DNA of 64,000 bases from a virus (Duplodnaviria > Caudoviricetes): positions 32,001 through 96,000 of the IMG/VR virus record IMGVR_UViG_3300033073_001153; one strand, 5' to 3'. Shown here piece by piece: positions 1 to 64,000 of this stretch. How positions within the stretch are numbered: position 1 is the stretch's first letter; each line of letters opens with the position of its first letter. The position numbers were made by a program, and so were the translations under genes. Below the pieces are notes generated by a model, which was not told where the DNA came from, ran no database searches, and saw nothing but the letters and a program-made list of their open reading frames with translations.

Positions 1-100
1 AAAGACAGATCCTAAAATGAGAGAAACATTAAAGGCTGGAATGCAACTTGGTAGAATGACCAAACCAACTACTGGATCAACTCCTACTAGTACATTTTAA

Positions 101-502
101 ATGATATCGTTTAGTAGATATTTTTACGAAAGCACTGAAGAATTTTCACAAAGAGAAAAAGTGAAAATTCTTGGTGTTGGTAATTATATTGCTAAAGTAG
201 ATAGTGGTAATGATGGATATTGTGTTTTACACGGAGATAATATCTCTATAAATGGCGAAGAAGTATCATTTGATACATTTGAAGGTAAAACTATAAAAAA
301 GCCTTTAATCGATACAATTAAAGTAAACGTAGGGGCTGGAACACACGAAGAACGTCCAGTAGTAGAATTTGATATAGAAATTAAAAAAGAACTTCACAAA
401 AAAGTAAAATTCTCTATTGGAAATCGAAAAAATAACGATGAGAAAGTTTTAATAGGTTTAAAGTTTTTAAAACCAATTAAAGCAGTGATTGAAATTAAAT
501 AG
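101..502 (+). CDS. Retropepsin-like aspartic protease (RimK-associated 'Zn protease' family)
   Basis: AKVDSG motif, ERPVV and C-terminal VLIG motifs typical of the family. Confidence 0.7.
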   Translation: MISFSRYFYESTEEFSQREKVKILGVGNYIAKVDSGNDGYCVLHGDNISINGEEVSFDTFEGKTIKKPLIDTIKVNVGAGTHEERPVVEFDIEIKKELHKKVKFSIGNRKNNDEKVLIGLKFLKPIKAVIEIK

Positions 503-506
503 TTAT

Positions 507-1640
507 ATGAGTAAATTTTCGGATCTTATACAAAAAAAGCACGAAATGCTAAAAGTTACCATGAAGGTAGATCCTGCCGCATGTAAGAATGGAGAAATTA
601 CTCATTTTCAAGAATACGTAGGATTTGTATTGGCAGAAAAAGAATTCGAAAAAACCTACGAAAAGTTATTAAAAAAATATACATTACAAAATGAAGGGTT
701 TTTTGATACGGTAAAAGGAGCGGTGAAGACAATGGCAAAAGTTGTAACTCCTATAATAAACAATCCAATAACAAGAAGATTGGCTAAAGATATAACAGAA
801 CCTTTTACAGATCCAAAATATAATCCATTCGTTGGACACGGAGCTAAACCTGTAGATAAAACAGAAGCAGGTCAAATAATTTCAGAAATAGAATCGGAAT
901 GGTTAGATATAAATAAAATAATAATATTTGATGCTTCGAAATATGGATATGGTATACATAAAAAATCTTTTAAAGATTTAGCGGCTAAAGATCCAGAATT
1001 GAATAAATGGCTTAATTTTATAAGAAAATCTGTAAAGGAAAAATATTCATATAAAGATTTGACTAATACATTATTAGAAAAAATTAATATAACACCAAAT
1101 CCTAGATTTCAAAGAAATATTCCACAAAGAGTTCCACAAATAGTTCCACAAAAAAATACTCAACAAGTTCCTCAATTAAATTCTAGTAAGCCTCAATCTA
1201 AGTCGCCACAAAAAAAGAAAAAAATATCTAGAATTTCTAGATACGCTCCAAAAATAAAAAAATATATAAATAAAAAAACAAATCAACAGGCAAAAAAACC
1301 AATACAAAAACCAATTATAGATTATGTATCTGTTATAAAAGGAGGTATAAATCAAACTGATTTAAATAGTCAGCTTCCTATAAGGAATATGCAAAACGTA
1401 TATCTCCCTATGATAGAAAAAAAGATAAAAGAAGAAAATGCTAAGAGAAAAGAAATGAGAGAAGATAACTTGAAAATAAACTCTCAAGATGTTTGGAAAA
1501 CTCTAGTACAAAAAGTTGAAACTTTATTTAAAGCGTCCAAAACTTATACAAGTGATGAAAAAATAACATGGACTTTTATGTTAGCGCAACCAAGTAAACC
1601 AATTGTACTTACTTATGATCCAATGAATCAGCCTAGTTAA
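507..1640 (+). CDS. Hypothetical protein with Q/P/K-rich low-complexity middle
   Basis: Long ORF; start moved to ATG 507, 5 nt after TAAATA (496-501). Confidence 0.6.
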   Translation: MSKFSDLIQKKHEMLKVTMKVDPAACKNGEITHFQEYVGFVLAEKEFEKTYEKLLKKYTLQNEGFFDTVKGAVKTMAKVVTPIINNPITRRLAKDITEPFTDPKYNPFVGHGAKPVDKTEAGQIISEIESEWLDINKIIIFDASKYGYGIHKKSFKDLAAKDPELNKWLNFIRKSVKEKYSYKDLTNTLLEKINITPNPRFQRNIPQRVPQIVPQKNTQQVPQLNSSKPQSKSPQKKKKISRISRYAPKIKKYINKKTNQQAKKPIQKPIIDYVSVIKGGINQTDLNSQLPIRNMQNVYLPMIEKKIKEENAKRKEMREDNLKINSQDVWKTLVQKVETLFKASKTYTSDEKITWTFMLAQPSKPIVLTYDPMNQPS

Positions 1641-1927
1641 TGGAACCTAATTTAGAAAGAGTTTATACTTCTCAAGTACAACCTAAAGGATCTGTAAGAG
1701 GAGGATCAAGTGGTGGTGCTTTTGGAGCAGTATATGAACGTGATCCTCATTTTAAAAAATTAGAAAACAGCGTTTTTTCTAAAATAAATGAATTGACTAA
1801 AGAATTTGAAGAACCAAAGGCAACTAGAGAAGAATATAAGAAAATTGAAGTAAAATCAGTTTCTCTAGAAGATGCTATGAAAGAGTTATTGGAATTAGAA
1901 AAACATAGTAGTTTCGAACATTTTTGA
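1640..1927 (+). CDS. Hypothetical protein
   Basis: ORF coupled to the upstream stop (TAATG). Confidence 0.55.
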   Translation: MEPNLERVYTSQVQPKGSVRGGSSGGAFGAVYERDPHFKKLENSVFSKINELTKEFEEPKATREEYKKIEVKSVSLEDAMKELLELEKHSSFEHF

Positions 1928-1939
1928 TAAATATTATAG

Positions 1940-2683
1940 ATGGCAAAAGAACCTAAACCTGAAAAGGTAAAGAAGGAATCGCCTTATGTCTTTCAAAGAG
2001 ATAAAGTGAATTACGAATTAAATGTAAAAGAATTGCCTTGGACTCCTAAGCAAAAAGAAATAATAGATTTAATTTTAGATAAAAAAACTAAAATTGTATT
2101 TTTAAGTGGTCCCGCAGGTACTTCTAAAACTATTTTGTCGGCTTATTGTGCATTAAAAATGCTAGATGATAAAAAAATTAGTGATGTCGTTTATATACGT
2201 TCTGTTATTGAGAGTGCTTCTAAATCATTGGGTTATTTACCCGGTTTAGCTGAACAAAAAATGGAGCCTTATGCGGCTCCTCTTATGGACAAAATGGAGG
2301 AATTAACATCAAAAGGAATTTGTAATAAATTAATGAGTGAAGAAAGAATACATGCTACACCTATTAATTTTCTAAGAGGAGCTTCCTATAATGTTAAATG
2401 TATCATTGCTGATGAAATGCAAAATGCAGAATTTAGCGAAATTACTACTATTATAACTCGTATTGGAAATTTTAGTAAATTTATTTTCTGTGGTGATCCT
2501 ATGCAAACAGATTTAAAAGAAAAACATAAATCTGGCTTCAAACCTATGTATGATTTATTCAATAATGAAGAATCAAGAGAAAATGGTATATTTTGCGTAG
2601 AATTAGGAAAAGAAGATATTGTCAGATCTGAAATTCTTAAATTTATTGTGGACAAACTAGAAATTTATAAGAAAAAAGATTAA
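1940..2683 (+). CDS. phoH: PhoH-like ATPase
   Basis: GPAGTSKT P-loop, LGYLPG, FLRG, DEMQN, GDPMQTD, DIVRS motifs. Confidence 0.93.
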   Translation: MAKEPKPEKVKKESPYVFQRDKVNYELNVKELPWTPKQKEIIDLILDKKTKIVFLSGPAGTSKTILSAYCALKMLDDKKISDVVYIRSVIESASKSLGYLPGLAEQKMEPYAAPLMDKMEELTSKGICNKLMSEERIHATPINFLRGASYNVKCIIADEMQNAEFSEITTIITRIGNFSKFIFCGDPMQTDLKEKHKSGFKPMYDLFNNEESRENGIFCVELGKEDIVRSEILKFIVDKLEIYKKKD

Positions 2684-2687
2684 TCAG

Positions 2688-2716
2688 TTGATTTAATACT
2701 TTTCTGTTGTTATAAT
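2688..2716 (+). promoter_or_regulatory. Sigma70-like promoter (TTGATT-17-TATAAT)
   Basis: Canonical spacing; ATG of the Nudix gene 6 nt after the -10 box. Confidence 0.6.
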
Positions 2717-2722
2717 CCCATC

Positions 2723-3133
2723 ATGGATGATAATGATACGAATAAAATTGCCAAGATCTTGATCTTGAACAAAGATAAGGTTCTTCTTTTAATGTCTAAA
2801 CATCTGAAGAAGTTTCATCTTCCCGGAGGTCACATTAAAAATAACGAAACTTTCACACAAGGATTGAATCGCGAAGTTAAAGAAGAGACTGGATTAACTA
2901 TTTCTTGGTCTAAAATTATTTTTTGTAAGCCTAATTTTTGCCTTTATAAAGGAGGAGTGTATGCTTCTCCAGTAAAACTTAGCGAAGAACATGATGGATA
3001 TGTTTGGGCTAAAATCGAAGATGCTCACAAATATCCTCTTTGTAATTATACTAAAAGAGATATTTGGGGATTACAGAAGAGTTGGGAAAAGATGAAAGCA
3101 AGAAAGAAACCGCTTGAAAATGGTGGTTATTGA
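2723..3133 (+). CDS. Nudix hydrolase
   Basis: Nudix box GGHIKNNETFTQGLNREVKEETGL; LSEEH..Y.W. Confidence 0.9.
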   Translation: MDDNDTNKIAKILILNKDKVLLLMSKHLKKFHLPGGHIKNNETFTQGLNREVKEETGLTISWSKIIFCKPNFCLYKGGVYASPVKLSEEHDGYVWAKIEDAHKYPLCNYTKRDIWGLQKSWEKMKARKKPLENGGY

Positions 3134-3150
3134 TAGTAATATAATAACTT

Positions 3151-3912
3151 ATGCGAATTGGAATTTCTGGTAGTATTAATGTAGGCAAAACAACACTAGT
3201 AAACGACTTTTTAAGAGCTTGGCCAAATTATAAAACTCCAGAATCCTCATACAGAGATCTTCTAAAGTCTGGTAATTATCCACATAGTAAGAAGTGTAAC
3301 AAAGAGGGACAGTGGGCAATTCTCAATCATATGATTGATGAAATGCAAAAGTATTCAAAGAATGATAATATCATTTTTGATCGTAATCCATTAGATTGTT
3401 TAGTTTTTACTTTGTGGGCGGCAGAAATGGAAACTTCCGATATCGATAAGTCTTTTATCGATAAAATGATTCCTATTGTTAAAGAATCTTTGAAATATCT
3501 CGATTTGATTCTTTTTATTCCTATTACTCAACATTCTCCAGTAGAGATTGTAGATAATGGAAAACGTGAAACAGATCCACAATATATTGGAGAAATTGAT
3601 AACATTTTTAAAGCATTGGTATACGAATACCAACATTCTTTAGGAAAAACTCCTTTCTTTTCTGCTGATGATACTCCTGCTATCATCGAAATTTTCGGAA
3701 AGCCTGAAGAAAGAATTCTTTTAATTCGTCAATATCTTGATGAAAATGGTAATGTATACGGAGAAGAAGACGATACTATTTTAAATCCAGAAAATATCGA
3801 AGATCTAGAAAGATTAATCGCTCAACAAGTACAAGAAGACGAAAAAGAAAAGAAGATTAAAGAGCAAGAAAGAATGATTCGTGAATTTGCTAAGAAAACT
3901 AAAATTTCTTAA
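3151..3912 (+). CDS. P-loop nucleoside/nucleotide kinase-like ATPase (AAA_28-like)
   Basis: N-terminal GSINVGKTT and FDRNPLD motifs. Confidence 0.7.
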   Translation: MRIGISGSINVGKTTLVNDFLRAWPNYKTPESSYRDLLKSGNYPHSKKCNKEGQWAILNHMIDEMQKYSKNDNIIFDRNPLDCLVFTLWAAEMETSDIDKSFIDKMIPIVKESLKYLDLILFIPITQHSPVEIVDNGKRETDPQYIGEIDNIFKALVYEYQHSLGKTPFFSADDTPAIIEIFGKPEERILLIRQYLDENGNVYGEEDDTILNPENIEDLERLIAQQVQEDEKEKKIKEQERMIREFAKKTKIS

Positions 3913-4519
3913 TAGCAATTACATTATAAATTGCTTCTTCTTCTGCGAAGCCTTCTTCAAATGTTATGGCAGTTTTTGCACTTAATGCTAGTATATTAGT
4001 ATAATATTTATAGAATCCTCCTTTTATTGTAATTACTCCGTTATCTATTGTAGTTACATATGCACTTTGTTTAGTAGCATATAAATTTGCTGGAGTGATT
4101 ATAATATCACTTGGTAATAAATTTATAGAAGTAGAAAGCGGAGATAAAATATTAGATCCTTGTGCTGCATTAAGTGGTATTTTTATTTGTGTTTTTGCAA
4201 CATAAGTATCTTGTAATGTATTTACTTTCGCAGATAAGTCAAAAACCGAAGTAGATAATGCTTCTATTTTTAAACTGTTTTCATCAATATTAGCAGAAAG
4301 CGAATTATCTGCTGCTATATATCCTGCTGATAGATTTAAAATTGCTGTAGAGTTTTGTTCTACAGTAGTAGTAATAACTGTATTTGCAGTAGGTATAATG
4401 AAATTAGCAAAGTCTATAATATGAGTACCAGTAGAGGTTTCTATTAATAGATATTCTCCATTATTAGGTTCAGTAATCTCTGGTAAATCTTTGATATTTA
4501 TAAATATTTCATTAGCCAT
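3899..4519 (-). CDS. Hypothetical, possibly virion structural protein
   Basis: INIKDLPEIT N-terminus resembles fibre-attachment domains; upstream TAAATA box. Confidence 0.5.
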   Translation of the reverse strand: MANEIFINIKDLPEITEPNNGEYLLIETSTGTHIIDFANFIIPTANTVITTTVEQNSTAILNLSAGYIAADNSLSANIDENSLKIEALSTSVFDLSAKVNTLQDTYVAKTQIKIPLNAAQGSNILSPLSTSINLLPSDIIITPANLYATKQSAYVTTIDNGVITIKGGFYKYYTNILALSAKTAITFEEGFAEEEAIYNVIAIKKF

Positions 4520-4549
4520 TTGAATTATTTACACTAACTGATAAATTTT

Positions 4550-5500
4550 GTGGTGAAAATTTTAGTAACTGGAGGATACGGATTTATCGGAAGTAATTTT
4601 ATCAATAAAATTATAGAAAAAGACGAAGTAGAATTTATTTTTAATATAGATTCGTGTACTTATGCTGGAAATAAAGATAATATTAATGTAGACTCATCGT
4701 TAAAATATAAATTAGAAAATATAGATTCTGATATAAATGACACACATTTAATAGAAAATTTACTATATGTTAATAAAATTACACATTTAGTACATTTTGC
4801 TGCGGAAAGTCATGTTGATAATTCTATATCAAATCCTGATAAGTTTATAAAAACAAATATTAATGGTACTTTTTCTCTATTAGAAGCTAGTAGAAAATAC
4901 GGTAAATTAGAAAGATTTCATCATATTTCTACCGATGAAGTTTTTGGATCTTTAACAGATATAGGATATTTCACAGAAACTACACCATATGATCCACGTT
5001 CTCCATATTCTGCATCAAAAGCAGCTAGTGATCATTTAGTTAATAGTTACTTTCATACATATAAACTTCCTATTACTATATCAAATTGTTCTAATAATTA
5101 TGGACCTAGACAACACGAAGAAAAGTTAATTCCTAAAATTATTAAAAACATACAACAAGGAAAAAAAGTTCCTATTTATGGTAATGGAAAGAATATCAGA
5201 GATTGGTTATATGTAGATGATCATTGTGATGGAATTTGGGAAATTATAAAGAACGGTAAAACTGGGCAATCTTATAATATCGGAGGAGATTGCGAAAGAA
5301 ATAACATCCAAATTTTACAAACTATATGTTGTTTGATGAATGTACCTTTCGAAGATACTATAGAATATGTAGAAGATCGTAAAGGTCATGACTATAGATA
5401 TGCAATAGATTTTTCTAAAATTAGAAATGAATTAAACTGGACTCCTAAAACTAATTTTATAGAAGGATTAATGAAGACTATTGAATTTTATTCATTTTAG
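4550..5500 (+). CDS. rfbB: dTDP-glucose 4,6-dehydratase
   Basis: TGGYGFIGSNF, HFAAESHVDNSI, ISTDEVFG, YSASK, RDWLYVDDH, DRKGHDYRYA. Confidence 0.95.
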   Translation: MVKILVTGGYGFIGSNFINKIIEKDEVEFIFNIDSCTYAGNKDNINVDSSLKYKLENIDSDINDTHLIENLLYVNKITHLVHFAAESHVDNSISNPDKFIKTNINGTFSLLEASRKYGKLERFHHISTDEVFGSLTDIGYFTETTPYDPRSPYSASKAASDHLVNSYFHTYKLPITISNCSNNYGPRQHEEKLIPKIIKNIQQGKKVPIYGNGKNIRDWLYVDDHCDGIWEIIKNGKTGQSYNIGGDCERNNIQILQTICCLMNVPFEDTIEYVEDRKGHDYRYAIDFSKIRNELNWTPKTNFIEGLMKTIEFYSF

Positions 5501-5514
5501 TTTATAATTATATT

Positions 5515-6300
5515 ATGTCTAATAAAATTGGTTTAGGAATCATGACATATAAACGTCCTGATTACTTTAAAAAGATTTTTTCTTCTGTTCCTAAAAATAA
5601 ACTTGATGAACTTGTCGTTGTTAACGACGGAACCCCATATGATTTTGAAATTGAAGCGAATTTAATTCAACACGAAACAAATAAGGGAATCGGCATCAGT
5701 AAGAATGATGCCATGAAATATCTTTTAAATAAAGGATGTGATTCCATCTTTTTAATGGAAGATGATATCCTTATAAAGGATTCTTCTGTATTTGAAAGAT
5801 ATATAAACGCTTCTAAAGAAACTGGAATTCAACACTTCAATTACAGTCAGCATGGTTTGATGAATAAATTTCCAAATTCAGAAACCCCAAATCCAAGAGT
5901 TAAAATTGATTATAGAAATAATATTTCAATAGAACTTTTCCCCCATTGTGTTGGGGCATTTTGTTTTTATACTAAAAAATGCTTGGATAAAGTAGGATTG
6001 ATGGATGAAAATTTCTTTAATGCTACAGAACATTTAGAACATACTTATAATATTATTAAAAACGACATGCATCCTCCTTTTTGGTGGTTTGCTGATATAA
6101 AAGATTCAAACAAATATTTGGGTGATATTCCTTGGTCAGTTAGTACAAGTACTATTTCTTCTTCACCTAAACATATAGAAACAGTGATGAAAGGGCATCA
6201 GTATTTTCATAAAAAACATGGTGAAGAATTATTAAAGATACCTTCTGTATCTGTAGAGGTTGTACAAAACAAATTAAAAGAAATTTACAAAAATAAATAA
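5515..6300 (+). CDS. Glycosyltransferase family 2
   Basis: TYKRP, VVNDG, MEDD motifs. Confidence 0.85.
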   Translation: MSNKIGLGIMTYKRPDYFKKIFSSVPKNKLDELVVVNDGTPYDFEIEANLIQHETNKGIGISKNDAMKYLLNKGCDSIFLMEDDILIKDSSVFERYINASKETGIQHFNYSQHGLMNKFPNSETPNPRVKIDYRNNISIELFPHCVGAFCFYTKKCLDKVGLMDENFFNATEHLEHTYNIIKNDMHPPFWWFADIKDSNKYLGDIPWSVSTSTISSSPKHIETVMKGHQYFHKKHGEELLKIPSVSVEVVQNKLKEIYKNK

Positions 6301-6301
6301 A

Positions 6302-7033
6302 ATGGATAATATAACTTTAGCAACGTGTTCATATAATACACCAGACGTAACAATAACTATGTTACGTTCTTTTTTCAAACATCACGAAAGTACAAATGTA
6401 TTAGTTTGTGAAAATTCTTCAAATGAAGATACTGTAAAGATTTTAACAGAAAATAAAGTTTCTTTCATAAGAAACAAAGGAGGTTTACATGCGCCTTCTG
6501 TAGATTTATTAATAGAAAATTGCAAAACTGATTACATGTTATTAGTTGATACAGATGTAATTTTTTTAAAAAATCATGAAGACATTTTTGAACAATTCAA
6601 ATCAGCTAATTTAACTTTATTGGGAGAAATTTGTGGAGATAGAGGAGGCAAACGTCTTCATAAGAGAGTGCATCCTTGGCATTGTTTTATTAATGTAAAA
6701 AATGTAAAAGAAAATAAAATTAAGTTTTATGACTACGAACGTCAAATTAAAAGAGACGGTTCGCCTATATATGACGTAGGAGCCAGCTTTTTTGAAGATA
6801 TTAAGAACGCTAATTTAAAAATTGCACATGTTAAATTAGAAAATATCTATTATACACATTACGAAGGTATGTCTTGGAGAACATTAAAATATGGATCTAA
6901 AGATGGAAATATTGATGTTGATCCAGAAGCAACCCATAATAATGAAGGATTGTATAATTACGGAAAAATGGTAGAAAAACTTTATATGGAAGAAATTTCA
7001 AAGCATAAAAACTCAGAAATAAAAGCAAAATAA
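6302..7033 (+). CDS. Glycosyltransferase family 2-like
   Basis: SYNTP, ENSS, LVDTD DxD motif. Confidence 0.75.
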   Translation: MDNITLATCSYNTPDVTITMLRSFFKHHESTNVLVCENSSNEDTVKILTENKVSFIRNKGGLHAPSVDLLIENCKTDYMLLVDTDVIFLKNHEDIFEQFKSANLTLLGEICGDRGGKRLHKRVHPWHCFINVKNVKENKIKFYDYERQIKRDGSPIYDVGASFFEDIKNANLKIAHVKLENIYYTHYEGMSWRTLKYGSKDGNIDVDPEATHNNEGLYNYGKMVEKLYMEEISKHKNSEIKAK

Positions 7034-7035
7034 TT

Positions 7036-7782
7036 ATGAAAATATCTTTTTTAATATCCCTTTTTATTGATAGCGATGACAGATTATCTAATTTAGATGC
7101 TTCTGTTGGAAATTTGCAATATCATTTTCCAGATCATGAAATCATATTATCCGAAATGGATAAAACTTCTAAATTAAAAAATCGGTATAAAAACGTAAAA
7201 CATATTTTTACAGAATCTGATAAATTTTTCAATAAACAGAAATGTTATAACATAGGTTATAATAATTCAGAAAATGAAATTATCTGTTTATACGATGCTG
7301 ATGTAATTTTAAAAGATAGAACAATCAAAAGAACCATAGAAATTTTTGAAAAAGACGAGTCGGATTTAGTGTATCCTTATAATGGATATTTTTATGATGT
7401 TCCTAAAAATTTACATAGTAAAATAAATGAAAGTAAAGGATTAGATGATGTATCTGTAAACGAATGTAAATTATTAAGTGATAGGAGTGTAGGAGGAGTT
7501 GTTTTCTTTAAAAGAGATGTTTTTGAAAAAGGAGGAAAAGGAAACCAAAATTTTATTGGAGCTGGTTATGAAGATAATGAAATATTTGAAAGATTTAAAA
7601 TGTTAGGATATCGTATATCTAGAATAAATGTTCCATTGTTTCATTTGACCCATGAAAGAAAAGAAACTTCTTTTGATCATAATCCATATGATGGGCATAA
7701 TAAAAAAGAATTTTTCAGAGTATGTAGAATGAATAAAGAGCAATTATTAGAGGAAATTAAAACATGGAATTATGAAGTGTAA
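7036..7782 (+). CDS. Glycosyltransferase (GT2/GT7 galactosyltransferase C-terminal type)
   Basis: FNKQKCYN, YDAD, FIGAGYEDNE, LFHLTH. Confidence 0.8.
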   Translation: MKISFLISLFIDSDDRLSNLDASVGNLQYHFPDHEIILSEMDKTSKLKNRYKNVKHIFTESDKFFNKQKCYNIGYNNSENEIICLYDADVILKDRTIKRTIEIFEKDESDLVYPYNGYFYDVPKNLHSKINESKGLDDVSVNECKLLSDRSVGGVVFFKRDVFEKGGKGNQNFIGAGYEDNEIFERFKMLGYRISRINVPLFHLTHERKETSFDHNPYDGHNKKEFFRVCRMNKEQLLEEIKTWNYEV

Positions 7783-8605
7783 ATTATACGCAAAAGATAC
7801 TATTTTTAAACATGGGTTATATACCATGAATCCATCTCCTATTGCTAGGCATTCTAAATATATGCAATGGGATTTCAATCCACCTGAAAACAATGATGAT
7901 ATTCAGATTGTATACACAGAAACTAGTTTTAATCTTGTTCGTCCAAAAAGCAAAAATAATATCGGATGGATTATAGAATCTCCAGAATATCATAAAAAAC
8001 ATTACGATAAGATAAAAAAAGATAATAGTTTATTTAAACATGTAATAACTCATGATAAAGAACTATTAGATAGTAGTAATATTTTTAAATTTTCACCAAT
8101 GGGAGGTTCTTGGTTATACCAAGAAGATATTGGAATACACGAAAAAACCAAGAATTACAGTATTATTTCTTCTTGGAAAAACGAATTATCAGGACATAAA
8201 TTACGTCATCAAATAATAGCAGGATCTGGAAAAAACATTGATGTATATGGAAATGGATACAATCCAGTACAGAAAAAGATAACTGCATTAAAGGATTATA
8301 GATACAGTTTTTGTATAGAAAATTGTAAGAAAGATTATTATTTCACCGAAAAATTAATTGATTGTTTTTTATCTGGAACAATTCCGATTTACTGGGGATG
8401 TCCTTCTATTGGTGATTTTTTTAATCTCAAAGGAATGATTATATTTGACGATCTTTTAGAACTGAAAGATAAGTTGAAATTATGTACGAAAGAATATTAC
8501 GGAAATAATAAAGAGTACATAATTGAAAACTTCAATAAAGCTCATAAGTATTTGCTCGCAGAAGATTACATCTTCGAAAATAGTAAAGAATTGCTTTATC
8601 TTTAA
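7772..8605 (+). CDS. GT10-family fucosyltransferase-like protein
   Basis: YRYSFCIEN...YFTEKLIDCFLSGTIPIYWG signature. Confidence 0.85.
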   Translation: MKCKLYAKDTIFKHGLYTMNPSPIARHSKYMQWDFNPPENNDDIQIVYTETSFNLVRPKSKNNIGWIIESPEYHKKHYDKIKKDNSLFKHVITHDKELLDSSNIFKFSPMGGSWLYQEDIGIHEKTKNYSIISSWKNELSGHKLRHQIIAGSGKNIDVYGNGYNPVQKKITALKDYRYSFCIENCKKDYYFTEKLIDCFLSGTIPIYWGCPSIGDFFNLKGMIIFDDLLELKDKLKLCTKEYYGNNKEYIIENFNKAHKYLLAEDYIFENSKELLYL

Positions 8606-8651
8606 TTTTTAAACTATTGAAAATATCGATTAATGTGGTATATTATTAATA

Positions 8652-9818
8652 ATGACTGATCCGTTAAACATTCCTCTTGTAAGAGATACTATTAGTAAAT
8701 CAAATATTGATAATTTGATTAATTGGTTGCATACAAATCCTATTTTAACTAAAAATAAATTAACTGTTCAGTTTGAAAAAGAATGGTCCGAATATTTAGG
8801 ATGTAAATATTCTGTTTATGTGAATTCTGGTTCTAGTGCTAATTTAGCAATGATTTATTCTTTGATTCAATCAAAAAGATTAAAAAATGATAAAGTGATT
8901 GTACCTGCCGTATCTTGGACTACTACAGTAACTCCAATAATACAATTTGGATTAACACCAATTCTTTGCGAATGTGATAAAGAAACCCTTGGGCTAGATA
9001 TAGAACATTTAGAAAAATTAATATTAGAACATAATCCATCCGTTTTGATGTTGGTTCATGTTTTAGCATTTCCCTGCAAAATGGATGAGATTTTAAATTT
9101 ATGCGAAAAGCATAATATAATCTTATTAGAAGATTCGTGCGAATCTATTGATTCTACTTATAAAGGAATTAAAACTGGTAATTTTGGATTAATGAGTACA
9201 TTTTCTTTCTATTATGGACATCACATGTCTACTATTGAAGGAGGAATGATTTGCACAAATGATGAAGAAATATATAGATTATTGATATCTTTAAGATCCC
9301 ACGGATGGGACAGAGATCTTGATGTAGATTATCAGAAAAAGATAAGAAAAGAACACAATGTAACAGATTTTCGTGCTCTTTATACTTTCTATTATCCCGG
9401 ATTTAATTTACGTTCTACTGACTTACAAGCATTTCTAGGATTAGAACAGTTGAAAACAATGGAAGAATTTTCCAAAATTAGAAACAGAAACTTTAAAATA
9501 TATCATTCGGTTATTAAAAATGATTTTTGGAAGATTAAGGATTATGATTATTGTTTTTATTCTAACTTTTCTTATCCTATCATAACTCCTAAAATAAATG
9601 AACTGGTAAAAGAATTAAAAGAACATAATGTAGAATCTCGTCCATTAATTTGCGGATCTATCGGAAAACAACCATACTGGATTAATTTATACGGAGAAAC
9701 AAATTTAGAATTTGCTAATCTGGTACATGATAATGGACTATATCTTCCGAACAATCATCAAATGACAGAAGAAGAAGTTACCAAATTATCAGAAATTGTT
9801 AATAATGTTTTGAATTAA
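8652..9818 (+). CDS. colD: PLP-dependent GDP-4-keto-6-deoxy-D-mannose 3-dehydratase (ColD-like, DegT family)
   Basis: NSGSSANL, PAVSW, EDSCES; His in place of the Schiff-base Lys (GHHMSTIEGG); RSHGW. Confidence 0.75.
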   Translation: MTDPLNIPLVRDTISKSNIDNLINWLHTNPILTKNKLTVQFEKEWSEYLGCKYSVYVNSGSSANLAMIYSLIQSKRLKNDKVIVPAVSWTTTVTPIIQFGLTPILCECDKETLGLDIEHLEKLILEHNPSVLMLVHVLAFPCKMDEILNLCEKHNIILLEDSCESIDSTYKGIKTGNFGLMSTFSFYYGHHMSTIEGGMICTNDEEIYRLLISLRSHGWDRDLDVDYQKKIRKEHNVTDFRALYTFYYPGFNLRSTDLQAFLGLEQLKTMEEFSKIRNRNFKIYHSVIKNDFWKIKDYDYCFYSNFSYPIITPKINELVKELKEHNVESRPLICGSIGKQPYWINLYGETNLEFANLVHDNGLYLPNNHQMTEEEVTKLSEIVNNVLN

Positions 9819-9826
9819 AAGAATTT

Positions 9827-10609
9827 ATGAAAAGAAATGCCACTATTTTTATTAGAAGAAATGCTGGATTCTTTTCAGATTTTCTAACTTGTTTAGCAGG
9901 AATAAAATATTGTCATGATAATGACATAAATTTTTATATAGATTGGAATAATTTATGTTATCCTACTATAAACGGAAATAATTTATTTGATGAATTTTTC
10001 TTCCAAGAAAAGAAGAATGAAAATTATGATATATTTTTTTATAATTTAACTCCATACGGGTATATGTTTACTGATGTTGAAAATGAAAGTTCAACACATA
10101 ACCTATATGATTTTTATAAACCTTTTTCTGATTTATTACATAATTTAAAAATTTTAGATACTCCGTTTTTTAATAAAATACCAAATTATTTTCAAAATAA
10201 AAAAGTTTTAGGATTTCATAAAAGAGGAACTGATCATTATCAGCATGGTAGTATTTTATCGGATGAATATTTTTCTTCAAAAATAGACGAAGAACTTAAA
10301 AAAGATAATTATGATAATATTTTCATGATTACTGATGATTTAAATTCTTTGAATTTTTTTAGAAATAAATACGGAAATTTTTTAATATCTACAGATGCTA
10401 TTAAAACTGACGGAAATATAGGACTTCATATGCTACCATTAAATGATAATAGACATTTATTGGCTCCGCAAGCAATATTAGATTCTTATCTTCTTTCTTT
10501 AACTACCAAAAAAATAGTTACTAAAAGTAATTTGTCTACTTTTAGTATTTTATGTAATTTAAAATTTGACAATTTTATCTATATAGATAAAAATATAGCA
10601 TATAGCTGA
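9827..10609 (+). CDS. NodZ/GT23-like fucosyltransferase
   Basis: AGFFS, GFHKRGTD, MITDD, SNLS motifs. Confidence 0.7.
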   Translation: MKRNATIFIRRNAGFFSDFLTCLAGIKYCHDNDINFYIDWNNLCYPTINGNNLFDEFFFQEKKNENYDIFFYNLTPYGYMFTDVENESSTHNLYDFYKPFSDLLHNLKILDTPFFNKIPNYFQNKKVLGFHKRGTDHYQHGSILSDEYFSSKIDEELKKDNYDNIFMITDDLNSLNFFRNKYGNFLISTDAIKTDGNIGLHMLPLNDNRHLLAPQAILDSYLLSLTTKKIVTKSNLSTFSILCNLKFDNFIYIDKNIAYS

Positions 10610-10648
10610 TAAAATGGCAATTCTAGAATAACTAGAAATTCAAAAATT

Positions 10649-10996
10649 ATGAAACATCATGTCGTAGAAAAATCTTGGGGTAGTGAAGAATGGATAGTGA
10701 ATAGTCCAAAATACTGTGGAAAATTATTAAGAATTTTTAAAGACAAAAGTACATCTTGGCATTATCATAAATTAAAAGATGAAGTAATGTATGTACATAC
10801 TGGAAAAGTTTTGATTAAACATGGATATAATGAAGATATAAATCATTTTAGTATTAAAGATGTAATACTTTTTTCTGGAGAAAGTTTTCATATTCCTACA
10901 GGGTTGATACATAAAATTATTGCCTTAGAAGAAACTGAATTGTTTGAATTTTCTACAGAACATTTTGATTCTGATAGTTATAGACTATTTTCTTAA
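10649..10996 (+). CDS. Cupin, mannose-6-phosphate isomerase-like
   Basis: EKSWG.E, SWHYH..KDE, IPTG.IH. Confidence 0.8.
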   Translation: MKHHVVEKSWGSEEWIVNSPKYCGKLLRIFKDKSTSWHYHKLKDEVMYVHTGKVLIKHGYNEDINHFSIKDVILFSGESFHIPTGLIHKIIALEETELFEFSTEHFDSDSYRLFS

Positions 10997-11001
10997 TTAA
11001 A

Positions 11002-11847
11002 ATGAAAGATTTAATATTATATAATGAATATCATAATGGAGATTTATTTTATTCTAGAATTTTATTAAACATGTTGCCTAAAGAGACGAATATAAAATAT
11101 TTTCATAATTGTAAGTCTTCTCTTTTTTGTGATTTAATTAATGTAGAAGAGATTAATATTTCTCATATAAACAATTTTAAAAATATAAATAATTTTCCTG
11201 TTATAAACACTTGGATAGGTCAAAATAATATGATCTATATAAATTCTATAAATACGGGGTGTAGTTATGAAAATCATTTTTTTCTAGCTAAAAAGTTAAC
11301 AAATAGTTTAGGAATCCAAGTAGATGATGACATGGATAAATATATTCCTGATATAAATTATCATCTTCTTCCTAATATTGATAATATTAAAACTAAATTA
11401 AATGATTTAAAAACAAAATTTAAAAAATTTGTTTTAATTTCAAACGGAGATGTACATTCTGGACAAGCTACCAATTTTGATTTTTCGCCTATTGTAAATA
11501 TCTTGGCAAATTTATATCCTGATGTATTGTTCTTTGTTACTAAAGATATATTAACATATAATATCAATATTTTGAATACTTCTAAAATTACCGAAGTAAT
11601 TCCAGATTTATTGCAAATTAGCTATATATCTAATTTTTGTGATGTTATAATTGGTAGAGCATCTGGTCCTTTTTGTTTTTGCCATACAAAAGAAAATCTT
11701 TTAAATAAAAATAAAGTATTTGTTTCTTTTTCTAAAAATAAATATGAAGGGATTTTTTATCAAAATCAAAAATCCAAATATATATGGCATAATAATTATG
11801 ACAAAGACAATATTTTAAATTTAATTAAAGATTCAAAAATTTTATGA
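11002..11847 (+). CDS. Hypothetical, GT-B glycosyltransferase-like
   Basis: HNGDLF and CDVIIGRASGP resemble GT9 motifs; cluster context. Confidence 0.5.
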   Translation: MKDLILYNEYHNGDLFYSRILLNMLPKETNIKYFHNCKSSLFCDLINVEEINISHINNFKNINNFPVINTWIGQNNMIYINSINTGCSYENHFFLAKKLTNSLGIQVDDDMDKYIPDINYHLLPNIDNIKTKLNDLKTKFKKFVLISNGDVHSGQATNFDFSPIVNILANLYPDVLFFVTKDILTYNINILNTSKITEVIPDLLQISYISNFCDVIIGRASGPFCFCHTKENLLNKNKVFVSFSKNKYEGIFYQNQKSKYIWHNNYDKDNILNLIKDSKIL

Positions 11848-12191
11848 ACATTGGAGAAACAATCGAAAACATTATTTTAAATAAAACTAAAGAAATTTTA
11901 TCTCAAAGCAAGAAGGTGGAATTGCCAGAAGATTTAATCGAAACTGATAATCTAGGAGAAGTTATTGAAAAACTCTCTATATTACATTGTAGAATGTGGT
12001 ATCTTGAAGATGCTATTAGTGATGCAAAAAGTGATTCAGAAATTGCTGATCTTAAAAGAAAAATAGACATTTGTTTCAAAACTAAAAGACCAAAATATGT
12101 ACAAGCTATAAATCGAATGGTTGAAAACTGTATCGTTAGCAGCAAATCTCTGGTAGAAGATTCGGTAAAACACTATAAAGGATTTAATTAA
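11844..12191 (+). CDS. Small helical protein (DUF4254-like)
   Basis: LGEVIEKLSILHCRMWYLED pattern. Confidence 0.55.
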   Translation: MNIGETIENIILNKTKEILSQSKKVELPEDLIETDNLGEVIEKLSILHCRMWYLEDAISDAKSDSEIADLKRKIDICFKTKRPKYVQAINRMVENCIVSSKSLVEDSVKHYKGFN

Positions 12192-12979
12192 TGGATAACC
12201 TCATTATAGGAGATACTGCACAATTAAATTATTATTTTCCTAAAGATTATCTCAGAATTTCTTCTAGAAATATAGATTTTGATAATTTTAAAAATAATAA
12301 ATTTGATACTGTATATATTCTATTCGCAGAACAAAGAACCTTTTTAAAAGAAAATGAAGATTTTTTTATAGAAACAAATGTAACTTATACATTAAAAGTA
12401 GTAGATTTCTTTAAGAAAATTTGTAATAAAGTAGTATTGTATTCTACTTCTGAATTGTGGAATGATTACGAAGGAGAGATTGATATTAGTTTAAATTTTA
12501 AATACAATTATTCTCCTTATATTAAATCTAAAGAGGTTTTATCACAAAAAATAAACGAAAATAAGGACATTTATAAAAATGTTCACATTATTTATCCTTT
12601 TAATTTCAATTCTCCTTTTAGAAAAGAAGGATTTTTATTTTACAAAATATTTGATTCGGTTATTAATAAGAAAAAAGAAACAATAGGAGATGTAAACATG
12701 TTCAGAGATTTAGTGCATCCTTCTATAATCGTAAATGAATCTATATCCGCAAAAGAGGATAAATTGATAGGAACGGGAGAACTAATAAATGTTAAAAATT
12801 ATATAGAAGATATTTTTACGAAGAATAATCTAAATTTTTCAGATTACATAACTTCTAATAGTAATAAAAATTTATCTAATATTAGAAAAGAATATTACTC
12901 AAAAATAAAATATTCTTCATATTCCGAATTGTTAGATTTAACTATTAAGGATATTAGAAAAATCATTGAAAATGCATAG
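12191..12979 (+). CDS. Divergent NAD-dependent epimerase/reductase (SDR)
   Basis: STSE, YIKSK (YxxxK), RDLVH; glycine-rich loop degenerate. Confidence 0.6.
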   Translation: MDNLIIGDTAQLNYYFPKDYLRISSRNIDFDNFKNNKFDTVYILFAEQRTFLKENEDFFIETNVTYTLKVVDFFKKICNKVVLYSTSELWNDYEGEIDISLNFKYNYSPYIKSKEVLSQKINENKDIYKNVHIIYPFNFNSPFRKEGFLFYKIFDSVINKKKETIGDVNMFRDLVHPSIIVNESISAKEDKLIGTGELINVKNYIEDIFTKNNLNFSDYITSNSNKNLSNIRKEYYSKIKYSSYSELLDLTIKDIRKIIENA

Positions 12980-13001
12980 AATACTGTTATAATGGGTTTT
13001 T

Positions 13002-14042
13002 ATGAAAAAAGCACTCATTACTGGAATTACCGGACAAGATGGATCTTATCTTACTGAGCAACTTTTAGAAAAAGGTTATGAAGTTCATGGTATTATTCGC
13101 AGATCATCTTCATTTAATACTTCTAGAATTGATCACATATACAATAATACTTTGTATAGAAATGTTTTCAAACTTCATTATGGTGATGTTACAGATTCCA
13201 GTAACATTAATAGACTATTAGAAAAAATAGAACCAGATGAAATTTATAATTTAGCAGCACAAAGTCATGTTAAAGTATCTTTTGATATTCCAGAATATAC
13301 TGCACAAGTAGATGCTATTGGTACTTTAAGATTTTTAGATGCAATTAAAGAAGTGGGATTAAAAGATAAAACAAGATTTTATCAAGCATCTACATCTGAA
13401 TTATATGGAAAAGTTTTAGAAACTCCACAAAGTGAAACTACTCCTTTTTATCCTAGATCTCCATATGCAGTTGCTAAAATTTATGGATATTGGTGTGTAG
13501 TAAATTATAGAGAGGCATATGGAATTCATGCTTCTAATGGAATTTTATTTAATCACGAATCTCCAAGAAGAGGAGAAACATTTGTTACAAGAAAGATTAC
13601 TAGAGCAGTTGGTAGAATTAAAGAAGGATTGCAAGATTGTTTATATCTTGGTAATTTAGATTCAAAACGTGATTGGGGATATGCTCCTGAATATACTGAT
13701 ATGATGTGGAGAATATTACAGCATGATACTCCAGATGATTATGTATGTGCAACCGGAGAAACACACACGATTCGTGAATTTTGTATTAAGTCATTCAAAG
13801 AAGTCGGAATTGATTTAATTTTTGAAGGAAATGATGTCAATGAAATTGGAATAGATAATAAGACAGGAAAAACAATTTTACAAATTGATCCCAAATATTT
13901 TAGACCTACAGAAGTAGATCTTTTGTTGGGAAATCCAGCAAAGGCAAAACAAATTCTTGAATGGGAACCAAAGGTAAAGTTCGATGAATTGGTTAAAATT
14001 ATGACAAAAGCAGATTGGGAATTAGCTAGAAAAGAAAAATAA
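13002..14042 (+). CDS. gmd: GDP-mannose 4,6-dehydratase
   Basis: [49 protein letters not shown]. Confidence 0.97.
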
Positions 14043-14044
14043 TT

Positions 14045-14668
14045 ATGAAAACTCTAACAGAAATAGGAAAATATTTTAATACAGACAAGGCTACTCATCA
14101 TAATTTTACTGATTTTTATGATACATATTTCAACAAATTAAGAAATGAAAAATTTAATATTTTAGAAATAGGAATTTGGAAAGGAGAGTCATTAAAAATG
14201 TGGAAAGAATATTTTCAAAATTCCCAAATTTATGGATTAGATATCAATAATCTAAAACATTTAGAAGAAGATAGAATTTTTATAGAACAAGCAGATCAAA
14301 CTGATATTCAAAGAATGAACACGGTTTTTCCTAATATTAAATTTGATATTATTATTGATGATGGTGGACATTCCATGTATCAACAACAATTGACATTAAT
14401 TGCTATGTTGCATAGATTAAAACGTGGAGGTTATTTTATTTTGGAAGATTTACACACTAGTTTAGAACCACATCCTTTTTATAATAATGATCCTTCTAAA
14501 AGAACTGCTTTGGAATTAATTGAAAACTTTAAAAATAAAAAAGAGGATTTTAATAATTTTTATATAAATTCGGAATATATAAAAACTATATATGATCAAA
14601 TAGAGTTTTGTGAAATTTATAAATATAATGAAGGTACAAGTATTAGCAGTATTCTTAAAAAAAAATAA
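14045..14668 (+). CDS. Class I SAM-dependent (sugar O-)methyltransferase
   Basis: TDK, LEIGI..G.SL.MW, DIIIDDGGH, ILEDL. Confidence 0.85.
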   Translation: MKTLTEIGKYFNTDKATHHNFTDFYDTYFNKLRNEKFNILEIGIWKGESLKMWKEYFQNSQIYGLDINNLKHLEEDRIFIEQADQTDIQRMNTVFPNIKFDIIIDDGGHSMYQQQLTLIAMLHRLKRGGYFILEDLHTSLEPHPFYNNDPSKRTALELIENFKNKKEDFNNFYINSEYIKTIYDQIEFCEIYKYNEGTSISSILKKK

Positions 14669-14688
14669 ATTTACAAACACAAAAATAA

Positions 14689-15066
14689 ATGGACGATACT
14701 ATTTTTAATTATATTGATTCTGTTCTTTTTAATAAGAAGAAACTAAATACCATCAATGAAGGCGAAACTCAATTCAATCTTTATATGCTTAATCGCTGGT
14801 GTTCTATGTATTCTTCCGATGTTGCTCAAATCATCAATGAGACATCGAACAAATACGGTAAATTATTTCAGACGAAGCAAGAGCAATACGAATTTTTATT
14901 AAACATGCTTCCTAGAGTTAAAAAGAAAAGAATTAATTACATTAAAAAAAATAAAGAAGAAGCAAAAAAAGAAGATAATGAATTAGGTTTAATAGCAAAA
15001 GCTATGGAAATTTCAAAAAGAGAAATAGAAGAAAATATTAAATTATTGGAAAAATTATGTTACTAA
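14689..15066 (+). CDS. Clamp loader small subunit (T4 gp62-like)
   Basis: Resembles T4-like gp62 (YMLNRWCSM..., QYEFLLN.LP.K.R). Confidence 0.6.
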   Translation: MDDTIFNYIDSVLFNKKKLNTINEGETQFNLYMLNRWCSMYSSDVAQIINETSNKYGKLFQTKQEQYEFLLNMLPRVKKKRINYIKKNKEEAKKEDNELGLIAKAMEISKREIEENIKLLEKLCY

Positions 15067-15104
15067 CTTTATTGATTTTTAAATAATTCATCTTAACTAT
15101 TTTT

Positions 15105-15524
15105 ATGGCTATAGAAGTACCTTCTCACATGGATAATGTTAAGCACAAAAAAGGAATGATCGATCTAGATGCAAATTCCGAAGGGTTTTTCGGACTAGAT
15201 GATTATAAACTTTCTTTTGTATTTGATGATATTGTTTTAGTTGAATTTGTTGATGAAATTGAAGATTCTAAGGGATCTGCGGTTATGCGTAATGGGTTGT
15301 ATGTTCCTACTAATGTTAATACCAAGGCATGGAGAAAGGCTAAAGTGGTATTGACTGGACCTAATGTAGCTTTTTGTAAGAAAGATGATATTGTAATTTT
15401 CCCTAATGATAAGGGCGTATCAGTTGCTAATTTAGATGTGGATGGCTACGGAAAGGTTAAGAAGGGTATGTTTTTAAACGAACAACGTATGTTCGGTATT
15501 GCCAAGAAGCAAAAGGGTAAATAA
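15105..15524 (+). CDS. GroES-like co-chaperonin
   Basis: DDIVLVE, GLYVP, AKVVLTGP, DIVIFP, FLNEQRMFG pattern. Confidence 0.7.
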   Translation: MAIEVPSHMDNVKHKKGMIDLDANSEGFFGLDDYKLSFVFDDIVLVEFVDEIEDSKGSAVMRNGLYVPTNVNTKAWRKAKVVLTGPNVAFCKKDDIVIFPNDKGVSVANLDVDGYGKVKKGMFLNEQRMFGIAKKQKGK

Positions 15525-15528
15525 TTAT

Positions 15529-16017
15529 GTGCAAAAAACTTCTCTTTTTTCTTTAGAAAACGATTTACGTAATAATTTGTGCGAAGTTTTCATAAAACGC
15601 CGCCGAATTTTACTTCGTGATCGTCCTGTCTTTAGAAGAATGTTGTGTACGAATTCAAACGAGTTGCTCCGTTCATTTCATGGAGCAACTCGTTTGCTTT
15701 TTAGAATACCTACAAATCCACCACCATTTGATGCTCGTAAATATAATTTAGTAACTACTTGGGACGTATTAATGCACGATCATCGAAATATAAATTTAGA
15801 CGATACTTATTTAATTCATAAATATGCTATAAATGAAAAAGATATTCGTGTATGGATGCGAGGTGGATATTTTACACATCCAATAAGTAATATGCGTATA
15901 AAAGTAGACACCAAAGACAATTTTATGGGAGGTCTTAATTTTATAAGAAAATATATATTAAACAATGTATATCTTACGATGTCAAACGAAGAAAGATATA
16001 GTTGGATGGATAATTAA
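15529..16017 (+). CDS. Hypothetical, WYL_2/SH3-like domain
   Basis: CEVF.KR...R.MLCT...LVTTWDV pattern; GTG start 5 nt after TAAATA (15518). Confidence 0.5.
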   Translation: MQKTSLFSLENDLRNNLCEVFIKRRRILLRDRPVFRRMLCTNSNELLRSFHGATRLLFRIPTNPPPFDARKYNLVTTWDVLMHDHRNINLDDTYLIHKYAINEKDIRVWMRGGYFTHPISNMRIKVDTKDNFMGGLNFIRKYILNNVYLTMSNEERYSWMDN

Positions 16018-16060
16018 ATTATTCTCTTGATCATTATTATTATCTTCATAAATATACCAA

Positions 16061-16417
16061 ATGGATAATATTGATAGTAATTTTAATTATTTTTTACAAA
16101 GAGATGTAGTATTTTCGATGGACAATAAAATAATTAAAGAAGGCAAATTAATTCTATTTTCTCAAAAAGATTATTATCTAATTTTTCATCTGAAAAATAG
16201 TAACGGAGAACACAAAAAGTACGAATTGCCTTATCCATTTAATATAGAAAGAAAAGACAATTATTTGAAATTTGATTATAAGATAGAATCTATTTCTAAA
16301 AATGATTCTGAGCTTTATTATAGATTATTATCTTTAAACAAGAAACAAGTTTCTAGATTTTTCAACAACAAAATTTTGATGTTCGAGAAAAATTGTCTTG
16401 ATCTTTCGGTTGTGTAA
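16061..16417 (+). CDS. Hypothetical protein
   Basis: ORF with TAAATA box upstream. Confidence 0.6.
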   Translation: MDNIDSNFNYFLQRDVVFSMDNKIIKEGKLILFSQKDYYLIFHLKNSNGEHKKYELPYPFNIERKDNYLKFDYKIESISKNDSELYYRLLSLNKKQVSRFFNNKILMFEKNCLDLSVV

Positions 16418-16429
16418 AAGTAGTATGGT

Positions 16430-18067
16430 GTGATGCCATTGTTAGATTATTTTCCGTATGAAGGTGGAAAATTTGAACCTTCAAAAGAACAGACTCATTT
16501 AATTAAAAGTATAGACGATGCTTTTAAAAGTGGTTATAAGTTTGTTATTTGCTGTGCTCCTACAGGAAGTGGAAAATCTTTTTTATCTAAAACTCTTGCA
16601 AACTTTTCTAAAGAAGTCACTGATAAATTCAGAAATTTAATAGAATCATATAATGCTTTCAGAGCTGACCAATATGGTGATTATTTCAAAGCAGATGAAT
16701 GTAGAGACGAACCTGCATTTGGATCTTTCGCTTTAACTATCACAAAAGGTTTACAAGATCAATACACAAATAGTTTCGAAGATGCATTTTCTTTAAAAGG
16801 AAAAAGTAGTTATATTTGTAGAGTTGATCCTAGTTGTGATGTAGAAGTCGCTCCCTGTCTTTTTAATTCTAAATTGAAAGAAGGTTGTATTCTAAATTCT
16901 CGTTGTGATTATTATAATGATAGAAAGAATACGTTAATCAATAAATTTGGTATTCTTAATTATAGTATGTTTCTTTCTCTTCCTGATCATGTAAAAAGAA
17001 GAGAATATATTATATGTGACGAAGCTTCTGAATTAGAAGATGAATTAGTAAAACGTTTTAGCAGAAATTTGAATTATAAAATTCTAAAAAGATTAGGATT
17101 CAAACCGCAAGATGTACCTGTAGAAAATTATAAAAAATTTAGAATCTGGCTAGAAAGTCTTAAAATTAATCTTGGAAATGAAGTAGAAGAATTAAAAAAA
17201 TTACTAAACAAAAAGAAAAAAAGTACATTTATAGATTCTGATGTTCAGAGATATAAACTTTTTAGTAATTTACATTCTCAAATTAAAGTAACTTTAGACA
17301 CTTGGGAAGAATGTGAATATGTTATTGAACATAATTTAGAAGGAGTAACATTAAAACCATTACGAGTCGAAAAACTATCAGATAGTATTTTTAGATTTGG
17401 TGATAAAGTATTGTTAATGTCTGCCACTATTATTGATCATGCTAATTTTGCTAAAACATTGGGGATCAAAAAATACAAATACATCGAAGTAGATTCTGCA
17501 TTCGAACCTAAGAATGCACCAATTTATGTAAAAGTAGGTGACAAGATTAATTTCAAAAATTTAAAAGAAAAACTTCCTAAATTGTGTGAAAATACTTTAA
17601 AAATATGCGAATTGCATAAACACCAAAAGGGAATCATCCATACTCATACTATGGAAATCACTCAATATTTAAAAGATCGCACAAATGACCCTAGATTTCT
17701 TTTTAGAATAGATGGACAAAATAACGAATCTATTATTAAACAACACATAGAATCAAAAGAACCTACGGTATTGGTTAGTCCTTCTATGGCATTTGGGGTG
17801 GATTTAAAAGAAGATCTGGCTAGATTTCAAATTTTAATGAAAGCTGCATATATGCCATTAAATGACGAAAGAATTAAAAGACTCTTTAAAGAAGATCCTG
17901 AATGGTACGTTAATAAAATGCTTAACAACTTAATTCAGGCTTGTGGTAGAGGAGTGAGAACAAAGAATGACAAATGTATTACGTACATATTAGATGGTAC
18001 GATCACAGATGCAGTGATACGATCAGCAAGGAAACTTCCACAGTATTTCCTTTCTCGTTTTGTTTAA
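16430..18067 (+). CDS. DinG/Rad3-like SF2 helicase
   Basis: Q motif, APTGSGKS, Cys cluster, DEAS, MSAT, GVDL, QACGRGVR. Confidence 0.88.
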   Translation: MMPLLDYFPYEGGKFEPSKEQTHLIKSIDDAFKSGYKFVICCAPTGSGKSFLSKTLANFSKEVTDKFRNLIESYNAFRADQYGDYFKADECRDEPAFGSFALTITKGLQDQYTNSFEDAFSLKGKSSYICRVDPSCDVEVAPCLFNSKLKEGCILNSRCDYYNDRKNTLINKFGILNYSMFLSLPDHVKRREYIICDEASELEDELVKRFSRNLNYKILKRLGFKPQDVPVENYKKFRIWLESLKINLGNEVEELKKLLNKKKKSTFIDSDVQRYKLFSNLHSQIKVTLDTWEECEYVIEHNLEGVTLKPLRVEKLSDSIFRFGDKVLLMSATIIDHANFAKTLGIKKYKYIEVDSAFEPKNAPIYVKVGDKINFKNLKEKLPKLCENTLKICELHKHQKGIIHTHTMEITQYLKDRTNDPRFLFRIDGQNNESIIKQHIESKEPTVLVSPSMAFGVDLKEDLARFQILMKAAYMPLNDERIKRLFKEDPEWYVNKMLNNLIQACGRGVRTKNDKCITYILDGTITDAVIRSARKLPQYFLSRFV

Positions 18068-18099
18068 CTTGTTACACTTTCTCTAAATAATAGAGAAAG

Positions 18100-19224
18100 A
18101 TGTTTAATAAAGGATTTTATTTCGAAATACATGATCTATTGGTGCAATTTGTCGCAGCAATGGACGATGTTATTATTTCTAGATATGATAAAAATCGTGA
18201 AGAAAAAGAACAAATAAAAGTTCGATATGTACATGCTCCTGTACAACGTGTTCTTTTAGATATAATAAATAAATCTCAGAATATAACTGTTCCTGTAATA
18301 GCAGTAAATATTACTTCTATTGATAGAGACGAAAGCCGGGTTTTTAATAAAATAGAAGGATTTTATAACTCAGCAACACGGGGAGTAAATAGAACTACTC
18401 CAAGAGTACCAATGCCAATTCCAGTTAATCTTGGTGTTGCTGTGACTATATTAACGAATTATCAGAGTGACATGGATCAGATTCTTTCGAATTTTGTTCC
18501 ATATTCTAATCCTTATTTGATAATTTCTTGGAAAATTCCTTTTGAGTTTGGTTTACCGGAATTATCAGAAATACGTTCAGAAGTATTATGGAGTGGTTCT
18601 ATTTCAGTAGAACAACCAGTTGAATTACAATCCACCGATAAACCTAGATTTCAATCTTCAACAAATTTTACTATAAAAGGTTGGTTATTTCCTGCCGCTG
18701 CTAAAGATACCACTAAAACCATTTATTTCATAGATTCGAATTTTCACTTAACAAATAGAATTAAATTAGATTATGATTTAGTTCCTACATTAAGTTCAGA
18801 TTTAAAAGAAATGGATACTATATCTATTTCAGCAGCACCATTGTTGACAAATATATATTTATTAAACAATAATGGATCGTATCCTGTAGAATTAGTAGGA
18901 AATTCTCAAATAATAAAAACAAAAAATCAAGAACTATCATTCAACATATTAGGAGAAATGCTTCAATATACCACTTCTATATTGATAAGCACTAATGAAT
19001 CTAATATGTATCAAAATTTGACTTCTTTTAATTTTGAATATTATCCTTCATTAAGTGGATTTGTTGTTCCTAGTTCTTATTATACTATAATGGGAGAAAA
19101 TGTAATTCATTTAACACTTCCGCCTTTATCCGCACAAGGAAATTTGAGTATTGCAGTTGTTAATCCAATCGGCTGGAAAGACACAAATTCTATAAATACA
19201 TTCTTAAACTATATTTCTGCATAG
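18100..19224 (+). CDS. Tail sheath stabiliser/terminator (T4 gp15-like)
   Basis: N-terminal region matches gp15 (QF...DDVII.R, IKV.Y..AP, P.PVNL, QIL..F.P, FTIKGWLFP). Confidence 0.75.
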   Translation: MFNKGFYFEIHDLLVQFVAAMDDVIISRYDKNREEKEQIKVRYVHAPVQRVLLDIINKSQNITVPVIAVNITSIDRDESRVFNKIEGFYNSATRGVNRTTPRVPMPIPVNLGVAVTILTNYQSDMDQILSNFVPYSNPYLIISWKIPFEFGLPELSEIRSEVLWSGSISVEQPVELQSTDKPRFQSSTNFTIKGWLFPAAAKDTTKTIYFIDSNFHLTNRIKLDYDLVPTLSSDLKEMDTISISAAPLLTNIYLLNNNGSYPVELVGNSQIIKTKNQELSFNILGEMLQYTTSILISTNESNMYQNLTSFNFEYYPSLSGFVVPSSYYTIMGENVIHLTLPPLSAQGNLSIAVVNPIGWKDTNSINTFLNYISA

Positions 19225-19242
19225 TACAGAGTAAATAGATTC

Positions 19243-22200
19243 ATGGCAGAAATTAATGGATCTACATCCTTTAGACAAGAATTGATGAATTATATTTCAT
19301 CTAAACTTCCGTATTCAGGAATTGATACCACTCAAATGGTTCAAAATTTAAATCCAAAGTATCGTTACTTCGAAGATACTGGAATGAAACGAGCAGAAGT
19401 TCTGTCACGTCATTCGGTTTCGCAAAATTTTGATTTTAATAACGAAACAGTAGGAACTGTATCATCAGATAAAAGATACAGTGAAGTGATGTATGCCAAC
19501 ATCCAAAAGGATAAATTGGCTCGTGTTAAAGATTATCGAATTATGGCAGCTTTCTCAGAAGTTGCAAACGCACTAGATGAAATTTGTGATGAAGTTATTA
19601 ATACAGATTCTCATACAAGTAGTTGTTTAAAATTAAAATACAGAAATATAAATCTTTCGGATTTCCAAAAAGAAACCATCGAAAAAGAGTTTTATAAATA
19701 TACAAATTACTTTGATTTTGAACACAAAGGCTGGAGTTATTTTCGTCAGTTATTAGTAGAAGGAGAGATTTATTGGGAACATATTATTCATAAAGATTAT
19801 GTAGAAGAAGGAGTTTTAGGTGTTGTTCAAGTTCCTACTGAATTAATTGATCCAGTATTTTCTAATGTTCAAAATGTAATGGTTAAAGGATATTTGTATC
19901 GTAAGCCTAAATTTGATCCGAATAATCCATTAAAACAAGTTGGTATTGATTATATCCCAATGGATAAGAATCAAATTACTTATGTACATTCAGATGTATG
20001 GAATGAAAGTAAAACGATGCGTCTTCCATTTTTGGAAAATGCTCGTAGAGCTTATCGTCAGTTGTCGATGATTGAAGATTCGATCATCATTTATCGCTTG
20101 GCTCGTGCTCCAGAACGTTTAGTGTTTAATGTTGACGTTGGTAATATGCCAGCACCAAAAGCAGAAGCATACCTTCGAAAATTAATTACAAATTATTGGT
20201 CTTCTAAAACATATGATCCAGATCAAGCTGGTATTGTACAAAAATTTAAGCCACAATCAATTCTAGATAACTTTTGGTTTGCAAAACGTGCAGGATCAGA
20301 AGGAACAAGTGTAACACAATTGGCTGGGGCATGTTTAGCTATGGATACTAAAGTTCCATTATTGGACGGGAGAACTTTAACTATAAGCGAAATTGAGCAA
20401 GAAATTAAAGAAAATAAGAAGATTTGGGTATACAGCACAAATCCAAAAACGGGTCACGTAGCTCCCGGTTTAGTTACTTGGGCTGGCGTTACTCAAGAAG
20501 AAGCTGAAGTGTATAAACTTACTTTTGATAATGGAAAAGAATTAATTTGTACTCCTGATCACAAATTCCCAATTTTAGGAAAAGGATTTGTAGAAGCAAA
20601 AGATCTAGAAATAGGCGAGAGTATGATACCTTTTTACACTAAGAACGAAAAAATTAGTAAAAAAGCGAATGAATATGAAATGGTATATCAAAATGATACC
20701 AAAACTTGGGAATATACCCACAGAATGGTAGCTAATTTCTTCAAAAATGTTAATGAACATGAGGAAATGACATATTCCGAAAAATATGAGAATCATAAAA
20801 AAACTGTGATTCATCATAAAGATTTCAATCGTTTTAATAATAATCCCGAAAATCTTGCCTATATGAACTTCAAAGATCATATGGCCTATCATATTGGGAA
20901 TGGAGAACATACTAAAATAGTATGGGCGAAGAGAACTGAAGAAGAACGAAGAATTATAGGAGAGAAGCAATCCAATGGAATTAAGGAATATTTCTCTTCA
21001 TTATCTGATCAAGAAAGAGAACACAGAGCAAATATTTCCAGAGAAAATGGAAAATTGGGTCCAATTGCTTTAGGAGAAAAGCTAAAAGATTCTGAATTTA
21101 GAAAAGAATATGGATCAAAGATAAGCAAATCTAATAAAAAAAGATTTGCGGATATGAATCAAGAAGAAAAAAATTCTTATTTTTATAATAGTTATGTAAA
21201 AAACTTACAAAGTGAAAAATATGTAAATAATTTAAAAAAGTTGACAGAAACACAATCTTTGATTTTTGATGATAAAATTTTAAAATTTGTTATTGATCAA
21301 GTTAGTGGAAAAACTACTCACGAAGTAACTAAAGAAGATTTGTGTGATATTATCAACAATAATCCAGAAATTCTTGGTCATTTCTTGAAGTTGAATGAAG
21401 GGAGACATATTAGAAATTGGTGCGGCACTAAGATTTCAGTTACCCATTTTTCACCAATGGTCAAGAGCTTCGGATACAAAACATGGAAACAATTCCGTAA
21501 AGAATGTGAACTATTCAACCATCGTTTAGTTAGTGTTGAAAAACTTCCAAATAAGATTCAAGTAGGTACATTGACGATTGATAACGAAGAAAAATATCAT
21601 GATTATCATACGTTTGCCCTTGATTGTGGGGTATTTACGAAAAATTCGAACCTTGGAGAGCTTAGTGATTTAATGTACTTCGTTAAGAAACTTTATCAAT
21701 CTTTGAAAGTTCCTACTACTCGTTTAGATCCACAAGATGCTTTTCGTGATGGAGCTGACATGCTTCGTGAAGAATTAAAATTTGCACGTTTTATTATTCG
21801 TTTACAAAATATTTTTGCGAGTGGATTAAAGAATGGATTTATTACACATTTACAATTAAAAGGAATGTGGAAAGAATATGAATTAAAAGAAGAGACAATT
21901 CATATTGAATTTAATGTTCCTACAAACTTTTACGAATTGAGAGAAAGTCAAAAGCTAGAACTTAAAGTACAAAACTTTGGTTCGTTAGCATCTAATGAAT
22001 CTATTTCTCCGTCTTTTGCACAAAAGAGATATCTAGGATGGACTGATATTGATATTAAAGCTAATCGTGAATTCTTACGAAAAGATAAAGAATTGCGTTG
22101 GGAGTTGACTCAGATTGAAAATATGGGTCCAAACTGGAAACAAGCCGTAGCTGCTCAAGCAGAAGCAGGAGGTGCCCCCGGTGGTGGAGGAGCACCTCCA

Positions 22201-22365
22201 AGTGGTGGTATGGGAGGAGGAATGGGAGGTGGAGGAGGAATGGGTGGAATGGGAGGAGCACCACCTACACCAGAAGGAGGAGAAGAAGGAGCACCCCCAC
22301 CAGAAGGTGGTACAGAATCTCCACCACCAGCAGAAGGAGCACCGAAAGCAGAACCAGCAGTATAA
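19243..22365 (+). CDS. Portal vertex protein (T4 gp20) with intein
   Basis: EDSIIIYRLARAPERLVFNVDVGNMP..KAE.YL, KLYQSLKVP..RL, REELKFARFI.RLQ; Gly/Pro-rich tail. Confidence 0.95.
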   Translation: MAEINGSTSFRQELMNYISSKLPYSGIDTTQMVQNLNPKYRYFEDTGMKRAEVLSRHSVSQNFDFNNETVGTVSSDKRYSEVMYANIQKDKLARVKDYRIMAAFSEVANALDEICDEVINTDSHTSSCLKLKYRNINLSDFQKETIEKEFYKYTNYFDFEHKGWSYFRQLLVEGEIYWEHIIHKDYVEEGVLGVVQVPTELIDPVFSNVQNVMVKGYLYRKPKFDPNNPLKQVGIDYIPMDKNQITYVHSDVWNESKTMRLPFLENARRAYRQLSMIEDSIIIYRLARAPERLVFNVDVGNMPAPKAEAYLRKLITNYWSSKTYDPDQAGIVQKFKPQSILDNFWFAKRAGSEGTSVTQLAGACLAMDTKVPLLDGRTLTISEIEQEIKENKKIWVYSTNPKTGHVAPGLVTWAGVTQEEAEVYKLTFDNGKELICTPDHKFPILGKGFVEAKDLEIGESMIPFYTKNEKISKKANEYEMVYQNDTKTWEYTHRMVANFFKNVNEHEEMTYSEKYENHKKTVIHHKDFNRFNNNPENLAYMNFKDHMAYHIGNGEHTKIVWAKRTEEERRIIGEKQSNGIKEYFSSLSDQEREHRANISRENGKLGPIALGEKLKDSEFRKEYGSKISKSNKKRFADMNQEEKNSYFYNSYVKNLQSEKYVNNLKKLTETQSLIFDDKILKFVIDQVSGKTTHEVTKEDLCDIINNNPEILGHFLKLNEGRHIRNWCGTKISVTHFSPMVKSFGYKTWKQFRKECELFNHRLVSVEKLPNKIQVGTLTIDNEEKYHDYHTFALDCGVFTKNSNLGELSDLMYFVKKLYQSLKVPTTRLDPQDAFRDGADMLREELKFARFIIRLQNIFASGLKNGFITHLQLKGMWKEYELKEETIHIEFNVPTNFYELRESQKLELKVQNFGSLASNESISPSFAQKRYLGWTDIDIKANREFLRKDKELRWELTQIENMGPNWKQAVAAQAEAGGAPGGGGAPPSGGMGGGMGGGGGMGGMGGAPPTPEGGEEGAPPPEGGTESPPPAEGAPKAEPAV
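20332..21645 (+). mobile_element. Intein (438 aa) with HNH homing endonuclease in the portal gene
   Basis: N-terminal CLAMDTKV, block B CTPDHKF, HNH THRMVA...IHHKDFNRFNNNPENL, C-terminal VFTKN|S. Confidence 0.92.
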
Positions 22366-22373
22366 ATAACTAA

Positions 22374-23156
22374 ATGAATGTATCATTTGGTGACTTTTAT
22401 AACAACCCATCATCTGTTGATGCTTTGTATTTTAAAGCATTAAAAGATGATAATATGGATATGGCTGATATGTTGGTAAAACAAGAAGCCAAGAAAAAGG
22501 GTTATTATATTGGTCCAGTATATCATGGAACACAGAAAGCGTTTCACGGACATAAGTTCGATTTAAATATAACTGCAATGGGTAGATATGACCCATCAGC
22601 AGCTAGAGGTGTGATTTCATTTGCATTTGATGAAGAACTTGCACAATCATATGCGGGTATGCTTAGAGAAAAGCCAAGCTTTGGTTTAATATATAAATGC
22701 TATTTAAAATCAGAAAAGATAGCAGATTTTACAGATCCAGCATTTGTAAATTATTATGTACAACAATCGGTCAAATGGCATTTAGAATGGTTGTTGACAA
22801 AAGCAAATAAAAAAGCTTGGAAACTATTAGATAGTGAAGGTAATTTAGATGAAAATGCAGTTAAAGAACGTCTAAGAAAACATGCAATTGAGAGAAGAGA
22901 GTATATAAGTCATGGAGATTGGGGCTTTATGGAAAGTCCCAGTTTGTTGAAAGAAAAGGGTTATGATGCGTCTTTCATGAGAGAAAGCAAAGGACATTCC
23001 CGTGCAGATACAACTAATATATGTGTGTTTAACCCTAATCAAGCAAAACTAGCAGATACCATAACTTACGACAGAAATCCTGAAAATTTAAGAGAAAAGG
23101 TTCCAATACCACTATCTAAACGATTTGATTCTTCTACAGATGATTTCAGATATTAA
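22374..23156 (+). CDS. ADP-ribosyltransferase-like protein (ART-PolyVal type)
   Basis: VYHGT...FD, A..YA, GYDA, VFNPNQ.K.AD, RFDS..DDFRY. Confidence 0.6.
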   Translation: MNVSFGDFYNNPSSVDALYFKALKDDNMDMADMLVKQEAKKKGYYIGPVYHGTQKAFHGHKFDLNITAMGRYDPSAARGVISFAFDEELAQSYAGMLREKPSFGLIYKCYLKSEKIADFTDPAFVNYYVQQSVKWHLEWLLTKANKKAWKLLDSEGNLDENAVKERLRKHAIERREYISHGDWGFMESPSLLKEKGYDASFMRESKGHSRADTTNICVFNPNQAKLADTITYDRNPENLREKVPIPLSKRFDSSTDDFRY

Positions 23157-23180
23157 AATGTAATTTGATTAAATAATTAT

Positions 23181-24356
23181 ATGTCTTGTGCTAATTTAAC
23201 TCCATTATCCGCATTTCAGAATACTAATCTGAATAATAAAATGGATTCTTTTGATAAGTTGGCGCAAAGAATCGTAAGGACTCTAGGAGCACCACTAGTT
23301 TCAGTAGAAATTAGTCAAGATCAGTTATTTGATAATATATCACAAGCTTGTGAATTCTTTACAAAGTATGCTGGATATACTAAAGAATATCTAGTTATTG
23401 ATTCTACTTTGTATGAAAAAGGAAGAGGACTACCCGTTGACAAGTTATATACACTTGCTAACAAAAATATTTCAGAACCAAATAAAGTAGCTCATCGTAC
23501 ACAATCTAGAGATACTGCTCCTTACATACATAGCGAAGACACTTTTTATATTTCTGCTTCTGCTCTTAATAAAGCTTTCTTTTCTATTAATTCTGAATTA
23601 TCTGGATTGTTTGTGGATGGATTAGAAAGAAATGTTATTTTAGATTATTCTACTTACAACAAATTAGTCACTGCATTTGCTGCTGATCCTACATTAAATG
23701 TAATACCAATTTCAACTTATTTTATACCATCTTATAGTCAAAACATTAGTATGCAAGGAGTGGTAGATCAAAACCAACCTACTGTAATCTATAATAATAT
23801 GTTTGATTATGATGCTATGGATTACAGAAAAGTAATAGCAGTCACAGATTTTCAAGAAGGCGCATCTACCGGCATTAACACTTTGTTTACAATTGAACAA
23901 ACTCTTGCACAACAAACTTACTTTAGTTATGCAATGGGCAACTACGGATTTGATTTGATTAGTTGGTACACTGTAAAACAGTGGTTAGATACTCGTGAAA
24001 AGGTATTAGCTACTAAGAGATCATTTGAATTTGATGATAGAACTCAAATTCTAAGAATATATCCAGAACCCACAGATTCAGTAAGATTTTATGGAGTTAT
24101 TTATTGTTACGTAGAACGTCCAATACGTGACATTATTAAAGAAATGTGGGTATATCAGTATGCACTAGCTTTAACAAAAATAACAGTAGGAATGGTGAGA
24201 GGCAAATTTAGTGGTGTGAATTTATTTGGTGGTCAAGTATTCAACAGTGATTTAATGCAACAAGGATTAACTGAAAAAGAAAAATTAGAAACACAATTAT
24301 TTACTACTGCGGCAGCTCTAGGCGATTCCGACCCCTGTATTTTTATGGTTTCGTAG
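23181..24356 (+). CDS. Neck protein (T4 gp13-like)
   Basis: RTLGAPLVSVEI..DQ, WVYQYALAL.K...G..RGKF.GV.L.GG. Confidence 0.85.
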   Translation: MSCANLTPLSAFQNTNLNNKMDSFDKLAQRIVRTLGAPLVSVEISQDQLFDNISQACEFFTKYAGYTKEYLVIDSTLYEKGRGLPVDKLYTLANKNISEPNKVAHRTQSRDTAPYIHSEDTFYISASALNKAFFSINSELSGLFVDGLERNVILDYSTYNKLVTAFAADPTLNVIPISTYFIPSYSQNISMQGVVDQNQPTVIYNNMFDYDAMDYRKVIAVTDFQEGASTGINTLFTIEQTLAQQTYFSYAMGNYGFDLISWYTVKQWLDTREKVLATKRSFEFDDRTQILRIYPEPTDSVRFYGVIYCYVERPIRDIIKEMWVYQYALALTKITVGMVRGKFSGVNLFGGQVFNSDLMQQGLTEKEKLETQLFTTAAALGDSDPCIFMVS

Positions 24357-24383
24357 ACGTAATATATTTATTTTCAAATACTT

Positions 24384-24950
24384 ATGAAAACATTATACAA
24401 ATTATTTTTAATACTTTGCTTAATGATTTCTGGTTGTGCATCACCTACGGCAAATTATACGAAATATCAAAAACAAATTGATATGAAACAACAAAAGCTT
24501 CAAGAAGATGCCAAAGATTTCATAGCAACTGCTAAAAGTATTTTAAATAAAACAGATTTAAAAAGATCCGAAATAAAAAGAGCTATATCTATAATTGAAA
24601 AAAGCCAAACACTACTAGGTGCAAAAGTAGACGACGGATCAGAATTCAAAGATTTAACAATAGAAGCACAAGACAAAGCAATAGAAGAAAAATTCGAGGA
24701 AAGTAAAAAAGACTTAGAAAAAATAGAAACACTAGAAGAAAAAGAAGAAGAACTAGTATCTGAAATAGTAAATGATAATGTCAAAAACGAAATTATAAAG
24801 AATTACGAAAGAAAAAAATCATTTAAGTTTTATACAATCCTTTTAACTATTTTAGGAGGAATTGGAACATTAGCTTATTTCTTTCCTACACAAACTATTA
24901 GTATAGGATTAAGAATATTCGGTTTTGTTAAAAACTTAATATTTAAATAA
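24384..24950 (+). CDS. Lipoprotein with C-terminal transmembrane helix (candidate u-spanin)
   Basis: Signal peptide and lipobox ISG-C, coiled-coil middle, hydrophobic FYTILLTILGGIGTLAYFF. Confidence 0.6.
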   Translation: MKTLYKLFLILCLMISGCASPTANYTKYQKQIDMKQQKLQEDAKDFIATAKSILNKTDLKRSEIKRAISIIEKSQTLLGAKVDDGSEFKDLTIEAQDKAIEEKFEESKKDLEKIETLEEKEEELVSEIVNDNVKNEIIKNYERKKSFKFYTILLTILGGIGTLAYFFPTQTISIGLRIFGFVKNLIFK

Positions 24951-26465
24951 TTATTTTATGTAAAAGAAATTTTTAAAGGATTCTAATTTAGTTTCATTTC
25001 TTTTTCTGGAGTTTTCCATAGCTTCTTCTTTATCTTGTTTAGTAAATTTTACTGGATTTTCGTAAGTAAGAAAATTGGCAACAATTCTATATGGTGCTCC
25101 TTCTAATGTAGTTAATTGATTATATGAACAATTAAATTCATATGCAGATTTAGGAGATCCTTCTAGTGTAGTTAATTTATTATAACTACAATCAAAATAG
25201 AATGTTTGCTCCGGCGATCCTTTCAAATTAGTTAAATTATTATAAGAACAAATAAAATTTTCAACCTTTTGTGGTGCTCCTTCTAAAGAAATTAATTGAT
25301 TGCCTCCACAATAAAACCCTCCATCAACTTCTTTTGGGGCTCCTTCTAATGAAGTTAAATTATTATTACTGCAAGTAAAATCTCCTATAATTTTAACATT
25401 TGATAAATTGGGTAATTTATTTAAAAATATATCGTTTAAATATACATCTCCTTTTATAGTGTTGTTTTCTATTCTTTTGATAGTTTCTTCTATATATTTT
25501 TTTTGTTTTGGTAATATTTGCGTATAATATATATTTTTGAATTCTTCGCTATCTTCAAAATAATACTTATCTATTGGATACAAAGAATTCATATTTTTCC
25601 ATTTTACCATTCCTATATTTTCACCGTCATGCTTAACAATATAATCTTTATCTTCTATAAATTCTCTACACGCTTTACGATATCTTTCGCTGACTACTCT
25701 GTTAGCTGGACCTTTTATTTGAACTATTACAAATTCTCCATCTTCAGGATCTTCTTGTAATTCAAATGTTGCTACCGGATGATTGTATTCTTTTGGATCT
25801 CTTAAAGAATATATTTCAAGTTTATGTTTTTTATATTCTTTGAAGTACCTACTTTCCCCTCCTTCTACACTAGTTACTTGGCTTTCTCCTTCTGCTTGTC
25901 CCACACAGTGTCCCATATACATACTCTCCTCACGAAATGACTTATTAGATGTCAATTCCCAAACTGGATATCCATCATAAATTCCAACTACTTTGTAATC
26001 TATTCCTTCTACACTTTGTAGTTTGGCTTTCTTAGCCTTCTCTGCTGATCTAGCCATTTCTTCATCCCATTTTTGAACTTCTTCAAACATTTGTGGAACG
26101 GTAACTTTATACAAAGATTTTAAATAATTATCATCTTTGGTATTCAAAAAATCTATTAAATGACTTAGACGATCTTTATATTCAGAAGTAAAATTATTAA
26201 ATTGAAATATACCTTCTTTCTTAGACCATTCAGGATCAGTTTCTTTTGCTGTATACTTTGAAATAAATGGTGTTTTTATATTATCATCAGCCGGTGACTG
26301 AAACCATTTAATATAAGTTTTCAAAAACCAATTAACTATTTCGGGCTTCTGTACGTTCTTTTCTTTTAATAGTTTTTCTAATTCTAAATGTAAGGGATCT
26401 TTGGAAATCAAATTAGCTTCGTGTAAGCTAGAGTACTTTTCCCAAATTAATACAGAATCATTCAT
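24951..26465 (-). CDS. PcfJ-like domain plus leucine-rich repeat protein
   Basis: ES..MGHCVG, IYSLRD, QIKGPAN; C-terminal CSxNxLTxLEGxP repeats. Confidence 0.7.
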   Translation of the reverse strand: MNDSVLIWEKYSSLHEANLISKDPLHLELEKLLKEKNVQKPEIVNWFLKTYIKWFQSPADDNIKTPFISKYTAKETDPEWSKKEGIFQFNNFTSEYKDRLSHLIDFLNTKDDNYLKSLYKVTVPQMFEEVQKWDEEMARSAEKAKKAKLQSVEGIDYKVVGIYDGYPVWELTSNKSFREESMYMGHCVGQAEGESQVTSVEGGESRYFKEYKKHKLEIYSLRDPKEYNHPVATFELQEDPEDGEFVIVQIKGPANRVVSERYRKACREFIEDKDYIVKHDGENIGMVKWKNMNSLYPIDKYYFEDSEEFKNIYYTQILPKQKKYIEETIKRIENNTIKGDVYLNDIFLNKLPNLSNVKIIGDFTCSNNNLTSLEGAPKEVDGGFYCGGNQLISLEGAPQKVENFICSYNNLTNLKGSPEQTFYFDCSYNKLTTLEGSPKSAYEFNCSYNQLTTLEGAPYRIVANFLTYENPVKFTKQDKEEAMENSRKRNETKLESFKNFFYIK

Positions 26466-26471
26466 ACAGAT

Positions 26472-26483
26472 TATTTATAAATA
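26472..26483. promoter_or_regulatory. Bidirectional late promoter palindrome TATTTATAAATA
   Basis: TAAATA on both strands, 5-6 nt from two divergent start codons. Confidence 0.65.
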
Positions 26484-26488
26484 TCTAT

Positions 26489-26944
26489 GTGCTTTCTTTA
26501 AAAAAAGACGAAAGATTTAAACAGGGATATTTCAAACCTAAAAATCCCGAAAAGTTCATGGGAAAAATTGCCGTGTTTCGTTCGTCTTATGAACGTAAAT
26601 TTCTTCTATGGGCTGATAACAACCCAAACGTAATCGAGTGGGGGTCGGAAAATATCCAAATTCCCTACAAAAGTCCTGTGGATAATAGAATACACAGATA
26701 TTTTGTAGACAATTACATAGTCTTGAAAGAAGGAGATAAAATTAAAAAATATCTCATAGAGATAAAACCGTATAAACAAACCATAGCTCCTGTCTCTTCT
26801 AAAAAGAAAAAGAAAACTACAGTATTATACGAAAATGTTCAATGGGCTGTTAATCAAGCCAAATGGGAAGCTGCTAAAAAATATGCAAACGACAGAGGAG
26901 CCGAATTTATCATATTAACAGAAAAAGAACTGTTTCCAAGTTAA
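26489..26944 (+). CDS. Head completion nuclease (T4 gp4-like)
   Basis: FKPKNPEK, RSSYE, WGSE..IPY, HRYFVD, EIKP..QT, NQAKWEAA. Confidence 0.92.
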   Translation: MLSLKKDERFKQGYFKPKNPEKFMGKIAVFRSSYERKFLLWADNNPNVIEWGSENIQIPYKSPVDNRIHRYFVDNYIVLKEGDKIKKYLIEIKPYKQTIAPVSSKKKKKTTVLYENVQWAVNQAKWEAAKKYANDRGAEFIILTEKELFPS

Positions 26945-26952
26945 ATAAATAT

Positions 26953-27423
26953 GTGAGTTTAATCGATGAATTGTACGATGAAAAATCGGCAAAATTAATC
27001 AAAGTACTTTATTCCGAAGATCCAGAACAATTGTATGTTACCTTTGGTACTAAGATTTTAGAAAAAAGTGATGTTTTTCTAGCTTCTAAACCACTAGATA
27101 TTATTACACTTCTCTGTATGACTGCTAGTTTTGCAGAAAACAAAGAAGAATGTCATGATGTAGCAATTATTGTGTTTAATGGATTAAAACGTAAAGATCC
27201 ACTTCCGTATGTATTAGATGATCGTGGATTTCTTCTAGCAGAAAAAACTCTGGTAGCACTATCATTCTTTAAATCCGCAATGGATAAAAGAGCTAAAAAA
27301 GGGGCACCTCCTTCTGAGTTTTATAGACAGCTATCTAAGCAATTATTTATAAAAAATAATCAAGAAAACATCGCAGAACATCACGAAATGTGGGAAAGCT
27401 TTCTTTCTGAAATTTTTATTTAA
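26953..27423 (+). CDS. Hypothetical protein
   Basis: GTG start 5 nt after TAAATA. Confidence 0.6.
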   Translation: MSLIDELYDEKSAKLIKVLYSEDPEQLYVTFGTKILEKSDVFLASKPLDIITLLCMTASFAENKEECHDVAIIVFNGLKRKDPLPYVLDDRGFLLAEKTLVALSFFKSAMDKRAKKGAPPSEFYRQLSKQLFIKNNQENIAEHHEMWESFLSEIFI

Positions 27424-28448
27424 AAAGGAATATCTCTAATAAAGACTGATTCACGAATTGGCTTCTTTCTTATTTTTTTGGCTTTTGGTGCTCCTAATGA
27501 TCTTGCAGGAGATGGAGTAGACATTTCTTGTTCTTTATCCTTAATATGAATTTTTCTTAATTCTGGTTCTGTTATATTTTCGGAACTACTGACTCCATAA
27601 GTTGGATCTGTTCCTTCATAATCATGTCTAGGTTCCAGATCAGTTTTTCCAAAAATAGTATGTTCTCCCTCACCGGGAGCATGAAGAAACACAGCATCTT
27701 CGTAAACATCAGATCCGAATTTTACTTGTTGTCTTGGTTTAGTATGATTATGAAAAAGAAATGGTTTTAATACTAATGCCATTGCTGGATTTGATTTTAA
27801 TGTTTTAATTCTTCCATTTATTTTATCAGAAAATTCTTCATAAGTATCTCTCAATTCTTCTACTTCTCTTTTTCCACCTTCGCTTTTTATTCTTAATACA
27901 GGTTTGGAATTTCTATATACTTGTTGGTATGTATTTTTATCGCTCATAGCTTCATACATAACTATGAGTGCATCTATATATGCTTGTCGAACATTTGAAA
28001 TTTTTTCTGACTTTGCATTCATAGTAAAATATTGAATACAATCTGGAAGTATCCAATAAGGAATTACCAAATCTCCATCTACTTCATTTTGAAAATATTT
28101 GTTATTCGAATATTCTCTCATTAAATTCATTAAATTTTTTTGAGAATTTCTAGGAACTTTAGATCCTTCTCCAGTTAATTGAAGATAATATCCTTCTTCC
28201 ATATCTTCTTGTTTGTATGATTCAAAATTTCTATCTCTAATTTTATCAGATTGTGATGGAGTTAATGCAGTGTTTCTTCCAATAGTTGCTCCATGTGCTT
28301 CTTGAGCATCTGGATTATCTGCTATTGTAGTTTTTTGTCTATAACTTTTACTTCCAATAACATCAGGACGTGGAGTTCCTTTAGGCATCTTTGCTTCATT
28401 TAATGAACGTATGTAGCTTTCAAAAATTTCTACGGAATCTGTAGTCAT
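27420..28448 (-). CDS. Hypothetical protein (candidate internal head protein)
   Basis: Long ORF with D..I(F/W)E.Y...LNE leader. Confidence 0.6.
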   Translation of the reverse strand: MTTDSVEIFESYIRSLNEAKMPKGTPRPDVIGSKSYRQKTTIADNPDAQEAHGATIGRNTALTPSQSDKIRDRNFESYKQEDMEEGYYLQLTGEGSKVPRNSQKNLMNLMREYSNNKYFQNEVDGDLVIPYWILPDCIQYFTMNAKSEKISNVRQAYIDALIVMYEAMSDKNTYQQVYRNSKPVLRIKSEGGKREVEELRDTYEEFSDKINGRIKTLKSNPAMALVLKPFLFHNHTKPRQQVKFGSDVYEDAVFLHAPGEGEHTIFGKTDLEPRHDYEGTDPTYGVSSSENITEPELRKIHIKDKEQEMSTPSPARSLGAPKAKKIRKKPIRESVFIRDIPF

Positions 28449-28511
28449 GATATTATTTACATTTTCGAATAAAATATCTGAAAAAATAGAGTAAATAATC
28501 TAAATAGTTTT

Positions 28512-29183
28512 ATGTCACTACGATTAATTGTAGAAAAACCAGCACCAGACGAACAGTTTGAATATATCTTTGAAGAAAAAGATAGAAAAAGTCCTTCAAC
28601 TTTATTCATCAAAGGACCATACATGATGGCGGAAAATTACAATCGTAATAACAGATTGTACAAACTAGAAGAAATGGTTAAAGAAGTTAATCGTTATAAA
28701 GAAGAAATGATTAAAACTAACCGTTCAATGGGTACGCTAAATCATGAAAGCAGTGCAGAAGTTAGTTTAGATAAAGCTTGTCATATCGTAACTGAACTTT
28801 ATCAAGACGGAAATATTTTCCACGGTAAAAGTAAAGTATTAACCACTCCATGTGGACACATCGTTCGTGCTCTAGTAAATGATGGTGTTCGTGTAGGGAT
28901 GAGTTCCAGAGCACTCGGACAATTAGAAGAAGCCGCTGGTGGTAAAAATATCGTAAAAGATTTACGTCTTATTTCTATTGATTGTGTAGCCGATCCTTCT
29001 TTTCCTAAAGCATTCGTAAACGGAATTCTAGAATCTAAAGCATGGGTTTTAGGAGAATCAGGTACATTCGAAGAAATATATGACGATTTCGAAAGGTCTA
29101 TTTCTAATCTACCTAAAAAGAAAGTAGAAGAATATTTGAAAGAATCTATTATTAATTTTTTAAATAAAATTAAATTAAGCTAA
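28512..29183 (+). CDS. Prohead protease (T4 gp21)
   Basis: NRNNRLY, G.LNH, TPCG.IV, VGMSSRALG, D.VADPS.P.AFVNGILE. Confidence 0.93.
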   Translation: MSLRLIVEKPAPDEQFEYIFEEKDRKSPSTLFIKGPYMMAENYNRNNRLYKLEEMVKEVNRYKEEMIKTNRSMGTLNHESSAEVSLDKACHIVTELYQDGNIFHGKSKVLTTPCGHIVRALVNDGVRVGMSSRALGQLEEAAGGKNIVKDLRLISIDCVADPSFPKAFVNGILESKAWVLGESGTFEEIYDDFERSISNLPKKKVEEYLKESIINFLNKIKLS

Positions 29184-29191
29184 ATAAAAAT

Positions 29192-29833
29192 ATGAATATC
29201 GTAGAACAGAATATCACGAAATTTGTCGATTCATTGATTGTTGATGATTTTAGTACCGCACATACATTTCTCGAAAATGTAATTAATGAAAAAATTAAAA
29301 TTACAATAGCAGAAGAAGCAAAAAAGAATCCCTTCAAAAAGGATAAGAAAGACAAAACTTCTAATCTAAAACCTTTCAAAAAGAAAAAACGCAACGAGAA
29401 CGCTGAAAAAGCTGCGGCAAAAAATAGTGCGTTTGGTGGTGGTAAATTTCCACAAGCAAAATCTAAAAAGAAAAAATTAGTTGAAGAAGGATTAACTGAA
29501 TCTTCTTTAATTAATCTTCATGATTATATTGCAGATGGATCTGATGCCGCATCAGCTCTATTTGATTTAGAACATTATCACGGTGGACAAACTTCCCATA
29601 TGTATGGAGTAAGATCAAGCGGAAAAATCAGAATCGAAGATATCGGTGGTCTAAAATCCGAAATCGGAAAAGCAATTAAAATTGCAAACCAACAAGGAGA
29701 AATAGAACACGCTGAAAATTTTAAAGCTTTATATAGAGAATTAGGAAAACTTGAACAACGTTTTGAAGATCAAATTCAACACGATACAATGGAACATTTA
29801 GACGTACCTTCAAATATTCCTGAAGATTTTTAA
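29192..29833 (+). CDS. Prohead core/internal protein (gp67/gp68-like position)
   Basis: Between gp21 and gp22; charged, with I/L-x-E motifs. Confidence 0.45.
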   Translation: MNIVEQNITKFVDSLIVDDFSTAHTFLENVINEKIKITIAEEAKKNPFKKDKKDKTSNLKPFKKKKRNENAEKAAAKNSAFGGGKFPQAKSKKKKLVEEGLTESSLINLHDYIADGSDAASALFDLEHYHGGQTSHMYGVRSSGKIRIEDIGGLKSEIGKAIKIANQQGEIEHAENFKALYRELGKLEQRFEDQIQHDTMEHLDVPSNIPEDF

Positions 29834-29874
29834 TTTTTCTCAATAAAAAAATATAAAAAAGACTAACTAATATT

Positions 29875-30762
29875 ATGGCAACTGAAATTACAAAACTTTT
29901 AAAAGAAGCTACCCAAGGAATTTTAACTGATGAAACTCTTGGACAAATTCAAGAAGCATTCGATAGTGCAGTTAATGAAAGAGTTAAGATTCATGTGGAA
30001 AAAGCTCTAACTGAACAAGATGCTGAATATACTGAAAAAGCACAACAACTACTCGAAGCTATCGATACTGATCATAGTAAAAAATTACAAAAAGTTGTCG
30101 AAGCACTAGATGCTAATAATTATCAAAAGCTTCAAGCAGTTGTTAATAAGTATCAAACTATTATCAGTGAACAAGCAACTCAATTTAAATCACAATTAAT
30201 TGGAAAAATTTCTGATTACATCGACGTATTCATCGAAAGCAAAATTCCAAAGAAAGCAATTGCAGAAGCTGTTCAAAATAAGAAAGCTCGTATCATTCTA
30301 AACAATCTTCGTGAAAATCTCGCAATTGATTCAGCTCTAATGAACGAATCTCTAAAAGAAGCTCTTCTAGACGGAAAAACACAAATCACCGAAACTCGTA
30401 AAGCCGTAGAAGCCGCTAAACTAGAAGCTTCTAACCTCCGCGAAACTCTAGATAAAGCAAAAGCTGCTCTCATTCTCGAACAAAAAACTTCAAAGCTAAG
30501 TCAGAAAAAGAAAGAATACGCACAACGTGTTTTCGAAGGTAAATCTCCAAAGTTTATCATGGAAAATATCGACTATACTCTTTCTCTTTTCGATAAGAAA
30601 GAAGAAGAACGTCTTCAAACTCTAAAAGAAGAAGCCTTCACACATCGTCAAATTAAGCAAGATCGCGTTGTCGTTGAAGAAGATACAAACGAAGAAGTTC
30701 AAACAATCGAAGAAAATTTTTCAACCGTTTCAAATTATTTGAACGAATTGAGTAAATATTAA
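29875..30762 (+). CDS. Prohead scaffolding protein (T4 gp22-like)
   Basis: Acidic coiled coil directly upstream of the capsid gene; C-terminal VSNYL..L. Confidence 0.8.
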   Translation: MATEITKLLKEATQGILTDETLGQIQEAFDSAVNERVKIHVEKALTEQDAEYTEKAQQLLEAIDTDHSKKLQKVVEALDANNYQKLQAVVNKYQTIISEQATQFKSQLIGKISDYIDVFIESKIPKKAIAEAVQNKKARIILNNLRENLAIDSALMNESLKEALLDGKTQITETRKAVEAAKLEASNLRETLDKAKAALILEQKTSKLSQKKKEYAQRVFEGKSPKFIMENIDYTLSLFDKKEEERLQTLKEEAFTHRQIKQDRVVVEEDTNEEVQTIEENFSTVSNYLNELSKY

Positions 30763-30866
30763 TATATTTGCTCTTATAAAAATTTGGTAGAAGTAAATAT
30801 TACTTGAGATCCTGATATTAATATATCTTGAGGTCGAAAATCAAAAAAGAAAGAAAACAAACACAT

Positions 30867-32465
30867 ATGAAACAAATCAAACCCGCACAATCATACATCG
30901 ATCAAGATCGCGCTAAGGTTCTTTTGGAAAAGTGGGCACCAGTGCTCGACTACACCAGCAAGAGCGTAGCCGCAATTGAAGATGATCACACTCGTCTAAA
31001 CACTGCAATGCTTCTCGAAAACCAAGAAGCTTATTGCTTACGTGAAGCAAACGTAGCTGGTGGAACAGGAACTATGTTCGGTTCTATCGATAACGGTCGC
31101 ACTGGTGGAGCATTCCCCGGTGGTGCCGATACTTATGCTCCCGGCGATAATCGTCTTCCAAAGATTCTTATTCCGATGATTCGTCGTACCTTCCCAGAAC
31201 TTATCTCCAACGAAATCGTTGGTGTTCAGCCAATGTCTGGTCCAGTCGGACTAGCATTCGCTCTCCGTTATAAGTACTCCAAGGATACACTCGGTGGCAA
31301 TTATCAAGACGCATCACAAAATGGTGCCGATTGGCAAGCAGCACCCGGAAATCCTTCAAGTGGATCTGGTCAACCATATCGCAATACCACAACTGTAAAC
31401 TACAAAGCTTCAGGTTTTAATTGCGATCCCGGTATTCCCGGTGGAGCAGGTGGTAAATCACCACAAGGAGATAACGAACTAGGATGGCAATATCTCGATT
31501 CACGTTTCACTGGTGCTTCTGCTGCTGCGCTATCAGGTCTCGGTACTCATGCTGAATCTGGCGTAACATGGAACTTCGCTGCTGCTGATGGTGGTGTTGC
31601 TGAAATTCTCAAGAATTTCGAAATCAACGCAAACATCCCAACTGTTGAAGTATCCTTCGAGAAGACTGCCGTTGAAGCTGGTACTCGTAGATTAGGTGCA
31701 AAATGGTCTGTCGAGCTAGAACAAGACTTAAAGAACATGAACGGAATCGATATCGATGCTGAAATCACTAATGCAATGGCATATGAGATTCAAGCAGAAA
31801 TCGACCGTGAAATGATTATCCGTATGATCCAAACCTCCTTAAATGGTGGTTTCCGTAAAGGATTCTCTGTATGGTCCCCATCTACTGCCGATGGTCGTTG
31901 GCTTGTTGAACGTAACCGTGACTTCTACCAGAGAGTAATTATCGAAGCAAACCGTATCGCTATCCGCAATCGTCGTGGAGCAGCAAACTTCATCGTAGCA
32001 ACACCTCGCGTGTGCGCTATCTTTGAAATGCTCCCAGAATTCCAGTGGGTAACTGTACAGGGCAACGTTTCTACCCAGCAAACTGGCGTAGCTAAAGTTG
32101 GTTCTCTCGGTGGCCGTTTCCAAGTTTATCGTGATACACGCACCGAAGTACAAAATAGTGGAATCTATGGTGACGTAGGATATTGCGCTGGCACAGATCC
32201 AGAAGGAACTGGTGCAGGCATCGAGTATGCACTCCTAGGATATAAAGGTACTGAATTCTATGATTCAGGTATCATCTACTGCCCATACATTCCTGTTATG
32301 GTACAACGCACAATTGGACCGAATGACTTCGCTCCTCGCGTTGGACTCTTGACAAGATATGGAGTAGTGGATAATATTTTCGGAGCATCGCTCTATTACC
32401 ACACCATTATTCTCAAGAATCTTGGTCAGGCATTTACTCCCGGAAATTCCTCAATATATTTTTAA
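30867..32465 (+). CDS. Major capsid protein (T4 gp23)
   Basis: LLEKWAPVL, GVQPMSGPVG..FALR, WSVELEQDLK..GID, YCPYIP, TRYG. Confidence 0.97.
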   Translation: MKQIKPAQSYIDQDRAKVLLEKWAPVLDYTSKSVAAIEDDHTRLNTAMLLENQEAYCLREANVAGGTGTMFGSIDNGRTGGAFPGGADTYAPGDNRLPKILIPMIRRTFPELISNEIVGVQPMSGPVGLAFALRYKYSKDTLGGNYQDASQNGADWQAAPGNPSSGSGQPYRNTTTVNYKASGFNCDPGIPGGAGGKSPQGDNELGWQYLDSRFTGASAAALSGLGTHAESGVTWNFAAADGGVAEILKNFEINANIPTVEVSFEKTAVEAGTRRLGAKWSVELEQDLKNMNGIDIDAEITNAMAYEIQAEIDREMIIRMIQTSLNGGFRKGFSVWSPSTADGRWLVERNRDFYQRVIIEANRIAIRNRRGAANFIVATPRVCAIFEMLPEFQWVTVQGNVSTQQTGVAKVGSLGGRFQVYRDTRTEVQNSGIYGDVGYCAGTDPEGTGAGIEYALLGYKGTEFYDSGIIYCPYIPVMVQRTIGPNDFAPRVGLLTRYGVVDNIFGASLYYHTIILKNLGQAFTPGNSSIYF

Positions 32466-32497
32466 GTCACATAAGTACTTAAAAATAAGTAAATTAC

Positions 32498-32532
32498 AAA
32501 GAACCACAGAGAAATCTGTGGTTCTTTTTTTT
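32498..32532 (+). terminator. Rho-independent terminator after the capsid gene
   Basis: AAAGAACCACAGA-GAAA-TCTGTGGTTCTTT plus T-tract. Confidence 0.9.
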
Positions 32533-32582
32533 ATAGACATATTCACTTGATATTAAATAATTTGATGATATATTTAGTACAT

Positions 32583-34148
32583 ATGGAAGACGACAAAACT
32601 AAAATTATAAATTTTCTGAAAGAAAACTATAAAGGATCTTATAGATTCGTAAAAGAAAAGATGTTCATTAAAAATTTTGGAAGTGATTTATTTAATAAAA
32701 TTATAGAGGCAACTAAATTTCTGGATAATTCTGGATACGCATTTTCTGTTAGGGTACGCTCTTTCGTAGAGAATGTAAAACAACAACCAACTTGTATTGT
32801 TTGTAATAAAGATACCATTTTCAATTCAAATAATGGATGGCAAGCTACATGTAGTCGGACTTGTCATATGAAATCGCCAGAAAGAATAGAAAAATTAAAA
32901 CAAACAAATTTAGAAAAATATGGAGTAACTAACTATTTTGCCTCAGAAGAAGGAAAGAAGAAGATACTAGAAACTAATTTAAAAAAATATGGGGAAACGA
33001 GTTATACTAAAACTCAAGAATATAAGGATAGGATTAAAAGTGGAAACATAATTAATAACGGAAATCCCGAATTAGTTTCTAAAATTAATAGACTAAACTA
33101 CTATAATAGTTTAGTTAATGGAGATGTAGTAATGCCTTTGTTTCCTTTTGAAGAATATGAAGGATTTTCTAATGCATACAAATCTTATAAATGGAAATGC
33201 AAAAAATGCGGAGACGAATTCGAATCTATTTTAAAATATCACAAATATTTAGAATGTCGCAAATGCAAGCCTACTGGATCTAAGATGGAAATTTTTATTA
33301 AAAATATTTTAGATCAATATGATGTAGCATTTATATACAGAGAAAGAACGATTTTAAAAGGATATGAAATAGATATATACGTTCCTAGTATGAAACTAGG
33401 AATCGAAATGCATGGTCTTTATTGGCACACAGAAACACAAAAAGGAAAAACATTGCATAAGTTAAAAGCAGATCTTGCAGAAGAGGCAGGAATTAAATTA
33501 ATTCAAATATTTGAAGATGAATACAAACAAAAAAGAAATATAGTAGTTTCTAGATTAATGAATTATTTAAATTTAAACAAACATAAAATATATGCTAGAA
33601 ATTGCACAATAAAGGAAATTGATGGTAAGTTGAAATCTGAATTTTTAGATATGAATCACATCCAAGGTAATAATAATACTTCAATTAATTTGGGATTATT
33701 CAATAATAACAATTTAGTTTCTGTTATGACTTTTAGTAAAGAACGATTAGCGTTGGGAAATCCTTCTTCAAAAGAAGGAGTATATGAATTGAATAGATTC
33801 TGTTCTATTTCCAATACAACCGTAATTGGTGCTGCTAGTAAATTATTAAAGTATTTTATAAAAAAATATAAACCAAATGAAATCATTAGTTATGCGGATA
33901 GAAGATGGTCTTCAGGAGATTTATATGAAAAAATAGGGTTCCGTTTATCCTCAGTAACTGAACCTAATTATTGGTATACCAAAGATTTCTTAAATAGAGA
34001 ACATAGATTTAAATATAGAAAAAATGTATTAAGCGAGAAATTAGAAAAATACGACCCAAATCTATCAGAATATGAAAATATGTGTAACAATGGATATGCT
34101 AGAATATGGGATTGCGGCAGCAAAAAATATACTATGAAATTATCATAA
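32583..34148 (+). CDS. Free-standing homing endonuclease (Hef-like; Zn fingers, PD-(D/E)xK domain, C-terminal GNAT-like domain)
   Basis: TNLEKYG repeats, CxxC pairs, EIDIY...GIE.HG.YWH, YADRRWS.G, IWDCG. Confidence 0.75.
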   Translation: MEDDKTKIINFLKENYKGSYRFVKEKMFIKNFGSDLFNKIIEATKFLDNSGYAFSVRVRSFVENVKQQPTCIVCNKDTIFNSNNGWQATCSRTCHMKSPERIEKLKQTNLEKYGVTNYFASEEGKKKILETNLKKYGETSYTKTQEYKDRIKSGNIINNGNPELVSKINRLNYYNSLVNGDVVMPLFPFEEYEGFSNAYKSYKWKCKKCGDEFESILKYHKYLECRKCKPTGSKMEIFIKNILDQYDVAFIYRERTILKGYEIDIYVPSMKLGIEMHGLYWHTETQKGKTLHKLKADLAEEAGIKLIQIFEDEYKQKRNIVVSRLMNYLNLNKHKIYARNCTIKEIDGKLKSEFLDMNHIQGNNNTSINLGLFNNNNLVSVMTFSKERLALGNPSSKEGVYELNRFCSISNTTVIGAASKLLKYFIKKYKPNEIISYADRRWSSGDLYEKIGFRLSSVTEPNYWYTKDFLNREHRFKYRKNVLSEKLEKYDPNLSEYENMCNNGYARIWDCGSKKYTMKLS

Positions 34149-34156
34149 ATATTTAA

Positions 34157-34525
34157 ATGACTAGATTTATTGTTGCTATTAAGGAGAAAATACAAGGAAA
34201 GCCATTTTCTCTACGTTCTTCTAAATGGCAGACGGTTCGCAATAATTTTTTAGAATCGCATAAAACCTGTGCGGCATGTGGAGCTGATATTAACTTACAG
34301 GTGCATCACAAAAAGCCTTTTCACATTCATCCCGAATTAGAATTAGATGAGAAGAATCTAATTACATTATGCGAAGAAAAAGGAGAAAATGGATGTCATT
34401 TAAAAATAGGACATTTGGGTGACTGGAAATCTTTTAATCCGAATGTAGAAAAAGACGCACGTAAAAAATTAAGAGAACTTAAAAATAATAAATTTGGAAC
34501 TACTAGTAGTCCTAGGAGGAAGTGA
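34157..34525 (+). CDS. HNH endonuclease
   Basis: CAACG...LQVHHK...NLITLC...CH. Confidence 0.85.
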   Translation: MTRFIVAIKEKIQGKPFSLRSSKWQTVRNNFLESHKTCAACGADINLQVHHKKPFHIHPELELDEKNLITLCEEKGENGCHLKIGHLGDWKSFNPNVEKDARKKLRELKNNKFGTTSSPRRK

Positions 34526-34555
34526 TTTATTTGTAAATATTTGAAAATTAATTAC

Positions 34556-34837
34556 TTACGCCCAATCGGCGCAAGCAGCGGCAGAAGGGCTGCCTTTCTT
34601 AGCCTTGCTACAACGATGCCGTGCTTTGAAACTTTTCTTTCTTTTTGTATTACCAGATTTTCCAGTTACACGCACCCCTGCTTGTCCCCAGTGAATTCGT
34701 TTGATACTACCATCTGGTTGTCTAGCACATTTAGACCATTTCTTTCCTTTTCTAGTTGAATGTGCTTTCTTTGTAACCTTAGTACATTTACCTTCTTCTA
34801 ATAGTTCCATTCTTTCTAATAGTAGTTCGAAATTCAT
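34556..34837 (-). CDS. Small basic protein typical of T4-like phages (candidate internal head protein)
   Basis: RKKSFKARHRC motif; LLEE leader; TAAATA box. Confidence 0.6.
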   Translation of the reverse strand: MNFELLLERMELLEEGKCTKVTKKAHSTRKGKKWSKCARQPDGSIKRIHWGQAGVRVTGKSGNTKRKKSFKARHRCSKAKKGSPSAAACADWA

Positions 34838-34890
34838 ACTAATATTTAGTTATTATTTGAAAAAATAGTCATATAAAGATAAATAAAAAT

Positions 34891-35532
34891 ATGGCAACAT
34901 TCACGAATTTTGTATTTAATTCAGCAGCGGAAAATCCTCCTCAAGTTGGAGTTAGTCTTTCAGCATCTAATAATTCTGTAGTTTTTCTTCCTACTGTAAC
35001 GGTTTTTAATACTTTAACTGCTGTTCCAAACACAGTATTTACAACACCTCCACTTAGTGCTACACAAAATACTGCTATTACTGGAAGTAATGTTCTTTCT
35101 GGTTTTTATGCTGGTTGGGTTGCGAGCGGTATTCCATTAAATACTAAGTATACAGATACACAATTTGGAGCACTCACTGCAATTTATGCATCAACTCCAT
35201 TACTTAGCACACAAGTTGATGTTTTAACTTCTCGTATTACTTCTACTTCTATTTTCTCTTCTGGTAAATATAATGGGGTTTCAGTAAATGGAATTCTTTT
35301 TAATGAAATATCTGGTGCATCTACTGCTAGTGTTACTCTTTCTGTGACTGATCGTATTCAGTTCAAGGTTGCTCCTGAATATAATGGTGCTACTTTCGCA
35401 TTATATTTCCCAGATCGTTCTACTACTACATTCACTGTGGCTACTGCTACTGCGACACAAGTTGTAACTGGAGCTATTGGATTTGATAATCGTGGTCCAA
35501 ACGAACGTCGTCGTTTTGCTATAGAAATTTAA
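34891..35532 (+). CDS. Ser/Thr-rich putative virion protein
   Basis: Own TAAATA promoter and terminator; composition rich in T/S/V/A. Confidence 0.55.
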   Translation: MATFTNFVFNSAAENPPQVGVSLSASNNSVVFLPTVTVFNTLTAVPNTVFTTPPLSATQNTAITGSNVLSGFYAGWVASGIPLNTKYTDTQFGALTAIYASTPLLSTQVDVLTSRITSTSIFSSGKYNGVSVNGILFNEISGASTASVTLSVTDRIQFKVAPEYNGATFALYFPDRSTTTFTVATATATQVVTGAIGFDNRGPNERRRFAIEI

Positions 35533-35561
35533 TTGTTGTTGGTTAATTCTTCATAGGCATT

Positions 35562-35591
35562 AAAACCCCACTAGAAATAGTGGGGTTTTTT
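35562..35591 (+). terminator. Rho-independent terminator
   Basis: AAAACCCCACTA-GAAA-TAGTGGGGTTTTTT. Confidence 0.9.
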
Positions 35592-35614
35592 GTATTTTGT
35601 TGTTAAATATTTTT

Positions 35615-36196
35615 ATGGGATTATTATTCGAACGTAGTAAAACTGGATTTTTAAATCCAGTTAATAGTACTGTTGATAAATTAATTTCAGCATCAAATGG
35701 ATTGATGTGTTTGAAATCCGCTATAATGGGAGGAATACCAAATCCAGCATCTATATTACAAGGTTTAGCAAGTGTTGCAGCAGGAATGATAGGAGCGATT
35801 ATTGGAGCAGTGACAACTGTTATAACGGAAAGAGTTGATCAAATAGTCAATTCTGTATTATCTCCTATTAGGAAAATAGAAGGAATAATAAAAGATTTAA
35901 CAGATACATTAGTAGGAGTACAGAACATATTAGACAAAGCTACTAATATGGATAACTATTTCAAGAACAAACAAGATTGTTCTGGATTTGCTGCACAGCT
36001 TATGAATTGTTTGGCACAAAATGCTATTAATAAAATAACAAACAAAGTAGCAATGAACGTAGATAAACACATAGGAAAGATAGCAAATAATGTGACTAAA
36101 GAATCTTTAAAAGTTAACGGAGTTATTGATAGTTACGTAAATCGTCATACAAAGTTTCTAGAAAAAGCTAATTTACAAACTAAATTATTAACATAG
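35615..36196 (+). CDS. Hypothetical helical protein (baseplate context)
   Basis: ATG 5 nt after TAAATA at 35604. Confidence 0.6.
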   Translation: MGLLFERSKTGFLNPVNSTVDKLISASNGLMCLKSAIMGGIPNPASILQGLASVAAGMIGAIIGAVTTVITERVDQIVNSVLSPIRKIEGIIKDLTDTLVGVQNILDKATNMDNYFKNKQDCSGFAAQLMNCLAQNAINKITNKVAMNVDKHIGKIANNVTKESLKVNGVIDSYVNRHTKFLEKANLQTKLLT

Positions 36197-36197
36197 T

Positions 36198-37424
36198 ATG
36201 CCAAATCCTTTTGAAGAAAAACATTATGGATTCTTTCGGGGAACCGTAGTACAAAATAACGATCCAGACAGAAGAGGACGAGTTAAAGTAGCAATACCAG
36301 AATTTACTGCACAATTAGCAAGAGATTTAGGATTGCCTCCTGATATTTACAATTCAAGATTTGTTGGAGATAATATAACTACTATTTATAATAGAGAAGT
36401 TTTGCAACAGTTTTGTGATGTATTGAAATGGGCTGAACAAGCTTCTCCGTTAATTGGAGGAGGAACAGCAGGAGTATTCAATGCTAAAAATGGAGATGCT
36501 ACTGTAGGTGAAGGATACAGAGGAGAATTAAGAGAACCATTAGGAGAAGAAAGTATAACTCCATCTGGAGAGAGTGTATCACCAAAAGCAGCAGCTTCGG
36601 TTAATGCAATTCCCGGTGGATTCGATGTAGGATATAAAACTGGTATATGTGATGTTTATAATCAAACATTAGCACCTAGTCCTATTAACAACGCAACAAA
36701 AGGAATGTTTTCTGTTCCTCGTGTTGGATCACAAGTTTGGGTATTTTTTGAAAATGGTAGTTTAGATTATCCAGTATACATGGGATATGTATTTGATAAA
36801 CAAGACTGGAATAGTGTAATGAATACACAAGGAAGTAATCCAGATTTGCATTATCCAGCAGGAAGCGAAAACATGCAAGATGGAGAACCTTTTTTCTTCA
36901 CTGGAAAAACAGTGTTCAATTCAAAAGCAGGATCATTAGAATTTATTGAAACAGATGATTTTGAAAAAATAAAAATATCACATTATAGTGGGTCTTTTTA
37001 TGAAATTTCAAATCACGTTACTGCTGAAGTTGCAGTAGAAAATAAAATCACTGTGGTTAATCAACAAGAAACTCATACGGTAAAAGGTGATCGAGGGATT
37101 CGTGTAATGGGAGATAATCACGAAAGATACGAAGGAGACCATTATTTAACATATGGTGATCCCGACAATAAAACTTATTATGATGAATGGGTAGAAACAG
37201 CAGCTCCTGCTTTTTCACATTCTGCACAATTTTCACAAAAAGAAAGAGTAGTAAAAGATCCAACTAAATCTGGAGCTTCAAAAGGAGGTCCAAACAACAC
37301 ATATGTACATCCGCCAAATGAATTAACTCTTGTTACAAATTGGACAAATTTATTAAGAGGAATCAATCCCGGACAATACATGAAAAAGATTCAACATGTT
37401 GAATTAGGAGTAAAACCAGCTTAA
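36198..37424 (+). CDS. Baseplate hub gp5/VgrG-like N-terminal OB-fold protein
   Basis: RGTVVQNNDPDRRGRVKV.IP, FSVPRVGSQVWVFFENG...PVY, HYSGSF.EI. Confidence 0.85.
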   Translation: MPNPFEEKHYGFFRGTVVQNNDPDRRGRVKVAIPEFTAQLARDLGLPPDIYNSRFVGDNITTIYNREVLQQFCDVLKWAEQASPLIGGGTAGVFNAKNGDATVGEGYRGELREPLGEESITPSGESVSPKAAASVNAIPGGFDVGYKTGICDVYNQTLAPSPINNATKGMFSVPRVGSQVWVFFENGSLDYPVYMGYVFDKQDWNSVMNTQGSNPDLHYPAGSENMQDGEPFFFTGKTVFNSKAGSLEFIETDDFEKIKISHYSGSFYEISNHVTAEVAVENKITVVNQQETHTVKGDRGIRVMGDNHERYEGDHYLTYGDPDNKTYYDEWVETAAPAFSHSAQFSQKERVVKDPTKSGASKGGPNNTYVHPPNELTLVTNWTNLLRGINPGQYMKKIQHVELGVKPA

Positions 37425-37438
37425 ATATAATAAAAAAT

Positions 37439-38491
37439 ATGGCAGATGTAACTAATACACAAAAATTTGATAAATCAAATCAATCTGAAGTTTTAGCAAA
37501 AGTTTGTGAAAATTTGATTCCCATTGAAAGTAATATTAAAGCAGGTGGTAATCAAATTATATCTTATGAAAAAGATAAACAAGAACACATCGGTGCAGCC
37601 ACTAATACTTTTCCACATATAAGAAAAGATGTCAAAGGAGAATTTCGTCCAAAGTCGGTAGATATTGAAGGAAAAGGTTCTTTTGTAAAAAACGAAACAG
37701 TTCCATATACTGAAGAAGTAGAAAATACTAAATTTCCTTGTGGAACTTATTCATTAAGTGTGGGAAATAAATATGATGTTTCTGTAGGAGCGGGAGGTGC
37801 TAGTATTGCAACTGCGGGAAACATGAGATTAGGTTCAGGTGGTAGAAGCATTATTTCTGCTTCAGAAGAAATGAATGTATCTTCCGAAGGAAATGTTAAT
37901 TTAAGATCTGGTAATAATATATCATTAAAATCAGATTCGATGAATCTTGAATGTCCTAATCAAGTAGTAGTAAATTCTAATTTAGGAGTATCAAAAAATG
38001 CAGTTATTAATGGATGTGCTTTTATTGACGGAGAAGTTTATGTAAATCATATTACTTGTCCAGCAGAAGTTCAATATACTGGAGGAGGTATTGGAAGCTT
38101 TGGTCAATTAATGACAGGTACAGGAATTAATGGAGATCAAAAAGGAGGCGGAGGAACAGCAGTTATTGCTTATGCAGACGTAAGCTATATAAAAGATTTA
38201 TATAATAGCATAGGTGCTTCAAAAACTCCTTGGACTGGACCAGATAAAGTACCAGTGTTGATATTATCAGATGGAGGAACAGCAGTAGCATCTAGTGCTG
38301 GAAATGGAGGAAGTCCTAAAAATCCAGAATTTTCGGTATTTGTATATCCACATCAGCACCCTTTCAACAATATACCGATCTCATTTACCACAGGAAATGA
38401 ACCCATGAGAAATAGAGCATCTGTACTGAATTCTGGCAATATAGGAATCGCATCCCCAATTCAACACGGATACAAGACTCCTACTGCGTAA
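37439..38491 (+). CDS. Baseplate spike, gp5 C-terminal beta-helix-like
   Basis: Gly/Ser/Asn-rich beta-repeats and a terminal HQH motif; follows the gp5 OB-fold gene. Confidence 0.55.
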   Translation: MADVTNTQKFDKSNQSEVLAKVCENLIPIESNIKAGGNQIISYEKDKQEHIGAATNTFPHIRKDVKGEFRPKSVDIEGKGSFVKNETVPYTEEVENTKFPCGTYSLSVGNKYDVSVGAGGASIATAGNMRLGSGGRSIISASEEMNVSSEGNVNLRSGNNISLKSDSMNLECPNQVVVNSNLGVSKNAVINGCAFIDGEVYVNHITCPAEVQYTGGGIGSFGQLMTGTGINGDQKGGGGTAVIAYADVSYIKDLYNSIGASKTPWTGPDKVPVLILSDGGTAVASSAGNGGSPKNPEFSVFVYPHQHPFNNIPISFTTGNEPMRNRASVLNSGNIGIASPIQHGYKTPTA

Positions 38492-38705
38492 AGCCGTATT
38501 TTATAACTGCGAGCATCCAAAGCTTCTCGTCAACGATTTCAAACTCAGCGTAATCGTCATGACCCATTTCATGGACATTTATAATTTTTAATCCTAATTC
38601 TTCATTGAAAGTTTTTTCCAATTCCATAGAATTGTTATTGAATCTTTGGATTAAAGCTGGTTCATATTGTTTATAAAATGAAAGTACTACTTTATTTTTT
38701 CCCAT
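38481..38705 (-). CDS. Hypothetical protein
   Basis: Short ORF overlapping the thyX end. Confidence 0.55.
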   Translation of the reverse strand: MGKNKVVLSFYKQYEPALIQRFNNNSMELEKTFNEELGLKIINVHEMGHDDYAEFEIVDEKLWMLAVIKYGFTQ

Positions 38706-40789
38706 GCTTCTTCGCTCCAGTTTTGTTTAGATAGAATATTTCGATAAGAACGCCATCCGTCGAAATTATCATGGATTCCAAAATCACAAACAGCAGAATG
38801 TTCGAATGGACTCCAGTGTCCTTCTTTTACTAACATATCATGTAAATTATAATCTTTATCATAATTTACAACTCCATCAAAATTTTTATAAGAAACTCTA
38901 GCTGCTCTTGCTGTAGCGATTTTTAACTTTTGTCGAGTATTTAAACCATCGAGATATTTATCTCCAAAAGGGATATGCCATTCTCCAATTGTTTTTTCTA
39001 CTGGTTTGTTAGATTGATACAATTCTAACATCTTATATGCCAATTCTCTAATTTCTGGTTGAGCTGCTTTATGTGCTCTAAGTTTAAAGAAGTTTTGAAA
39101 TTCTGTAGCAGTTAATAATGTAGTAATATGGAAAAATGGTTCCATAATACGATTAACTACTTGTTTATGTAAACCAAGTTCATTTAATTGTTTTGCATGT
39201 GCAACTGCCGCATCTCTAGCGGAGTTCCAGATCAGCATAGCTTTCATTTTAGTTTCTTCATCTACTTCGTTATCAGCTTGCATTCCTTTTTGATTAGATC
39301 CCCAATGAACAGGAAGTGCCGGATCTGTTAATACATCTTCGATGAATTTAGTTACTGGTATAGCTCTACTATTATGTACTACAACCCCATTCGCAACGAA
39401 ATTATGATAAGGAGCAGCAACTTCTATATCATACGTAGGTTCTTTGCCTACAAATTTAATTGTCTTTATTTTAAAGAATCTAGCTACAAGACTGTTTACT
39501 TTTCCTCTTGGTTTGTTTATATCACTGCATTTTAATTTTAAATTCGAATGTTCTTCTACGAATTTTTCTAAAGGTTTTCCCGCATTATACCAATCTAAAA
39601 ATAATAAATCTAAATTATTAGAATGAATAAATTTATGAATTTCTTTATTAAGAGGTACGATATTATCAATATCGTATTGTTTTTCTTTATTATGCCAACG
39701 TGGATTTATATGATGTAATTCTAAGTTTTGTCCATATCCACTTATTACGCATTTATAATTAAATTTTTCCATAATATTCGAACGAATTTGATTCATCCAT
39801 CTAGTCATTCTGCTATTACCTTCTTTATATTTCAAATGAGAATTTGGTTTAATTCTTCTTTTAGCTGCTTCTCTTACTTTTACTAAAGATGAATCAGGTA
39901 ATGTGTATCGTTTTCCTTTGTTCCAAGTAACAATATTAGCCCATGACCATTTATTACCTTTTAATCCAAATTTAGCGGCAGCTCCTTTTATTCTATCTGT
40001 TGTAGAATTACATAATTCTGCAATCTGCGTAAAGAAAAGCCCTTCTTTTATTTTAGATTCAAGCCAATCTTTATTTTTATAAATAAGATTTTCGTTCTCG
40101 ATCTGAAGTTTTTTGAAGAAAATTCTATTTTTTTCGCAAAAATAGCACAAGCTTTTGTACGATATGTTGTGTTCTTCTGCTATCTGTTTGAGAGTTTTTT
40201 TATGATTATCTCTTTGATCAATAAGATAATCCACATCTAAATTCATACCATTAGTACAAATTTTAAAATTATGATCATCAAAAATTGTGAGACCGTTATT
40301 ATGAGTTACATTAATATCATTTAATGTTTTCCATCCTTCATTAGTAAAAATTCTATGTTCTTTTGTACATTTTAATTTATATCCATTCTCTAATTCTATT
40401 TCGTAGATATCTTTTTCACCACTAAACATACAATCTACTAATTTTGTAGAAATGAATTCTCCGGTGTCTTCATTTAAGCATCTGAGATTCATTTCTTTTA
40501 ATCTATGACGCATAGAACGACCCCATGAGTCTCCGTCTGTCCATTTCTTATAAAGATCTTTTATTTTGATCTTCATGTGCAATGACCTCTTTTTATTTTT
40601 GATCATGCTTGGTTTTTCGATGAAAATTTCAGAATCGCCAGCTAAACAACTAGCTGCATTCCTAGAAAGTGATCTATGTGTAAGTAGTTCAGAATGAATA
40701 AATCTCGGATATGTCAAGACATACGAAGTAATACGCTTTGAAGTATTTTCAGAACAAACCGAATCGGCAATGATTTTAGCTGTGATCAT
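38687..40789 (-). CDS. thyX: Flavin-dependent thymidylate synthase with intein
   Basis: PRFIHSELLTHR.LSRNAAS|SRAIP, LHKQ..NR..EPF, FFKLR....AQPEI, HWSPFEH. Confidence 0.92.
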   Translation of the reverse strand: MITAKIIADSVCSENTSKRITSYVLTYPRFIHSELLTHRSLSRNAASCLAGDSEIFIEKPSMIKNKKRSLHMKIKIKDLYKKWTDGDSWGRSMRHRLKEMNLRCLNEDTGEFISTKLVDCMFSGEKDIYEIELENGYKLKCTKEHRIFTNEGWKTLNDINVTHNNGLTIFDDHNFKICTNGMNLDVDYLIDQRDNHKKTLKQIAEEHNISYKSLCYFCEKNRIFFKKLQIENENLIYKNKDWLESKIKEGLFFTQIAELCNSTTDRIKGAAAKFGLKGNKWSWANIVTWNKGKRYTLPDSSLVKVREAAKRRIKPNSHLKYKEGNSRMTRWMNQIRSNIMEKFNYKCVISGYGQNLELHHINPRWHNKEKQYDIDNIVPLNKEIHKFIHSNNLDLLFLDWYNAGKPLEKFVEEHSNLKLKCSDINKPRGKVNSLVARFFKIKTIKFVGKEPTYDIEVAAPYHNFVANGVVVHNSRAIPVTKFIEDVLTDPALPVHWGSNQKGMQADNEVDEETKMKAMLIWNSARDAAVAHAKQLNELGLHKQVVNRIMEPFFHITTLLTATEFQNFFKLRAHKAAQPEIRELAYKMLELYQSNKPVEKTIGEWHIPFGDKYLDGLNTRQKLKIATARAARVSYKNFDGVVNYDKDYNLHDMLVKEGHWSPFEHSAVCDFGIHDNFDGWRSYRNILSKQNWSEEAWEKIK
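39371..40648 (-). mobile_element. Intein (426 aa) with HNH endonuclease in thyX
   Basis: CLAGDS start, CTKEHRIFT block B, LELHHINP HNH, YDIEV..PYHNFVANGVVVHN|S end. Confidence 0.93.
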
Positions 40790-40824
40790 TATATGATGAT
40801 ATCACTTATATAAAAATTGTCAAT

Positions 40825-41505
40825 TTAAAAAATAGTGTAGAGAATATACCTAGAATCAGTGAGAGTATCTTCTAAACTATTTTTAAAATTATCACTTAAT
40901 ATTTTTTTAGCAATTCTATTATACAAAGCTATACGATTTTTTTCATTTATATCTACGTAAAATTTTATTATATTTACTATATCTTTGTAATTTAGAACGT
41001 GCATAAAATGGTTTAAACTATTTTCCAACGACCTGAAAACTACAAACGATTCGTTGGATTGTTTGTTTTTATTAGATAATTTATAATTATTTTCTGAATC
41101 ATAAAAAGAAATATATAATTGATATTTTTCCGGATTTGTTTTTAATTTATCTAATAATTTTTTATAATCTTCATGTTTATCAGTTCCGTTAGATCTAGAA
41201 ACCAATAATGAAGTATCCATTATTTTATTACTATTTGGATATAAATTTAATTTGACATGAAATAAAGAATTGTCGGGAGTGGTTATTGTATATAGAAATT
41301 CTTTCTGTGAATTTCCTAAATCTCTTTCTCCGTCATATTCAAATTTTTCATTTAAATGTAATTTGGCATATGCATACCTCTCTTCAAACAAATCCCAATT
41401 ATAATTAATTACATTTTCTGTGTTCAAATAATCCATTCCTTTTGAAAAAAGAATGTAATTGGAATTTTCGTATATTTTAAATATATTAGAATCGTCTTTG
41501 TCCAT
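40825..41505 (-). CDS. Hypothetical protein, paralog of 43192-43863
   Basis: Shared NW..F.ERY, F.DS..N.KL, NE..RI.LYN, D..T...Y..LY motifs. Confidence 0.65.
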   Translation of the reverse strand: MDKDDSNIFKIYENSNYILFSKGMDYLNTENVINYNWDLFEERYAYAKLHLNEKFEYDGERDLGNSQKEFLYTITTPDNSLFHVKLNLYPNSNKIMDTSLLVSRSNGTDKHEDYKKLLDKLKTNPEKYQLYISFYDSENNYKLSNKNKQSNESFVVFRSLENSLNHFMHVLNYKDIVNIIKFYVDINEKNRIALYNRIAKKILSDNFKNSLEDTLTDSRYILYTIF

Positions 41506-41506
41506 G

Positions 41507-42139
41507 TTAGATCACTTCATCTACTAATCCGTACTTTAAGCAAGTACTAGAATCAAACCAAATATCACGTTTTAATATATTATCTAGTTCTTTCATAGGA
41601 ATCTTTGTATATTCTTTGTACAAAGATTTAATCGTATTCATCATTCTACGATTATTTTCGTGTTCGTCTTCTAATCTTTCAAAAGTTCCAGCGCATACTG
41701 AACTTAATTGATGAATAAGCATAAAGCTATTTTTTCCTATATGACGCTTCTTACCAGCTATACTAATAATAGTAGCTGCACTAGCGGCAGCACCTTCTAC
41801 GTATGTATATACTTTGGTTTTGAGACTTCTGATGGTATCTACTGATGCTAATCCCGCTAGTACATCACCACCATAGCTATGCATTCTTAAATGTATTACT
41901 GGATCAAATGAACTATCGTTCATAGTGATCTTAGCATGTTGCATTCTGGTATCTAGTTCACGTAATAAACGATTTAATTCGCTGCATGTAGAACCAGAGA
42001 TTTCTGCATAGAATTGTATACTATTATCTAGTACTTTGATAGATCCAGCCGGAAGTAGTAAATCAGAAGTTGGTAAAGATGGTGGTAATTCTTTTGAAAA
42101 GTCTTCCTCAGTTTCTTCCGACCCCCAGTATTTTCTCAT
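41507..42139 (-). CDS. clpP: ClpP-like serine protease
   Basis: HSYGGDV, GAAASAAT (Ser), MLIHQ (His), RDIWF, YGLVDEV. Confidence 0.85.
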   Translation of the reverse strand: MRKYWGSEETEEDFSKELPPSLPTSDLLLPAGSIKVLDNSIQFYAEISGSTCSELNRLLRELDTRMQHAKITMNDSSFDPVIHLRMHSYGGDVLAGLASVDTIRSLKTKVYTYVEGAAASAATIISIAGKKRHIGKNSFMLIHQLSSVCAGTFERLEDEHENNRRMMNTIKSLYKEYTKIPMKELDNILKRDIWFDSSTCLKYGLVDEVI

Positions 42140-42148
42140 ATTAATTAT

Positions 42149-42712
42149 TTAGATCAAAACACGAGAAAGTCCAAGGATGTAGATTCTGTTATTATTTTCG
42201 TCAGTTACGTCAGTAGCTTTACATTTTACATTTGTAATAACACCTGTAACTCTGTGATGATAGCGAAATATTTCTTCAAATGGTGTATTATGTTCAATCA
42301 TATTATGCCATTTTCTCTGTACTTCTTGTCGATCATCTATGTGTACAGATAATAGCCAGTTATGTCCGTGTGCTTCTTCTTCTGATAATCCAGTTAATGA
42401 TATCCATTTACTGTTTACTTTTATACACTTTCCTTCTTGATCACATACAAATTGAGCTAATTCTAATGTGTCTAGTATGGTATTAACTACTTTACCTTGT
42501 AATTTAATTTCGTTGTAAATTTTCTTTTGTCCTTCTTTGATTTCTAAAATCATTTCTGGAGTTTCATTTAATAATCTTATTAGATTATAAAAATCTGTTT
42601 TTTTAACAGTTTTTGCAACATATCTATAAAATCCATAGATTATACCAAGTGCTGCCAAGGTATAATAAATAGTGTTTATATTTTGATTTAAAAAATCAAG
42701 ATTTATGTTCAT
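42149..42712 (-). CDS. Membrane-anchored PAS-domain protein
   Basis: N-terminal TM helix; PAS motif CD..GKC..VN..W..LTG...EEA.G..WL..VH.DDR. Confidence 0.8.
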   Translation of the reverse strand: MNINLDFLNQNINTIYYTLAALGIIYGFYRYVAKTVKKTDFYNLIRLLNETPEMILEIKEGQKKIYNEIKLQGKVVNTILDTLELAQFVCDQEGKCIKVNSKWISLTGLSEEEAHGHNWLLSVHIDDRQEVQRKWHNMIEHNTPFEEIFRYHHRVTGVITNVKCKATDVTDENNNRIYILGLSRVLI

Positions 42713-42717
42713 ACCAG

Positions 42718-42954
42718 CTATCCTTGAATAACTTCAGATTCTTGTGGTTTATCGGTATTAACAGTAGTATCTAAAAAAGCTTTTAGAGAAACGAAGCTAG
42801 GTAATAATGATTTCAAACCTAATTTAAGCCATTCTAAACTGGTTAAATCTGAAAAATTACGATATTCAATACTATCTAATAAAGTACCAAATGTAATTAA
42901 GGCACTTACTAGAAAATATGCGCCCATTCTAATATGTACTTTATATTTGTTCAT
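42718..42954 (-). CDS. Small membrane protein (holin-like)
   Basis: 78 aa with a hydrophobic N-terminal helix and an amphipathic second helix. Confidence 0.45.
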   Translation of the reverse strand: MNKYKVHIRMGAYFLVSALITFGTLLDSIEYRNFSDLTSLEWLKLGLKSLLPSFVSLKAFLDTTVNTDKPQESEVIQG

Positions 42955-42979
42955 ATTATTATTTATCCTAAATCGTCAC

Positions 42980-43015
42980 AAAAAAAGAGTCTACGAACTC
43001 CATAAACTCTTCTCT
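42980..43015 (-). terminator. Rho-independent terminator
   Basis: Minus strand AAGAGTTTATG-GAGTT-CGTAGACTCTT plus T-tract. Confidence 0.7.
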
Positions 43016-43031
43016 CTTATAAGGTTCTATT

Positions 43032-43190
43032 TCACCAGTGCCGTATTACACCAGCAATAATAAAGAAACAAGTAATAATATGCATAAACCACCAAAAAGT
43101 ACGTATTACAGCAGCGATATCAGCTTGTCTTTTGTCTTCTGATATCTTGTCTCCCATTGTTTTGCACCAAATTTCCCAAATATTTTTCAT
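43032..43190 (-). CDS. 52-aa membrane protein (not in ORF track)
   Basis: MKNIWEIWCKTMGDKISEDKRQADIAAVIRTFWWFMHIITCFFIIAGVIRHW; resembles small proteins of aquatic T4-like phages. Confidence 0.7.
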   Translation of the reverse strand: MKNIWEIWCKTMGDKISEDKRQADIAAVIRTFWWFMHIITCFFIIAGVIRHW

Positions 43191-43191
43191 A

Positions 43192-43863
43192 TTATTTCGT
43201 AAAATAAAGTTTATCGTATGATCTTGAAGTTACTGTGTCTATAATTTTATTAGGAAACGTATTTATATAACCACTTCTTATCATAAATTGGTTGTATAGT
43301 TTTATTCTTTTTGATTCATTTTTGTCTACTTGAAATGAAATAATTTGTGTTTTATTAACTAAACCAGTAGATGCAAGAAAATCCATTGTACATCTTTCTA
43401 CGTTTCGCAAAAGACTTAAACTATAATTACCAACAGATCCAGTTAATTTTATATTAGAATCGGAATCTTCGAAGTATATGTTAAGCATGTACGAATCTGG
43501 ATATGTTTTTATTATGTTTAATATATACAATGCAGGCTTAGAGTTCGAAGAATCTTTATCAATTCCTAATAAATTAGAAGAATATGAATTTTCTAAATCT
43601 GATAAAACATGCATAGATAAATGAACATAAAACTTTTTATCATTTATATCTATTTCATATTTTCTTTTAAAACTTCCGTTTTTTGTTATATCTACATCAC
43701 CCAAATTTTTAAAAGATTCGTGAATATTACATTTATCAAATTCGTATCTTTCAAAAAAACTTTCCCAGTTAAAATTTTCATCATCTTCTACTAAAAGATA
43801 ATCTAAATTTTTATAGAAAATAGATTCATACAAAACATAAATTTGTTTCGTGTCTAAATTCAT
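43192..43863 (-). CDS. Hypothetical protein, paralog of 40825-41505
   Basis: Shared motifs with the paralog. Confidence 0.65.
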   Translation of the reverse strand: MNLDTKQIYVLYESIFYKNLDYLLVEDDENFNWESFFERYEFDKCNIHESFKNLGDVDITKNGSFKRKYEIDINDKKFYVHLSMHVLSDLENSYSSNLLGIDKDSSNSKPALYILNIIKTYPDSYMLNIYFEDSDSNIKLTGSVGNYSLSLLRNVERCTMDFLASTGLVNKTQIISFQVDKNESKRIKLYNQFMIRSGYINTFPNKIIDTVTSRSYDKLYFTK

Positions 43864-44096
43864 GGATTCGTAATTTTATCAGCAATTTGTTGTAATTGAT
43901 TACGTTTATCTCCTTCTACTTTACCTGCATATTCATTTAACATACGAAATGCATATTCTATTCTTATCCAAGATAAACTAGTTCTGTCTATCTTGGGATT
44001 TTCTACGTTTCCGTCATTTATACAATATAATAGAATATCTTTTTCTTCTTCAGTTAATCGGTTTAATTTATGTGTATGAATCATTTTATAACTCAA
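43860..44096 (-). CDS. Hypothetical protein
   Basis: Overlapping start/stop with neighbours. Confidence 0.55.
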   Translation of the reverse strand: MSYKMIHTHKLNRLTEEEKDILLYCINDGNVENPKIDRTSLSWIRIEYAFRMLNEYAGKVEGDKRNQLQQIADKITNP

Positions 44097-45147
44097 TATT
44101 GCTAAATTCGTTATAATCTACTTGAGTATTACGTGCTCCGATCTTATAACTAATAATAGAAACTTCTTGAGGAGCTTGTTGAACCTTTCCAGAATCCATG
44201 AATGCATCATACCATGATCCTAGTGGATTCTTCTTAATATCATACATTTTCTTATAACCTAATGAACTTAGTCTGTTATTAGCTAACCATTCTACATATC
44301 CTTTTAATGTATCAGTATTAATACCTAATAGAGATCCTCTACTAAATAGGTAATCAGCCCACTTCTTTTCTTGTTCTACTGCAATATGATAAGCATCATA
44401 TACACGTTCTTCATTCTTTTTTACTATTTCTTGAAATCCTTCTTCTGGATTTTCTTTGAAATATTTCAAAATATTTTGTGTGATTGCTACGTGTAAATTC
44501 TCATCTCTGGCAATCAACTTAATGATCTTGGCATTTCCTTCCATCTTTCCTTTTGCACCGAAAAAGAAAGAACAAACAAAAGATGTATAAAATGCCAATC
44601 CTTCTGTAATTTGAGTAGATAATATACAATCAAATATATTTTGTTTAATATCATCACTATCTAAAAACATTTTATCGTATTCTTTTTTTGCTGCTTCTGC
44701 TCGTTCAATGATCTCTTTATCTTCTAAAATAGAATCCCAAAACTTACTTTCGTCTGGATATACGTTTTTTAAGATGTGTGAATATGAGCGAGAATGAATA
44801 TTAGATTCAAAAAATGCCCATACATTCATACATGCTTCTAATTCTGGGTTGGAAACATACTCAGCAAATTTAAAAATGCTTCGGGATAGCATACTATCAG
44901 TCATAGTTTGCCATTTTAAATTCGTATCAAATACGAATCTTTCTGTATCAGAAAGCAATTGATAATCTGCACGATCTTTTGTTAGATCAATTTCTTGTGC
45001 TCTCCAGAAAAATTCTTCTTGTCTTTCTGCAAGTTCAAAGAATTTTGGATACTTTAGCCTATCATATCTCTGTAATGATAGATTCTTTCCCAAAAACATA
45101 GGCTCTTTTCTGGTATCTACGTTGTCGATGTTGAGAACAGTTTTCAT
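44086..45147 (-). CDS. nrdB: Ribonucleotide reductase class Ia beta subunit
   Basis: FFWRAQEIDL, E..IHSRSY, EGLAFY.SF, IARDENLH, APQE. Confidence 0.96.
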   Translation of the reverse strand: MKTVLNIDNVDTRKEPMFLGKNLSLQRYDRLKYPKFFELAERQEEFFWRAQEIDLTKDRADYQLLSDTERFVFDTNLKWQTMTDSMLSRSIFKFAEYVSNPELEACMNVWAFFESNIHSRSYSHILKNVYPDESKFWDSILEDKEIIERAEAAKKEYDKMFLDSDDIKQNIFDCILSTQITEGLAFYTSFVCSFFFGAKGKMEGNAKIIKLIARDENLHVAITQNILKYFKENPEEGFQEIVKKNEERVYDAYHIAVEQEKKWADYLFSRGSLLGINTDTLKGYVEWLANNRLSSLGYKKMYDIKKNPLGSWYDAFMDSGKVQQAPQEVSIISYKIGARNTQVDYNEFSNIEL

Positions 45148-45155
45148 ATTATTAT

Positions 45156-47417
45156 TTATATTGAACAAGCTCCACTAGCGCAACCACTTCCATTATCTGA
45201 AGCCGACTGAACATCACCGTCATTTGTATTAGAATAATATAAACTTTTTAGTCCCATACTATATGCATACAGAATTTCTTTAATTACTTGAGAATCTGGA
45301 AGGATTCCATTAGGGTAATGTGCGTAATTATAGTATAGATTAGTAGACAGTCCCATGTCAAACCATTTTTGAATCGCGGCATTTACATTAATTAATCCTA
45401 TATTATCCGTGAGTTCAAATGCTAATGTATATTTGTTCTTACAAGAAGAATAATTTGGAACTAATACAGGAATAGTACCAGCCTTTGAACTTTTATAAGT
45501 CATTAAAGAACGAACTGGTTCTGCTCCATTTGTTGTATTTTGAATAACCGAACTAGATTCCACGGGCATTTGGGCAGTTAATGAACTGTGTCTTAATCCA
45601 TATTTAACTATTTCTTGTCTAAGAGATTCCCAATCTAATGAAGGAGTTCTAGTAACTACTGTATCAACTTTTTTCTTATATGTATCAATAGGAAGAATAC
45701 CTTTAGAGTAATTAGTTAAATTAAACTTTTCACATGGCCCTTTTTCTTTTGATAATTCCATAGATGATTCTAATAGATAATATTGAACTTTTTCAATGAT
45801 TTCATCTACGAAGTTAGGAGTTTCTTTATCTGTGTATTTGAAATTATTCTTCGCAAGATATGCCGCTAAATTAGTAATTCCAATACCAAGACTTCTACGT
45901 TTCTTTGTAAAGTTTTCGGCAGCAACACAGAAGTATTCCTGATAATCAATAATTTCTTCTAACATTCTTACGATAATATTACAAGTATTCTTTAAATCTT
46001 TATCATCTTTAATTTCTAAAAGATTAATAGCTGAAAGAATACAAATACCAATTTCTCCTTCTGGATCGTCAATATGCTGAATTGGTTTAGTTGGATGTAG
46101 AATTTCCAAACATAAATTTTCCATGACTACTCTTTCTGAGAAAGGATTGTGCTCATTCGCATGATCAATATTCATCAAATAAATACGACCAGTTTCAGTT
46201 CTTTCTTTTACGAACAATGACATCAAACTAGAAGCCTTAATAGTTCTCTTGTACTTTATGTTAGGATCATTTTCGTATTTTACATATAATTCATCAAATT
46301 TCGGATAACCAAAAACTTCATACATGTCTTTAACTTCATGAGGAGAAAACAAAGTAATATTTTCATTCTTCATGAAACGCTCATAAAACAATTTAGAGAA
46401 TTGAATTGTATAATCTAACTTACGTGCTCTATTTTCCTCGGTTCCTCCATTGTTTTTTAATACTACTAAATCCTCAATGTCATAGTGCCAAAAAGGAAAG
46501 TTTACCGTAGCAGAACCACCTCTGGTTTGTTGTGAACTAGCTTTTACAGTGGCTTCGAATATTTTTAAGAACGGAATAGGTCCATCATGAATGACTCTTC
46601 CATTATTGATAGTGGTTCCAGTCCCACGAATTCTTCCCATATTCAAACCAATACCATAACTTTGTGTAGTAGCAAAACCAGTAGCGGCGGCACTACTAAA
46701 AATAGAATTCTTGGTGTCATCTACATCAATTAAACAACAAGAAGCAAATTGCTTCAGATTACCACGAATTCCAGCCATTTGTGGAGTAGGAAGATTAATT
46801 TTAAACTTCCTAAATGCATCATATGCTATTTTAACATATTCTAATCTCTTATTTTTAGGATACTGACTGAACACAGTCATAGCAATTAACATATATGCTA
46901 ATTGAGGTGTTTCAAAAATTTCTTTTGTTTCTTTGTTCTTGAAAAGATATTTGTCACATAATTGCTTAATTCCAGCATAAGTGAAATCATAATCACTGTC
47001 ATGCTTTAACTTTTCGTCTAGTTTATTGATTTCAATCTCAGAATATAGATCTAAAATTTCTTTATTATAAATTCCACGTTCTACATTTTTACGAATAAAA
47101 TCAATTAATTTGGGAGGATTCTTACCACCCCAAACATCTTTTCGTAATTGATAATTAAGAAGCCTTGAAGCCACCCATTGATAATTTGGATTCTCTTCAG
47201 AGAAAAGATTTACAGCAGAATCAATTAATACTTTGTGGATTTCTGTGGAAGAAATACCATCTACTATATTCAATTTGGAATTTATTTCAATGTCCGAAAC
47301 CGAAACATCACTCAATCCTTCAGTAGCCCACTGAATTACTTTATTTATCTTCTCAACTTCAAAAGGAACTAATTCGCCATTCCTTTTCTTGACATTGATA
47401 ATTTTATCACTTTTCAT
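45156..47417 (-). CDS. nrdA: Ribonucleotide reductase class Ia alpha subunit
   Basis: ATP cone VKKRNG, SCCL, NLCLE, MPVESSS, LYY, C-terminal CASGAC. Confidence 0.96.
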   Translation of the reverse strand: MKSDKIINVKKRNGELVPFEVEKINKVIQWATEGLSDVSVSDIEINSKLNIVDGISSTEIHKVLIDSAVNLFSEENPNYQWVASRLLNYQLRKDVWGGKNPPKLIDFIRKNVERGIYNKEILDLYSEIEINKLDEKLKHDSDYDFTYAGIKQLCDKYLFKNKETKEIFETPQLAYMLIAMTVFSQYPKNKRLEYVKIAYDAFRKFKINLPTPQMAGIRGNLKQFASCCLIDVDDTKNSIFSSAAATGFATTQSYGIGLNMGRIRGTGTTINNGRVIHDGPIPFLKIFEATVKASSQQTRGGSATVNFPFWHYDIEDLVVLKNNGGTEENRARKLDYTIQFSKLFYERFMKNENITLFSPHEVKDMYEVFGYPKFDELYVKYENDPNIKYKRTIKASSLMSLFVKERTETGRIYLMNIDHANEHNPFSERVVMENLCLEILHPTKPIQHIDDPEGEIGICILSAINLLEIKDDKDLKNTCNIIVRMLEEIIDYQEYFCVAAENFTKKRRSLGIGITNLAAYLAKNNFKYTDKETPNFVDEIIEKVQYYLLESSMELSKEKGPCEKFNLTNYSKGILPIDTYKKKVDTVVTRTPSLDWESLRQEIVKYGLRHSSLTAQMPVESSSVIQNTTNGAEPVRSLMTYKSSKAGTIPVLVPNYSSCKNKYTLAFELTDNIGLINVNAAIQKWFDMGLSTNLYYNYAHYPNGILPDSQVIKEILYAYSMGLKSLYYSNTNDGDVQSASDNGSGCASGACSI

Positions 47418-47506
47418 AATTAGGTACACAATATTTATAGAACTTTTATCCTCTAATAATCGCACAAAAAATGCATATCGGCAAGATAAATAATTAAAGT
47501 TTTTTC

Positions 47507-47965
47507 TTAGTTATATAGTTCTTTTATAACTGAAGGAATTATTGGCTTGTATTTTTTTCTAAAAGTATCTTTATCTTTAAGATATTCTAAAAATAAATCA
47601 TCTTCTTTTATAGGTTCCCAATAATCTATAATTCCATTTTTATTATAGATTACATAAATTTTTATCAAACGATCTATTCCATAGACATCATATGTAATAT
47701 TGTCTTTTACTTTTTTGAAAAGATTCAAATCTTCCGAATTTATATTTACTTGTTTAATATATTCAAAAGTGTTCACCACATTTAAATATGATAACATATT
47801 ATAATGATAATCCTCATAATCTACATCTAATAAAGGATCGTCTAAATTTAGATCTAAATTATAATACATTATAGAATTTTTTAAATCTTCTAAATATGAA
47901 GATCTTATTATATCTCTAAAAGATATATTTTTAGATAGATTTTCTATAAATTCTAAATCTTTCAT
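47507..47965 (-). CDS. Hypothetical protein
   Basis: AT-rich ORF; start uncertain (47965 or 48004). Confidence 0.45.
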   Translation of the reverse strand: MKDLEFIENLSKNISFRDIIRSSYLEDLKNSIMYYNLDLNLDDPLLDVDYEDYHYNMLSYLNVVNTFEYIKQVNINSEDLNLFKKVKDNITYDVYGIDRLIKIYVIYNKNGIIDYWEPIKEDDLFLEYLKDKDTFRKKYKPIIPSVIKELYN

Positions 47966-48503
47966 TTTTTGAATTATTTTTGATAACATTTTCAAAAATT
48001 TCATTTAAATTTTTGGATGAAATTTCTATTTCATTATTAGAAACTTCATCTAATAATGTTACTTCATTTCCAATAGAAAAAGCCTCTAATATTAATTTTT
48101 TCCACATTAGATAACCATATTCTGTCAATATTTTATCAGATTGAATAAAATTAAATTTAGGAAGATAAAAATTAAAAAATAAATATCTATACAATCCTTT
48201 TGTTTTAGAAGATGTCCAAATTAAATTTACTGTTATATAATTAGAAATTAATGTATAATCAAAATACATACATACTTCATTATCAAATAATAAAATTTCT
48301 ATTACATTATTTGGTTTTTGTATAACATATCTATCATAGATATTATTATTTAATCCTGTTATTTTTTCTACAGGAGAATAATTATTCTTAATAAAAATTG
48401 CATAGTTTTTATTAACATAATCCGAATTAAATCTTGTTAAATTTGTATTTTGAAAATTTACAAATTCTGGAGATTCAATATAAAATTGTTTAAAACTTTT
48501 CAT
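47931..48503 (-). CDS. Hypothetical protein, possible GNAT-fold acetyltransferase
   Basis: MKSFKQFYIE leader; KGL...IQSD..LT..G..MW pattern. Confidence 0.5.
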   Translation of the reverse strand: MKSFKQFYIESPEFVNFQNTNLTRFNSDYVNKNYAIFIKNNYSPVEKITGLNNNIYDRYVIQKPNNVIEILLFDNEVCMYFDYTLISNYITVNLIWTSSKTKGLYRYLFFNFYLPKFNFIQSDKILTEYGYLMWKKLILEAFSIGNEVTLLDEVSNNEIEISSKNLNEIFENVIKNNSKNERFRIYRKSI

Positions 48504-48831
48504 TTCTTAAATTTTGTATATATTCGGTCACTTCTGGATCTGATTTTTTAACACTAGTAGATTCTGAAAAATTAACTTCGTCATCGTTAATTTTTAAGAT
48601 TTCCTTCACTGTTTTATCAGTGATTTCGGGTAGATCTTCTCTGTCAACTTTTAGAAGATCCTTAATTTCTTTCACTTTATATCCACGTTTAAGTAAACTT
48701 TTTACTTGACGAGACACATAAAGTGAATTGAATTTCTCTTCCGATCCGAACTGTGACACTTTTTTATCGTAGTATTCGTTTCCTACGGTTATTTGTTTAC
48801 CAGTAACGACACAAGTGAGTTTATGAGACAT
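48490..48831 (-). CDS. Hypothetical protein
   Basis: ORF with extended -10 (TGTTATCAT) upstream. Confidence 0.6.
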   Translation of the reverse strand: MSHKLTCVVTGKQITVGNEYYDKKVSQFGSEEKFNSLYVSRQVKSLLKRGYKVKEIKDLLKVDREDLPEITDKTVKEILKINDDEVNFSESTSVKKSDPEVTEYIQNLRNEKF

Positions 48832-48881
48832 TCATCTATGATAACACATTTTTTACTTCACACAAGGATAAAAATTTTAAA

Positions 48882-49517
48882 TTAACGAACCGTAATTGTA
48901 TCGTATAGCGGGTGTTGTTTTTTTGAAGATTTAAAAATAATCTTTCCAACTACGTTTCCTAAATTTAAATTACCTGAAGTCATTGGTCTGAGTGATGGTT
49001 CTTTATATGTTATACCACCAGATGGATTCTTTGATTTTTGTATATGCCTTGCTAATTTAACTGGATTTTGCATCTCTAATTTTAGACAATATAAATGTAA
49101 TGAACCACTTTCAATTGTAATTAAAAATGAATCATCTCTAAGAGATTCTGGTTTTTGTATCCAACTATAAAGTGAAGGACGTACTAAATTTGTCCTATAA
49201 TTTCTAGATCCTTTAATTTTGGTTTGTATATTATCTGGATATATTGTTTTATTATCAGAAGTTATAAATGATGCTCTTCCAGTGGAACAATCAATAATTC
49301 CATTTTCGTATATGGTATCTGTTAGTATCTCAGAAGTTTTTTTATCATAATATTCACCATGTGGGCGATATCCATGTTTTTCTGTATGTCTCTTAAACAT
49401 CGGACGAGGATCATATTTTTTAATTCTATCGGGAGTACTTTCATCACCATGAAATCTCCCCGGAACCACATCAATAATTGGTGTTTCTTTTAAAAAATAT
49501 TCCTCAAATTTTATCAT
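48882..49517 (-). CDS. Hypothetical protein (candidate internal head protein)
   Basis: MIKFEEYFLKE leader. Confidence 0.55.
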   Translation of the reverse strand: MIKFEEYFLKETPIIDVVPGRFHGDESTPDRIKKYDPRPMFKRHTEKHGYRPHGEYYDKKTSEILTDTIYENGIIDCSTGRASFITSDNKTIYPDNIQTKIKGSRNYRTNLVRPSLYSWIQKPESLRDDSFLITIESGSLHLYCLKLEMQNPVKLARHIQKSKNPSGGITYKEPSLRPMTSGNLNLGNVVGKIIFKSSKKQHPLYDTITVR

Positions 49518-49525
49518 TAAATTAT

Positions 49526-50890
49526 TTATGTTATAATTTCTTTAATCACATTACCGAAGTTATCAGTCAGACGAAATTCACGGCCATTGTAGTTGTAGGT
49601 TAATTTGGTGTGATCAAACCCCATCAGATGAAGAATAGTAGCATGTAGATCATGAATATGTACTATATCTTTTACTGACTTACCACCAGTTTCGTCAGTT
49701 TCGCCGTATCGTTGTCCTCCTTTTACGTTACCACCTGCCATCCATACTGAGAAAGCTTTACCATTATGGTCACGTCCCGGCGCACCTGCTCCACCACCTG
49801 CTGTGACTGTACGTCCAAATTCACCACCCCAAATTACTAGTGTAGAATCCAACAATCCTCTTTGTTTAAGATCTGTTAATAATCCACTAAAGGCTGTATC
49901 ATAACGCATTGCGGTATTAGTCATTGCGGTTTTGATATCATTATGATGATCATATCCACCCACACTAACTTGTACGAAACGTACACCACGTTCAACTAAA
50001 CGACGAGCCACAATCATTTTATTACCTTCTTCGTTACGTCCATACAAATCTTTAATATTTTCTGGTTCTTTAGTAATATCAAAAGCATCTGTTGCTTCGG
50101 TTTGCATCTTGTATGCTGTTTCAAATGCTTCAATTCTAGCTTCTAGTTGCACATCTTTTTGCAACTTAGCCATATGATCATTGTTTAAAAACTTAGAAAA
50201 ATCCAATTGTCTTCTTTGTCGATCTAAAGTAGAAAATTCACTTCGGATATTAGAAAGAATCTCTTCTGCTCGCATACCAGTTCTGTATTGTACATTACAT
50301 CCCTGATACATCCCCGGTAAAAATGCACACTGTCTCCATTCTGGCGCACCATTTAAACTGATAAACGATGGCATATTTTGGTTTAACGAACCCAAACCAT
50401 AGGTTAACCAACTACCTAGACTTGGTTTCGGAAGTTGAGTAGATCCGGTATTAAACATCTTAGCGGCAATTCCATGATCTGGAATGTCAGTTTGCATGGA
50501 ATTAATAATTGCCATACTATCGGCATGTTGACCTAACTTACTCCAGACTTCGGATATATGTAATCCCGACTTACCAAACTGTGGAAAATTAAATGGAGAA
50601 GCAAGTAAATTACCATACTCTCCTTTTTGTCCATCACGTTTCTGTAATTCTGGTTTATAATCAAACGTATCTACGTGTGAAGGCGCACCAGAAGCAAATA
50701 ATTGAATCACTGCTTTTGCTTTTACAGGAAAATGTGAAGGTTTAGCAGCAAGAGGAGAAACCGCTTCAGCAGTAATTGGATCTATTCCAAGTAAAGATGC
50801 TAAAGATAATCCACCCATTCCCCAACCAAAATTATTCAGAAAATCTCTTCTGGTTGTATATTCGTTATTGTGATTCCCGCAGTCTTTCAT
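49526..50890 (-). CDS. DUF1501 family sulfatase-like protein with Tat signal
   Basis: TRRDFL, KAKAVIQLF..GAPSHVDTFDYKPEL, ARRLVERGVRFVQ, WGGEFGRT, GRDHN, DLHATILHLMG. Confidence 0.92.
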   Translation of the reverse strand: MKDCGNHNNEYTTRRDFLNNFGWGMGGLSLASLLGIDPITAEAVSPLAAKPSHFPVKAKAVIQLFASGAPSHVDTFDYKPELQKRDGQKGEYGNLLASPFNFPQFGKSGLHISEVWSKLGQHADSMAIINSMQTDIPDHGIAAKMFNTGSTQLPKPSLGSWLTYGLGSLNQNMPSFISLNGAPEWRQCAFLPGMYQGCNVQYRTGMRAEEILSNIRSEFSTLDRQRRQLDFSKFLNNDHMAKLQKDVQLEARIEAFETAYKMQTEATDAFDITKEPENIKDLYGRNEEGNKMIVARRLVERGVRFVQVSVGGYDHHNDIKTAMTNTAMRYDTAFSGLLTDLKQRGLLDSTLVIWGGEFGRTVTAGGGAGAPGRDHNGKAFSVWMAGGNVKGGQRYGETDETGGKSVKDIVHIHDLHATILHLMGFDHTKLTYNYNGREFRLTDNFGNVIKEIIT

Positions 50891-50894
50891 ATTT

Positions 50895-51122
50895 TTATTT
50901 TCTACGTTTTTTAGTTTTTTTATTTTTAATATAATCTTTCTTTTGTGGGAAAAATCCGCGACCCAATGGCTGATTAGCTCCTCCCATTCCCTGAAATGGC
51001 ATGGCTACATTTAATGGAGTGTTTGGTCCTCCTGCATATGCGGTTCCTGTTCCGTACTTACCAGAAGTAAAATCATAGTTATAATCTTCTAGTAATCTTT
51101 TTATTAGATCATCAAACTTCAT
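50895..51122 (-). CDS. Small hypothetical protein with MKFDDL..LLE leader
   Basis: Shared leader, TAAATA box, basic C-terminus. Confidence 0.6.
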   Translation of the reverse strand: MKFDDLIKRLLEDYNYDFTSGKYGTGTAYAGGPNTPLNVAMPFQGMGGANQPLGRGFFPQKKDYIKNKKTKKRRK

Positions 51123-51146
51123 ACAGATATTTAGTTAAATACTCTT

Positions 51147-51512
51147 ATGAATATTAGTAATTATCATTTAGGAGATGTTTATCAGCAAAAAGTATTGTTG
51201 CGTGAATTTAATAGTCCTGTGAATGATACTAGAAATTCATATGAAGTTACCGCTTCTATGAATGGTCCCGGTAAAGGACCAACTACAGGAGCTACAGATA
51301 CCAGTCCAAATAATTTTGATAGTAAAGTAATGTTTCCAAAAGATCAAGAAATTTCCAACGAAATGAAGAAAAATATGTTGATTAAATTTCTACAAGACGA
51401 AATAGACAACGGCAATTTCAATCAAGAAACAAAAAACAAATTCGAAGACTTACTCAGTCATTTGCTCAGTACAAACTCCGCAGAAGAAATTAAGAAAAAG
51501 AAGAAAAAATAA
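51147..51512 (+). CDS. Hypothetical protein
   Basis: TAAATA-N5-ATG; VLLRE leader. Confidence 0.6.
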   Translation: MNISNYHLGDVYQQKVLLREFNSPVNDTRNSYEVTASMNGPGKGPTTGATDTSPNNFDSKVMFPKDQEISNEMKKNMLIKFLQDEIDNGNFNQETKNKFEDLLSHLLSTNSAEEIKKKKKK

Positions 51513-51821
51513 TTATTCTTTGTCTATTTCTTTATCTATTAAGATAGTTAAGGAATGAATTAAACTTAACATGCTGTCAGCTATCCAACATAGTGCTGAA
51601 GAAGAAAAGGGATACCATACGAGTTCAATACCGAATCCTTCGATACTATAAAGAAATGGTATCATACTGAGTCCAACCCAGAATCCCATACATAAACAAC
51701 ACTTGTATAGTTTTTTTAGAATCGGAAAAACTTCTGAAGTTTTTTGTCGGAAACTTTCTAAAATAGATCCGTGTTTTAAAATTAAACACAATCCTATACT
51801 ACTGATCCAATAAAATATCAT
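51513..51821 (-). CDS. Small membrane protein with CxxC (DUF1360-like)
   Basis: L.KCCLCMGFWVG; hydrophobic helices. Confidence 0.6.
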   Translation of the reverse strand: MIFYWISSIGLCLILKHGSILESFRQKTSEVFPILKKLYKCCLCMGFWVGLSMIPFLYSIEGFGIELVWYPFSSSALCWIADSMLSLIHSLTILIDKEIDKE

Positions 51822-51822
51822 A

Positions 51823-52410
51823 TTATAAATTTACTTTTTTGTATACTACATCTTCTGAATTTGTATACTTTCCATAAGGAAGAGAAACCAAAATGTTTTC
51901 GTTATCTAGTGAAAATATAGGATCTCCATCTACTGTAACATGAGTTAAACTCACATTTTTTCCATTTGAAAATCCTAAAACCAAATCTGAAATAATATCA
52001 TCCATTAATTTTCTATTAACTGATAGACTTTTTAATTGTTCACTTTCATTTTTGTTTTCATCTATTTCAGAACGCAAAATGCTCATTCTAGAAATAATTT
52101 CATGTCTTTCTTCTTTTGACAATTCTTTTATATTTCTTTTTTCTGGTACGTCAATTTCCACCGAACTTTCTTCTTCACCGTAGGTTTCTGTATACTCTGG
52201 TTCTGAAAAATCATTAGGTTCTCTTTCAGATGATGGAATATATTCTTTTCTACTTTGCGGAATTGGAGACTTTTTGAAATGCCTACCTTTGTATCTACCA
52301 AATTTACTTCCTTCGAGATCACCAAAATCATTTTCAGGATTTATATTGATTTCTAATAATACCTTTTTTAGGTATATATTAGATAAATTTGATAAATCTT
52401 TCTTATTCAT
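51823..52410 (-). CDS. Hypothetical protein
   Basis: ORF with KKVLLE leader. Confidence 0.55.
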   Translation of the reverse strand: MNKKDLSNLSNIYLKKVLLEININPENDFGDLEGSKFGRYKGRHFKKSPIPQSRKEYIPSSEREPNDFSEPEYTETYGEEESSVEIDVPEKRNIKELSKEERHEIISRMSILRSEIDENKNESEQLKSLSVNRKLMDDIISDLVLGFSNGKNVSLTHVTVDGDPIFSLDNENILVSLPYGKYTNSEDVVYKKVNL

Positions 52411-52419
52411 TTTTATCAA

Positions 52420-52611
52420 TTATTCATCTAAATTATCTTTAAGAAAGTTTTTTAATAATACTAATTCTTCTTTTGTTAAAATTACTTTACCATTATAATC
52501 ATCTGTAATTGTAAAATTGTTGTCATCTGTTTCCATTAATACAGGACAACAGGTTCTGTTACTGCACATGGTATACTTAATTTTTTCTTGACTCTTTTTA
52601 GAAGTACTCAT
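52420..52611 (-). CDS. Small Cys-containing hypothetical protein
   Basis: C...CCP, ITDDYNGKV pattern. Confidence 0.55.
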   Translation of the reverse strand: MSTSKKSQEKIKYTMCSNRTCCPVLMETDDNNFTITDDYNGKVILTKEELVLLKNFLKDNLDE

Positions 52612-52689
52612 ATAATGATATTTATCAAATTTGTAATAAATTAATAAAAAAATTTTTATTAAAAATATATAGTTTTAATAAATATTATT

Positions 52690-52983
52690 ATGCCTTTTTA
52701 TAATAGAAACATTTGCAAAACCTTTAAATTGACTTGTAATGGTTCTATGCAAAATTTATCAGCAGTTTTAGGATCACAAGAATGTACCGAAGTAGTTGTT
52801 AGGTCTAGAACTACTGTTGAAATATATGATCCAATGAATCCAACCGTAGGATTTCAAGTAGTTAATGGAGAAGAAATGACGTTTCGCGGTTTAACAAATA
52901 TTTCTGAATTAAGTGCAAATGGTACTAATGGCGGAATAGTTTATTTAAGAACACAGTATTACGGTACTACTCCGGGAGTATAA
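52690..52983 (+). CDS. Small beta-rich putative structural protein
   Basis: TAAATA-N5-ATG. Confidence 0.55.
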   Translation: MPFYNRNICKTFKLTCNGSMQNLSAVLGSQECTEVVVRSRTTVEIYDPMNPTVGFQVVNGEEMTFRGLTNISELSANGTNGGIVYLRTQYYGTTPGV

Positions 52984-52986
52984 TAA

Positions 52987-53478
52987 TTATAAAAAAGATT
53001 TTAATTGAGAATATTTCATATTCCAACAATCTGCTCTAACTACAAATCCATTAGATCCATCGATATCTCCTTTTTTTAGGAATCTTGCATCTTTGAAATA
53101 TTTTTCTTTTTCGTAAAATCCCATTACATATACACATTCTGGACGAATACTTTCTTTCTTCCACAAGACACGAGTAAACACATAATAATCACATTTTTGA
53201 CGTGTATTATAATCTGCTACACTACATTCGTAATCAAGTGAAGGAATGACCGTAGTTTGTTTAGATTTAATATCATATGTTTTACTATTATGAATTAAAT
53301 CGTAATCATATGTATTAGATATAACTGAACCTTCTAATATAGATTGTACTGTATACTCTCCTATAAATCCTACTAAATTACCTTTTCCATTACGGATAGA
53401 ATTTTTCAATTCTCCCATACTTTTTGACTTTAATATAGAATTGTATATAATATTATTATCTATATCTATTTTAATCAC
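52987..53478 (-). CDS. PD-(D/E)xK-like nuclease-fold protein
   Basis: G.IGE...YDYD......DIKSK; TTGACA-17-TACACT promoter upstream. Confidence 0.55.
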   Translation of the reverse strand: MIKIDIDNNIIYNSILKSKSMGELKNSIRNGKGNLVGFIGEYTVQSILEGSVISNTYDYDLIHNSKTYDIKSKQTTVIPSLDYECSVADYNTRQKCDYYVFTRVLWKKESIRPECVYVMGFYEKEKYFKDARFLKKGDIDGSNGFVVRADCWNMKYSQLKSFL

Positions 53479-53519
53479 TTATAAAGTGTAATAGATATTT
53501 TTTGAACTGTCAATAAAAA

Positions 53520-54404
53520 TTAATATCTTTCTCGGTTTCTATAGAACGCATCCTTAGCTATATCTTCTAAAGATTTTTTAGTTTTTCTTTGATATTCTGA
53601 TAACTTATGAAGTGCTCTTTGAGTCTTAGGACGCATACGCCTCATTTCATTATGTATATCTGTGTTTATTGTACTAAACAATTCTTGCCAATTCCAATTA
53701 CGTTCTAAACGATTTTTAGTTTTTTCTTCAATTTCTGCATTTGGATCAAGTAACCAGTTTATTGTTTCTACGAATCTATCTTCTTGATCTAGTGTGTATT
53801 CTCGTTCTCTCATACTTCTTAATTCGTATTGATGGGTATCTTCTAGCTTGTGCGCTTTTTCTCTACGAAGAACTTGGAAATCATTTATATTATTATAAAC
53901 ATAATATTCAACTCCAGATTGAGCAATCATATTAATATGATCAATCTTCATCTCGTGTCGTTTTTTATCTTCTTCATCTAAAGGCGGAACATATATATGA
54001 ATAGCTATTATATATTTTTTGGCATTTGTTATCTTATGATCTCTTGATAATATTCTCTCTTCGGTTTCGTCCATTGATGTAGTTCCCCAATAATTAACTG
54101 GAACTATTTTATAATTATCAGATACCTTAGATGCATCTAATTCTATTACACAGTGAAAAGTTTTTGAGTAATATTTTCCTTCAGAACCAGTGCCATAACG
54201 TCCACGAGCAATTGATGAAGTACTAAGAAAGAAGTTACGTTTATAATTTGGATTAGCACGAGCATCGGCTCCTTTACCATAAGTTAATTCAAATTTATTT
54301 TCAGATACTATTTTAGCAGCTTTAAATACATCAGTATAATGATACAATCTCCGAAGGGGAGAAGTGCCTTCTAGTAATTTCTGAACCAATTCGTCGAACT
54401 TCAT
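53520..54404 (-). CDS. ADP-ribosyltransferase-like protein
   Basis: LYHYT, FFLSTS, ETEERI (H...STS...ExE); MKFDELVQKLLE leader. Confidence 0.5.
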   Translation of the reverse strand: MKFDELVQKLLEGTSPLRRLYHYTDVFKAAKIVSENKFELTYGKGADARANPNYKRNFFLSTSSIARGRYGTGSEGKYYSKTFHCVIELDASKVSDNYKIVPVNYWGTTSMDETEERILSRDHKITNAKKYIIAIHIYVPPLDEEDKKRHEMKIDHINMIAQSGVEYYVYNNINDFQVLRREKAHKLEDTHQYELRSMREREYTLDQEDRFVETINWLLDPNAEIEEKTKNRLERNWNWQELFSTINTDIHNEMRRMRPKTQRALHKLSEYQRKTKKSLEDIAKDAFYRNRERY

Positions 54405-54412
54405 TATAGTAT

Positions 54413-54664
54413 TTACTTTTTCTTCTTAGACCAAGTTATACGTTTGGAACTTTTCTTTTTTCTCTTGGATTCTGAACATTGTGATTTAGTCGGACGACAA
54501 GCTGGATACCCTCTGCGCTTTTCTCCTTTTTGTCTTCCACAAGGTTTTCCAGTTTTACAATCTATCCATCCGCCTTTTTTTCTCATAAACCATCCGTGCA
54601 AACCGTATTTTTTTTCTAGATCGAATTTTTCTAGTAATGTTTGTACTAAATCATCGAAGTTCAT
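54413..54664 (-). CDS. Small basic Cys-containing protein
   Basis: WIDCKTGKPCGR...YPACRP; MNFDDLV..LLE leader. Confidence 0.6.
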   Translation of the reverse strand: MNFDDLVQTLLEKFDLEKKYGLHGWFMRKKGGWIDCKTGKPCGRQKGEKRRGYPACRPTKSQCSESKRKKKSSKRITWSKKKK

Positions 54665-54843
54665 TATTTCTTACCTTTCTTCTTTGATTTGTTACCCCAA
54701 TTCTTGGCACCTTTTTTTCGGCAAGTTACGAGGGCACCGCTTGAATATGCTGATGGAAAAACACGATACCTTGCCTTCACTTTGTGATAACAAGCATCTT
54801 TTTTCTCTTCTAAAATTTTATTTACCAATTCGTCGAACTTCAT
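54664..54843 (-). CDS. Small basic protein (DUF5872-like)
   Basis: KDACYHKVKARY.VFPSAY.SGALV.CRK; ATG 54843 sits 5 nt after TAAATA. Confidence 0.65.
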   Translation of the reverse strand: MKFDELVNKILEEKKDACYHKVKARYRVFPSAYSSGALVTCRKKGAKNWGNKSKKKGKK

Positions 54844-54877
54844 AAGAGTATTTATTATAAAAATATTAAATACTAAA

Positions 54878-55876
54878 ATGAATGACAGAGAACTGATCTG
54901 GGAAAGATATAAGCTGATATCTGAAATACCAGCTAGTTTGGAATTCATGGGCGACGATCCAGAAATAACTAGTAAGCTAGAACCAAATTTTAAACCCGTA
55001 CAGAAAACTAAAAAACCAAGATTTAGCAATAATAGTCTTAATTCTAGAAATGTAGACGTAAATGCATGGACTAGTGAAAAAGCTAGAGAACTAATGAAAT
55101 CCACCGTACAAACTGGTACGGCCAAAGGTTTAGACAAAAGACGACAAGCACAAGGAAAAGCACCTTTAATCTGGAAATTGGTAGATGCTAATCTAGAACA
55201 AGAAATAGAAACTTCTAGATATATTATAAGTAAATCAGATCTTACGGATTTAGTTAATAGTAATCCATCAATAAAACAAAAATTGTCCACTCCAAACGGA
55301 ATTACAGTAATTATGACTCCTTCTGGACAAGCAGAACGATCTGGTATTATGGCATTTTCTAGCTGGATAAGATCACATAAATGCGGTCATGCTATTCTAG
55401 AATATAGAAAAAACGCAGATATAGATAATAATATCAAAAAAGTTTTAAATGATTATTATAAACTTTTTAAAGAATCTTTGTCGCTAATAGGAAATTATAA
55501 ACTTTCTAATCGTTTAAATGATTATCCAATTTTAAAAATTATGGCAGAGAAAGGAACAGCCGAATACGGATATCCAGATCCGCAAAAATATTACAGAGAT
55601 CCGGAAATTTTCTATATGGACTTTTTTACCTTTGGGTCGGCAAGAAATAGAGAATTAATAATAACCGACATAAAAGAAGAATTGGTGGCACAGTTAATGC
55701 AAACCGGTAAAATAACTGTGAATAAAATGATAGATAACATAATCTTAAAAAAGATGAATGATTGGTTTGGTAATATAGATATAGAAAACCTTTTAAATAT
55801 CGAAGAATATATAGCAAATCAAATAGACCAAGCAATAGAAAATTGTATAGGCGAAATACTATATGATGTGGTTTAA
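54878..55876 (+). CDS. Hypothetical protein with MNDRELIWE leader
   Basis: HKCGH...EELVAQ resembles a degenerate zincin motif. Confidence 0.6.
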   Translation: MNDRELIWERYKLISEIPASLEFMGDDPEITSKLEPNFKPVQKTKKPRFSNNSLNSRNVDVNAWTSEKARELMKSTVQTGTAKGLDKRRQAQGKAPLIWKLVDANLEQEIETSRYIISKSDLTDLVNSNPSIKQKLSTPNGITVIMTPSGQAERSGIMAFSSWIRSHKCGHAILEYRKNADIDNNIKKVLNDYYKLFKESLSLIGNYKLSNRLNDYPILKIMAEKGTAEYGYPDPQKYYRDPEIFYMDFFTFGSARNRELIITDIKEELVAQLMQTGKITVNKMIDNIILKKMNDWFGNIDIENLLNIEEYIANQIDQAIENCIGEILYDVV

Positions 55877-55888
55877 TTAAATAATCCT

Positions 55889-57034
55889 ATGAATGACAGA
55901 GAACTGATCTGGGAAGCGTATACTTCTAAGCAACAACTTGATGATATTATTTATCCTGAAGAAGGTCCAACGGGTACTGTGGAATTGACCAAAGAAGAAC
56001 TTATAAATATTCTTAAACAAGAAGGAGGTTTTAGTTATTCGGCGTTTAATAGTTCAGAGCCTATTGAAAACTTAATAAAATTTTGGGAGTCGGAAAAATC
56101 GATTATCCAACAAGGACAACCCGTTCCAAAAGACAGATCTCATATTATTAGGACTAATAAAGGAACTTATATAATTGATTATAAAGCATATTCTACTTTT
56201 TTAGACAATAGTTACATAAAACTTAGTCTTCAAATATATAGAAATAAATTAAAAGAATCAAATAGACTAAGAGAAGAAATGGAAAAATTTAATGAGAGAG
56301 AAAGAAAATTTCCTCAATTATTTCGTCATTTGGATGCTGATGAATTAGCACCTAATCAAGAACCATCTCCACAAATACTTTATCATGCAGGAACTAAAAT
56401 TTTAAAAGTAAAAGATATAGAATTTGACAGAGGAGCACTCGGGTTTCATTTAGGAACCAAAGAACAAATGGAATATATTTCGAAAGGAACTTATAAGAGA
56501 GATTCGGGATTATCTCACAGGCAAATGCAACAGGGAGGAAGATTAAAAATAAGCAAATTTTTGGTATCACCAGTTTGTACAGGAGGTAAATATATTTTAA
56601 GAATAGATACTGATATGCCTTGGGAAGACCCAGTACAATTGTCAGTATATTTGAATTATGTTGGATTATTGAACAGAGAGGATGTGGAACATGCTCTCGA
56701 TGTTTTTGGTTATGTTGATAATAGGGATATGGAAGAAGACATAGGCGATGATTATGATCTAGGAAATATATTATATACCGTATTAGATAAAATACAAAGA
56801 TTTGGATTTGATAGTGATGAATATCATCCTGCTGATGATCTCCCAATTATAACTGAACATTCTGAGTTTTATAAAGATAAACAAGCACTAGGATTTATTA
56901 GAAATTTATTGGTAGAACAGGGATATGCAGGCATAATATATGAAAATGTAGGAGAAGGAACTCATGTTACTTCTGAAGAATCGCAATACTCCCTTTGTAT
57001 ACTAGACAAATGTATATTAAAAGACGTTAAATAA
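55889..57034 (+). CDS. ADP-ribosyltransferase-like protein (ART-PolyVal type)
   Basis: LYHAGT, GFHLGT.EQ, GYAGIIYEN.GEG...SL. Confidence 0.55.
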   Translation: MNDRELIWEAYTSKQQLDDIIYPEEGPTGTVELTKEELINILKQEGGFSYSAFNSSEPIENLIKFWESEKSIIQQGQPVPKDRSHIIRTNKGTYIIDYKAYSTFLDNSYIKLSLQIYRNKLKESNRLREEMEKFNERERKFPQLFRHLDADELAPNQEPSPQILYHAGTKILKVKDIEFDRGALGFHLGTKEQMEYISKGTYKRDSGLSHRQMQQGGRLKISKFLVSPVCTGGKYILRIDTDMPWEDPVQLSVYLNYVGLLNREDVEHALDVFGYVDNRDMEEDIGDDYDLGNILYTVLDKIQRFGFDSDEYHPADDLPIITEHSEFYKDKQALGFIRNLLVEQGYAGIIYENVGEGTHVTSEESQYSLCILDKCILKDVK

Positions 57035-57038
57035 AACT

Positions 57039-57647
57039 ATGAACGACAGAGAAATGATCTGGGAAAGATATATAAACGAAGCATATAATAGAGATTGTAT
57101 AATTTGTATTGATATTCAACCAGCATATGAATCTTATGCCAAAAAGATAATGAATAACTTTGTAAATTTTTTAAATTCATACAAAGGTGAAATATATTAT
57201 TTTTATAATGGATCTGATGTTGGTATAGACGATAACTCATATTCAATATCTGAATGGCTAATGGAATATGGAGTAGAAGAAGAAGTTTTAAATAAAATAG
57301 TTTTTAAAGAAAAGTACTATGCATTTTTTAGAAATTTCATGGATCAAGGAATGGATAGACACGAAATAATTAAAATTATTCGTTATATGGTAATGAACCG
57401 AATAAACGATAGTAGAGATATCGAAGAAGAACAATGGAAAAATATTCTAGGTGAAGAATATAATAATTATGAATATATCATAAATTCTGACAATATACAC
57501 ATACCAGATATTTCTATAGGACATTTAAAAACATTAAATGGATGTTATTTGGCTGGCGGAGGAAGAGACGAATGTTTATCAGAATTCAGATTTTTATTAG
57601 AAGCATTTAATATAAAATACAAACTGATAAAATCATTAATATATTAA
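57039..57647 (+). CDS. Isochorismatase/cysteine hydrolase-like protein
   Basis: ICIDIQP and LAGGGRDECL motifs. Confidence 0.5.
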   Translation: MNDREMIWERYINEAYNRDCIICIDIQPAYESYAKKIMNNFVNFLNSYKGEIYYFYNGSDVGIDDNSYSISEWLMEYGVEEEVLNKIVFKEKYYAFFRNFMDQGMDRHEIIKIIRYMVMNRINDSRDIEEEQWKNILGEEYNNYEYIINSDNIHIPDISIGHLKTLNGCYLAGGGRDECLSEFRFLLEAFNIKYKLIKSLIY

Positions 57648-57853
57648 TAGAGGATTGTATATTAAAAAATCGCTCTTAGTAAAAATCCCCGGAAATTGCA
57701 AAAAAAATTTTGGCAATGCCCCCCTCCCCCCTCCGTCTTGCATCTTACGCATGATGCAAACTAAAATGCTCGGTGTGCATGGCACGGAACTTGTTTTCCA
57801 GAAACTTTAGCAGAAAATAAAAAAAGTTTTTTTGCTAGATGGCATGGTTCCTG

Positions 57854-57889
57854 ATACGGCACCCCCTCCCGTGAAAGGGGGTGCCGTAT
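57854..57889. terminator. Perfect 14-bp GC-rich hairpin ending the early region
   Basis: ATACGGCACCCCCT-N8-AGGGGGTGCCGTAT after the stop of ORF 57911. Confidence 0.55.
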
Positions 57890-57910
57890 TAGCGGAAGTG
57901 TCTGTAGCTA

Positions 57911-58240
57911 TTAGGGTTCGCCTAGTTCGGTAAGGATGACTCGCTTCCAAAAATCCAAAGGCAAAGTGGGTTCTGTTTTGGAAAGTATTGTTGCAAGTCT
58001 TTCGCGGATATGCAGTTCGATTCCAGTAGCGTTGTACCATACCCCGAAGCACCAAGCCATTATGCGTGGTGCTTCGGTTGTCACGGTGAGAGGAATGTTC
58101 CGTTTGTCCTCAGAGAATTTACTCAGAACTTCTCTGAGGAAGTTACGCAAGTGCCTCTCTGCTATAGTGTTTCGGTATGTCTTATTGTTTGCTGTTTGAA
58201 AGTTTGCGTACAGTAGCTGAGATAATTGTTTGATATTCAT
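57911..58240 (-). CDS. Hypothetical early protein
   Basis: ORF with C/A-rich leader and GCCGATAA upstream (58269-58276). Confidence 0.6.
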   Translation of the reverse strand: MNIKQLSQLLYANFQTANNKTYRNTIAERHLRNFLREVLSKFSEDKRNIPLTVTTEAPRIMAWCFGVWYNATGIELHIRERLATILSKTEPTLPLDFWKRVILTELGEP

Positions 58241-58472
58241 AAGGTTGTGTTGGGTAAGTGTGAATCTATTATCGGCGCGAGTTTATATTCTGACTGGAAT
58301 GTTTCCCGTAAGCATGATTGCCTAATGGCGGGACGCTAAGGGGGTTTGTGATGCCCTATGTGGGTAGGGGTGCGGTGGTGATATTGCCGGAGGGGTCGGA
58401 GCCTTTTAAGGGGCCTTTACGCGCAAAGGCGGGGAGGGGGATCGAACTCCCTCCCCGCACTACTTTCCGGTT

Positions 58473-60041
58473 TTACTTGCTTTGACCTTTCAAATACGCC
58501 GCAACGTCCTGCACCTCAACCAAATCCCGCTTGGCGCGGGTTATGGCGACGTAGATCAGATTGTTTTCCTGCACTTTCATCCATTCCTTTTTAGCCCACT
58601 TGCTAGGCATAAAGTCCTCACGTCCAAGCAGGAAGACTCTCTCCCACTCTAAGCCTTTGGACTTGTGAACAGAGCAGAGTGTCAGGAGGTCTTTACGGGT
58701 CGTTTTGTCGTCGGCATTGCTGAACATGCTGTCGATAAGGGACTTGAGGTCATCCACCCTATTCTTTCCCTCAACGTAGCACTTTTCCATGCATGCCCTA
58801 ATGCAATCGACTTTATCCTGAATTACCCCAACAAGTGCGTCGTTCCCTTTGGTTTGTGCTTTCTGAGTCTCACGGTCAAGATAGTCGCTCAGTCGGTTCT
58901 CCAACGCATCCAAGGTTTTAACCTTCCATTTGCCTATCACGTTTAGCAAACCCTGAGCAATGTCCCGTCCCTCAATCCGGCAAGGGATGCCCCTCTTGAT
59001 GAGGGAGAAAGCCGTCCGCATTAGGGGAGCATTAGTCCGACAAAGGATTGCGTCCCGATAGGAAAGATTCAGGGACTCAGGCTTTTCCGCCAAGTCACTG
59101 TAGGGAAGTTGAGTAACGCTTCCGGTCTCGGCATTCGGCGCAGCCTCAATAGTGGGATACCACGTTTGAGCGTGTTTAATCACGCTGGAACTGCACCTAT
59201 AACAAACGGAGAGAGGGAGTTCCACGGCGTTGTGAGCGGCAATGAGATTATCCAAAGCCATTGCATCCGCCCCCGTGAAACCGTAAACGGCTTGCCCCCT
59301 ATCACCCACTTTTAAATGGCGGGTATATTCGTGAGCCAGTGCCTTGCAAACCGCTTGTCTGAGAGGACTTAGGTCTTGGCATTCATCCACAATTACCCAG
59401 TCAAATTTCGGCAACTTATAGTTACGCAAAACTGTCAGGTAAACCATGTCAGAAAAGTCGATTGTCTGACTGTCCTCATTGTTCACTTTCAACGCTTTCT
59501 GAGCAATCTCAATGCACCTATCCATTGAGGCTTCCTCTTCCAACTCAACCTCATGGTGATCCATAAGTCTCTGCCATTGTGAGGACTCGGCAATGGGCCA
59601 GAAAATTCCAGCACCGTCATCTTTGGCTAGTGAAACCAGCTTACTTACTGCACCGGAGTACATTGCGAAGTCCTCTTCTGAGAGGTTATTCTCCAAAATC
59701 ATGCGAACCTTGCGGTTCTCTAACACAATCCGTTTGCCTTTGTTTGCGTTCCGATACGCCCCAAAACAAAGGGCGTGTACGGTGCTACACTCAACGGTGG
59801 TGAGTCCCTCCCGTTTCAGTTTGGAATCCATTTCCAACTGTATTTTCTTATTGAATGCCAACACGATAGCGTTCAACACAACGGACTTACCCTCTTTCGC
59901 AAGGTACTCGACCAGTGCTTTTAAGGTTTGGATAATAACGGTGCTCTTACCGCTACCCGCAACGGCGGACACAACGGCGTTGCCCTTTCCAGTGATTGCC
60001 CAGCTGAACACGGCGGACTGATATTTTGATGGAACGAACAT
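58473..60041 (-). CDS. UvrD/Rep-like SF1 helicase
   Basis: AVAGSGKST, LAFN, VDECQD, VGDRGQAVYGF.GA, YRC, HKSKGLEW, YVAITRA. Confidence 0.93.
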   Translation of the reverse strand: MFVPSKYQSAVFSWAITGKGNAVVSAVAGSGKSTVIIQTLKALVEYLAKEGKSVVLNAIVLAFNKKIQLEMDSKLKREGLTTVECSTVHALCFGAYRNANKGKRIVLENRKVRMILENNLSEEDFAMYSGAVSKLVSLAKDDGAGIFWPIAESSQWQRLMDHHEVELEEEASMDRCIEIAQKALKVNNEDSQTIDFSDMVYLTVLRNYKLPKFDWVIVDECQDLSPLRQAVCKALAHEYTRHLKVGDRGQAVYGFTGADAMALDNLIAAHNAVELPLSVCYRCSSSVIKHAQTWYPTIEAAPNAETGSVTQLPYSDLAEKPESLNLSYRDAILCRTNAPLMRTAFSLIKRGIPCRIEGRDIAQGLLNVIGKWKVKTLDALENRLSDYLDRETQKAQTKGNDALVGVIQDKVDCIRACMEKCYVEGKNRVDDLKSLIDSMFSNADDKTTRKDLLTLCSVHKSKGLEWERVFLLGREDFMPSKWAKKEWMKVQENNLIYVAITRAKRDLVEVQDVAAYLKGQSK

Positions 60042-60131
60042 ATGTTTTTTTTTCTGTTAATGTACTGAACTTCAACCCTTTACGAACTCAGTTCCCTACC
60101 TCGGGACTGCATAAAAGGCTGAAAGCAAAAC

Positions 60132-60170
60132 ACTAAAAACCACGCCCCCTACACCGTATTGTGTAGGGGG
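60132..60170 (-). repeat. Repeated hairpin/terminator, copy 1
   Basis: 39-nt near-exact repeat of 60500-60538; CCCCCTACAC stem. Confidence 0.75.
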
Positions 60171-60182
60171 AGTTTATGTGAT

Positions 60183-60434
60183 TTATTCAAGTGGGGAAGG
60201 ATAACCCGCTTCAACCATAAGCGGATTCCATTTATTGTACACCCTTGCTTCTAAGGGCGTACAATTGACCGTAATATCAGTATTCATCCCACTCGCTTGT
60301 TGGCGAGTGGTAATTTGTATCTCCCCCTCTGCGCGTTCCTGAGGGGTACAATCTCCCCAAACTGCCGGAATCCACATTTTGATTTTATTTTGGAATGCGT
60401 ATTCAACAGCATTTAGATTTAGATGATTCGACAT
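60183..60434 (-). CDS. Hypothetical early protein
   Basis: ORF flanked by conserved leader and hairpin. Confidence 0.6.
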   Translation of the reverse strand: MSNHLNLNAVEYAFQNKIKMWIPAVWGDCTPQERAEGEIQITTRQQASGMNTDITVNCTPLEARVYNKWNPLMVEAGYPSPLE

Positions 60435-60499
60435 AATTTTTGTTTTCTTTTTAGAATCTGATTGCCAACGCTTTAACCATTAAAACGCTGGCGACAAAT

Positions 60500-60538
60500 A
60501 CTAAAAACCACGCCCCCTACACCGGATTGTGTAGGGGG
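60500..60538 (-). repeat. Repeated hairpin/terminator, copy 2
   Basis: See copy 1; related third copy at 61993-62024. Confidence 0.75.
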
Positions 60539-60550
60539 TTGAATTGGAGA

Positions 60551-60898
60551 TTAGCAGACCATCTCGTCTTGTCTCCGGACTTCTCTAAGTCCCCGTTCCA
60601 TGAGGTTCTCAGCGAGGAACTTCCGGAACTGAGCATCAGTGATTTCCTGAGTGTTCGTCCAGAGACCGATTCTGCGTTTAATGTCTGCCAGCGAGACCAT
60701 TCCGGAGTCCGGAGTCCCGCGCAAACGGTGAACTGCGAAGTACCTCTGAGCGTACTGTTTCCAGTTTTTTTCAGTGATTGAACGCAACTGAACATCAATG
60801 GAATTCCAGATAAGGTGCTCAGTCTTAGACCACTCTGCATTATCGGAGTGGAGTTCCTTCCAGTTTGCGACTTTGCCGAATTCGAAGTTGAGTGACAT
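60551..60898 (-). CDS. Hypothetical early protein
   Basis: MSLNF...ITEKN...RRIGLWTN; A-rich leader. Confidence 0.7.
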   Translation of the reverse strand: MSLNFEFGKVANWKELHSDNAEWSKTEHLIWNSIDVQLRSITEKNWKQYAQRYFAVHRLRGTPDSGMVSLADIKRRIGLWTNTQEITDAQFRKFLAENLMERGLREVRRQDEMVC

Positions 60899-60979
60899 AT
60901 CTTTTTTATTTTGTAGGATTTGGGTTTCAACGCTCCGGTCTCGGCATCCCTACTTCGGGGCCGCGAAACGCTGAGGACA

Positions 60980-61366
60980 AACCCTAGTGCTAGGAAACTT
61001 AACCTAGCGGATTGTCTTTAAGCTACTTACGAAAATGTAAGTGGAGACCGGAAACGCAAGTGCCGTTAGCACCGGAACCGTCCCGAGTTCTTGACCATAC
61101 AAGGCAATCCCTTCCGCAATGGATACTTTGATCCGAATTGGAAAGGCAACGCTGACTAACTCCTTAAAAGTCAGCATTCTATGGCACATATCATTCCTCT
61201 GTTAAAGGTGTAGGCAAATGTGCAGCCCCCAGTTTTCCGTTACGGTCGTCTGGTGACCGGAGCCGCTAGCCCTGACTCAGGGGTCCGGTTGCCACCGGAA
61301 AACGCTTGTCGCACGTCCTACGCTGGGGAGACCTCCCAGAACCCAGACCAGCGGAACTCGCTGGCC
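60980..61366 (-). ncRNA. Candidate large structured RNA/leader
   Basis: Many short hairpins, no convincing ORF, sigma28-like promoter at 61374-61400. Confidence 0.5.
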
Positions 61367-61373
61367 TACCCTG

Positions 61374-61400
61374 TATTCGGCATCCTACAGAATCCCTTAA
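61374..61400 (-). promoter_or_regulatory. Sigma28-like promoter
   Basis: TTAA-N15-GCCGAATA. Confidence 0.55.
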
Positions 61401-61683
61401 ATGATTTTTTTATCATTTTTGTAAGTGCCTTTCTTTCGAAAGTTTACAAAGCAAAAAGATTTTCAAAGCCCTCTTCCGGTAGGGTCTTAAATAGTACCGG
61501 AGAGACTCACCGGAAACGCCCCGTAATTGAGCGGAAACGGCAATCCTAGGCCCGTTCGCTCGCCGGTAAGGTGAGTATAGCGGACAACCTAGAAACCCCC
61601 CTAGAATCGCCTTTAAACGCAAAAGTCTTGTAAGTGTCTATATTCTCGATACTTACGAAAGATAAAAAAAGTTTCGGATAGGC

Positions 61684-61885
61684 TTGACAAGGTAGGGTAG
61701 TGCCAGACTAACCTATCGGCGGGGGGAGGGTCTGTCTGGGTACTTTTTCTATGTAAAAACAGGGGTTGACAAAGTAAACAATTCTTTATTAACCTATCGG
61801 CGGGGGGAGGGTCTAAGGTTTCCCTAGCATCGCAAAAAGGGGGCTTGACAAGTGTGGTAGACTAAGAGGGAGGGGGGAGGGAGAA
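61684..61885. repeat. Three ~80-bp units with TTGACA and G-tracts
   Basis: Exact 25-nt repeat TAACCTATCGGCGGGGGGAGGGTCT at 61709 and 61790; TTGACA at 61684, 61766, 61845. Confidence 0.75.
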
Positions 61886-62041
61886 GGGTTTTTATTTATA
61901 TTCTATAAGTTATGCTTATAGAGCATAATGAATATAAGGTATGCTTATAGAGTATAATGAATGTTCTGTATGTTCCATGTGGAACAAAAGAGAACCCCCT
62001 ACACTCCGTAGAATGTAGGGGGTTGGGGGAACCGGACTCTG

Positions 62042-62338
62042 TTACTTGTCCAGAGCCACAAAGATGTTCCGGTCTTGTAGGGTTCGGATTTTTTCGAAAA
62101 GGCTTTCGATTTCTGGTGCTGCCATGTTCCAACTTTCTTCTTGGAGAATGTTCCGTATAGCCTTTTTGAATTCATCTGGATGAAAGTATGTTCCTTTCAT
62201 AACGCCTCCAAATGTGTATTCGCAATACTCATTGAATACGTCATCAAGACGAACTCCATCAGCACATTTGATAGTGCAGGGAATGAGAGAAGAAAAAGGA
62301 TAGAAGGTCATAGACTGGACGAGGTTTTCTTGGATCAT
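62042..62338 (-). CDS. Hypothetical early protein
   Basis: Own promoter and downstream hairpin. Confidence 0.65.
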   Translation of the reverse strand: MIQENLVQSMTFYPFSSLIPCTIKCADGVRLDDVFNEYCEYTFGGVMKGTYFHPDEFKKAIRNILQEESWNMAAPEIESLFEKIRTLQDRNIFVALDK

Positions 62339-62373
62339 AATGTTAGGAGTTGAGGTTTACGCTGACACTATCT

Positions 62374-62402
62374 TTATCGGCAGAGTGTAGGGAATACTTT
62401 AG
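62374..62402 (-). promoter_or_regulatory. Sigma28-like promoter
   Basis: CTAAAG...GCCGATAA (TAAA-N16-GCCGATAA). Confidence 0.65.
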
Positions 62403-62556
62403 AACTTTTTTGTGTTTTTGTGCGCTGAGTTTGTGGGTAGGAGTCCTACGTTTTTGGGAGCGAGCGGGACTTTTTTGTTTGACTCGTGACTTTGTGATAA
62501 AAAAACGAATATGTTATAAATTCATTTTTAATAGAGGAATGAAAAAAGTATTGAAG

Positions 62557-62781
62557 TTATGAGCATGATGTGAATTCCACCTTTGCCTCGAAGCATTCTA
62601 TGTCTCTCCAGTCTTCCTCTTTTATGTCTAGAGGATCGCCTACTAATTCAGCCAGAGACTCTCCGGTTGTGTAGGTCTTTACGAGTCTCCAGACGGTGTT
62701 TGTGGAGGGGTGAAAAGAGAATCCTCTTTTCGTAAAATACGAAGAGGGCTTGACAATTTGTGTGATGTACTTCTCTTTCAT
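62557..62781 (-). CDS. Hypothetical early protein
   Basis: ORF directly after a hairpin and T-tract. Confidence 0.5.
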   Translation of the reverse strand: MKEKYITQIVKPSSYFTKRGFSFHPSTNTVWRLVKTYTTGESLAELVGDPLDIKEEDWRDIECFEAKVEFTSCS

Positions 62782-62829
62782 AAAAAAAGGAACACAAGGT
62801 ACGGTCGGGGGTTGCCGTACCTTGTGTTT
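62782..62829 (-). terminator. Rho-independent terminator
   Basis: AACACAAGGTACGG...CCGTACCTTGTGTT followed by CC-T7. Confidence 0.7.
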
Positions 62830-62841
62830 GTGGGGGAGAGG

Positions 62842-63270
62842 TTAGACCGTTTCCAGATCCATGTTGAGGATCAGATTCGAAGCGGTGAAGGCGGCGGTGT
62901 CCCGCTCCTCTTCGGATTCGGCGGAAGTGAACTTTTCCAGAACTTCCTTGAGGAAATTGTAGTCCTCATTTTCAGAAGTCGGCGCATTTTCGTTCACCTC
63001 GAATTCGGTAAACTCCACTTCGTTCAGGATGTCTTCCGATACCACTTCTGATGCCACTTCTCCTTCGAGAGGGGCAAATGTGCTCTCCAGCTCCGCGACT
63101 AACTTAGACAGGTTGTTGCGGAGCGTCAGGTGATTCCCGACGTGCTTCACCGGAACGCATCCGGCCTTGAGGAGGTTGAACGTGTGCTTCTTTGACTCCT
63201 TTTCATAGGAGGAAACGATTTGAATGTCGCCAATGGAGAGAGTGCCGTTTTCGTTTTTGGTGATGCTCAT
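62842..63270 (-). CDS. Acidic hypothetical early protein
   Basis: Preceded by the promoter/T-loop hairpin cassette. Confidence 0.7.
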   Translation of the reverse strand: MSITKNENGTLSIGDIQIVSSYEKESKKHTFNLLKAGCVPVKHVGNHLTLRNNLSKLVAELESTFAPLEGEVASEVVSEDILNEVEFTEFEVNENAPTSENEDYNFLKEVLEKFTSAESEEERDTAAFTASNLILNMDLETV

Positions 63271-63299
63271 ATGATTTTTTGTTTTTGGGTTTCTGAGTT

Positions 63300-63364
63300 G
63301 TGAACCGGAAGGGATCGAACCTTCCGGTATTATTGTAGTCGGCAGAGTGTAGAGGATTCTTTAG
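63300..63364 (-). promoter_or_regulatory. Sigma28-like promoter plus T-loop hairpin cassette 1
   Basis: CTAAAG..GCCGACTA-N7-ACCGGAAGG-TTCGATC-CCTTCCGGT-TCAC. Confidence 0.7.
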
Positions 63365-63371
63365 AATTTTT

Positions 63372-63668
63372 TTAGACTAGTTCTGCTTCTTCCTCTGATT
63401 CTTCGTAGTAGTGTTTGGCAATTTCTTCGAAGTCAACCTCATTCAAGTACTCGTCAACAATTTCACGAACGAAGCCACTTGCCTTGAGGTTGTCAAGCTC
63501 AAGCTCAAAAACAACGTTCTCGAATGCTTCTGCCATGTGTTTGACGCTGTTAAACACTATTCCGTGTTTTTTCTCTTCGGCCATGCTGTGGAAAATTTCT
63601 TCGAATCGGGAATAGATTACCCACGTTTGTTTGTTCGACCATCCGTTGTATGTAGTAGGAGCGTTCAT
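63372..63668 (-). CDS. Acidic hypothetical early protein
   Basis: YNGWSN..TW and V(D/N)F.EIA motifs common in phage early proteins. Confidence 0.7.
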   Translation of the reverse strand: MNAPTTYNGWSNKQTWVIYSRFEEIFHSMAEEKKHGIVFNSVKHMAEAFENVVFELELDNLKASGFVREIVDEYLNEVDFEEIAKHYYEESEEEAELV

Positions 63669-63691
63669 GTTATTTTTGGTTTGGGGTTCCG

Positions 63692-63756
63692 GTGAACCGG
63701 AAGGGATCGAACCTTCCGGTATTATTGTAGTCGGTTGTTTCTCGGCGGGACTTTAG
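63692..63756 (-). promoter_or_regulatory. Sigma28-like promoter plus T-loop hairpin cassette 2
   Basis: CTAAAG..ACCGACTA-N7-identical hairpin. Confidence 0.7.
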
Positions 63757-63911
63757 AACTTTTTTGTAGAACCTGACATTTCCAGAAGAACTAGTGCCAA
63801 TCGCTCGGCAATTTGTTTCTTGACTTCATCAGTGATTCCTTCCTCAAGCGATACGCCTAATGCCCGTGCCATATCGACAACTTGCTCTTCAGTGAATTTT
63901 TCGGTTTCCAT
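63753..63911 (-). CDS. 52-aa hypothetical early protein (not in ORF track)
   Basis: METEKFTEEQVVDMARALGVSLEEGITDEVKKQIAERLALVLLEMSGSTKKF, between two cassettes. Confidence 0.65.
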   Translation of the reverse strand: METEKFTEEQVVDMARALGVSLEEGITDEVKKQIAERLALVLLEMSGSTKKF

Positions 63912-63932
63912 AATGTTCTAAGGTTTCTGAGT

Positions 63933-63996
63933 GTGAACCGGAAGGGATCGAACCTTCCGGTATTATACTAATCGGTCAGGAATACTTTTTCTTTAG
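63933..63996 (-). promoter_or_regulatory. Sigma28-like promoter plus T-loop hairpin cassette 3
   Basis: CTAAAG..ACCGATTA (N15 spacer)-N7-identical hairpin. Confidence 0.7.
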
Positions 63997-64000
63997 CGGT

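Follow-up and report, generated by a model that had tools for sequence, protein, structure and literature searches.

The stretch of DNA analyzed here (the window) is 64,000 nucleotides long and comprises bases 32001-96000 of a single virus record of 242,607 bp that is rated complete. Among its products are a major capsid protein and a portal protein of the T4 type, the latter with an intein, as well as a ThyX with an intein and a ribonucleotide reductase. With cyanophage gp23 the capsid protein shares only about 32% identity, indicating that the phage has no cultured close relative. The whole genome has a G+C content of about 30%, and an island spanning roughly 57650-65500 (window coordinates are used throughout) has 42-52%, with its genes on the minus strand. 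Within this island are situated three hairpins, E1, E2, and E3, in the leaders of three consecutive genes (Table 1). A chimeric assembly as the source of the island was ruled out, because the helicase gene of the locus and the elements recur on several independent contigs of 220-255 kb; helicase homologs with 92-49% identity have the same neighborhood on independent contigs of 219-255 kb.

A Shine-Dalgarno signal is absent genome-wide, the 4-mer core being present in just 18 of 207 long ORFs, and in the same ORF survey A is enriched at -10 to -8 before the starts. Initiation independent of this signal is established in the phylum Bacteroidota. The two features together suggest a Bacteroidota-like host for the phage.

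Organization of the E1-E3 unit

The unit starts with a structured leader of about 400 nt, followed by E1, the 115-aa gene, a short hairpin called hp1, E2, the 83-aa ORF, a second hp1, E3, and the helicase gene. The helicase has the Pfam domains UvrD-helicase and UvrD_C and matches phrog_1967 at 2.6e-100; its homologs, 92-40% identical, are encoded on contigs of 220-255 kb. The 115-aa protein has 14 homologs, all within the same clade of phages, and no credible match in Pfam or PHROG. Its AF2 model (pLDDT 68.6) has no fold match, the N-terminal third being of low confidence, and the N terminus is not arginine-rich. With neither a family nor a fold match, the protein was set aside as an identifiable RNA-binding partner of the elements.

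Sigma28-like promoter words (strict pattern) are found in the island at 63971, 63730, 63338, and 62376-62401, and then at 58395-58419, just after the helicase gene. The same pattern finds none between 62376 and 58419, and the three E-bearing genes are the only stretch of the island without promoter words. In a sigma-70 scan, promoter-like sites were no commoner than in shuffled sequence. Since the unit has no internal promoter word, it is probably co-transcribed as one RNA, which would start upstream of the ~400-nt leader. The operon is presumably an early one.

A short hairpin immediately precedes each E element. For E2 and E3 it is hp1 (CCCCCTACAC-AATNCG-GTGTAGGGGG), which is terminator-like by score in the window; its sequence is conserved in relatives, with a T tract that is poor or separated from the stem. 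The hairpin preceding E1 differs among phages. Efficient termination at hp1 would place E2 and E3 at 5' ends, not between cistrons, and would require an unrecognized promoter for them. Three promoter readings were tried in this region and rejected: hp1 as a sigma28-like promoter remnant, which it resembles in neither core word (poor) nor spacing (wrong); a DNA hairpin promoter of the N4 type, from which the elements differ in folding on the sense strand and in being far larger; and a T4 MotA box at TGCTTTCA, a word that is not conserved across the copies.

In all three window copies, the final paired base precedes the A of the ATG by 16 nt, and across relatives the elements end 3-26 nt before the start codon. 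With this spacing, the outer helix of the element would abut or enter the ribosome footprint.

Table 1. Coordinates of the elements, hairpins, leaders, and genes of the E1-E3 unit
Feature	Position in window	Strand	Remarks
Short hairpin GCTAGG-TTAAGTTT-CCTAGC	60988-61009	minus	Directly upstream of E1; positional counterpart of hp1
E1, long form	60911-60989	minus	Leader of 115-aa gene; covariance model (CM) R1 73.8 bits, E 1e-15
Unpaired A-rich leader after E1	60899-60913	minus	15 nt, no Shine-Dalgarno
115-aa ORFan gene	60551-60898	minus	Downstream of E1; kept only in this phage clade
hp1, copy 1	60503-60538	minus	10-bp GC hairpin CCCCCTACAC-AATCCG-GTGTAGGGGG plus CGTGGTTTTT; terminator-like; directly upstream of E2
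E2, short form	60449-60506	minus	Leader of 83-aa ORF; CM 44.7 bits
Unpaired A-rich leader after E2	60435-60449	minus	15 nt, no Shine-Dalgarno
83-aa ORF	60183-60434	minus	Downstream of E2; variable slot
hp1, copy 2	60135-60170	minus	Same hairpin, loop AATACG, plus CGTGGTTTTT; directly upstream of E3
E3, long form	60055-60136	minus	Leader of UvrD-like helicase gene; CM 63.1 bits
Unpaired A-rich leader after E3	60042-60056	minus	15 nt, no Shine-Dalgarno
UvrD/PcrA-like SF1 helicase gene	58473-60041	minus	Downstream of E3

A strand-specific RNA fold kept by compensatory changes

The hairpins were noticed in a reading of the sequence alone, which quoted minus-strand cores for them at 60927-60974 (E1), 60464-60492 (E2), and 60071-60123 (E3); all three are present there. 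The common architecture that it described, namely, an outer stem, a 4-nt bulge starting with AG on the 3' side, a 4-bp stem, CCC/GGG, and a hexaloop, holds and recurs in homologs. The full elements are larger than these hairpins, by an added outer helix, P0, of 7-12 bp. A 2x3 internal loop separates P0 from P1, a helix of 11-14 bp, after which comes a bulge of 4-5 nt on the 3' strand (AGUU, AGAC, AGAA, or AACCU). The apical part consists of P2 (2-5 bp), a small bulge, P3 (CCC/GGG or UCC/GGA), and the hexaloop, which is closed by C-G and has a consensus, G-N-N-R-Y-A, common to all long forms. In E1, P0 and P1 are combined with an AGAC bulge, P2 (CGGC/GCCG), P3 (CCC/GGG), and a GAAGUA hexaloop; in E3, P0 and a 14-bp P1 are combined with an AGUU bulge, P2 (CAGU/ACUG), P3, and a GAGGUA hexaloop. 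E2 consists of P0 and a 13-bp P1 with the loop AUG, and is without the apical module.

Two features of the sequence-only reading had to be revised. It had placed a TAG..TTTG word before each hairpin and an A-rich leader after it. Both are present, but the word is part of P0, where it pairs with downstream CAGUACAUUA, CAAAUCCUA, or CAGAUUCUAAAA, and is not a separate upstream signal. Nor is it a Bacteroidota-type promoter (TAnnTTTG), from which its spacing differs by one; its TA varies among the copies, and it shows covariation with the 3' flank. The shorter copy, E2, is real, but it is a conserved subtype, not a degenerate remnant. The same form, with compensatory changes, is found twice in L212 (L-numbers denote loci from relatives), and the main stem of L025 is likewise without the apex. 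As the short forms retain P0 and P1 yet drop the apex, the long helix is the common core. The apical CC-GNNRYA-GG hairpin is retained when detached from the long helix, as in L025, and also in the diverged L213 leader.

The elements range in length from 58 to 98 nt. The predicted helix, irregular but quasi-continuous, has 22-32 bp in the long forms and, P0 included, 17-23 bp in the short forms, with 13-14 uninterrupted bp in P1 of the latter. The E3 element of L017 has 38 predicted bp, owing to an insertion in P1.

The folding energies differ between the strands. For the quoted cores of E1, E2, and E3, those of the sense RNA are -32.8, -18.3, and -26.5 kcal/mol, with z-scores against dinucleotide shuffles of -3.8, -5.1, and -4.5; the z-scores of the opposite strand are -0.4, -3.0, and -1.1. 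This agrees with the earlier claim that the G-U pairs make the fold strand-specific. At full extent, E1 has an MFE of -34.8 kcal/mol (27 bp, 4 of them G-U) vs. -24.4 for its reverse complement, E2 -22.8 vs. -13.8, and E3 -32.5 (32 bp, 6 G-U) vs. -12.8. Averaged across the copies, the MFE is -30.0 kcal/mol in the sense orientation vs. -20.6 for the reverse complements. G-U pairs make up 81 of the 583 predicted pairs (14%), and some are at fixed positions.

Covariation was assessed in two alignments. A2, made with MAFFT only, contains 15 copies and takes its consensus from RNAalifold; A4 contains 23 matches (22 distinct) of the covariance model R1 and is fitted to the model. In A2, 94.9% of the cells pair, vs. 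20-56% when the partners are slid by 1-3 columns, and compensatory double changes are seen in 13 of the 20 pairs. The corresponding values for A4 are 90.8% and, in the slid controls, 26-52%, with double changes in 19 of the 26 pairs. In neither alignment did any of 500 shuffles reach the observed covariation, so the compensatory changes first seen among the window copies are borne out. P0 alone has such double changes in five of its eight pairs.

The elements are also evidently under purifying selection: the nucleotide identity of E3 to its relatives is 57-83%, vs. 37-51% at the third-codon positions of the helicase gene. The conservation of E3 above these positions, the 14% of G-U pairs, and the better energy of the sense strand place the selection at the RNA level. 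The selected object is an RNA on the sense strand, not a DNA cruciform.

Distribution and cassette exchange

In the 242.6-kb genome, R1 has exactly three matches, which are E1-E3, and in a 236-kb relative (G001) it has two. The covariance-model check proposed with the sequence-only reading thus gave, besides the three matches in the phage's own genome, 20 more with strong covariation, all in related uncultured T4-like jumbo phages. Each of the 23 matches stands in front of the 115-aa gene, of the helicase gene, or of an ORF inserted between these two. Orthologs of E3 are found upstream of the helicase gene in L017, L018, L020, L022, L023, L027, L029, L212, and L216. Given three matches in the genome, 20 at the same operon positions in relatives, and no equal among 500 shuffles, a chance origin of the hairpins is excluded by these comparisons.

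The motif had not been recognized in the sequence-only reading, and Rfam gave the same outcome: at gathering thresholds it has no match anywhere in the window, and down to E=5 none that overlaps the elements. A blastn search of the region against 50,697 phage records found no match. A fetched metagenome locus, L032, whose helicase is 58% identical, carries an element with the same sequence as that of L027. In 160 more distant loci, found by their helicase (at most 47% identity) in metagenomes and IMG/VR, neither R1 nor a rebuilt model, R2, detected an element, even when search filters were switched off on a subset; the absence from distant loci suggests that the family is confined to a close clade. 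Pattern scans of IMG/VR returned mostly chance matches, which were discarded. The 14 loci matching the apex (CCCGARGTAGGGA..GAG) were all due to chance, one group lying inside a coding region; among the 17 matching the P1 stem, L201 alone was real, and it is the same record as L018/G001; the scan for hp1 gave L201 and one chance match in coding DNA of 60% GC. On present data, the E elements are a new RNA family limited to one clade of uncultured jumbo phages.

What lies between the 115-aa gene and that of the helicase varies among the phages. This slot holds an ORF of 83 aa here, of 104 aa in L017, 94 aa in L022, and 77 aa in L029; it holds two small ORFs in L212 and is empty in L020 and L216. 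An all-against-all BLASTP of the slot ORFs found no similarity of one to another. The stem of the window E2 (GCCAGCGUUUUA...UAAAGCGUUGGC-AAUCAGA) matches the E1-type stem of L017, L018, and L216. In L018, the gene that follows this E1-type element has no relation to the 115-aa family; L212 has a homolog of it, with a short form in front. Stems common to different slots, together with swapped neighbor genes, indicate that the elements travel with and bound exchangeable ORF cassettes. As judged from these comparisons, the cassette, consisting of a short hairpin, an E element, an A-rich leader, and an ORF, is the unit of ORF insertion, loss, and exchange between related phages.

Candidate functions of the elements

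The best explanation, which we hold at slightly less than even confidence, is that the E elements are intercistronic dsRNA processing sites of the T7 RNase III kind, carried in plug-in cassettes that flank swapped ORFs. The three would be copies of one cis-acting RNA structure working on the sense transcript. The unit would be read as one transcript, with a leaky, terminator-like hp1 after each ORF, and host RNase III or another dsRNA-specific endonuclease would cut the E helix. The cut would separate the cistrons, leave the upstream RNA ending at the protective short hairpin (hp1), and free the downstream start region from the P0 helix abutting the ribosome footprint. RNase III is near-universal in hosts, and it is present in a Bacteroides control genome; the phage genome was found to have none of its own.

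Between the early genes of T7, RNase III signals are known as R0.3, R0.5, R1, R1.1, and R1.3, and similar sites are found in SP82 early RNA and in the leader of λ N. Like the T7 sites, the E elements are irregular hairpins of about two or more turns with a loop or bulge, are repeated before successive genes, here those of a probable early polycistronic transcript, and resemble one another less in sequence than in architecture; if cut, they would leave the upstream RNA with a protective hairpin at its 3' end. Unlike the T7 sites, to which they have no sequence or Rfam relation, the E elements belong to a T4-like jumbo phage of a probably Bacteroidota-like host without Shine-Dalgarno signals, are each paired with a preceding short GC hairpin, have a conserved GNNRYA apex, and exist in a short form without the apex. 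Substrates of E. coli RNase III, for example T7 R1.1, have a helix of about two turns, to which coaxial stacking may contribute; internal loops or bulges restrict the cutting to one strand, and the products are protected by a 3' hairpin (PMC1540722). Taking two turns as at least about 20 bp with coaxial stacking allowed, the 22-32 bp of the long forms and the 17-23 bp of the short forms provide such a helix, and the 3'-strand bulge and the 2x3 loop are interruptions that could confine a cut to one strand. RNase III-type processing, already proposed in the sequence-only reading, is ranked first because a long irregular helix with fixed interruptions before each cistron matches known substrates, and this function is consistent with the anatomy of the elements (long helix, 3' bulge, internal loop, probably intercistronic site). 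Against it, the 13-14 bp P1 of the short forms would be marginal unless P0 stacks on P1. In addition, the keeping of the apex in L025 and L213 argues for a binder that recognizes sequence and not for a nuclease that measures length alone, and the fixed, conserved G-U wobbles could also mark a specific protein site.

The cassette arrangement has a different parallel. PeSLs, or promoter-early stem-loops (Arbiol et al., 2010; PMC2839356), consist in T4-type phages of a terminator stem-loop, a sigma-70-like early promoter, a Shine-Dalgarno sequence, and a start codon (Comeau et al., 2014; PMC4122927). They are, like the E cassettes, small and repeated, are located before small variable ORFs of T4-like phages, and place a stem-loop ahead of the expression signals of the next gene. 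The E cassettes also lie, as PeSLs do, at the borders of ORF insertion, deletion, and replacement between relatives. However, the E cassettes have a long covarying RNA hairpin in the promoter's place, with no promoter word and no Shine-Dalgarno sequence. By analogy, then, the E elements may work most like T7-type RNase III sites and are organized most like PeSLs, but would be members of neither.

The simplest alternative is that the helix is not cut at all: it would serve intact as a 5'-proximal or intercistronic barrier to ribonucleases and as a folding insulator that keeps the A-rich start, which has no Shine-Dalgarno sequence, single-stranded, a role that would make the ORF cassette portable. 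In a genome without Shine-Dalgarno signals initiation should depend on an unstructured leader, and the close spacing of all the elements to the ATG, the stretch of exactly 15 unpaired nt that follows each window copy, and the sufficiency of the short forms fit this role. Any stable hairpin would do for it, yet the bulge (AGUU/AGAC/AGAA), the internal loop, the G-U pairs, and GNNRYA are kept beyond what stability needs, and we consider it possible but somewhat unlikely. Another alternative is an operator, at which a phage or host RNA-binding protein recognizes the apical CC-GNNRYA-GG, the bulge, or both, and controls translation or processive antitermination, after the models of λ nut/N, HK022 put, and the RegA and gp43 operators of T4. 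The hexaloop is present in all long forms, L025 and the diverged leader of L213 keep it on a small hairpin of its own, and E1 precedes a clade-restricted 115-aa ORFan, a possible partner. With λ nut (boxA/boxB) and HK022 put the E elements share the location in leader RNA of phage early operons, a small GC stem with a purine-rich loop, and, for E1, the place before a small early protein gene. Unlike in λ nut, the loop is a hexaloop, not a GNRA-like pentaloop, and the boxA-like word GCGUUUUA is paired within P1; membership in the nut/N class would call for a single-stranded boxA, a GNRA-like boxB pentaloop, and an arginine-rich N, and the E elements lack this set. Two of the three E copies are downstream of the hairpins that they would have to override, and no N-like protein was found. 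The antitermination proposed in the sequence-only reading is therefore weakened, by the position of E2 and E3 after, not before, terminator-like hairpins and by the lack of an N-like arginine-rich protein among those found. For operators in general, the short forms (the window E2, the two in L212, and the L025 main stem) are without the apex and yet conserved with covariation, the E1-type element of L018 precedes an unrelated gene, and the 115-aa protein has the shortcomings given above (N terminus, family, and fold). An operator is on this evidence quite improbable. A combined proposal, which we think unlikely, is that the plug-in cassette, with its short GC hairpin and long, bulged, GNNRYA-capped helix, represents an undescribed class of cis-regulatory RNA; it would replace the promoter in hosts that do without Shine-Dalgarno sequences and give promoterless ORFs their own processed, stable, and translatable message, the apex being bound by a dedicated phage or host protein and not by RNase III alone.

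The cassette exchange also brings up functions at the DNA level, where the element would be a recombination substrate, used in PeSL-like homologous exchange or as attC-like folded single strands, or would hide a promoter. Recombination is in keeping with the finding that related phages have unrelated ORFs between their E copies and with the stems common to different slots, and the ends of P1 loosely resemble attC core words (TTCAGC...GTTGAA). PeSLs offer a precedent, with a stem-loop just upstream of an early promoter and cassettes that mediate indels in T4-type phages (PMC4122927; PMC2839356). However, the genome has no tyrosine recombinase (Phage_integrase domain), no sigma28-like word or convincing sigma-70-like promoter is found in or beside the elements, and the compensatory changes keep pairing, not sequence, which homologous recombination does not require. 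A cruciform or a bottom-strand fold is disfavored because the 14% of G-U pairs would be A-C mismatches on the other strand. DNA-level functions as a whole are thus very improbable. Two specific forms were rejected: a MITE or cruciform, on account of the G-U asymmetry and the confinement of the copies to one operon, and an integron attC site, for which the genome has no Phage_integrase domain and the folding strand is the sense (top) strand.

The E elements add to the clade of uncultured T4-like jumbo phages of ~220-255 kb an RNA motif with strong covariation and no Rfam counterpart, which may be used as a marker for the early operon of the clade. Post-transcriptional control is poorly known in hosts with Shine-Dalgarno-independent initiation. 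For work in Bacteroidota-like hosts, the motif offers a compact candidate part with which cistrons might be insulated or separated. If the elements are intercistronic processing sites, they would parallel, without a promoter, the PeSL cassettes by which genes are shuffled in T4-type genomes, and the T7 strategy of cutting early polycistronic RNA would extend to T4-like phages of hosts without Shine-Dalgarno signals.

The GC-rich island and the operon border

The E-element operon, in which three long covarying RNA hairpins (E1, E2 and E3) precede small genes and a UvrD-like helicase gene, lies in an island of raised G+C content in a phage genome of 30% G+C. Many small ORFs lie on the minus strand of this island, and every one of them has a regulatory cassette to itself. 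In relatives, the same region carries DUF932, SprT-like, ART-PolyVal, PcfJ and GP88 genes, which suggests that it is an early anti-defence region. Hp1, the 10-bp terminator-like GC hairpin found directly upstream of E2 and of E3, has a counterpart with an immediate T-rich tail after the 98-aa gene, which points to the hp1 type as the general terminator hairpin of the island. The operon's downstream boundary is formed by a GC hairpin behind the helicase gene and the promoter-like word that follows it. Neighbouring genes have hairpins at their starts with the same T-loop-like tip as this one.

Coordinates of features in the phage and in related uncultured phages (L loci)
Feature	Position	Strand	Remarks
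GC-rich island	window ~57650-64000 and beyond; contig 89650-97500		42-52% G+C
Hp1-like hairpin CCCCCTACA-TTCTACGGA-GTGTAGGGGG	window ~62000-62040	-	3' of 98-aa gene
GC hairpin, T-loop-like loop AGTTCGATCC	window 58429-58458	-	3' of helicase gene
TAAAG-N-CCGAC	window 58395-58419	-	promoter-like
Stretch upstream of E1	window 60990-61380	-	~400 nt
L213 helicase leader	L213:2860-3000	+	own sigma28-like promoter word, small hairpin, diverged long hairpin
L025 leader	L025:4896-4990	+	short-form helix (no apex), then separate small hairpin with GAGACA loop
Sigma-70 family protein gene	G000:C1:152045-152245 (whole genome)	-	region 2 match, 7.7e-14; outside window
L025 sigma gene	L025:2447-2947		inside L025 early region
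Portal (gp20-like) gene with intein	window 19243-22365	+	intein includes HNH endonuclease signature
ThyX gene with intein	window 38687-40789	-

Elements and sigma factors in relatives

In the more distant relatives L213 and L025, the parts of the element are arranged differently; the diverged long hairpin before the L213 helicase retains both a GAGACA hexaloop and a 3' bulge. The sigma genes of the phage and L025 may be relevant to the unusual sigma28-like promoter words. In another relative, L216, the public gene table starts the helicase at a TTG (L216:1554) that falls within the hairpin E3. The true ATG comes after this hairpin, and the deposited protein (P0003) is therefore probably over-extended at its N-terminus.

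A probable leader upstream of E1

The stretch upstream of E1 is conserved in L017 at the nucleotide level. Indels of 2 nt that distinguish the two phages disrupt the 61-aa ORF it contains (61004-61189), so the stretch has the look of a non-coding structured leader or RNA, one that would be set free if E1 is a cut site.

Follow-up and report, generated by a model that had tools for sequence, protein, structure and literature searches.

The question raised by this locus is whether a stretch of phage DNA without genes, lying at the head of a helicase operon, encodes a structured RNA, and how such an RNA might act. The window, i.e., the whole 64-kb stretch of DNA that was analysed, corresponds to bases 32001-96000 of a 242,607-bp virus record; positions given below are those of the window unless genome coordinates are named. 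The 242.6-kb genome is considered T4-like because a Gp23-type capsid gene is present. Its GC content is about 30%, with the exception of a block of 43-55% GC at about 57.7-64.5 kb of the window, in which every gene lies on the minus strand. Repeated punctuation marks this block: it contains sigma28-like boxes, 5' hairpins of T-arm-like form, and GC-rich hairpins with a U-run after them. The jump in GC content from about 30% to 43-55% is abrupt (window 57700-64000, genome about 89.7-97 kb), and transcription is convergent at the left edge of the block, around 57.7-57.9 kb.

A preliminary description of this DNA had proposed a large phage non-coding RNA on the minus strand. The proposal was upheld by synteny in at least 11 phage lineages, strand-specific covariation, the lack of a conserved ORF and a conserved promoter-like box, and we are nearly certain that 61368-60986 (minus strand) is a genuine conserved structured RNA. 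It lies directly behind a sigma28-like box and heads a transcription unit whose last gene is a UvrD-like helicase. The body of the long form, delimited by the alignment of eight homologues, measures about 385 nt (60986-61368, minus strand, 52% GC) and is single-copy in the phage genome.

The ORF-free gap that holds the RNA is wider than first reported and extends over 60898-62042. No ORF longer than 78 aa was found in it with code 11, code 4 or TAG=Q, which agrees with the earlier statement that no credible ORF precedes the ATG at 60898; the alternative genetic codes, considered as an explanation of the gap, open no frame and were dropped. On the upstream side, a 98-aa gene stops at 62042 and has its own terminator at 61993-62024. 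Conservation of the 61-aa ORF at 61004-61189 (minus strand) had been named beforehand as an observation that would speak against an RNA. This ORF is no gene, since its start codon is lost in five of seven relatives and its frame is broken by stops or frameshifts in all seven; in L010 and L110, a 15-nt deletion takes out the ATG. Nor did the homologue alignment reveal a start codon followed by a short conserved frame anywhere in the RNA.

The novelty claimed for the RNA was borne out by searches against Rfam 15. At the gathering threshold, no match was obtained in the whole 64-kb window; none overlapping the RNA was found at E up to 10 in 60400-62200, or at E up to 1 in the homologues L108, L109 and L110. 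The families covered included GOLLD, ROOL, OLE, HEARO, raiA, RNase P and tmRNA, as well as 6S, SRP, group I/II introns, EAR and riboswitches. ARAGORN called no tRNA or tmRNA gene in the whole window. The earlier observation that hallmarks of tRNA, tmRNA, RNase P and introns are lacking was thus confirmed by both tools. An RNase P-like reading of GGAAAACUGGGGGCU with AGUAGCUU was dropped because it matches no model. A group I intron was likewise rejected: no model matches, the upstream gene has its own stop and terminator, and the downstream ORF has its own ATG.

Relatives were collected with the helicase as synteny anchor. This UvrD-like SF1 helicase (58473-60041, minus strand; Pfam PF00580 at 4e-20) is the distal gene of the operon, and its relatives range from 92% identity downward, many of them on contigs of 208-255 kb. 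Where the helicase is 68-85% identical, the gene order is the same, with about 1 kb free of genes ahead of the helicase operon. Ten homologous RNA loci were found in related metagenomic phage contigs, each in the gene-free gap upstream of a UvrD-like helicase. The first ORF of the operon (60551-60898, minus strand) encodes 115 aa without known family, and only 14 relatives of it were found; three of the ten loci were reached through relatives of this ORF. Searches for related loci with the 115-aa and 98-aa neighbours as queries gave nothing useful, and blastn against 50,697 phage records returned no match. In IMG/VR, the helicase alone retrieved relatives at only 29% identity; the helicase alignment there comprised 80 loci with one close relative, and nhmmer detected the RNA in none of the distant ones. 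Pattern scans included, the RNA occurs in IMG/VR only in the genome of the window and in one relative. The matches of the metagenome pattern scan were secG genes only, i.e., false positives, and five matches in high-GC bacterial genome contigs, without further similarity, were attributed to chance. The RNA belongs to a family not described before, which is so far restricted to one clade of uncultured T4-like jumbo phages.

Three states of the locus are found among the relatives. The long form is present in eight loci, window included, with DNA identities to the RNA of the window of 63-82%. A short form of about 200 nt is found in three relatives (L008, L108 and L016), and in L014 the RNA is absent, with the same promoter box directly before an ORF and a hairpin-punctuated helicase operon. 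The gene that follows varies independently of the form. In L008 and L017, the place of the first ORF is occupied by a 110-aa gene unrelated to the 115-aa ORF. The long form precedes the 115-aa gene in the window and in L006, L010, L012, L015, L109 and L110, and the 110-aa gene in L017; the short form precedes the 110-aa gene in L008, the 115-aa gene in L108 and the helicase itself in L016. The three states (long, short and absent), together with two unrelated first ORFs, indicate an accessory, modular "RNA gene" of an early-type block. ART-PolyVal (ADP-ribosyltransferase-like) genes lie near the helicase in L010 and L015.

The fold of the long form was obtained with RNAalifold from eight sequences (window, L006, L012, L015, L010, L017, L110 and L109), which gave a consensus of 103 pairs in 19 helices. 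In this fold, 93.8% of the cells are paired, compared with 35-48% when the partners are slid by 1-3 columns; the number of double-change pairs is 40 versus 4-13 with slid partners, and the covariation score is 0.349 versus 0.07-0.11. The same holds for the short form, with 54 pairs in three sequences, 95.1% of cells paired (30-49% slid) and 12 double-change pairs (0-1 slid). None of 500 shuffles matched any observed measure of the long form, a statistic that is inflated by the kinship of the sequences (11 in all, from one narrow phage clade). Since the slid-partner control is not affected by kinship, it is decisive for the covariation claim. Pairing on the minus strand reaches 93.8% of cells against 84.6% on the opposite strand, and G-U pairs account for 90 of the paired cells. 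Hence, it is the minus-strand transcript that is structured, and not the DNA. As for folding relative to shuffled controls, the MFE fold of 60930-61400 was better than most of them, but only modestly (z = -2.24, with 2 of 100 shuffles equally good). A single sequence is thus insufficient for the claim, which is carried by the comparative evidence.

The transcript would begin at about 61368, as predicted from the promoter-like box, a few nucleotides ahead of the 5'-terminal hairpin P1 at 61346-61366 (GGCCAGCG/CGCTGGTC, also written GGCCAGCG/CGCUGGUC; all elements of the RNA are on the minus strand). P1 is kept by compensatory changes, with a C-G pair turned into U-A in L017 and the entire stem exchanged compensatorily in L016; at the same position, L006, L012, L015, L109 and L110 have two different hairpins. 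Helices 2-4 follow at 61284-61339 (CUGGG/CCCAG; CGY/RCG crossing GGACG/CGUUU; UCCGG/CCGGA). Helix 2, CTGGG/CCCAG at 61339-61323, is 100% paired with one double change, pair 84:94 of helix 3 is CG, UA or UG across all eight sequences, and helix 4, CCGG/CCGG at 61299-61284, contains two double-change pairs. The crossing of CGY/RCG with GGACG/CGUUU may form an H-type pseudoknot. In the eight-sequence alignment, the invariant CCCCUGAGUCAGGGCUAG and helices 6-9 occupy 61212-61282. The local hairpin CCCTG/CAGGG (61282-61270) is present and invariant across relatives, hence without covariation.

A long-range pairing between CCUGAG (61281-61276) and CUCGGG (61087-61082), to which this local hairpin is an alternative, is kept in 6 of 6 pairs, with one-sided changes that preserve it (UG to UA in L006, UG to CG in L110). 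A second candidate 5' strand competes for CUCGGG, and column 181 has a local and a long-range partner in the eight sequences; because of this competition, the global architecture of the long form is unsettled. Helices 10-13, at 61090-61178, make up a domain without counterpart in the short form. Helix 10 (GCTGAC/GTCAGC, 61178-61148, with loop UAAGGAGUUAG) has five double-change pairs, helix 11 (61146-61109) four, helix 12 (61134-61121) three and helix 13 one. The core common to both forms lies at 61020-61087 and consists of CUCGGGACGGUUCCGG (61087-61072), two hairpins and AGUAGCUU (61027-61020). Its first hairpin, GGTGCT/GGCACT at 61073-61059 (GGUGCU/GGCACU in the RNA), is kept by compensatory changes, and the second, helix 16, CTTAC/GTAAG at 61042-61025 (CUUAC/GUAAG), shows five double-change pairs. 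The motif GGACGGTTCCGGT is invariant in seven of the eight long forms and occurs also in L008.

The 3' end of the body, at 60986-61010, is a hairpin region of variable length. In the window, it forms GCTAGG/CCTAGC (61008-60989; GCUAGG/CCUAGC in the RNA); a deletion removes it in L006 and L017, and L012, L015, L109 and L010 have other hairpins in its place. The dense local hairpins reported at first were all recovered, most of them kept by compensatory changes in relatives. The long-range complementarities proposed earlier, GGGGGCTG/CGGTCTCC and TTTTCCG/CGGAAAA, are not conserved, with 3-7 of 8 and 3-5 of 7 pairs, respectively, formed in relatives.

The short form comprises six helices, i.e., hairpins P1-P3 and a three-way junction. 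In its P5, the invariant GGGACgGUUCC is the 3' strand, and four pairs show double changes. Comparison of the two forms suggests that the long one differs from the short one by an insertion of about 130 nt (helices 10-13) into the P5 loop, following AUAGAAU, and by one added hairpin.

The promoter-like box was read on the minus strand at 61374-61400 as TTAA-N15-GCCGAATA, with TTAA at 61400-61397, 15 nt, and GCCGAATA at 61381-61374. Relative to the sigma28-type sequence TAAA-N15-GCCGATAA, it differs at one position of the -35 element and at two neighbouring positions of the -10 element (an A/T swap). It is kept as TTAAGrGATT..GCCkAnnn in L006, L017, L108 and L008, and L014 has CTTAAGG-N13-GCCGATAT, so that the box was seen in five relatives overall. 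The strict motif TAAA-N14-17-RCCGAYWA matches four times in the window against 0.42 expected. Over the whole genome, it matches 13 times, always on the minus strand and within 23.5 kb (genome 94.4-117.9 kb), with none elsewhere; the part of the cluster that falls in the window spans 62374-63995, and the cluster continues to genome 117.9 kb. The box of the RNA is a near variant of the strict motif at the downstream end of this cluster. Boxes of this sigma28-like kind form a real and conserved class of motif, and the one ahead of the RNA is a putative sigma28-type promoter on the minus strand. No FliA-like sigma gene was seen in the phage, in which only two short Sigma70_r2 ORFs were noted. The strict sigma28-type motif has no copy in the stretch from the RNA promoter (61374-61400) to the helicase; among the sites listed by a simple sigma70-type scan, the only minus-strand one in this stretch lies inside the RNA (61205-61176). 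In L016, two strong sigma70-type promoters (TTGACA-N17/18-TACACT; L016:4290-4520) are located upstream of the short-form RNA, both bracketed by GGGAGGGA/TCCCTCCC inverted repeats, a class not seen here in the window.

Several other elements were noted upstream of the RNA. A second conserved non-coding block, at 61441-61736 (minus strand) and also 61790-61814, lies upstream of the RNA promoter in 10 of 10 relatives. It contains an invariant 25-mer, AGACCCTCCCCCCRCCGATAGGTTA, with two copies in the window and a third at genome 97282, a hairpin UAAGU..ACUUA, the invariant GATTCTAGGGGGGTTTCT (61608-61591), a CCGG-rich domain with one covarying helix, and a T-run. This block could be a second RNA or promoter/operator DNA. 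Just past the terminator of the 98-aa gene, at 61904-61961, two tandem 29-nt AT-rich units with a palindrome-like CTATAAGCATA..TATGCTTATAG have an operator-like look and are kept in L006, L008, L017 and L108. Farther upstream, three near-identical hairpins (63299-63342, 63691-63734 and 63932-63975) resemble a tRNA T-arm on the minus strand (GGAAGG-UUCGAUC-CCUUCC); each of them directly follows a sigma28-like box, and ARAGORN calls no tRNA there.

Downstream, the RNA is followed by a leader hairpin module of about 23 bp at 60915-60985 (minus strand), imperfect and with a GARGUA-type loop, which comprises helices 17-19 and ten double-change pairs. An A-rich spacer after this module leads to the ATG of the 115-aa ORF at 60898, and no U-tract terminator was found in the sequence read between the RNA and this ATG. 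The hairpin recurs at 60441-60506 and 60043-60131, ahead of the next two ORFs, and also precedes the helicase in L010, L012 and L015. Each downstream copy is preceded by a GC-rich hairpin, CCCCCUACAC..GUGUAGGGGG, which at 60513-60538 (minus strand) is followed by CGUGGUUUUU and looks like a terminator; its second copy is at 60145-60170. The U-run of these intercistronic hairpins begins 5 nt past the stem, and they may be weak terminators or processing/stability hairpins. The leader module has the form of an RNase III-type site, with 23 bp (about two turns) and internal loops, located between cistrons. Its copies (60043-60131, 60441-60506 and 60915-60985) are candidate processing sites. As to translation, a Shine-Dalgarno-like motif precedes only 11 of 164 long ORFs of the whole phage genome. 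TAAATA boxes lie very near many start codons throughout the genome, which, with the scarcity of Shine-Dalgarno motifs, suggests late mRNAs with short leaders and a host that does not rely on Shine-Dalgarno pairing.

For the action of the RNA, we give an even chance to its working in trans after release at the leader hairpin rather than as a cis regulator. According to this model, one transcript would comprise the RNA and the helicase operon, and cleavage at the imperfect hairpin ahead of each ORF (about 23 bp) would set the RNA free. Released and compactly folded, it would work in trans during host take-over. It could serve a host factor as decoy or scaffold, or it could be catalytic or self-assembling, in the manner of other large ornate phage RNAs. 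An autonomous accessory product is favoured over an obligatory cis element because the RNA persists when the first ORF is swapped between two unrelated families, because the long and short forms combine with either ORF or directly with the helicase, and because L014 runs the same promoter and operon without the RNA. On the other hand, the constant place at the head of the helicase operon also fits a cis role, and since no terminator ends the RNA, it could be a plain 5' UTR. More tentatively, the RNA may belong to a new class of large phage RNAs that are active by themselves: a ribozyme, an RNA-only particle of the ROOL/GOLLD kind, or a captor of a host machine. With the same reserve, the machine captured might be the polymerase, the ribosome or a defence nuclease, by an RNA made in the first minutes of infection.

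The cis alternative, the main rival though rather unlikely as it stands, is that the nascent RNA modifies the polymerase, as in antitermination of the HK022 put/EAR type, or otherwise controls read-through of the operon. It draws on the position of the RNA between its promoter and the two GC-rich hairpin and U-run elements (60513-60538 and 60145-60170), on the lack, before the helicase, of a strict sigma28-type match and of any listed minus-strand sigma70-type site but the one within the RNA, and on the constant association with the helicase operon whichever first ORF follows; put RNAs are likewise placed after early promoters (PMC9378689). However, L014 combines the same promoter and a punctuated helicase operon with no RNA, the RNA exceeds put and EAR 3-6 times in size and by far in complexity, the elements to be read through may be weak terminators or processing/stability hairpins, given U-runs that begin 5 nt past their stems, and there is no Rfam match to EAR or to any cis-regulatory family. 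The put-like antiterminator of the preliminary description thus fails as a family assignment, on size and number of helices, and persists as a possible function, weakened by L014 and by the displaced U-runs.

Still less probable is a 5' UTR with a role in the stability of the mRNA or in translational control of the first ORF, either as a block to 5' decay or as a riboswitch-like sensor. Transcripts from promoters of the same class do start with a stable hairpin near the predicted start (the T-arm-like hairpins at 63299-63975), leader structure could matter for initiation in a phage nearly without Shine-Dalgarno motifs (11/164), and the two alternative partners of CUCGGG hint at a switch. But the RNA is kept though the first ORF differs between relatives, neighbouring genes manage with simple hairpins, 385 nt with many conserved loops exceed the needs of stabilisation, and no riboswitch family is matched. 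The view that there is no RNA gene at all, and that the region is decayed coding sequence, a DNA element (an origin or a protein-binding array) or the remnant of a self-splicing intron, is highly improbable and was largely refuted. Replication origins of T4 are transcribed regions, and here a helicase is nearby and the region holds the 61-aa ORF. This ORF, however, is destroyed in every relative, compensatory changes keep G-U pairs on one strand only, and neither a group I/II match at E up to 10 nor a split exon context was found.

Conserved RNAs of several hundred nucleotides that are so dense in covarying helices are rare, and often they are ribozymes, RNP scaffolds or, as recognised recently, RNA-only cages. 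An RNA that lies in a host-take-over block and behaves as a shuffled accessory gene is a candidate for RNA-based host manipulation. In addition, the long, short and absent variants are natural deletions and provide a ready design for structure-function work; if the RNA does have its own activity, the 200-nt core and the 385-nt expanded version would define its functional minimum. For these genomes, it also follows that the "gene-free" kilobase left by gene callers is functional sequence.

Compared with known systems, the 3' module recalls the early region of T7, in which RNase III processing hairpins lie between cistrons. The likeness consists in the recurrence, within an early polycistronic unit, of an imperfect hairpin that is long (about 23 bp) and interrupted by internal loops; it is confined to 60915-60985 and does not extend to the RNA body, and there is no sequence similarity.

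Among antitermination RNAs, EAR measures about 120 nt, and put suppresses termination in cis and binds the zinc-binding domain of the polymerase beta' subunit. With put RNA and EAR, the RNA shares its place: an early-type promoter closely precedes it and genes punctuated by hairpins follow, with the box at 61374-61400 and a hairpin and U-run at both 60513-60538 and 60145-60170. HK022 put RNA is about 70 nt long, with two stem-loops, and is found just after early promoters (PMC9378689). In contrast, the RNA described here has at least 16 helices in the long form and six in the short one, without sequence or model similarity to put, and the operon of L014 exists without it.

A closer parallel in scale is given by GOLLD and ROOL. 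The ROOL member studied has 659 nt, many GOLLD RNAs exceed 800 nt, and both are usually near tRNA islands (PMC12286853). Like them, the present RNA is phage-encoded, several hundred nucleotides long and rich in covarying helices, with no ORF, a function that is not known and a domain content that varies among members. It fits, in size and complexity, the class of large phage RNAs without known function (PMC12286853). It is nevertheless smaller (385 or 200 nt), gives no match to their covariance models, lies away from any tRNA island, as no tRNA occurs in the window, and heads a protein-coding operon behind a promoter, whereas GOLLD and ROOL are free-standing genes.

The setting as a whole resembles the hyperplastic early regions of T4-like phages, such as the dda/modA neighbourhood, which contain many small, individually promoted and shuffled accessory genes. 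Here too, a block of small shuffled genes is found beside an SF1 helicase and ADP-ribosyltransferase-like genes. It differs in that its promoters are sigma28-like and not sigma70-like, that the block is 15-20% GC-richer than the genome, and that its shuffled "genes" include a large structured RNA.

Follow-up and report, generated by a model that had tools for sequence, protein, structure and literature searches.

Thirty-six copies of a hairpin, representing 14 distinct sequences, are distributed among 15 related phage genomes or contigs, and each is preceded by a promoter of the sigma-28 type in a register that would place the hairpin at or very near the 5′ end of the transcript. We consider the chances about even that this element functions as a 5′-terminal RNA stem-loop that protects the mRNA and that is carried within a mobile promoter–leader cassette. 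Protection from decay would be the most economical reading of its features. The hairpin cassette is no new category of element; the known kinds are PeSL-type cassettes and 5′ stabilizer hairpins.

The DNA analyzed here (the window, 64,000 nt in length) corresponds to bases 32001-96000 of a 242,607-bp IMG/VR virus record. Its genes include those for a portal protein of the T4 type that contains an intein, a major capsid protein of the Gp23 type, ribonucleotide reductase, and ThyX, and the phage is best described as deep-branching, uncultured, and T4-like. No isolated phage has a capsid protein with more than about 32% identity to the one encoded here, and therefore no host can be named. A search of isolated phages for similar DNA likewise found none. 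The genome has a G+C content of about 30%, and the hairpin cassettes are contained in an island of about 47% G+C located at positions 57,700-65,000 of the window.

An earlier inspection of this DNA (hereafter the original prediction) had described three exact copies of a T-loop-like hairpin on the minus strand, each starting 7 nt after a promoter −10 element and preceding a small acidic ORF by about 25–35 nt, with no other tRNA arms present. This description proved to be accurate. A 29-nt sequence, ACCGGAAGGTTCGATCCCTTCCGGTTCAC, occurs exactly three times in the window, always on the minus strand (63300-63328, 63692-63720, and 63933-63961), and no such repeat is expected by chance (100 shuffles). 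Within each copy, a 9-bp stem with a 7-nt loop (Table 1) is predicted to fold as an isolated hairpin with a folding energy of −14 to −15 kcal/mol, leaving the remainder of each leader unstructured. The value for copy 1 is −14.4 kcal/mol, and its first base is position 15 as counted from the CCGA of the promoter, which corresponds to the predicted +1/+2 of the transcript for the 142-aa ORF. In all three cassettes, the first A of the hairpin lies 15 nt from the first C of CCGA and 7 nt after the −10 octamer and the hairpin ends 25–33 nt before the ATG, and the ORFs that follow are indeed small and acidic, with acidic/basic residue counts of 11/7 (52 aa), 22/8 (98 aa), and 28/11 (142 aa). ARAGORN detected no tRNA anywhere in the window, and a search of the region with Rfam models at E values up to 10 gave no relevant family and no tRNA or tRNA-like match, and thus no other tRNA arms accompany the hairpin. 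When the count is carried beyond the window, one additional copy is found 238 nt past its end (L004 8199-8223, about window 64199-64223), with the same stem and the loop TTCCAGT. The entire 242.6-kb record holds no copies other than these four.

Table 1. Positions in the window of the cassette components and neighboring features
Feature	Coordinates	Strand	Basis and description
Hairpin copy 1	63304..63328	-	Exact match; 9-bp stem ACCGGAAGG/CCTTCCGGT, 7-nt loop TTCGATC
Hairpin copy 2	63696..63720	-	Sequence identical to copy 1; before 98-aa ORF
Hairpin copy 3	63937..63961	-	Sequence identical to copy 1; before 52-aa ORF
Promoter 1	63335..63364	-	Motif scan; CTAAAG, 16-nt spacer, CCGACTAC
Promoter 2	63727..63756	-	Motif scan; CTAAAG, 16-nt spacer, CCGACTAC
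Promoter 3	63968..63996	-	CTAAAG, 15-nt spacer, CCGATTAG; overlaps 3′ end of upstream 64-aa gene
Next promoter of the same class, without hairpin	62373..62402	-	Predicted transcript start TGTCAGCG; leader unstructured
Leader from hairpin copy 1 to ATG	63271..63303	-	A/C-rich, no Shine-Dalgarno; box CTCAGAAAC recurs in most copies
P0001, 142-aa acidic ORF	62842..63270	-	ORF; 55 metagenomic homologs
P0002, 98-aa acidic ORF	63372..63668	-	Weak, sub-threshold DUF7249 match
P0003, 52-aa ORF	63753..63911	-	ORF
Intrinsic-terminator-like hairpin	62782..62826	-	Read from sequence; 12-bp stem, T-run; downstream of 142-aa ORF, at the end of the array of four cassettes
Member of second conserved hairpin family	61993..62024	-	14-bp terminator-like stem; 3′ of genes in the clade; covariation control

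The four cassettes form a tandem array that is not interrupted by terminators, and any read-through transcripts would thus contain hairpins internally. The ORFs that follow the four hairpins (64, 52, 98, and 142 aa) are mutually unrelated, and three of the four are acidic. The last of these, P0001, has no match in Pfam or PHROGs, and its AlphaFold model (pLDDT 74) has no match in the PDB at E ≤ 0.001. Its metagenomic homologs share 52–86% protein identity, and the P0001 gene is preceded by the hairpin in all 15 of the genomes or contigs that were read. Between the hairpin and the start codon lies a leader of 22–40 nt, which is A/C-rich and unstructured and lacks a Shine-Dalgarno sequence. Leaders of the hairpin type measure 47–65 nt, whereas those of the unstructured type measure 23–44 nt, and because of this difference in length the hairpin looks like a 5′ module that has been added to an ordinary leader.

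The motif CTAAAG-N15/16-CCGAY precedes every copy of the hairpin. Sigma-28 promoters conform to the consensus TAAAGTTT-n11-GCCGATAA, and transcription from the aer promoter starts 6 bp after the −10 octamer (PMC2859248). The cassette promoters agree with this consensus in both sequence and spacing, with a −35 element of TAAAG(TTT), a gap of 11–12 nt, and a −10 element of (G)CCGAYWA. Thus, in the −35 and −10 elements, the gap between them, and the distance to the predicted start, they are all like the flagellar promoters of sigma-28 (FliA). They differ in what they control: FliA promoters drive flagellar genes, whereas the promoter class described here heads about 24 small minus-strand phage genes (genome positions 94,400-119,500), many of which are predicted to be leaderless. 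Also, the phage itself encodes a 169-aa sigma factor of the ECF type rather than of the FliA type. The ECF-type protein might be the reader of these promoters. Most members of the class carry no hairpin of any kind, and sites resembling sigma-70 promoters are found in the region only at the level seen in shuffled sequence.

The likely start of transcription can be estimated by comparing these promoters. Among 50 promoters listed in G000 (the source genome) and its 236-kb relative G001, 16 place an ATG precisely at position 14 when counting begins with the first C of CCGA, and this fixed register implies that transcription begins at that position and that the resulting mRNAs are leaderless. The first base of the hairpin is located at position 14 in 23 of the 36 copies, at position 15 in 12, and at position 20 in one copy, which carries a 5-nt duplication. 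The distance from the −10 element to the hairpin start is 6–7 nt. If transcription starts at position 14, as the 16 leaderless ATGs and the sigma-28 geometry would indicate, the hairpin would fall within about 0–4 nt of the 5′ end. The original prediction had placed the hairpin at the 5′ end of the mRNA, and this placement is well supported by comparison (the sigma-28 match, the recurrent ATGs, and 35 of the 36 hairpins at position 14 or 15), with the start site itself a predicted one.

Other hairpins can occupy the same register. At nine loci, promoters of the same class are followed, from position 14 or 15 onward, by a hairpin of an unrelated family, AGCGRTAGCAATGAAGCTYYCGYT (AGCGRTAGC...), which has a bulge and three kinds of G–U variant. 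These features are at odds with a symmetric DNA site. In two orthologous long leaders, yet another hairpin, CCAG(T)...CTGG, is present at +3.

The relatives used for these comparisons were gathered by DNA pattern scans, which contributed G001 from IMG/VR and two metagenome contigs, together with eleven contigs that carry P0001 homologs. Most of the metagenome matches to a loose version of the pattern were discarded as unrelated GC-rich terminators or coding sequence, and the pattern matches in L006 and L007 were set aside as unrelated as well. Searches of IMG/VR for related loci, conducted with P0001 and with the neighboring helicase, yielded no close relatives, and further DNA contigs showed no more than assembly breaks at the repeat and provided no new hairpin variants. 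Among public sequencing runs, no RNA dataset is listed as containing this phage. A neighboring gene indicates the divergence of the collection, with 52–86% identity at the protein level and 68–81% at the DNA level across the 15 genomes or contigs.

Each hairpin variant from these relatives is predicted to fold into the same isolated structure (−12 to −15 kcal/mol), with the other part of the leader open. Seven of the nine base pairs in the stem are invariant among the 36 copies. Pair 4:22 is G–C, G–U, or A–U but never A–C, and pair 5:21 is a G–A mismatch in two copies. Covariation in the stem is weak, being restricted to one covarying pair, and 64 of 500 column shuffles reach the observed score. 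In contrast, a positive-control family of terminator-like hairpins (window 61993-62024 and relatives) covaries clearly, with none of 500 shuffles reaching its score. This result for the control indicates that divergence is sufficient for covariation to be seen, and that the 5′ hairpin has simply changed little. The invariant stem was considered as proof of a sequence-specific reader, but this argument was dropped since the control terminator likewise keeps 9 of its 14 pairs fixed.

The loop shows a distinct pattern of conservation. Positions 1, 3, and 5 (U, C, and A) are kept in 35 of the 36 copies and U2 is kept in 33, whereas each of the four bases is seen at position 4 and variation also occurs at positions 6 and 7; the closing pair G9–C17, the counterpart of G53–C61 in tRNA, is invariant. 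Because the changes are distributed in this manner, 33 of the 36 copies fit the T-arm consensus GUUCNANNC. The exceptions are two copies with the loop TCCAATC, which has a C at the position equivalent to U55, and the copy at L042 3116, whose loop GCTGGAA is the exact reverse complement of a common variant and is found at the same promoter position between intact arms. Thus, the likeness to a tRNA T-arm that was noted originally holds at the level of the consensus but is not strict. When the inferred changes in the loop (about 8) are counted by hand, at least 7 affect one of the three N positions, an outcome expected by chance with a probability of roughly 0.01.

Comparison with genuine T-arms reveals both shared features and differences. 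Shared are the 7-nt loop closed by a G–C pair, the retention of U1, U2, C3, and A5, and the freedom of positions 4, 6, and 7. However, tRNAs keep a purine at position 57, whereas at the equivalent loop position 4 most copies have C or T, and purines are confined to the TTCGATC and TCCAATC loops. The stem comprises 9 bp, compared to 5 bp in a T-arm and 12 bp in a minihelix. Furthermore, the hairpin lacks a D-loop partner, an acceptor, and a CCA end, its 3′ flank is TCAC, and it has no match to a tRNA model or to Rfam. It therefore fails as a tRNA-like structure on the basis of its 9-bp stem and the blank ARAGORN and Rfam tRNA results. Processing by RNase P, by CCA-adding enzymes, or by a minihelix-type route was also entertained and was judged unlikely, given a stem of 9 rather than 12 bp and no CCA. 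The T-loop motif is defined by a reverse-Hoogsteen pair between U1 and A5 (U54 and A58 in tRNA) (PMC4810234), and at the sequence level the hairpin provides for this pair, with U1 and A5 present in 35 of 36 copies. The likeness may be due either to a T-loop that folds stably or to a reader of T-arms that recognizes the hairpin.

The original prediction had also raised the possibility that the cassettes serve as recombination points for gene shuffling, and the comparison of intervening genes among relatives supports this well. The same upstream gene end, promoter (spacer AAAAAGTATTCCTGA, the one overlapping the end of the 64-aa gene), and hairpin are followed by four different genes in G000, L039, L040, and L046. 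Upstream of genes of the P0001 family, the promoter has at least eight different spacers and the hairpin five different loops, and the hairpin leads at least eleven different gene families. Similarly, the MKITLVKSN gene has a hairpin in L021, L040, and L043 and none in G000. Because identical promoter–hairpin units stand before different genes and the variants are reassorted, the hairpin is a junction of modular exchange.

Cassettes of this general type have precedent in PeSLs (promoter-early stem-loops of T4-like phages), which have been shown at gene-exchange junctions in RB49/phi1, T4/PST, and KVP40/nt-1 (Arbiol et al. 2010, PMC2839356; Comeau et al. 2014, PMC4122927). As with PeSLs, a short, conserved cassette composed of a promoter and a stem-loop recurs ahead of small ORFans, within a part of the T4-like genome that is plastic, and the genome here encodes a T4-like portal and a Gp23 capsid protein (four cassettes in G000 and 36 in the 15 genomes or contigs). 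Also as with PeSLs, the cassettes are located at junctions of insertion, deletion, or replacement between relatives. However, PeSL promoters are sigma-70-like or of the Mot type, whereas those described here are of the sigma-28 type. In a PeSL, the stem-loop acts as a terminator and is situated either upstream of the promoter or inside it. The phage hairpin instead comes after the −10 element, at the predicted +1, and its sense strand lacks a U-tract. PeSL leaders also carry a Shine-Dalgarno sequence, which the hairpin leaders do not. The element is therefore not a PeSL by definition, and is best regarded as related in kind.

The proposal that we favor, at about even chances, is that the element constitutes the first 25 nt of transcripts made from a subset of the clade's sigma-28-type promoters. 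The RNA would fold into a 9-bp stem with a 7-nt loop of the T-loop type, leaving a 5′ end with no or almost no unpaired nucleotide. This structure would shield the mRNA against decay that depends on the 5′ end, including pyrophosphate removal by RppH-type enzymes, cleavage by 5′-sensing RNase E/G, and attack by 5′ exonucleases, and such shielding would raise the yield of the small, mostly acidic proteins encoded downstream. The promoter, the hairpin, and the start of the leader form one conserved cassette, which doubles as a patch of homology where phages exchange genes, a role that PeSL cassettes have in other T4-like phages. Stem-loops at the 5′ terminus reportedly stabilize bacterial mRNAs, with the 5′ hairpins of E. 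coli ompA and papA being examples from work in 1992 that is attributed to Emory et al. and to Bouvet and Belasco. The leader hairpins of B. subtilis aprE and ermC are further 5′ stabilizers. Also, the B. subtilis RppH enzyme requires at least two unpaired 5′ nucleotides (PMC3997798).

Like the ompA and papA stabilizers, the phage hairpin is stable and would leave few if any nucleotides unpaired at the 5′ end, and an open leader follows it. Those stabilizers are single-gene elements of varied sequence, whereas the phage hairpin is repeated, mobile, conserved in sequence, and equipped with a T-loop-like loop, and its effect on mRNA half-life is a presumed one. Several observations count against a stabilizer. 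Covariation of the stem is weak when judged against the terminator family, and the seven fixed pairs plus three fixed loop positions amount to more constraint than a generic stabilizer needs. Conserved arms, a more variable center, and one loop inversion that appears neutral would fit a palindromic DNA site too. Finally, most of the sigma-28-type promoters in the class manage without a hairpin.

A rival possibility is that the loop itself is recognized. As a mimic of a T-arm, the hairpin might be acted on by host TruB or TrmA (forming pseudouridine or m5U), by another binder of elbows or T-loops, or by a phage RNA-binding protein, and this contact, more than pairing as such, would control stability or translation. 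The invariant G–C closure, the T-loop-defining U1 and A5, the near-invariant C3, the 33 copies that fit GUUCNANNC, and the concentration of loop changes on N positions are all consistent with such recognition. In addition, GUUCNANNC within a stem-loop is the consensus for TruB/Pus4, and TruB modifies stem-loops with 3- to 12-bp stems in vitro, but it binds isolated stem-loops weakly and in bacteria is said to act on tRNAs only (PMC13492117). The two TCCAATC loops and the inverted GCTGGAA loop, the prevalence of pyrimidines at the position equivalent to 57, and a stem of neither 5 nor 12 bp also speak against mimicry, and AGCG hairpins without a T-loop occupy the same position. We consider this explanation unlikely, and view with equal doubt the related proposal that UUCNANN and its G–C closure are read at the 5′ end as an mRNA cap, with the reader modifying or coating the transcript and in this way setting stability or Shine-Dalgarno-independent translation. 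The element could instead be a DNA operator, with a dimeric protein bound from +1 to +25 to a 9-bp inverted repeat with 7-bp spacing, thereby switching a subset of the promoters off or on. Except in two mismatched arms, the 72 half-sites conform to ACCRGAAGG, with variation in the center, and the inversion of the center in L042 leaves the arms intact. Furthermore, the element is confined to a promoter subset and overlaps +1, as repressor sites typically do. However, a symmetric dimer leaves unexplained the asymmetric conservation of T1, C3, and A5. The mixed arms contain only sense-strand G·T and never A·C, a weak point given that about 1.4 to 2.9 A·C would be expected, and the non-palindromic hairpins with bulges and G–U pairs share the register at sister promoters. 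A candidate repressor did not emerge either. The asymmetric loop, the restriction of mixed arms to sense-strand G–U, the other hairpins at sister promoters, and the greater length of hairpin leaders favor a role as a 5′ stem-loop at the RNA level, and we regard an operator as decidedly unlikely.

Gene exchange raises a different question, which is whether the hairpin needs a role in RNA at all. It might be kept purely as a patch of homology or as a cruciform-prone site of exchange. This possibility is in keeping with the different genes that follow identical promoter–hairpin units, the different spacers that precede a single gene, the combination of arm and loop variants in nearly all ways, and the breaks in assembly graphs at the hairpin repeat. 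The loop inversion in L042 is the expected product of exchange between inverted arms, and a PeSL crossover in RB49 has been mapped inside the stem-loop's loop (PMC2839356). Recombination alone, however, leaves unexplained the fixed register relative to the predicted start, the missing A·C combinations, the asymmetric conservation of the loop, and the two other hairpin families at the same +1, and we find it very unlikely as a complete account. The least credible of the alternatives is that the stem-loop stops or dampens transcription coming from an upstream cassette or from the antisense direction, in the manner of classical PeSLs, whose stem-loops act as terminators (PMC2839356). The tandem cassettes do lack terminators between them, and when read on the opposite strand the hairpin precedes ATTATTGTAG and is flagged as terminator-like by a simple scan. 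On the sense strand, TCAC rather than a U-tract comes after the stem and the same scan makes no call, whereas the real terminators of the region have stems of 12–14 bp and T-runs. There are also no plus-strand genes here to terminate, and the hairpin comes after the promoter and not before it.

If the reading as a 5′-terminal stem-loop is correct, the small-gene units of this clade would be built from three interchangeable parts: a sigma-28-type promoter, a choice of 5′ end, and a conserved terminator. The 5′ end could take one of three forms, being leaderless with the AUG itself first, preceded by an open leader, or capped by a hairpin. The idea of mobile regulatory cassettes that was developed with PeSLs would then extend to a deep-branching T4-like lineage and to a different sigma class, and unlike in PeSLs the stem-loop would be part of the mRNA rather than of a terminator. 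The cassette might also represent a natural, compact, and portable 5′ module with which genes could be expressed in hosts that dispense with Shine-Dalgarno sequences. A T-arm cap, were it to exist, would be a bacterial-virus analog of the 5′ cap structure made from a tRNA module, and the pattern of loop conservation provides a clean test of whether mRNAs are touched by bacterial T-arm enzymes. The phage encodes two tRNAs of its own, whose T-arms differ from the hairpin.

Small genes in the phage from which the window derives are headed by approximately 24 sigma-28-type promoters, as predicted from the motif TAAAG-N15/16-CCGAY. When position 14, the predicted transcription start, is counted from the first C of CCGA, an ATG falls exactly at this position in 16 of the 50 such promoters listed from two genomes, and the corresponding mRNAs would therefore be leaderless, judging from sequence. 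Some of the remaining transcripts are predicted to begin with ACCATG or AGCATG, which leaves 3-nucleotide leaders. Two candidates might bear on the question of which sigma factor reads these promoters. The phage encodes a two-domain ECF-type sigma factor, whose top NCBIfam match is a Bacteroidetes-type subfamily with a score under that model's cut-off. The other candidate is a weak gp55-like match at genome 27,799-27,951.

A second 5'-terminal hairpin family, AGCGRTAGCAATGAAGCTYYCGYT, occurs in related phages. It is unrelated to the T-loop-like hairpin, with which it shares both the promoter class and the predicted +1 as its starting point. This second family has a bulge as well as G-U variants, and no member was seen in the window's own genome. 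Among copies of the T-loop-like hairpin, the one at L042 3116-3140 (a contig of a related phage) carries unchanged arms and a 7-nucleotide loop that is exactly inverted (GCTGGAA versus TTCCAGC), which is the product expected from exchange between inverted repeats.

The model of the protein encoded by the 142-aa gene comprises four beta-strands with one helix, an acidic linker that is disordered, and a C-terminal part that is helical. Comparison of this model with the PDB gave no significant match; its weak, non-significant resemblances are to nucleic-acid-binding folds of the PUR, Sub1 and SRP9/14 types. A UvrD-like helicase and the hairpin cassettes are contained in an island of ~47% G+C (window ~57,700-65,000), whereas the genome has ~30% G+C. 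An assembly chimera was ruled out as the source of this island because the order of its genes is conserved in relatives, where the helicase likewise comes after the 142-aa gene.

Members of a conserved terminator-like hairpin family, consisting of AAYCCYCTACATTCTNNGGAGTGTRGRGGRTT and then CTCTTTTGTTCCACATGGAA, recur on the 3' side of various genes. Compensatory changes in this family are clear: in the column-shuffle covariation test on stem pairs, 0 of 500 shuffles reached the observed signal. Another type of terminator-like hairpin has the loop CAATNCGG. Also, an intergenic element of ~45-85 nucleotides that includes AGACCCTCCC and CTATTAGTACAAG is repeated in several copies per genome. Separately, two genes, those for ThyX and the T4-type portal, contain an intein-splicing domain, and the portal's intein also has an HNH endonuclease match.

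Locations of the features discussed (genome, whole record; L004 and L035, pieces of this record; G001, 236-kb relative; L021 and L038-L048, contigs of related phages)
Feature	Location	Strand
142-aa gene, always headed by the T-loop-like hairpin (15 genomes/contigs)	window 62842-63270	minus
Sigma-28-type promoter region	genome 94,400-119,500 (window 62,373-64,000 and beyond)	minus
Sigma-28-type promoters, further pieces	L032-L034 and L038-L048	
ECF-type sigma, 169 aa	genome 151,769-152,278 (L035 1225-1734)	minus
AGCGRTAGCAATGAAGCTYYCGYT family	L021 2208-2231; L038 4108-4131; L039 4540-4563; L040 4386-4409; L041 3020-3043; L044 2303-2326 and 2859-2882; L047 633-656	
AGCG-type hairpins, looser likeness to AGCGRTAGCAATGAAGCTYYCGYT family	L042 2296; L045 20	
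UvrD-like helicase	window 58473-60041	minus
Terminator-like family (AAYCCYCTACATTCTNNGGAGTGTRGRGGRTT...CTCTTTTGTTCCACATGGAA)	window 61993-62024; genome 92,540 and 92,172; many relatives	minus (window copy)
Intergenic element (AGACCCTCCC...CTATTAGTACAAG)	L004 9116-9300 (~window 65,116-65,300); several places in L021, L023, G001	
T4-type portal gene	window 19243-22365	plus
ThyX gene	window 38687-40789	minus
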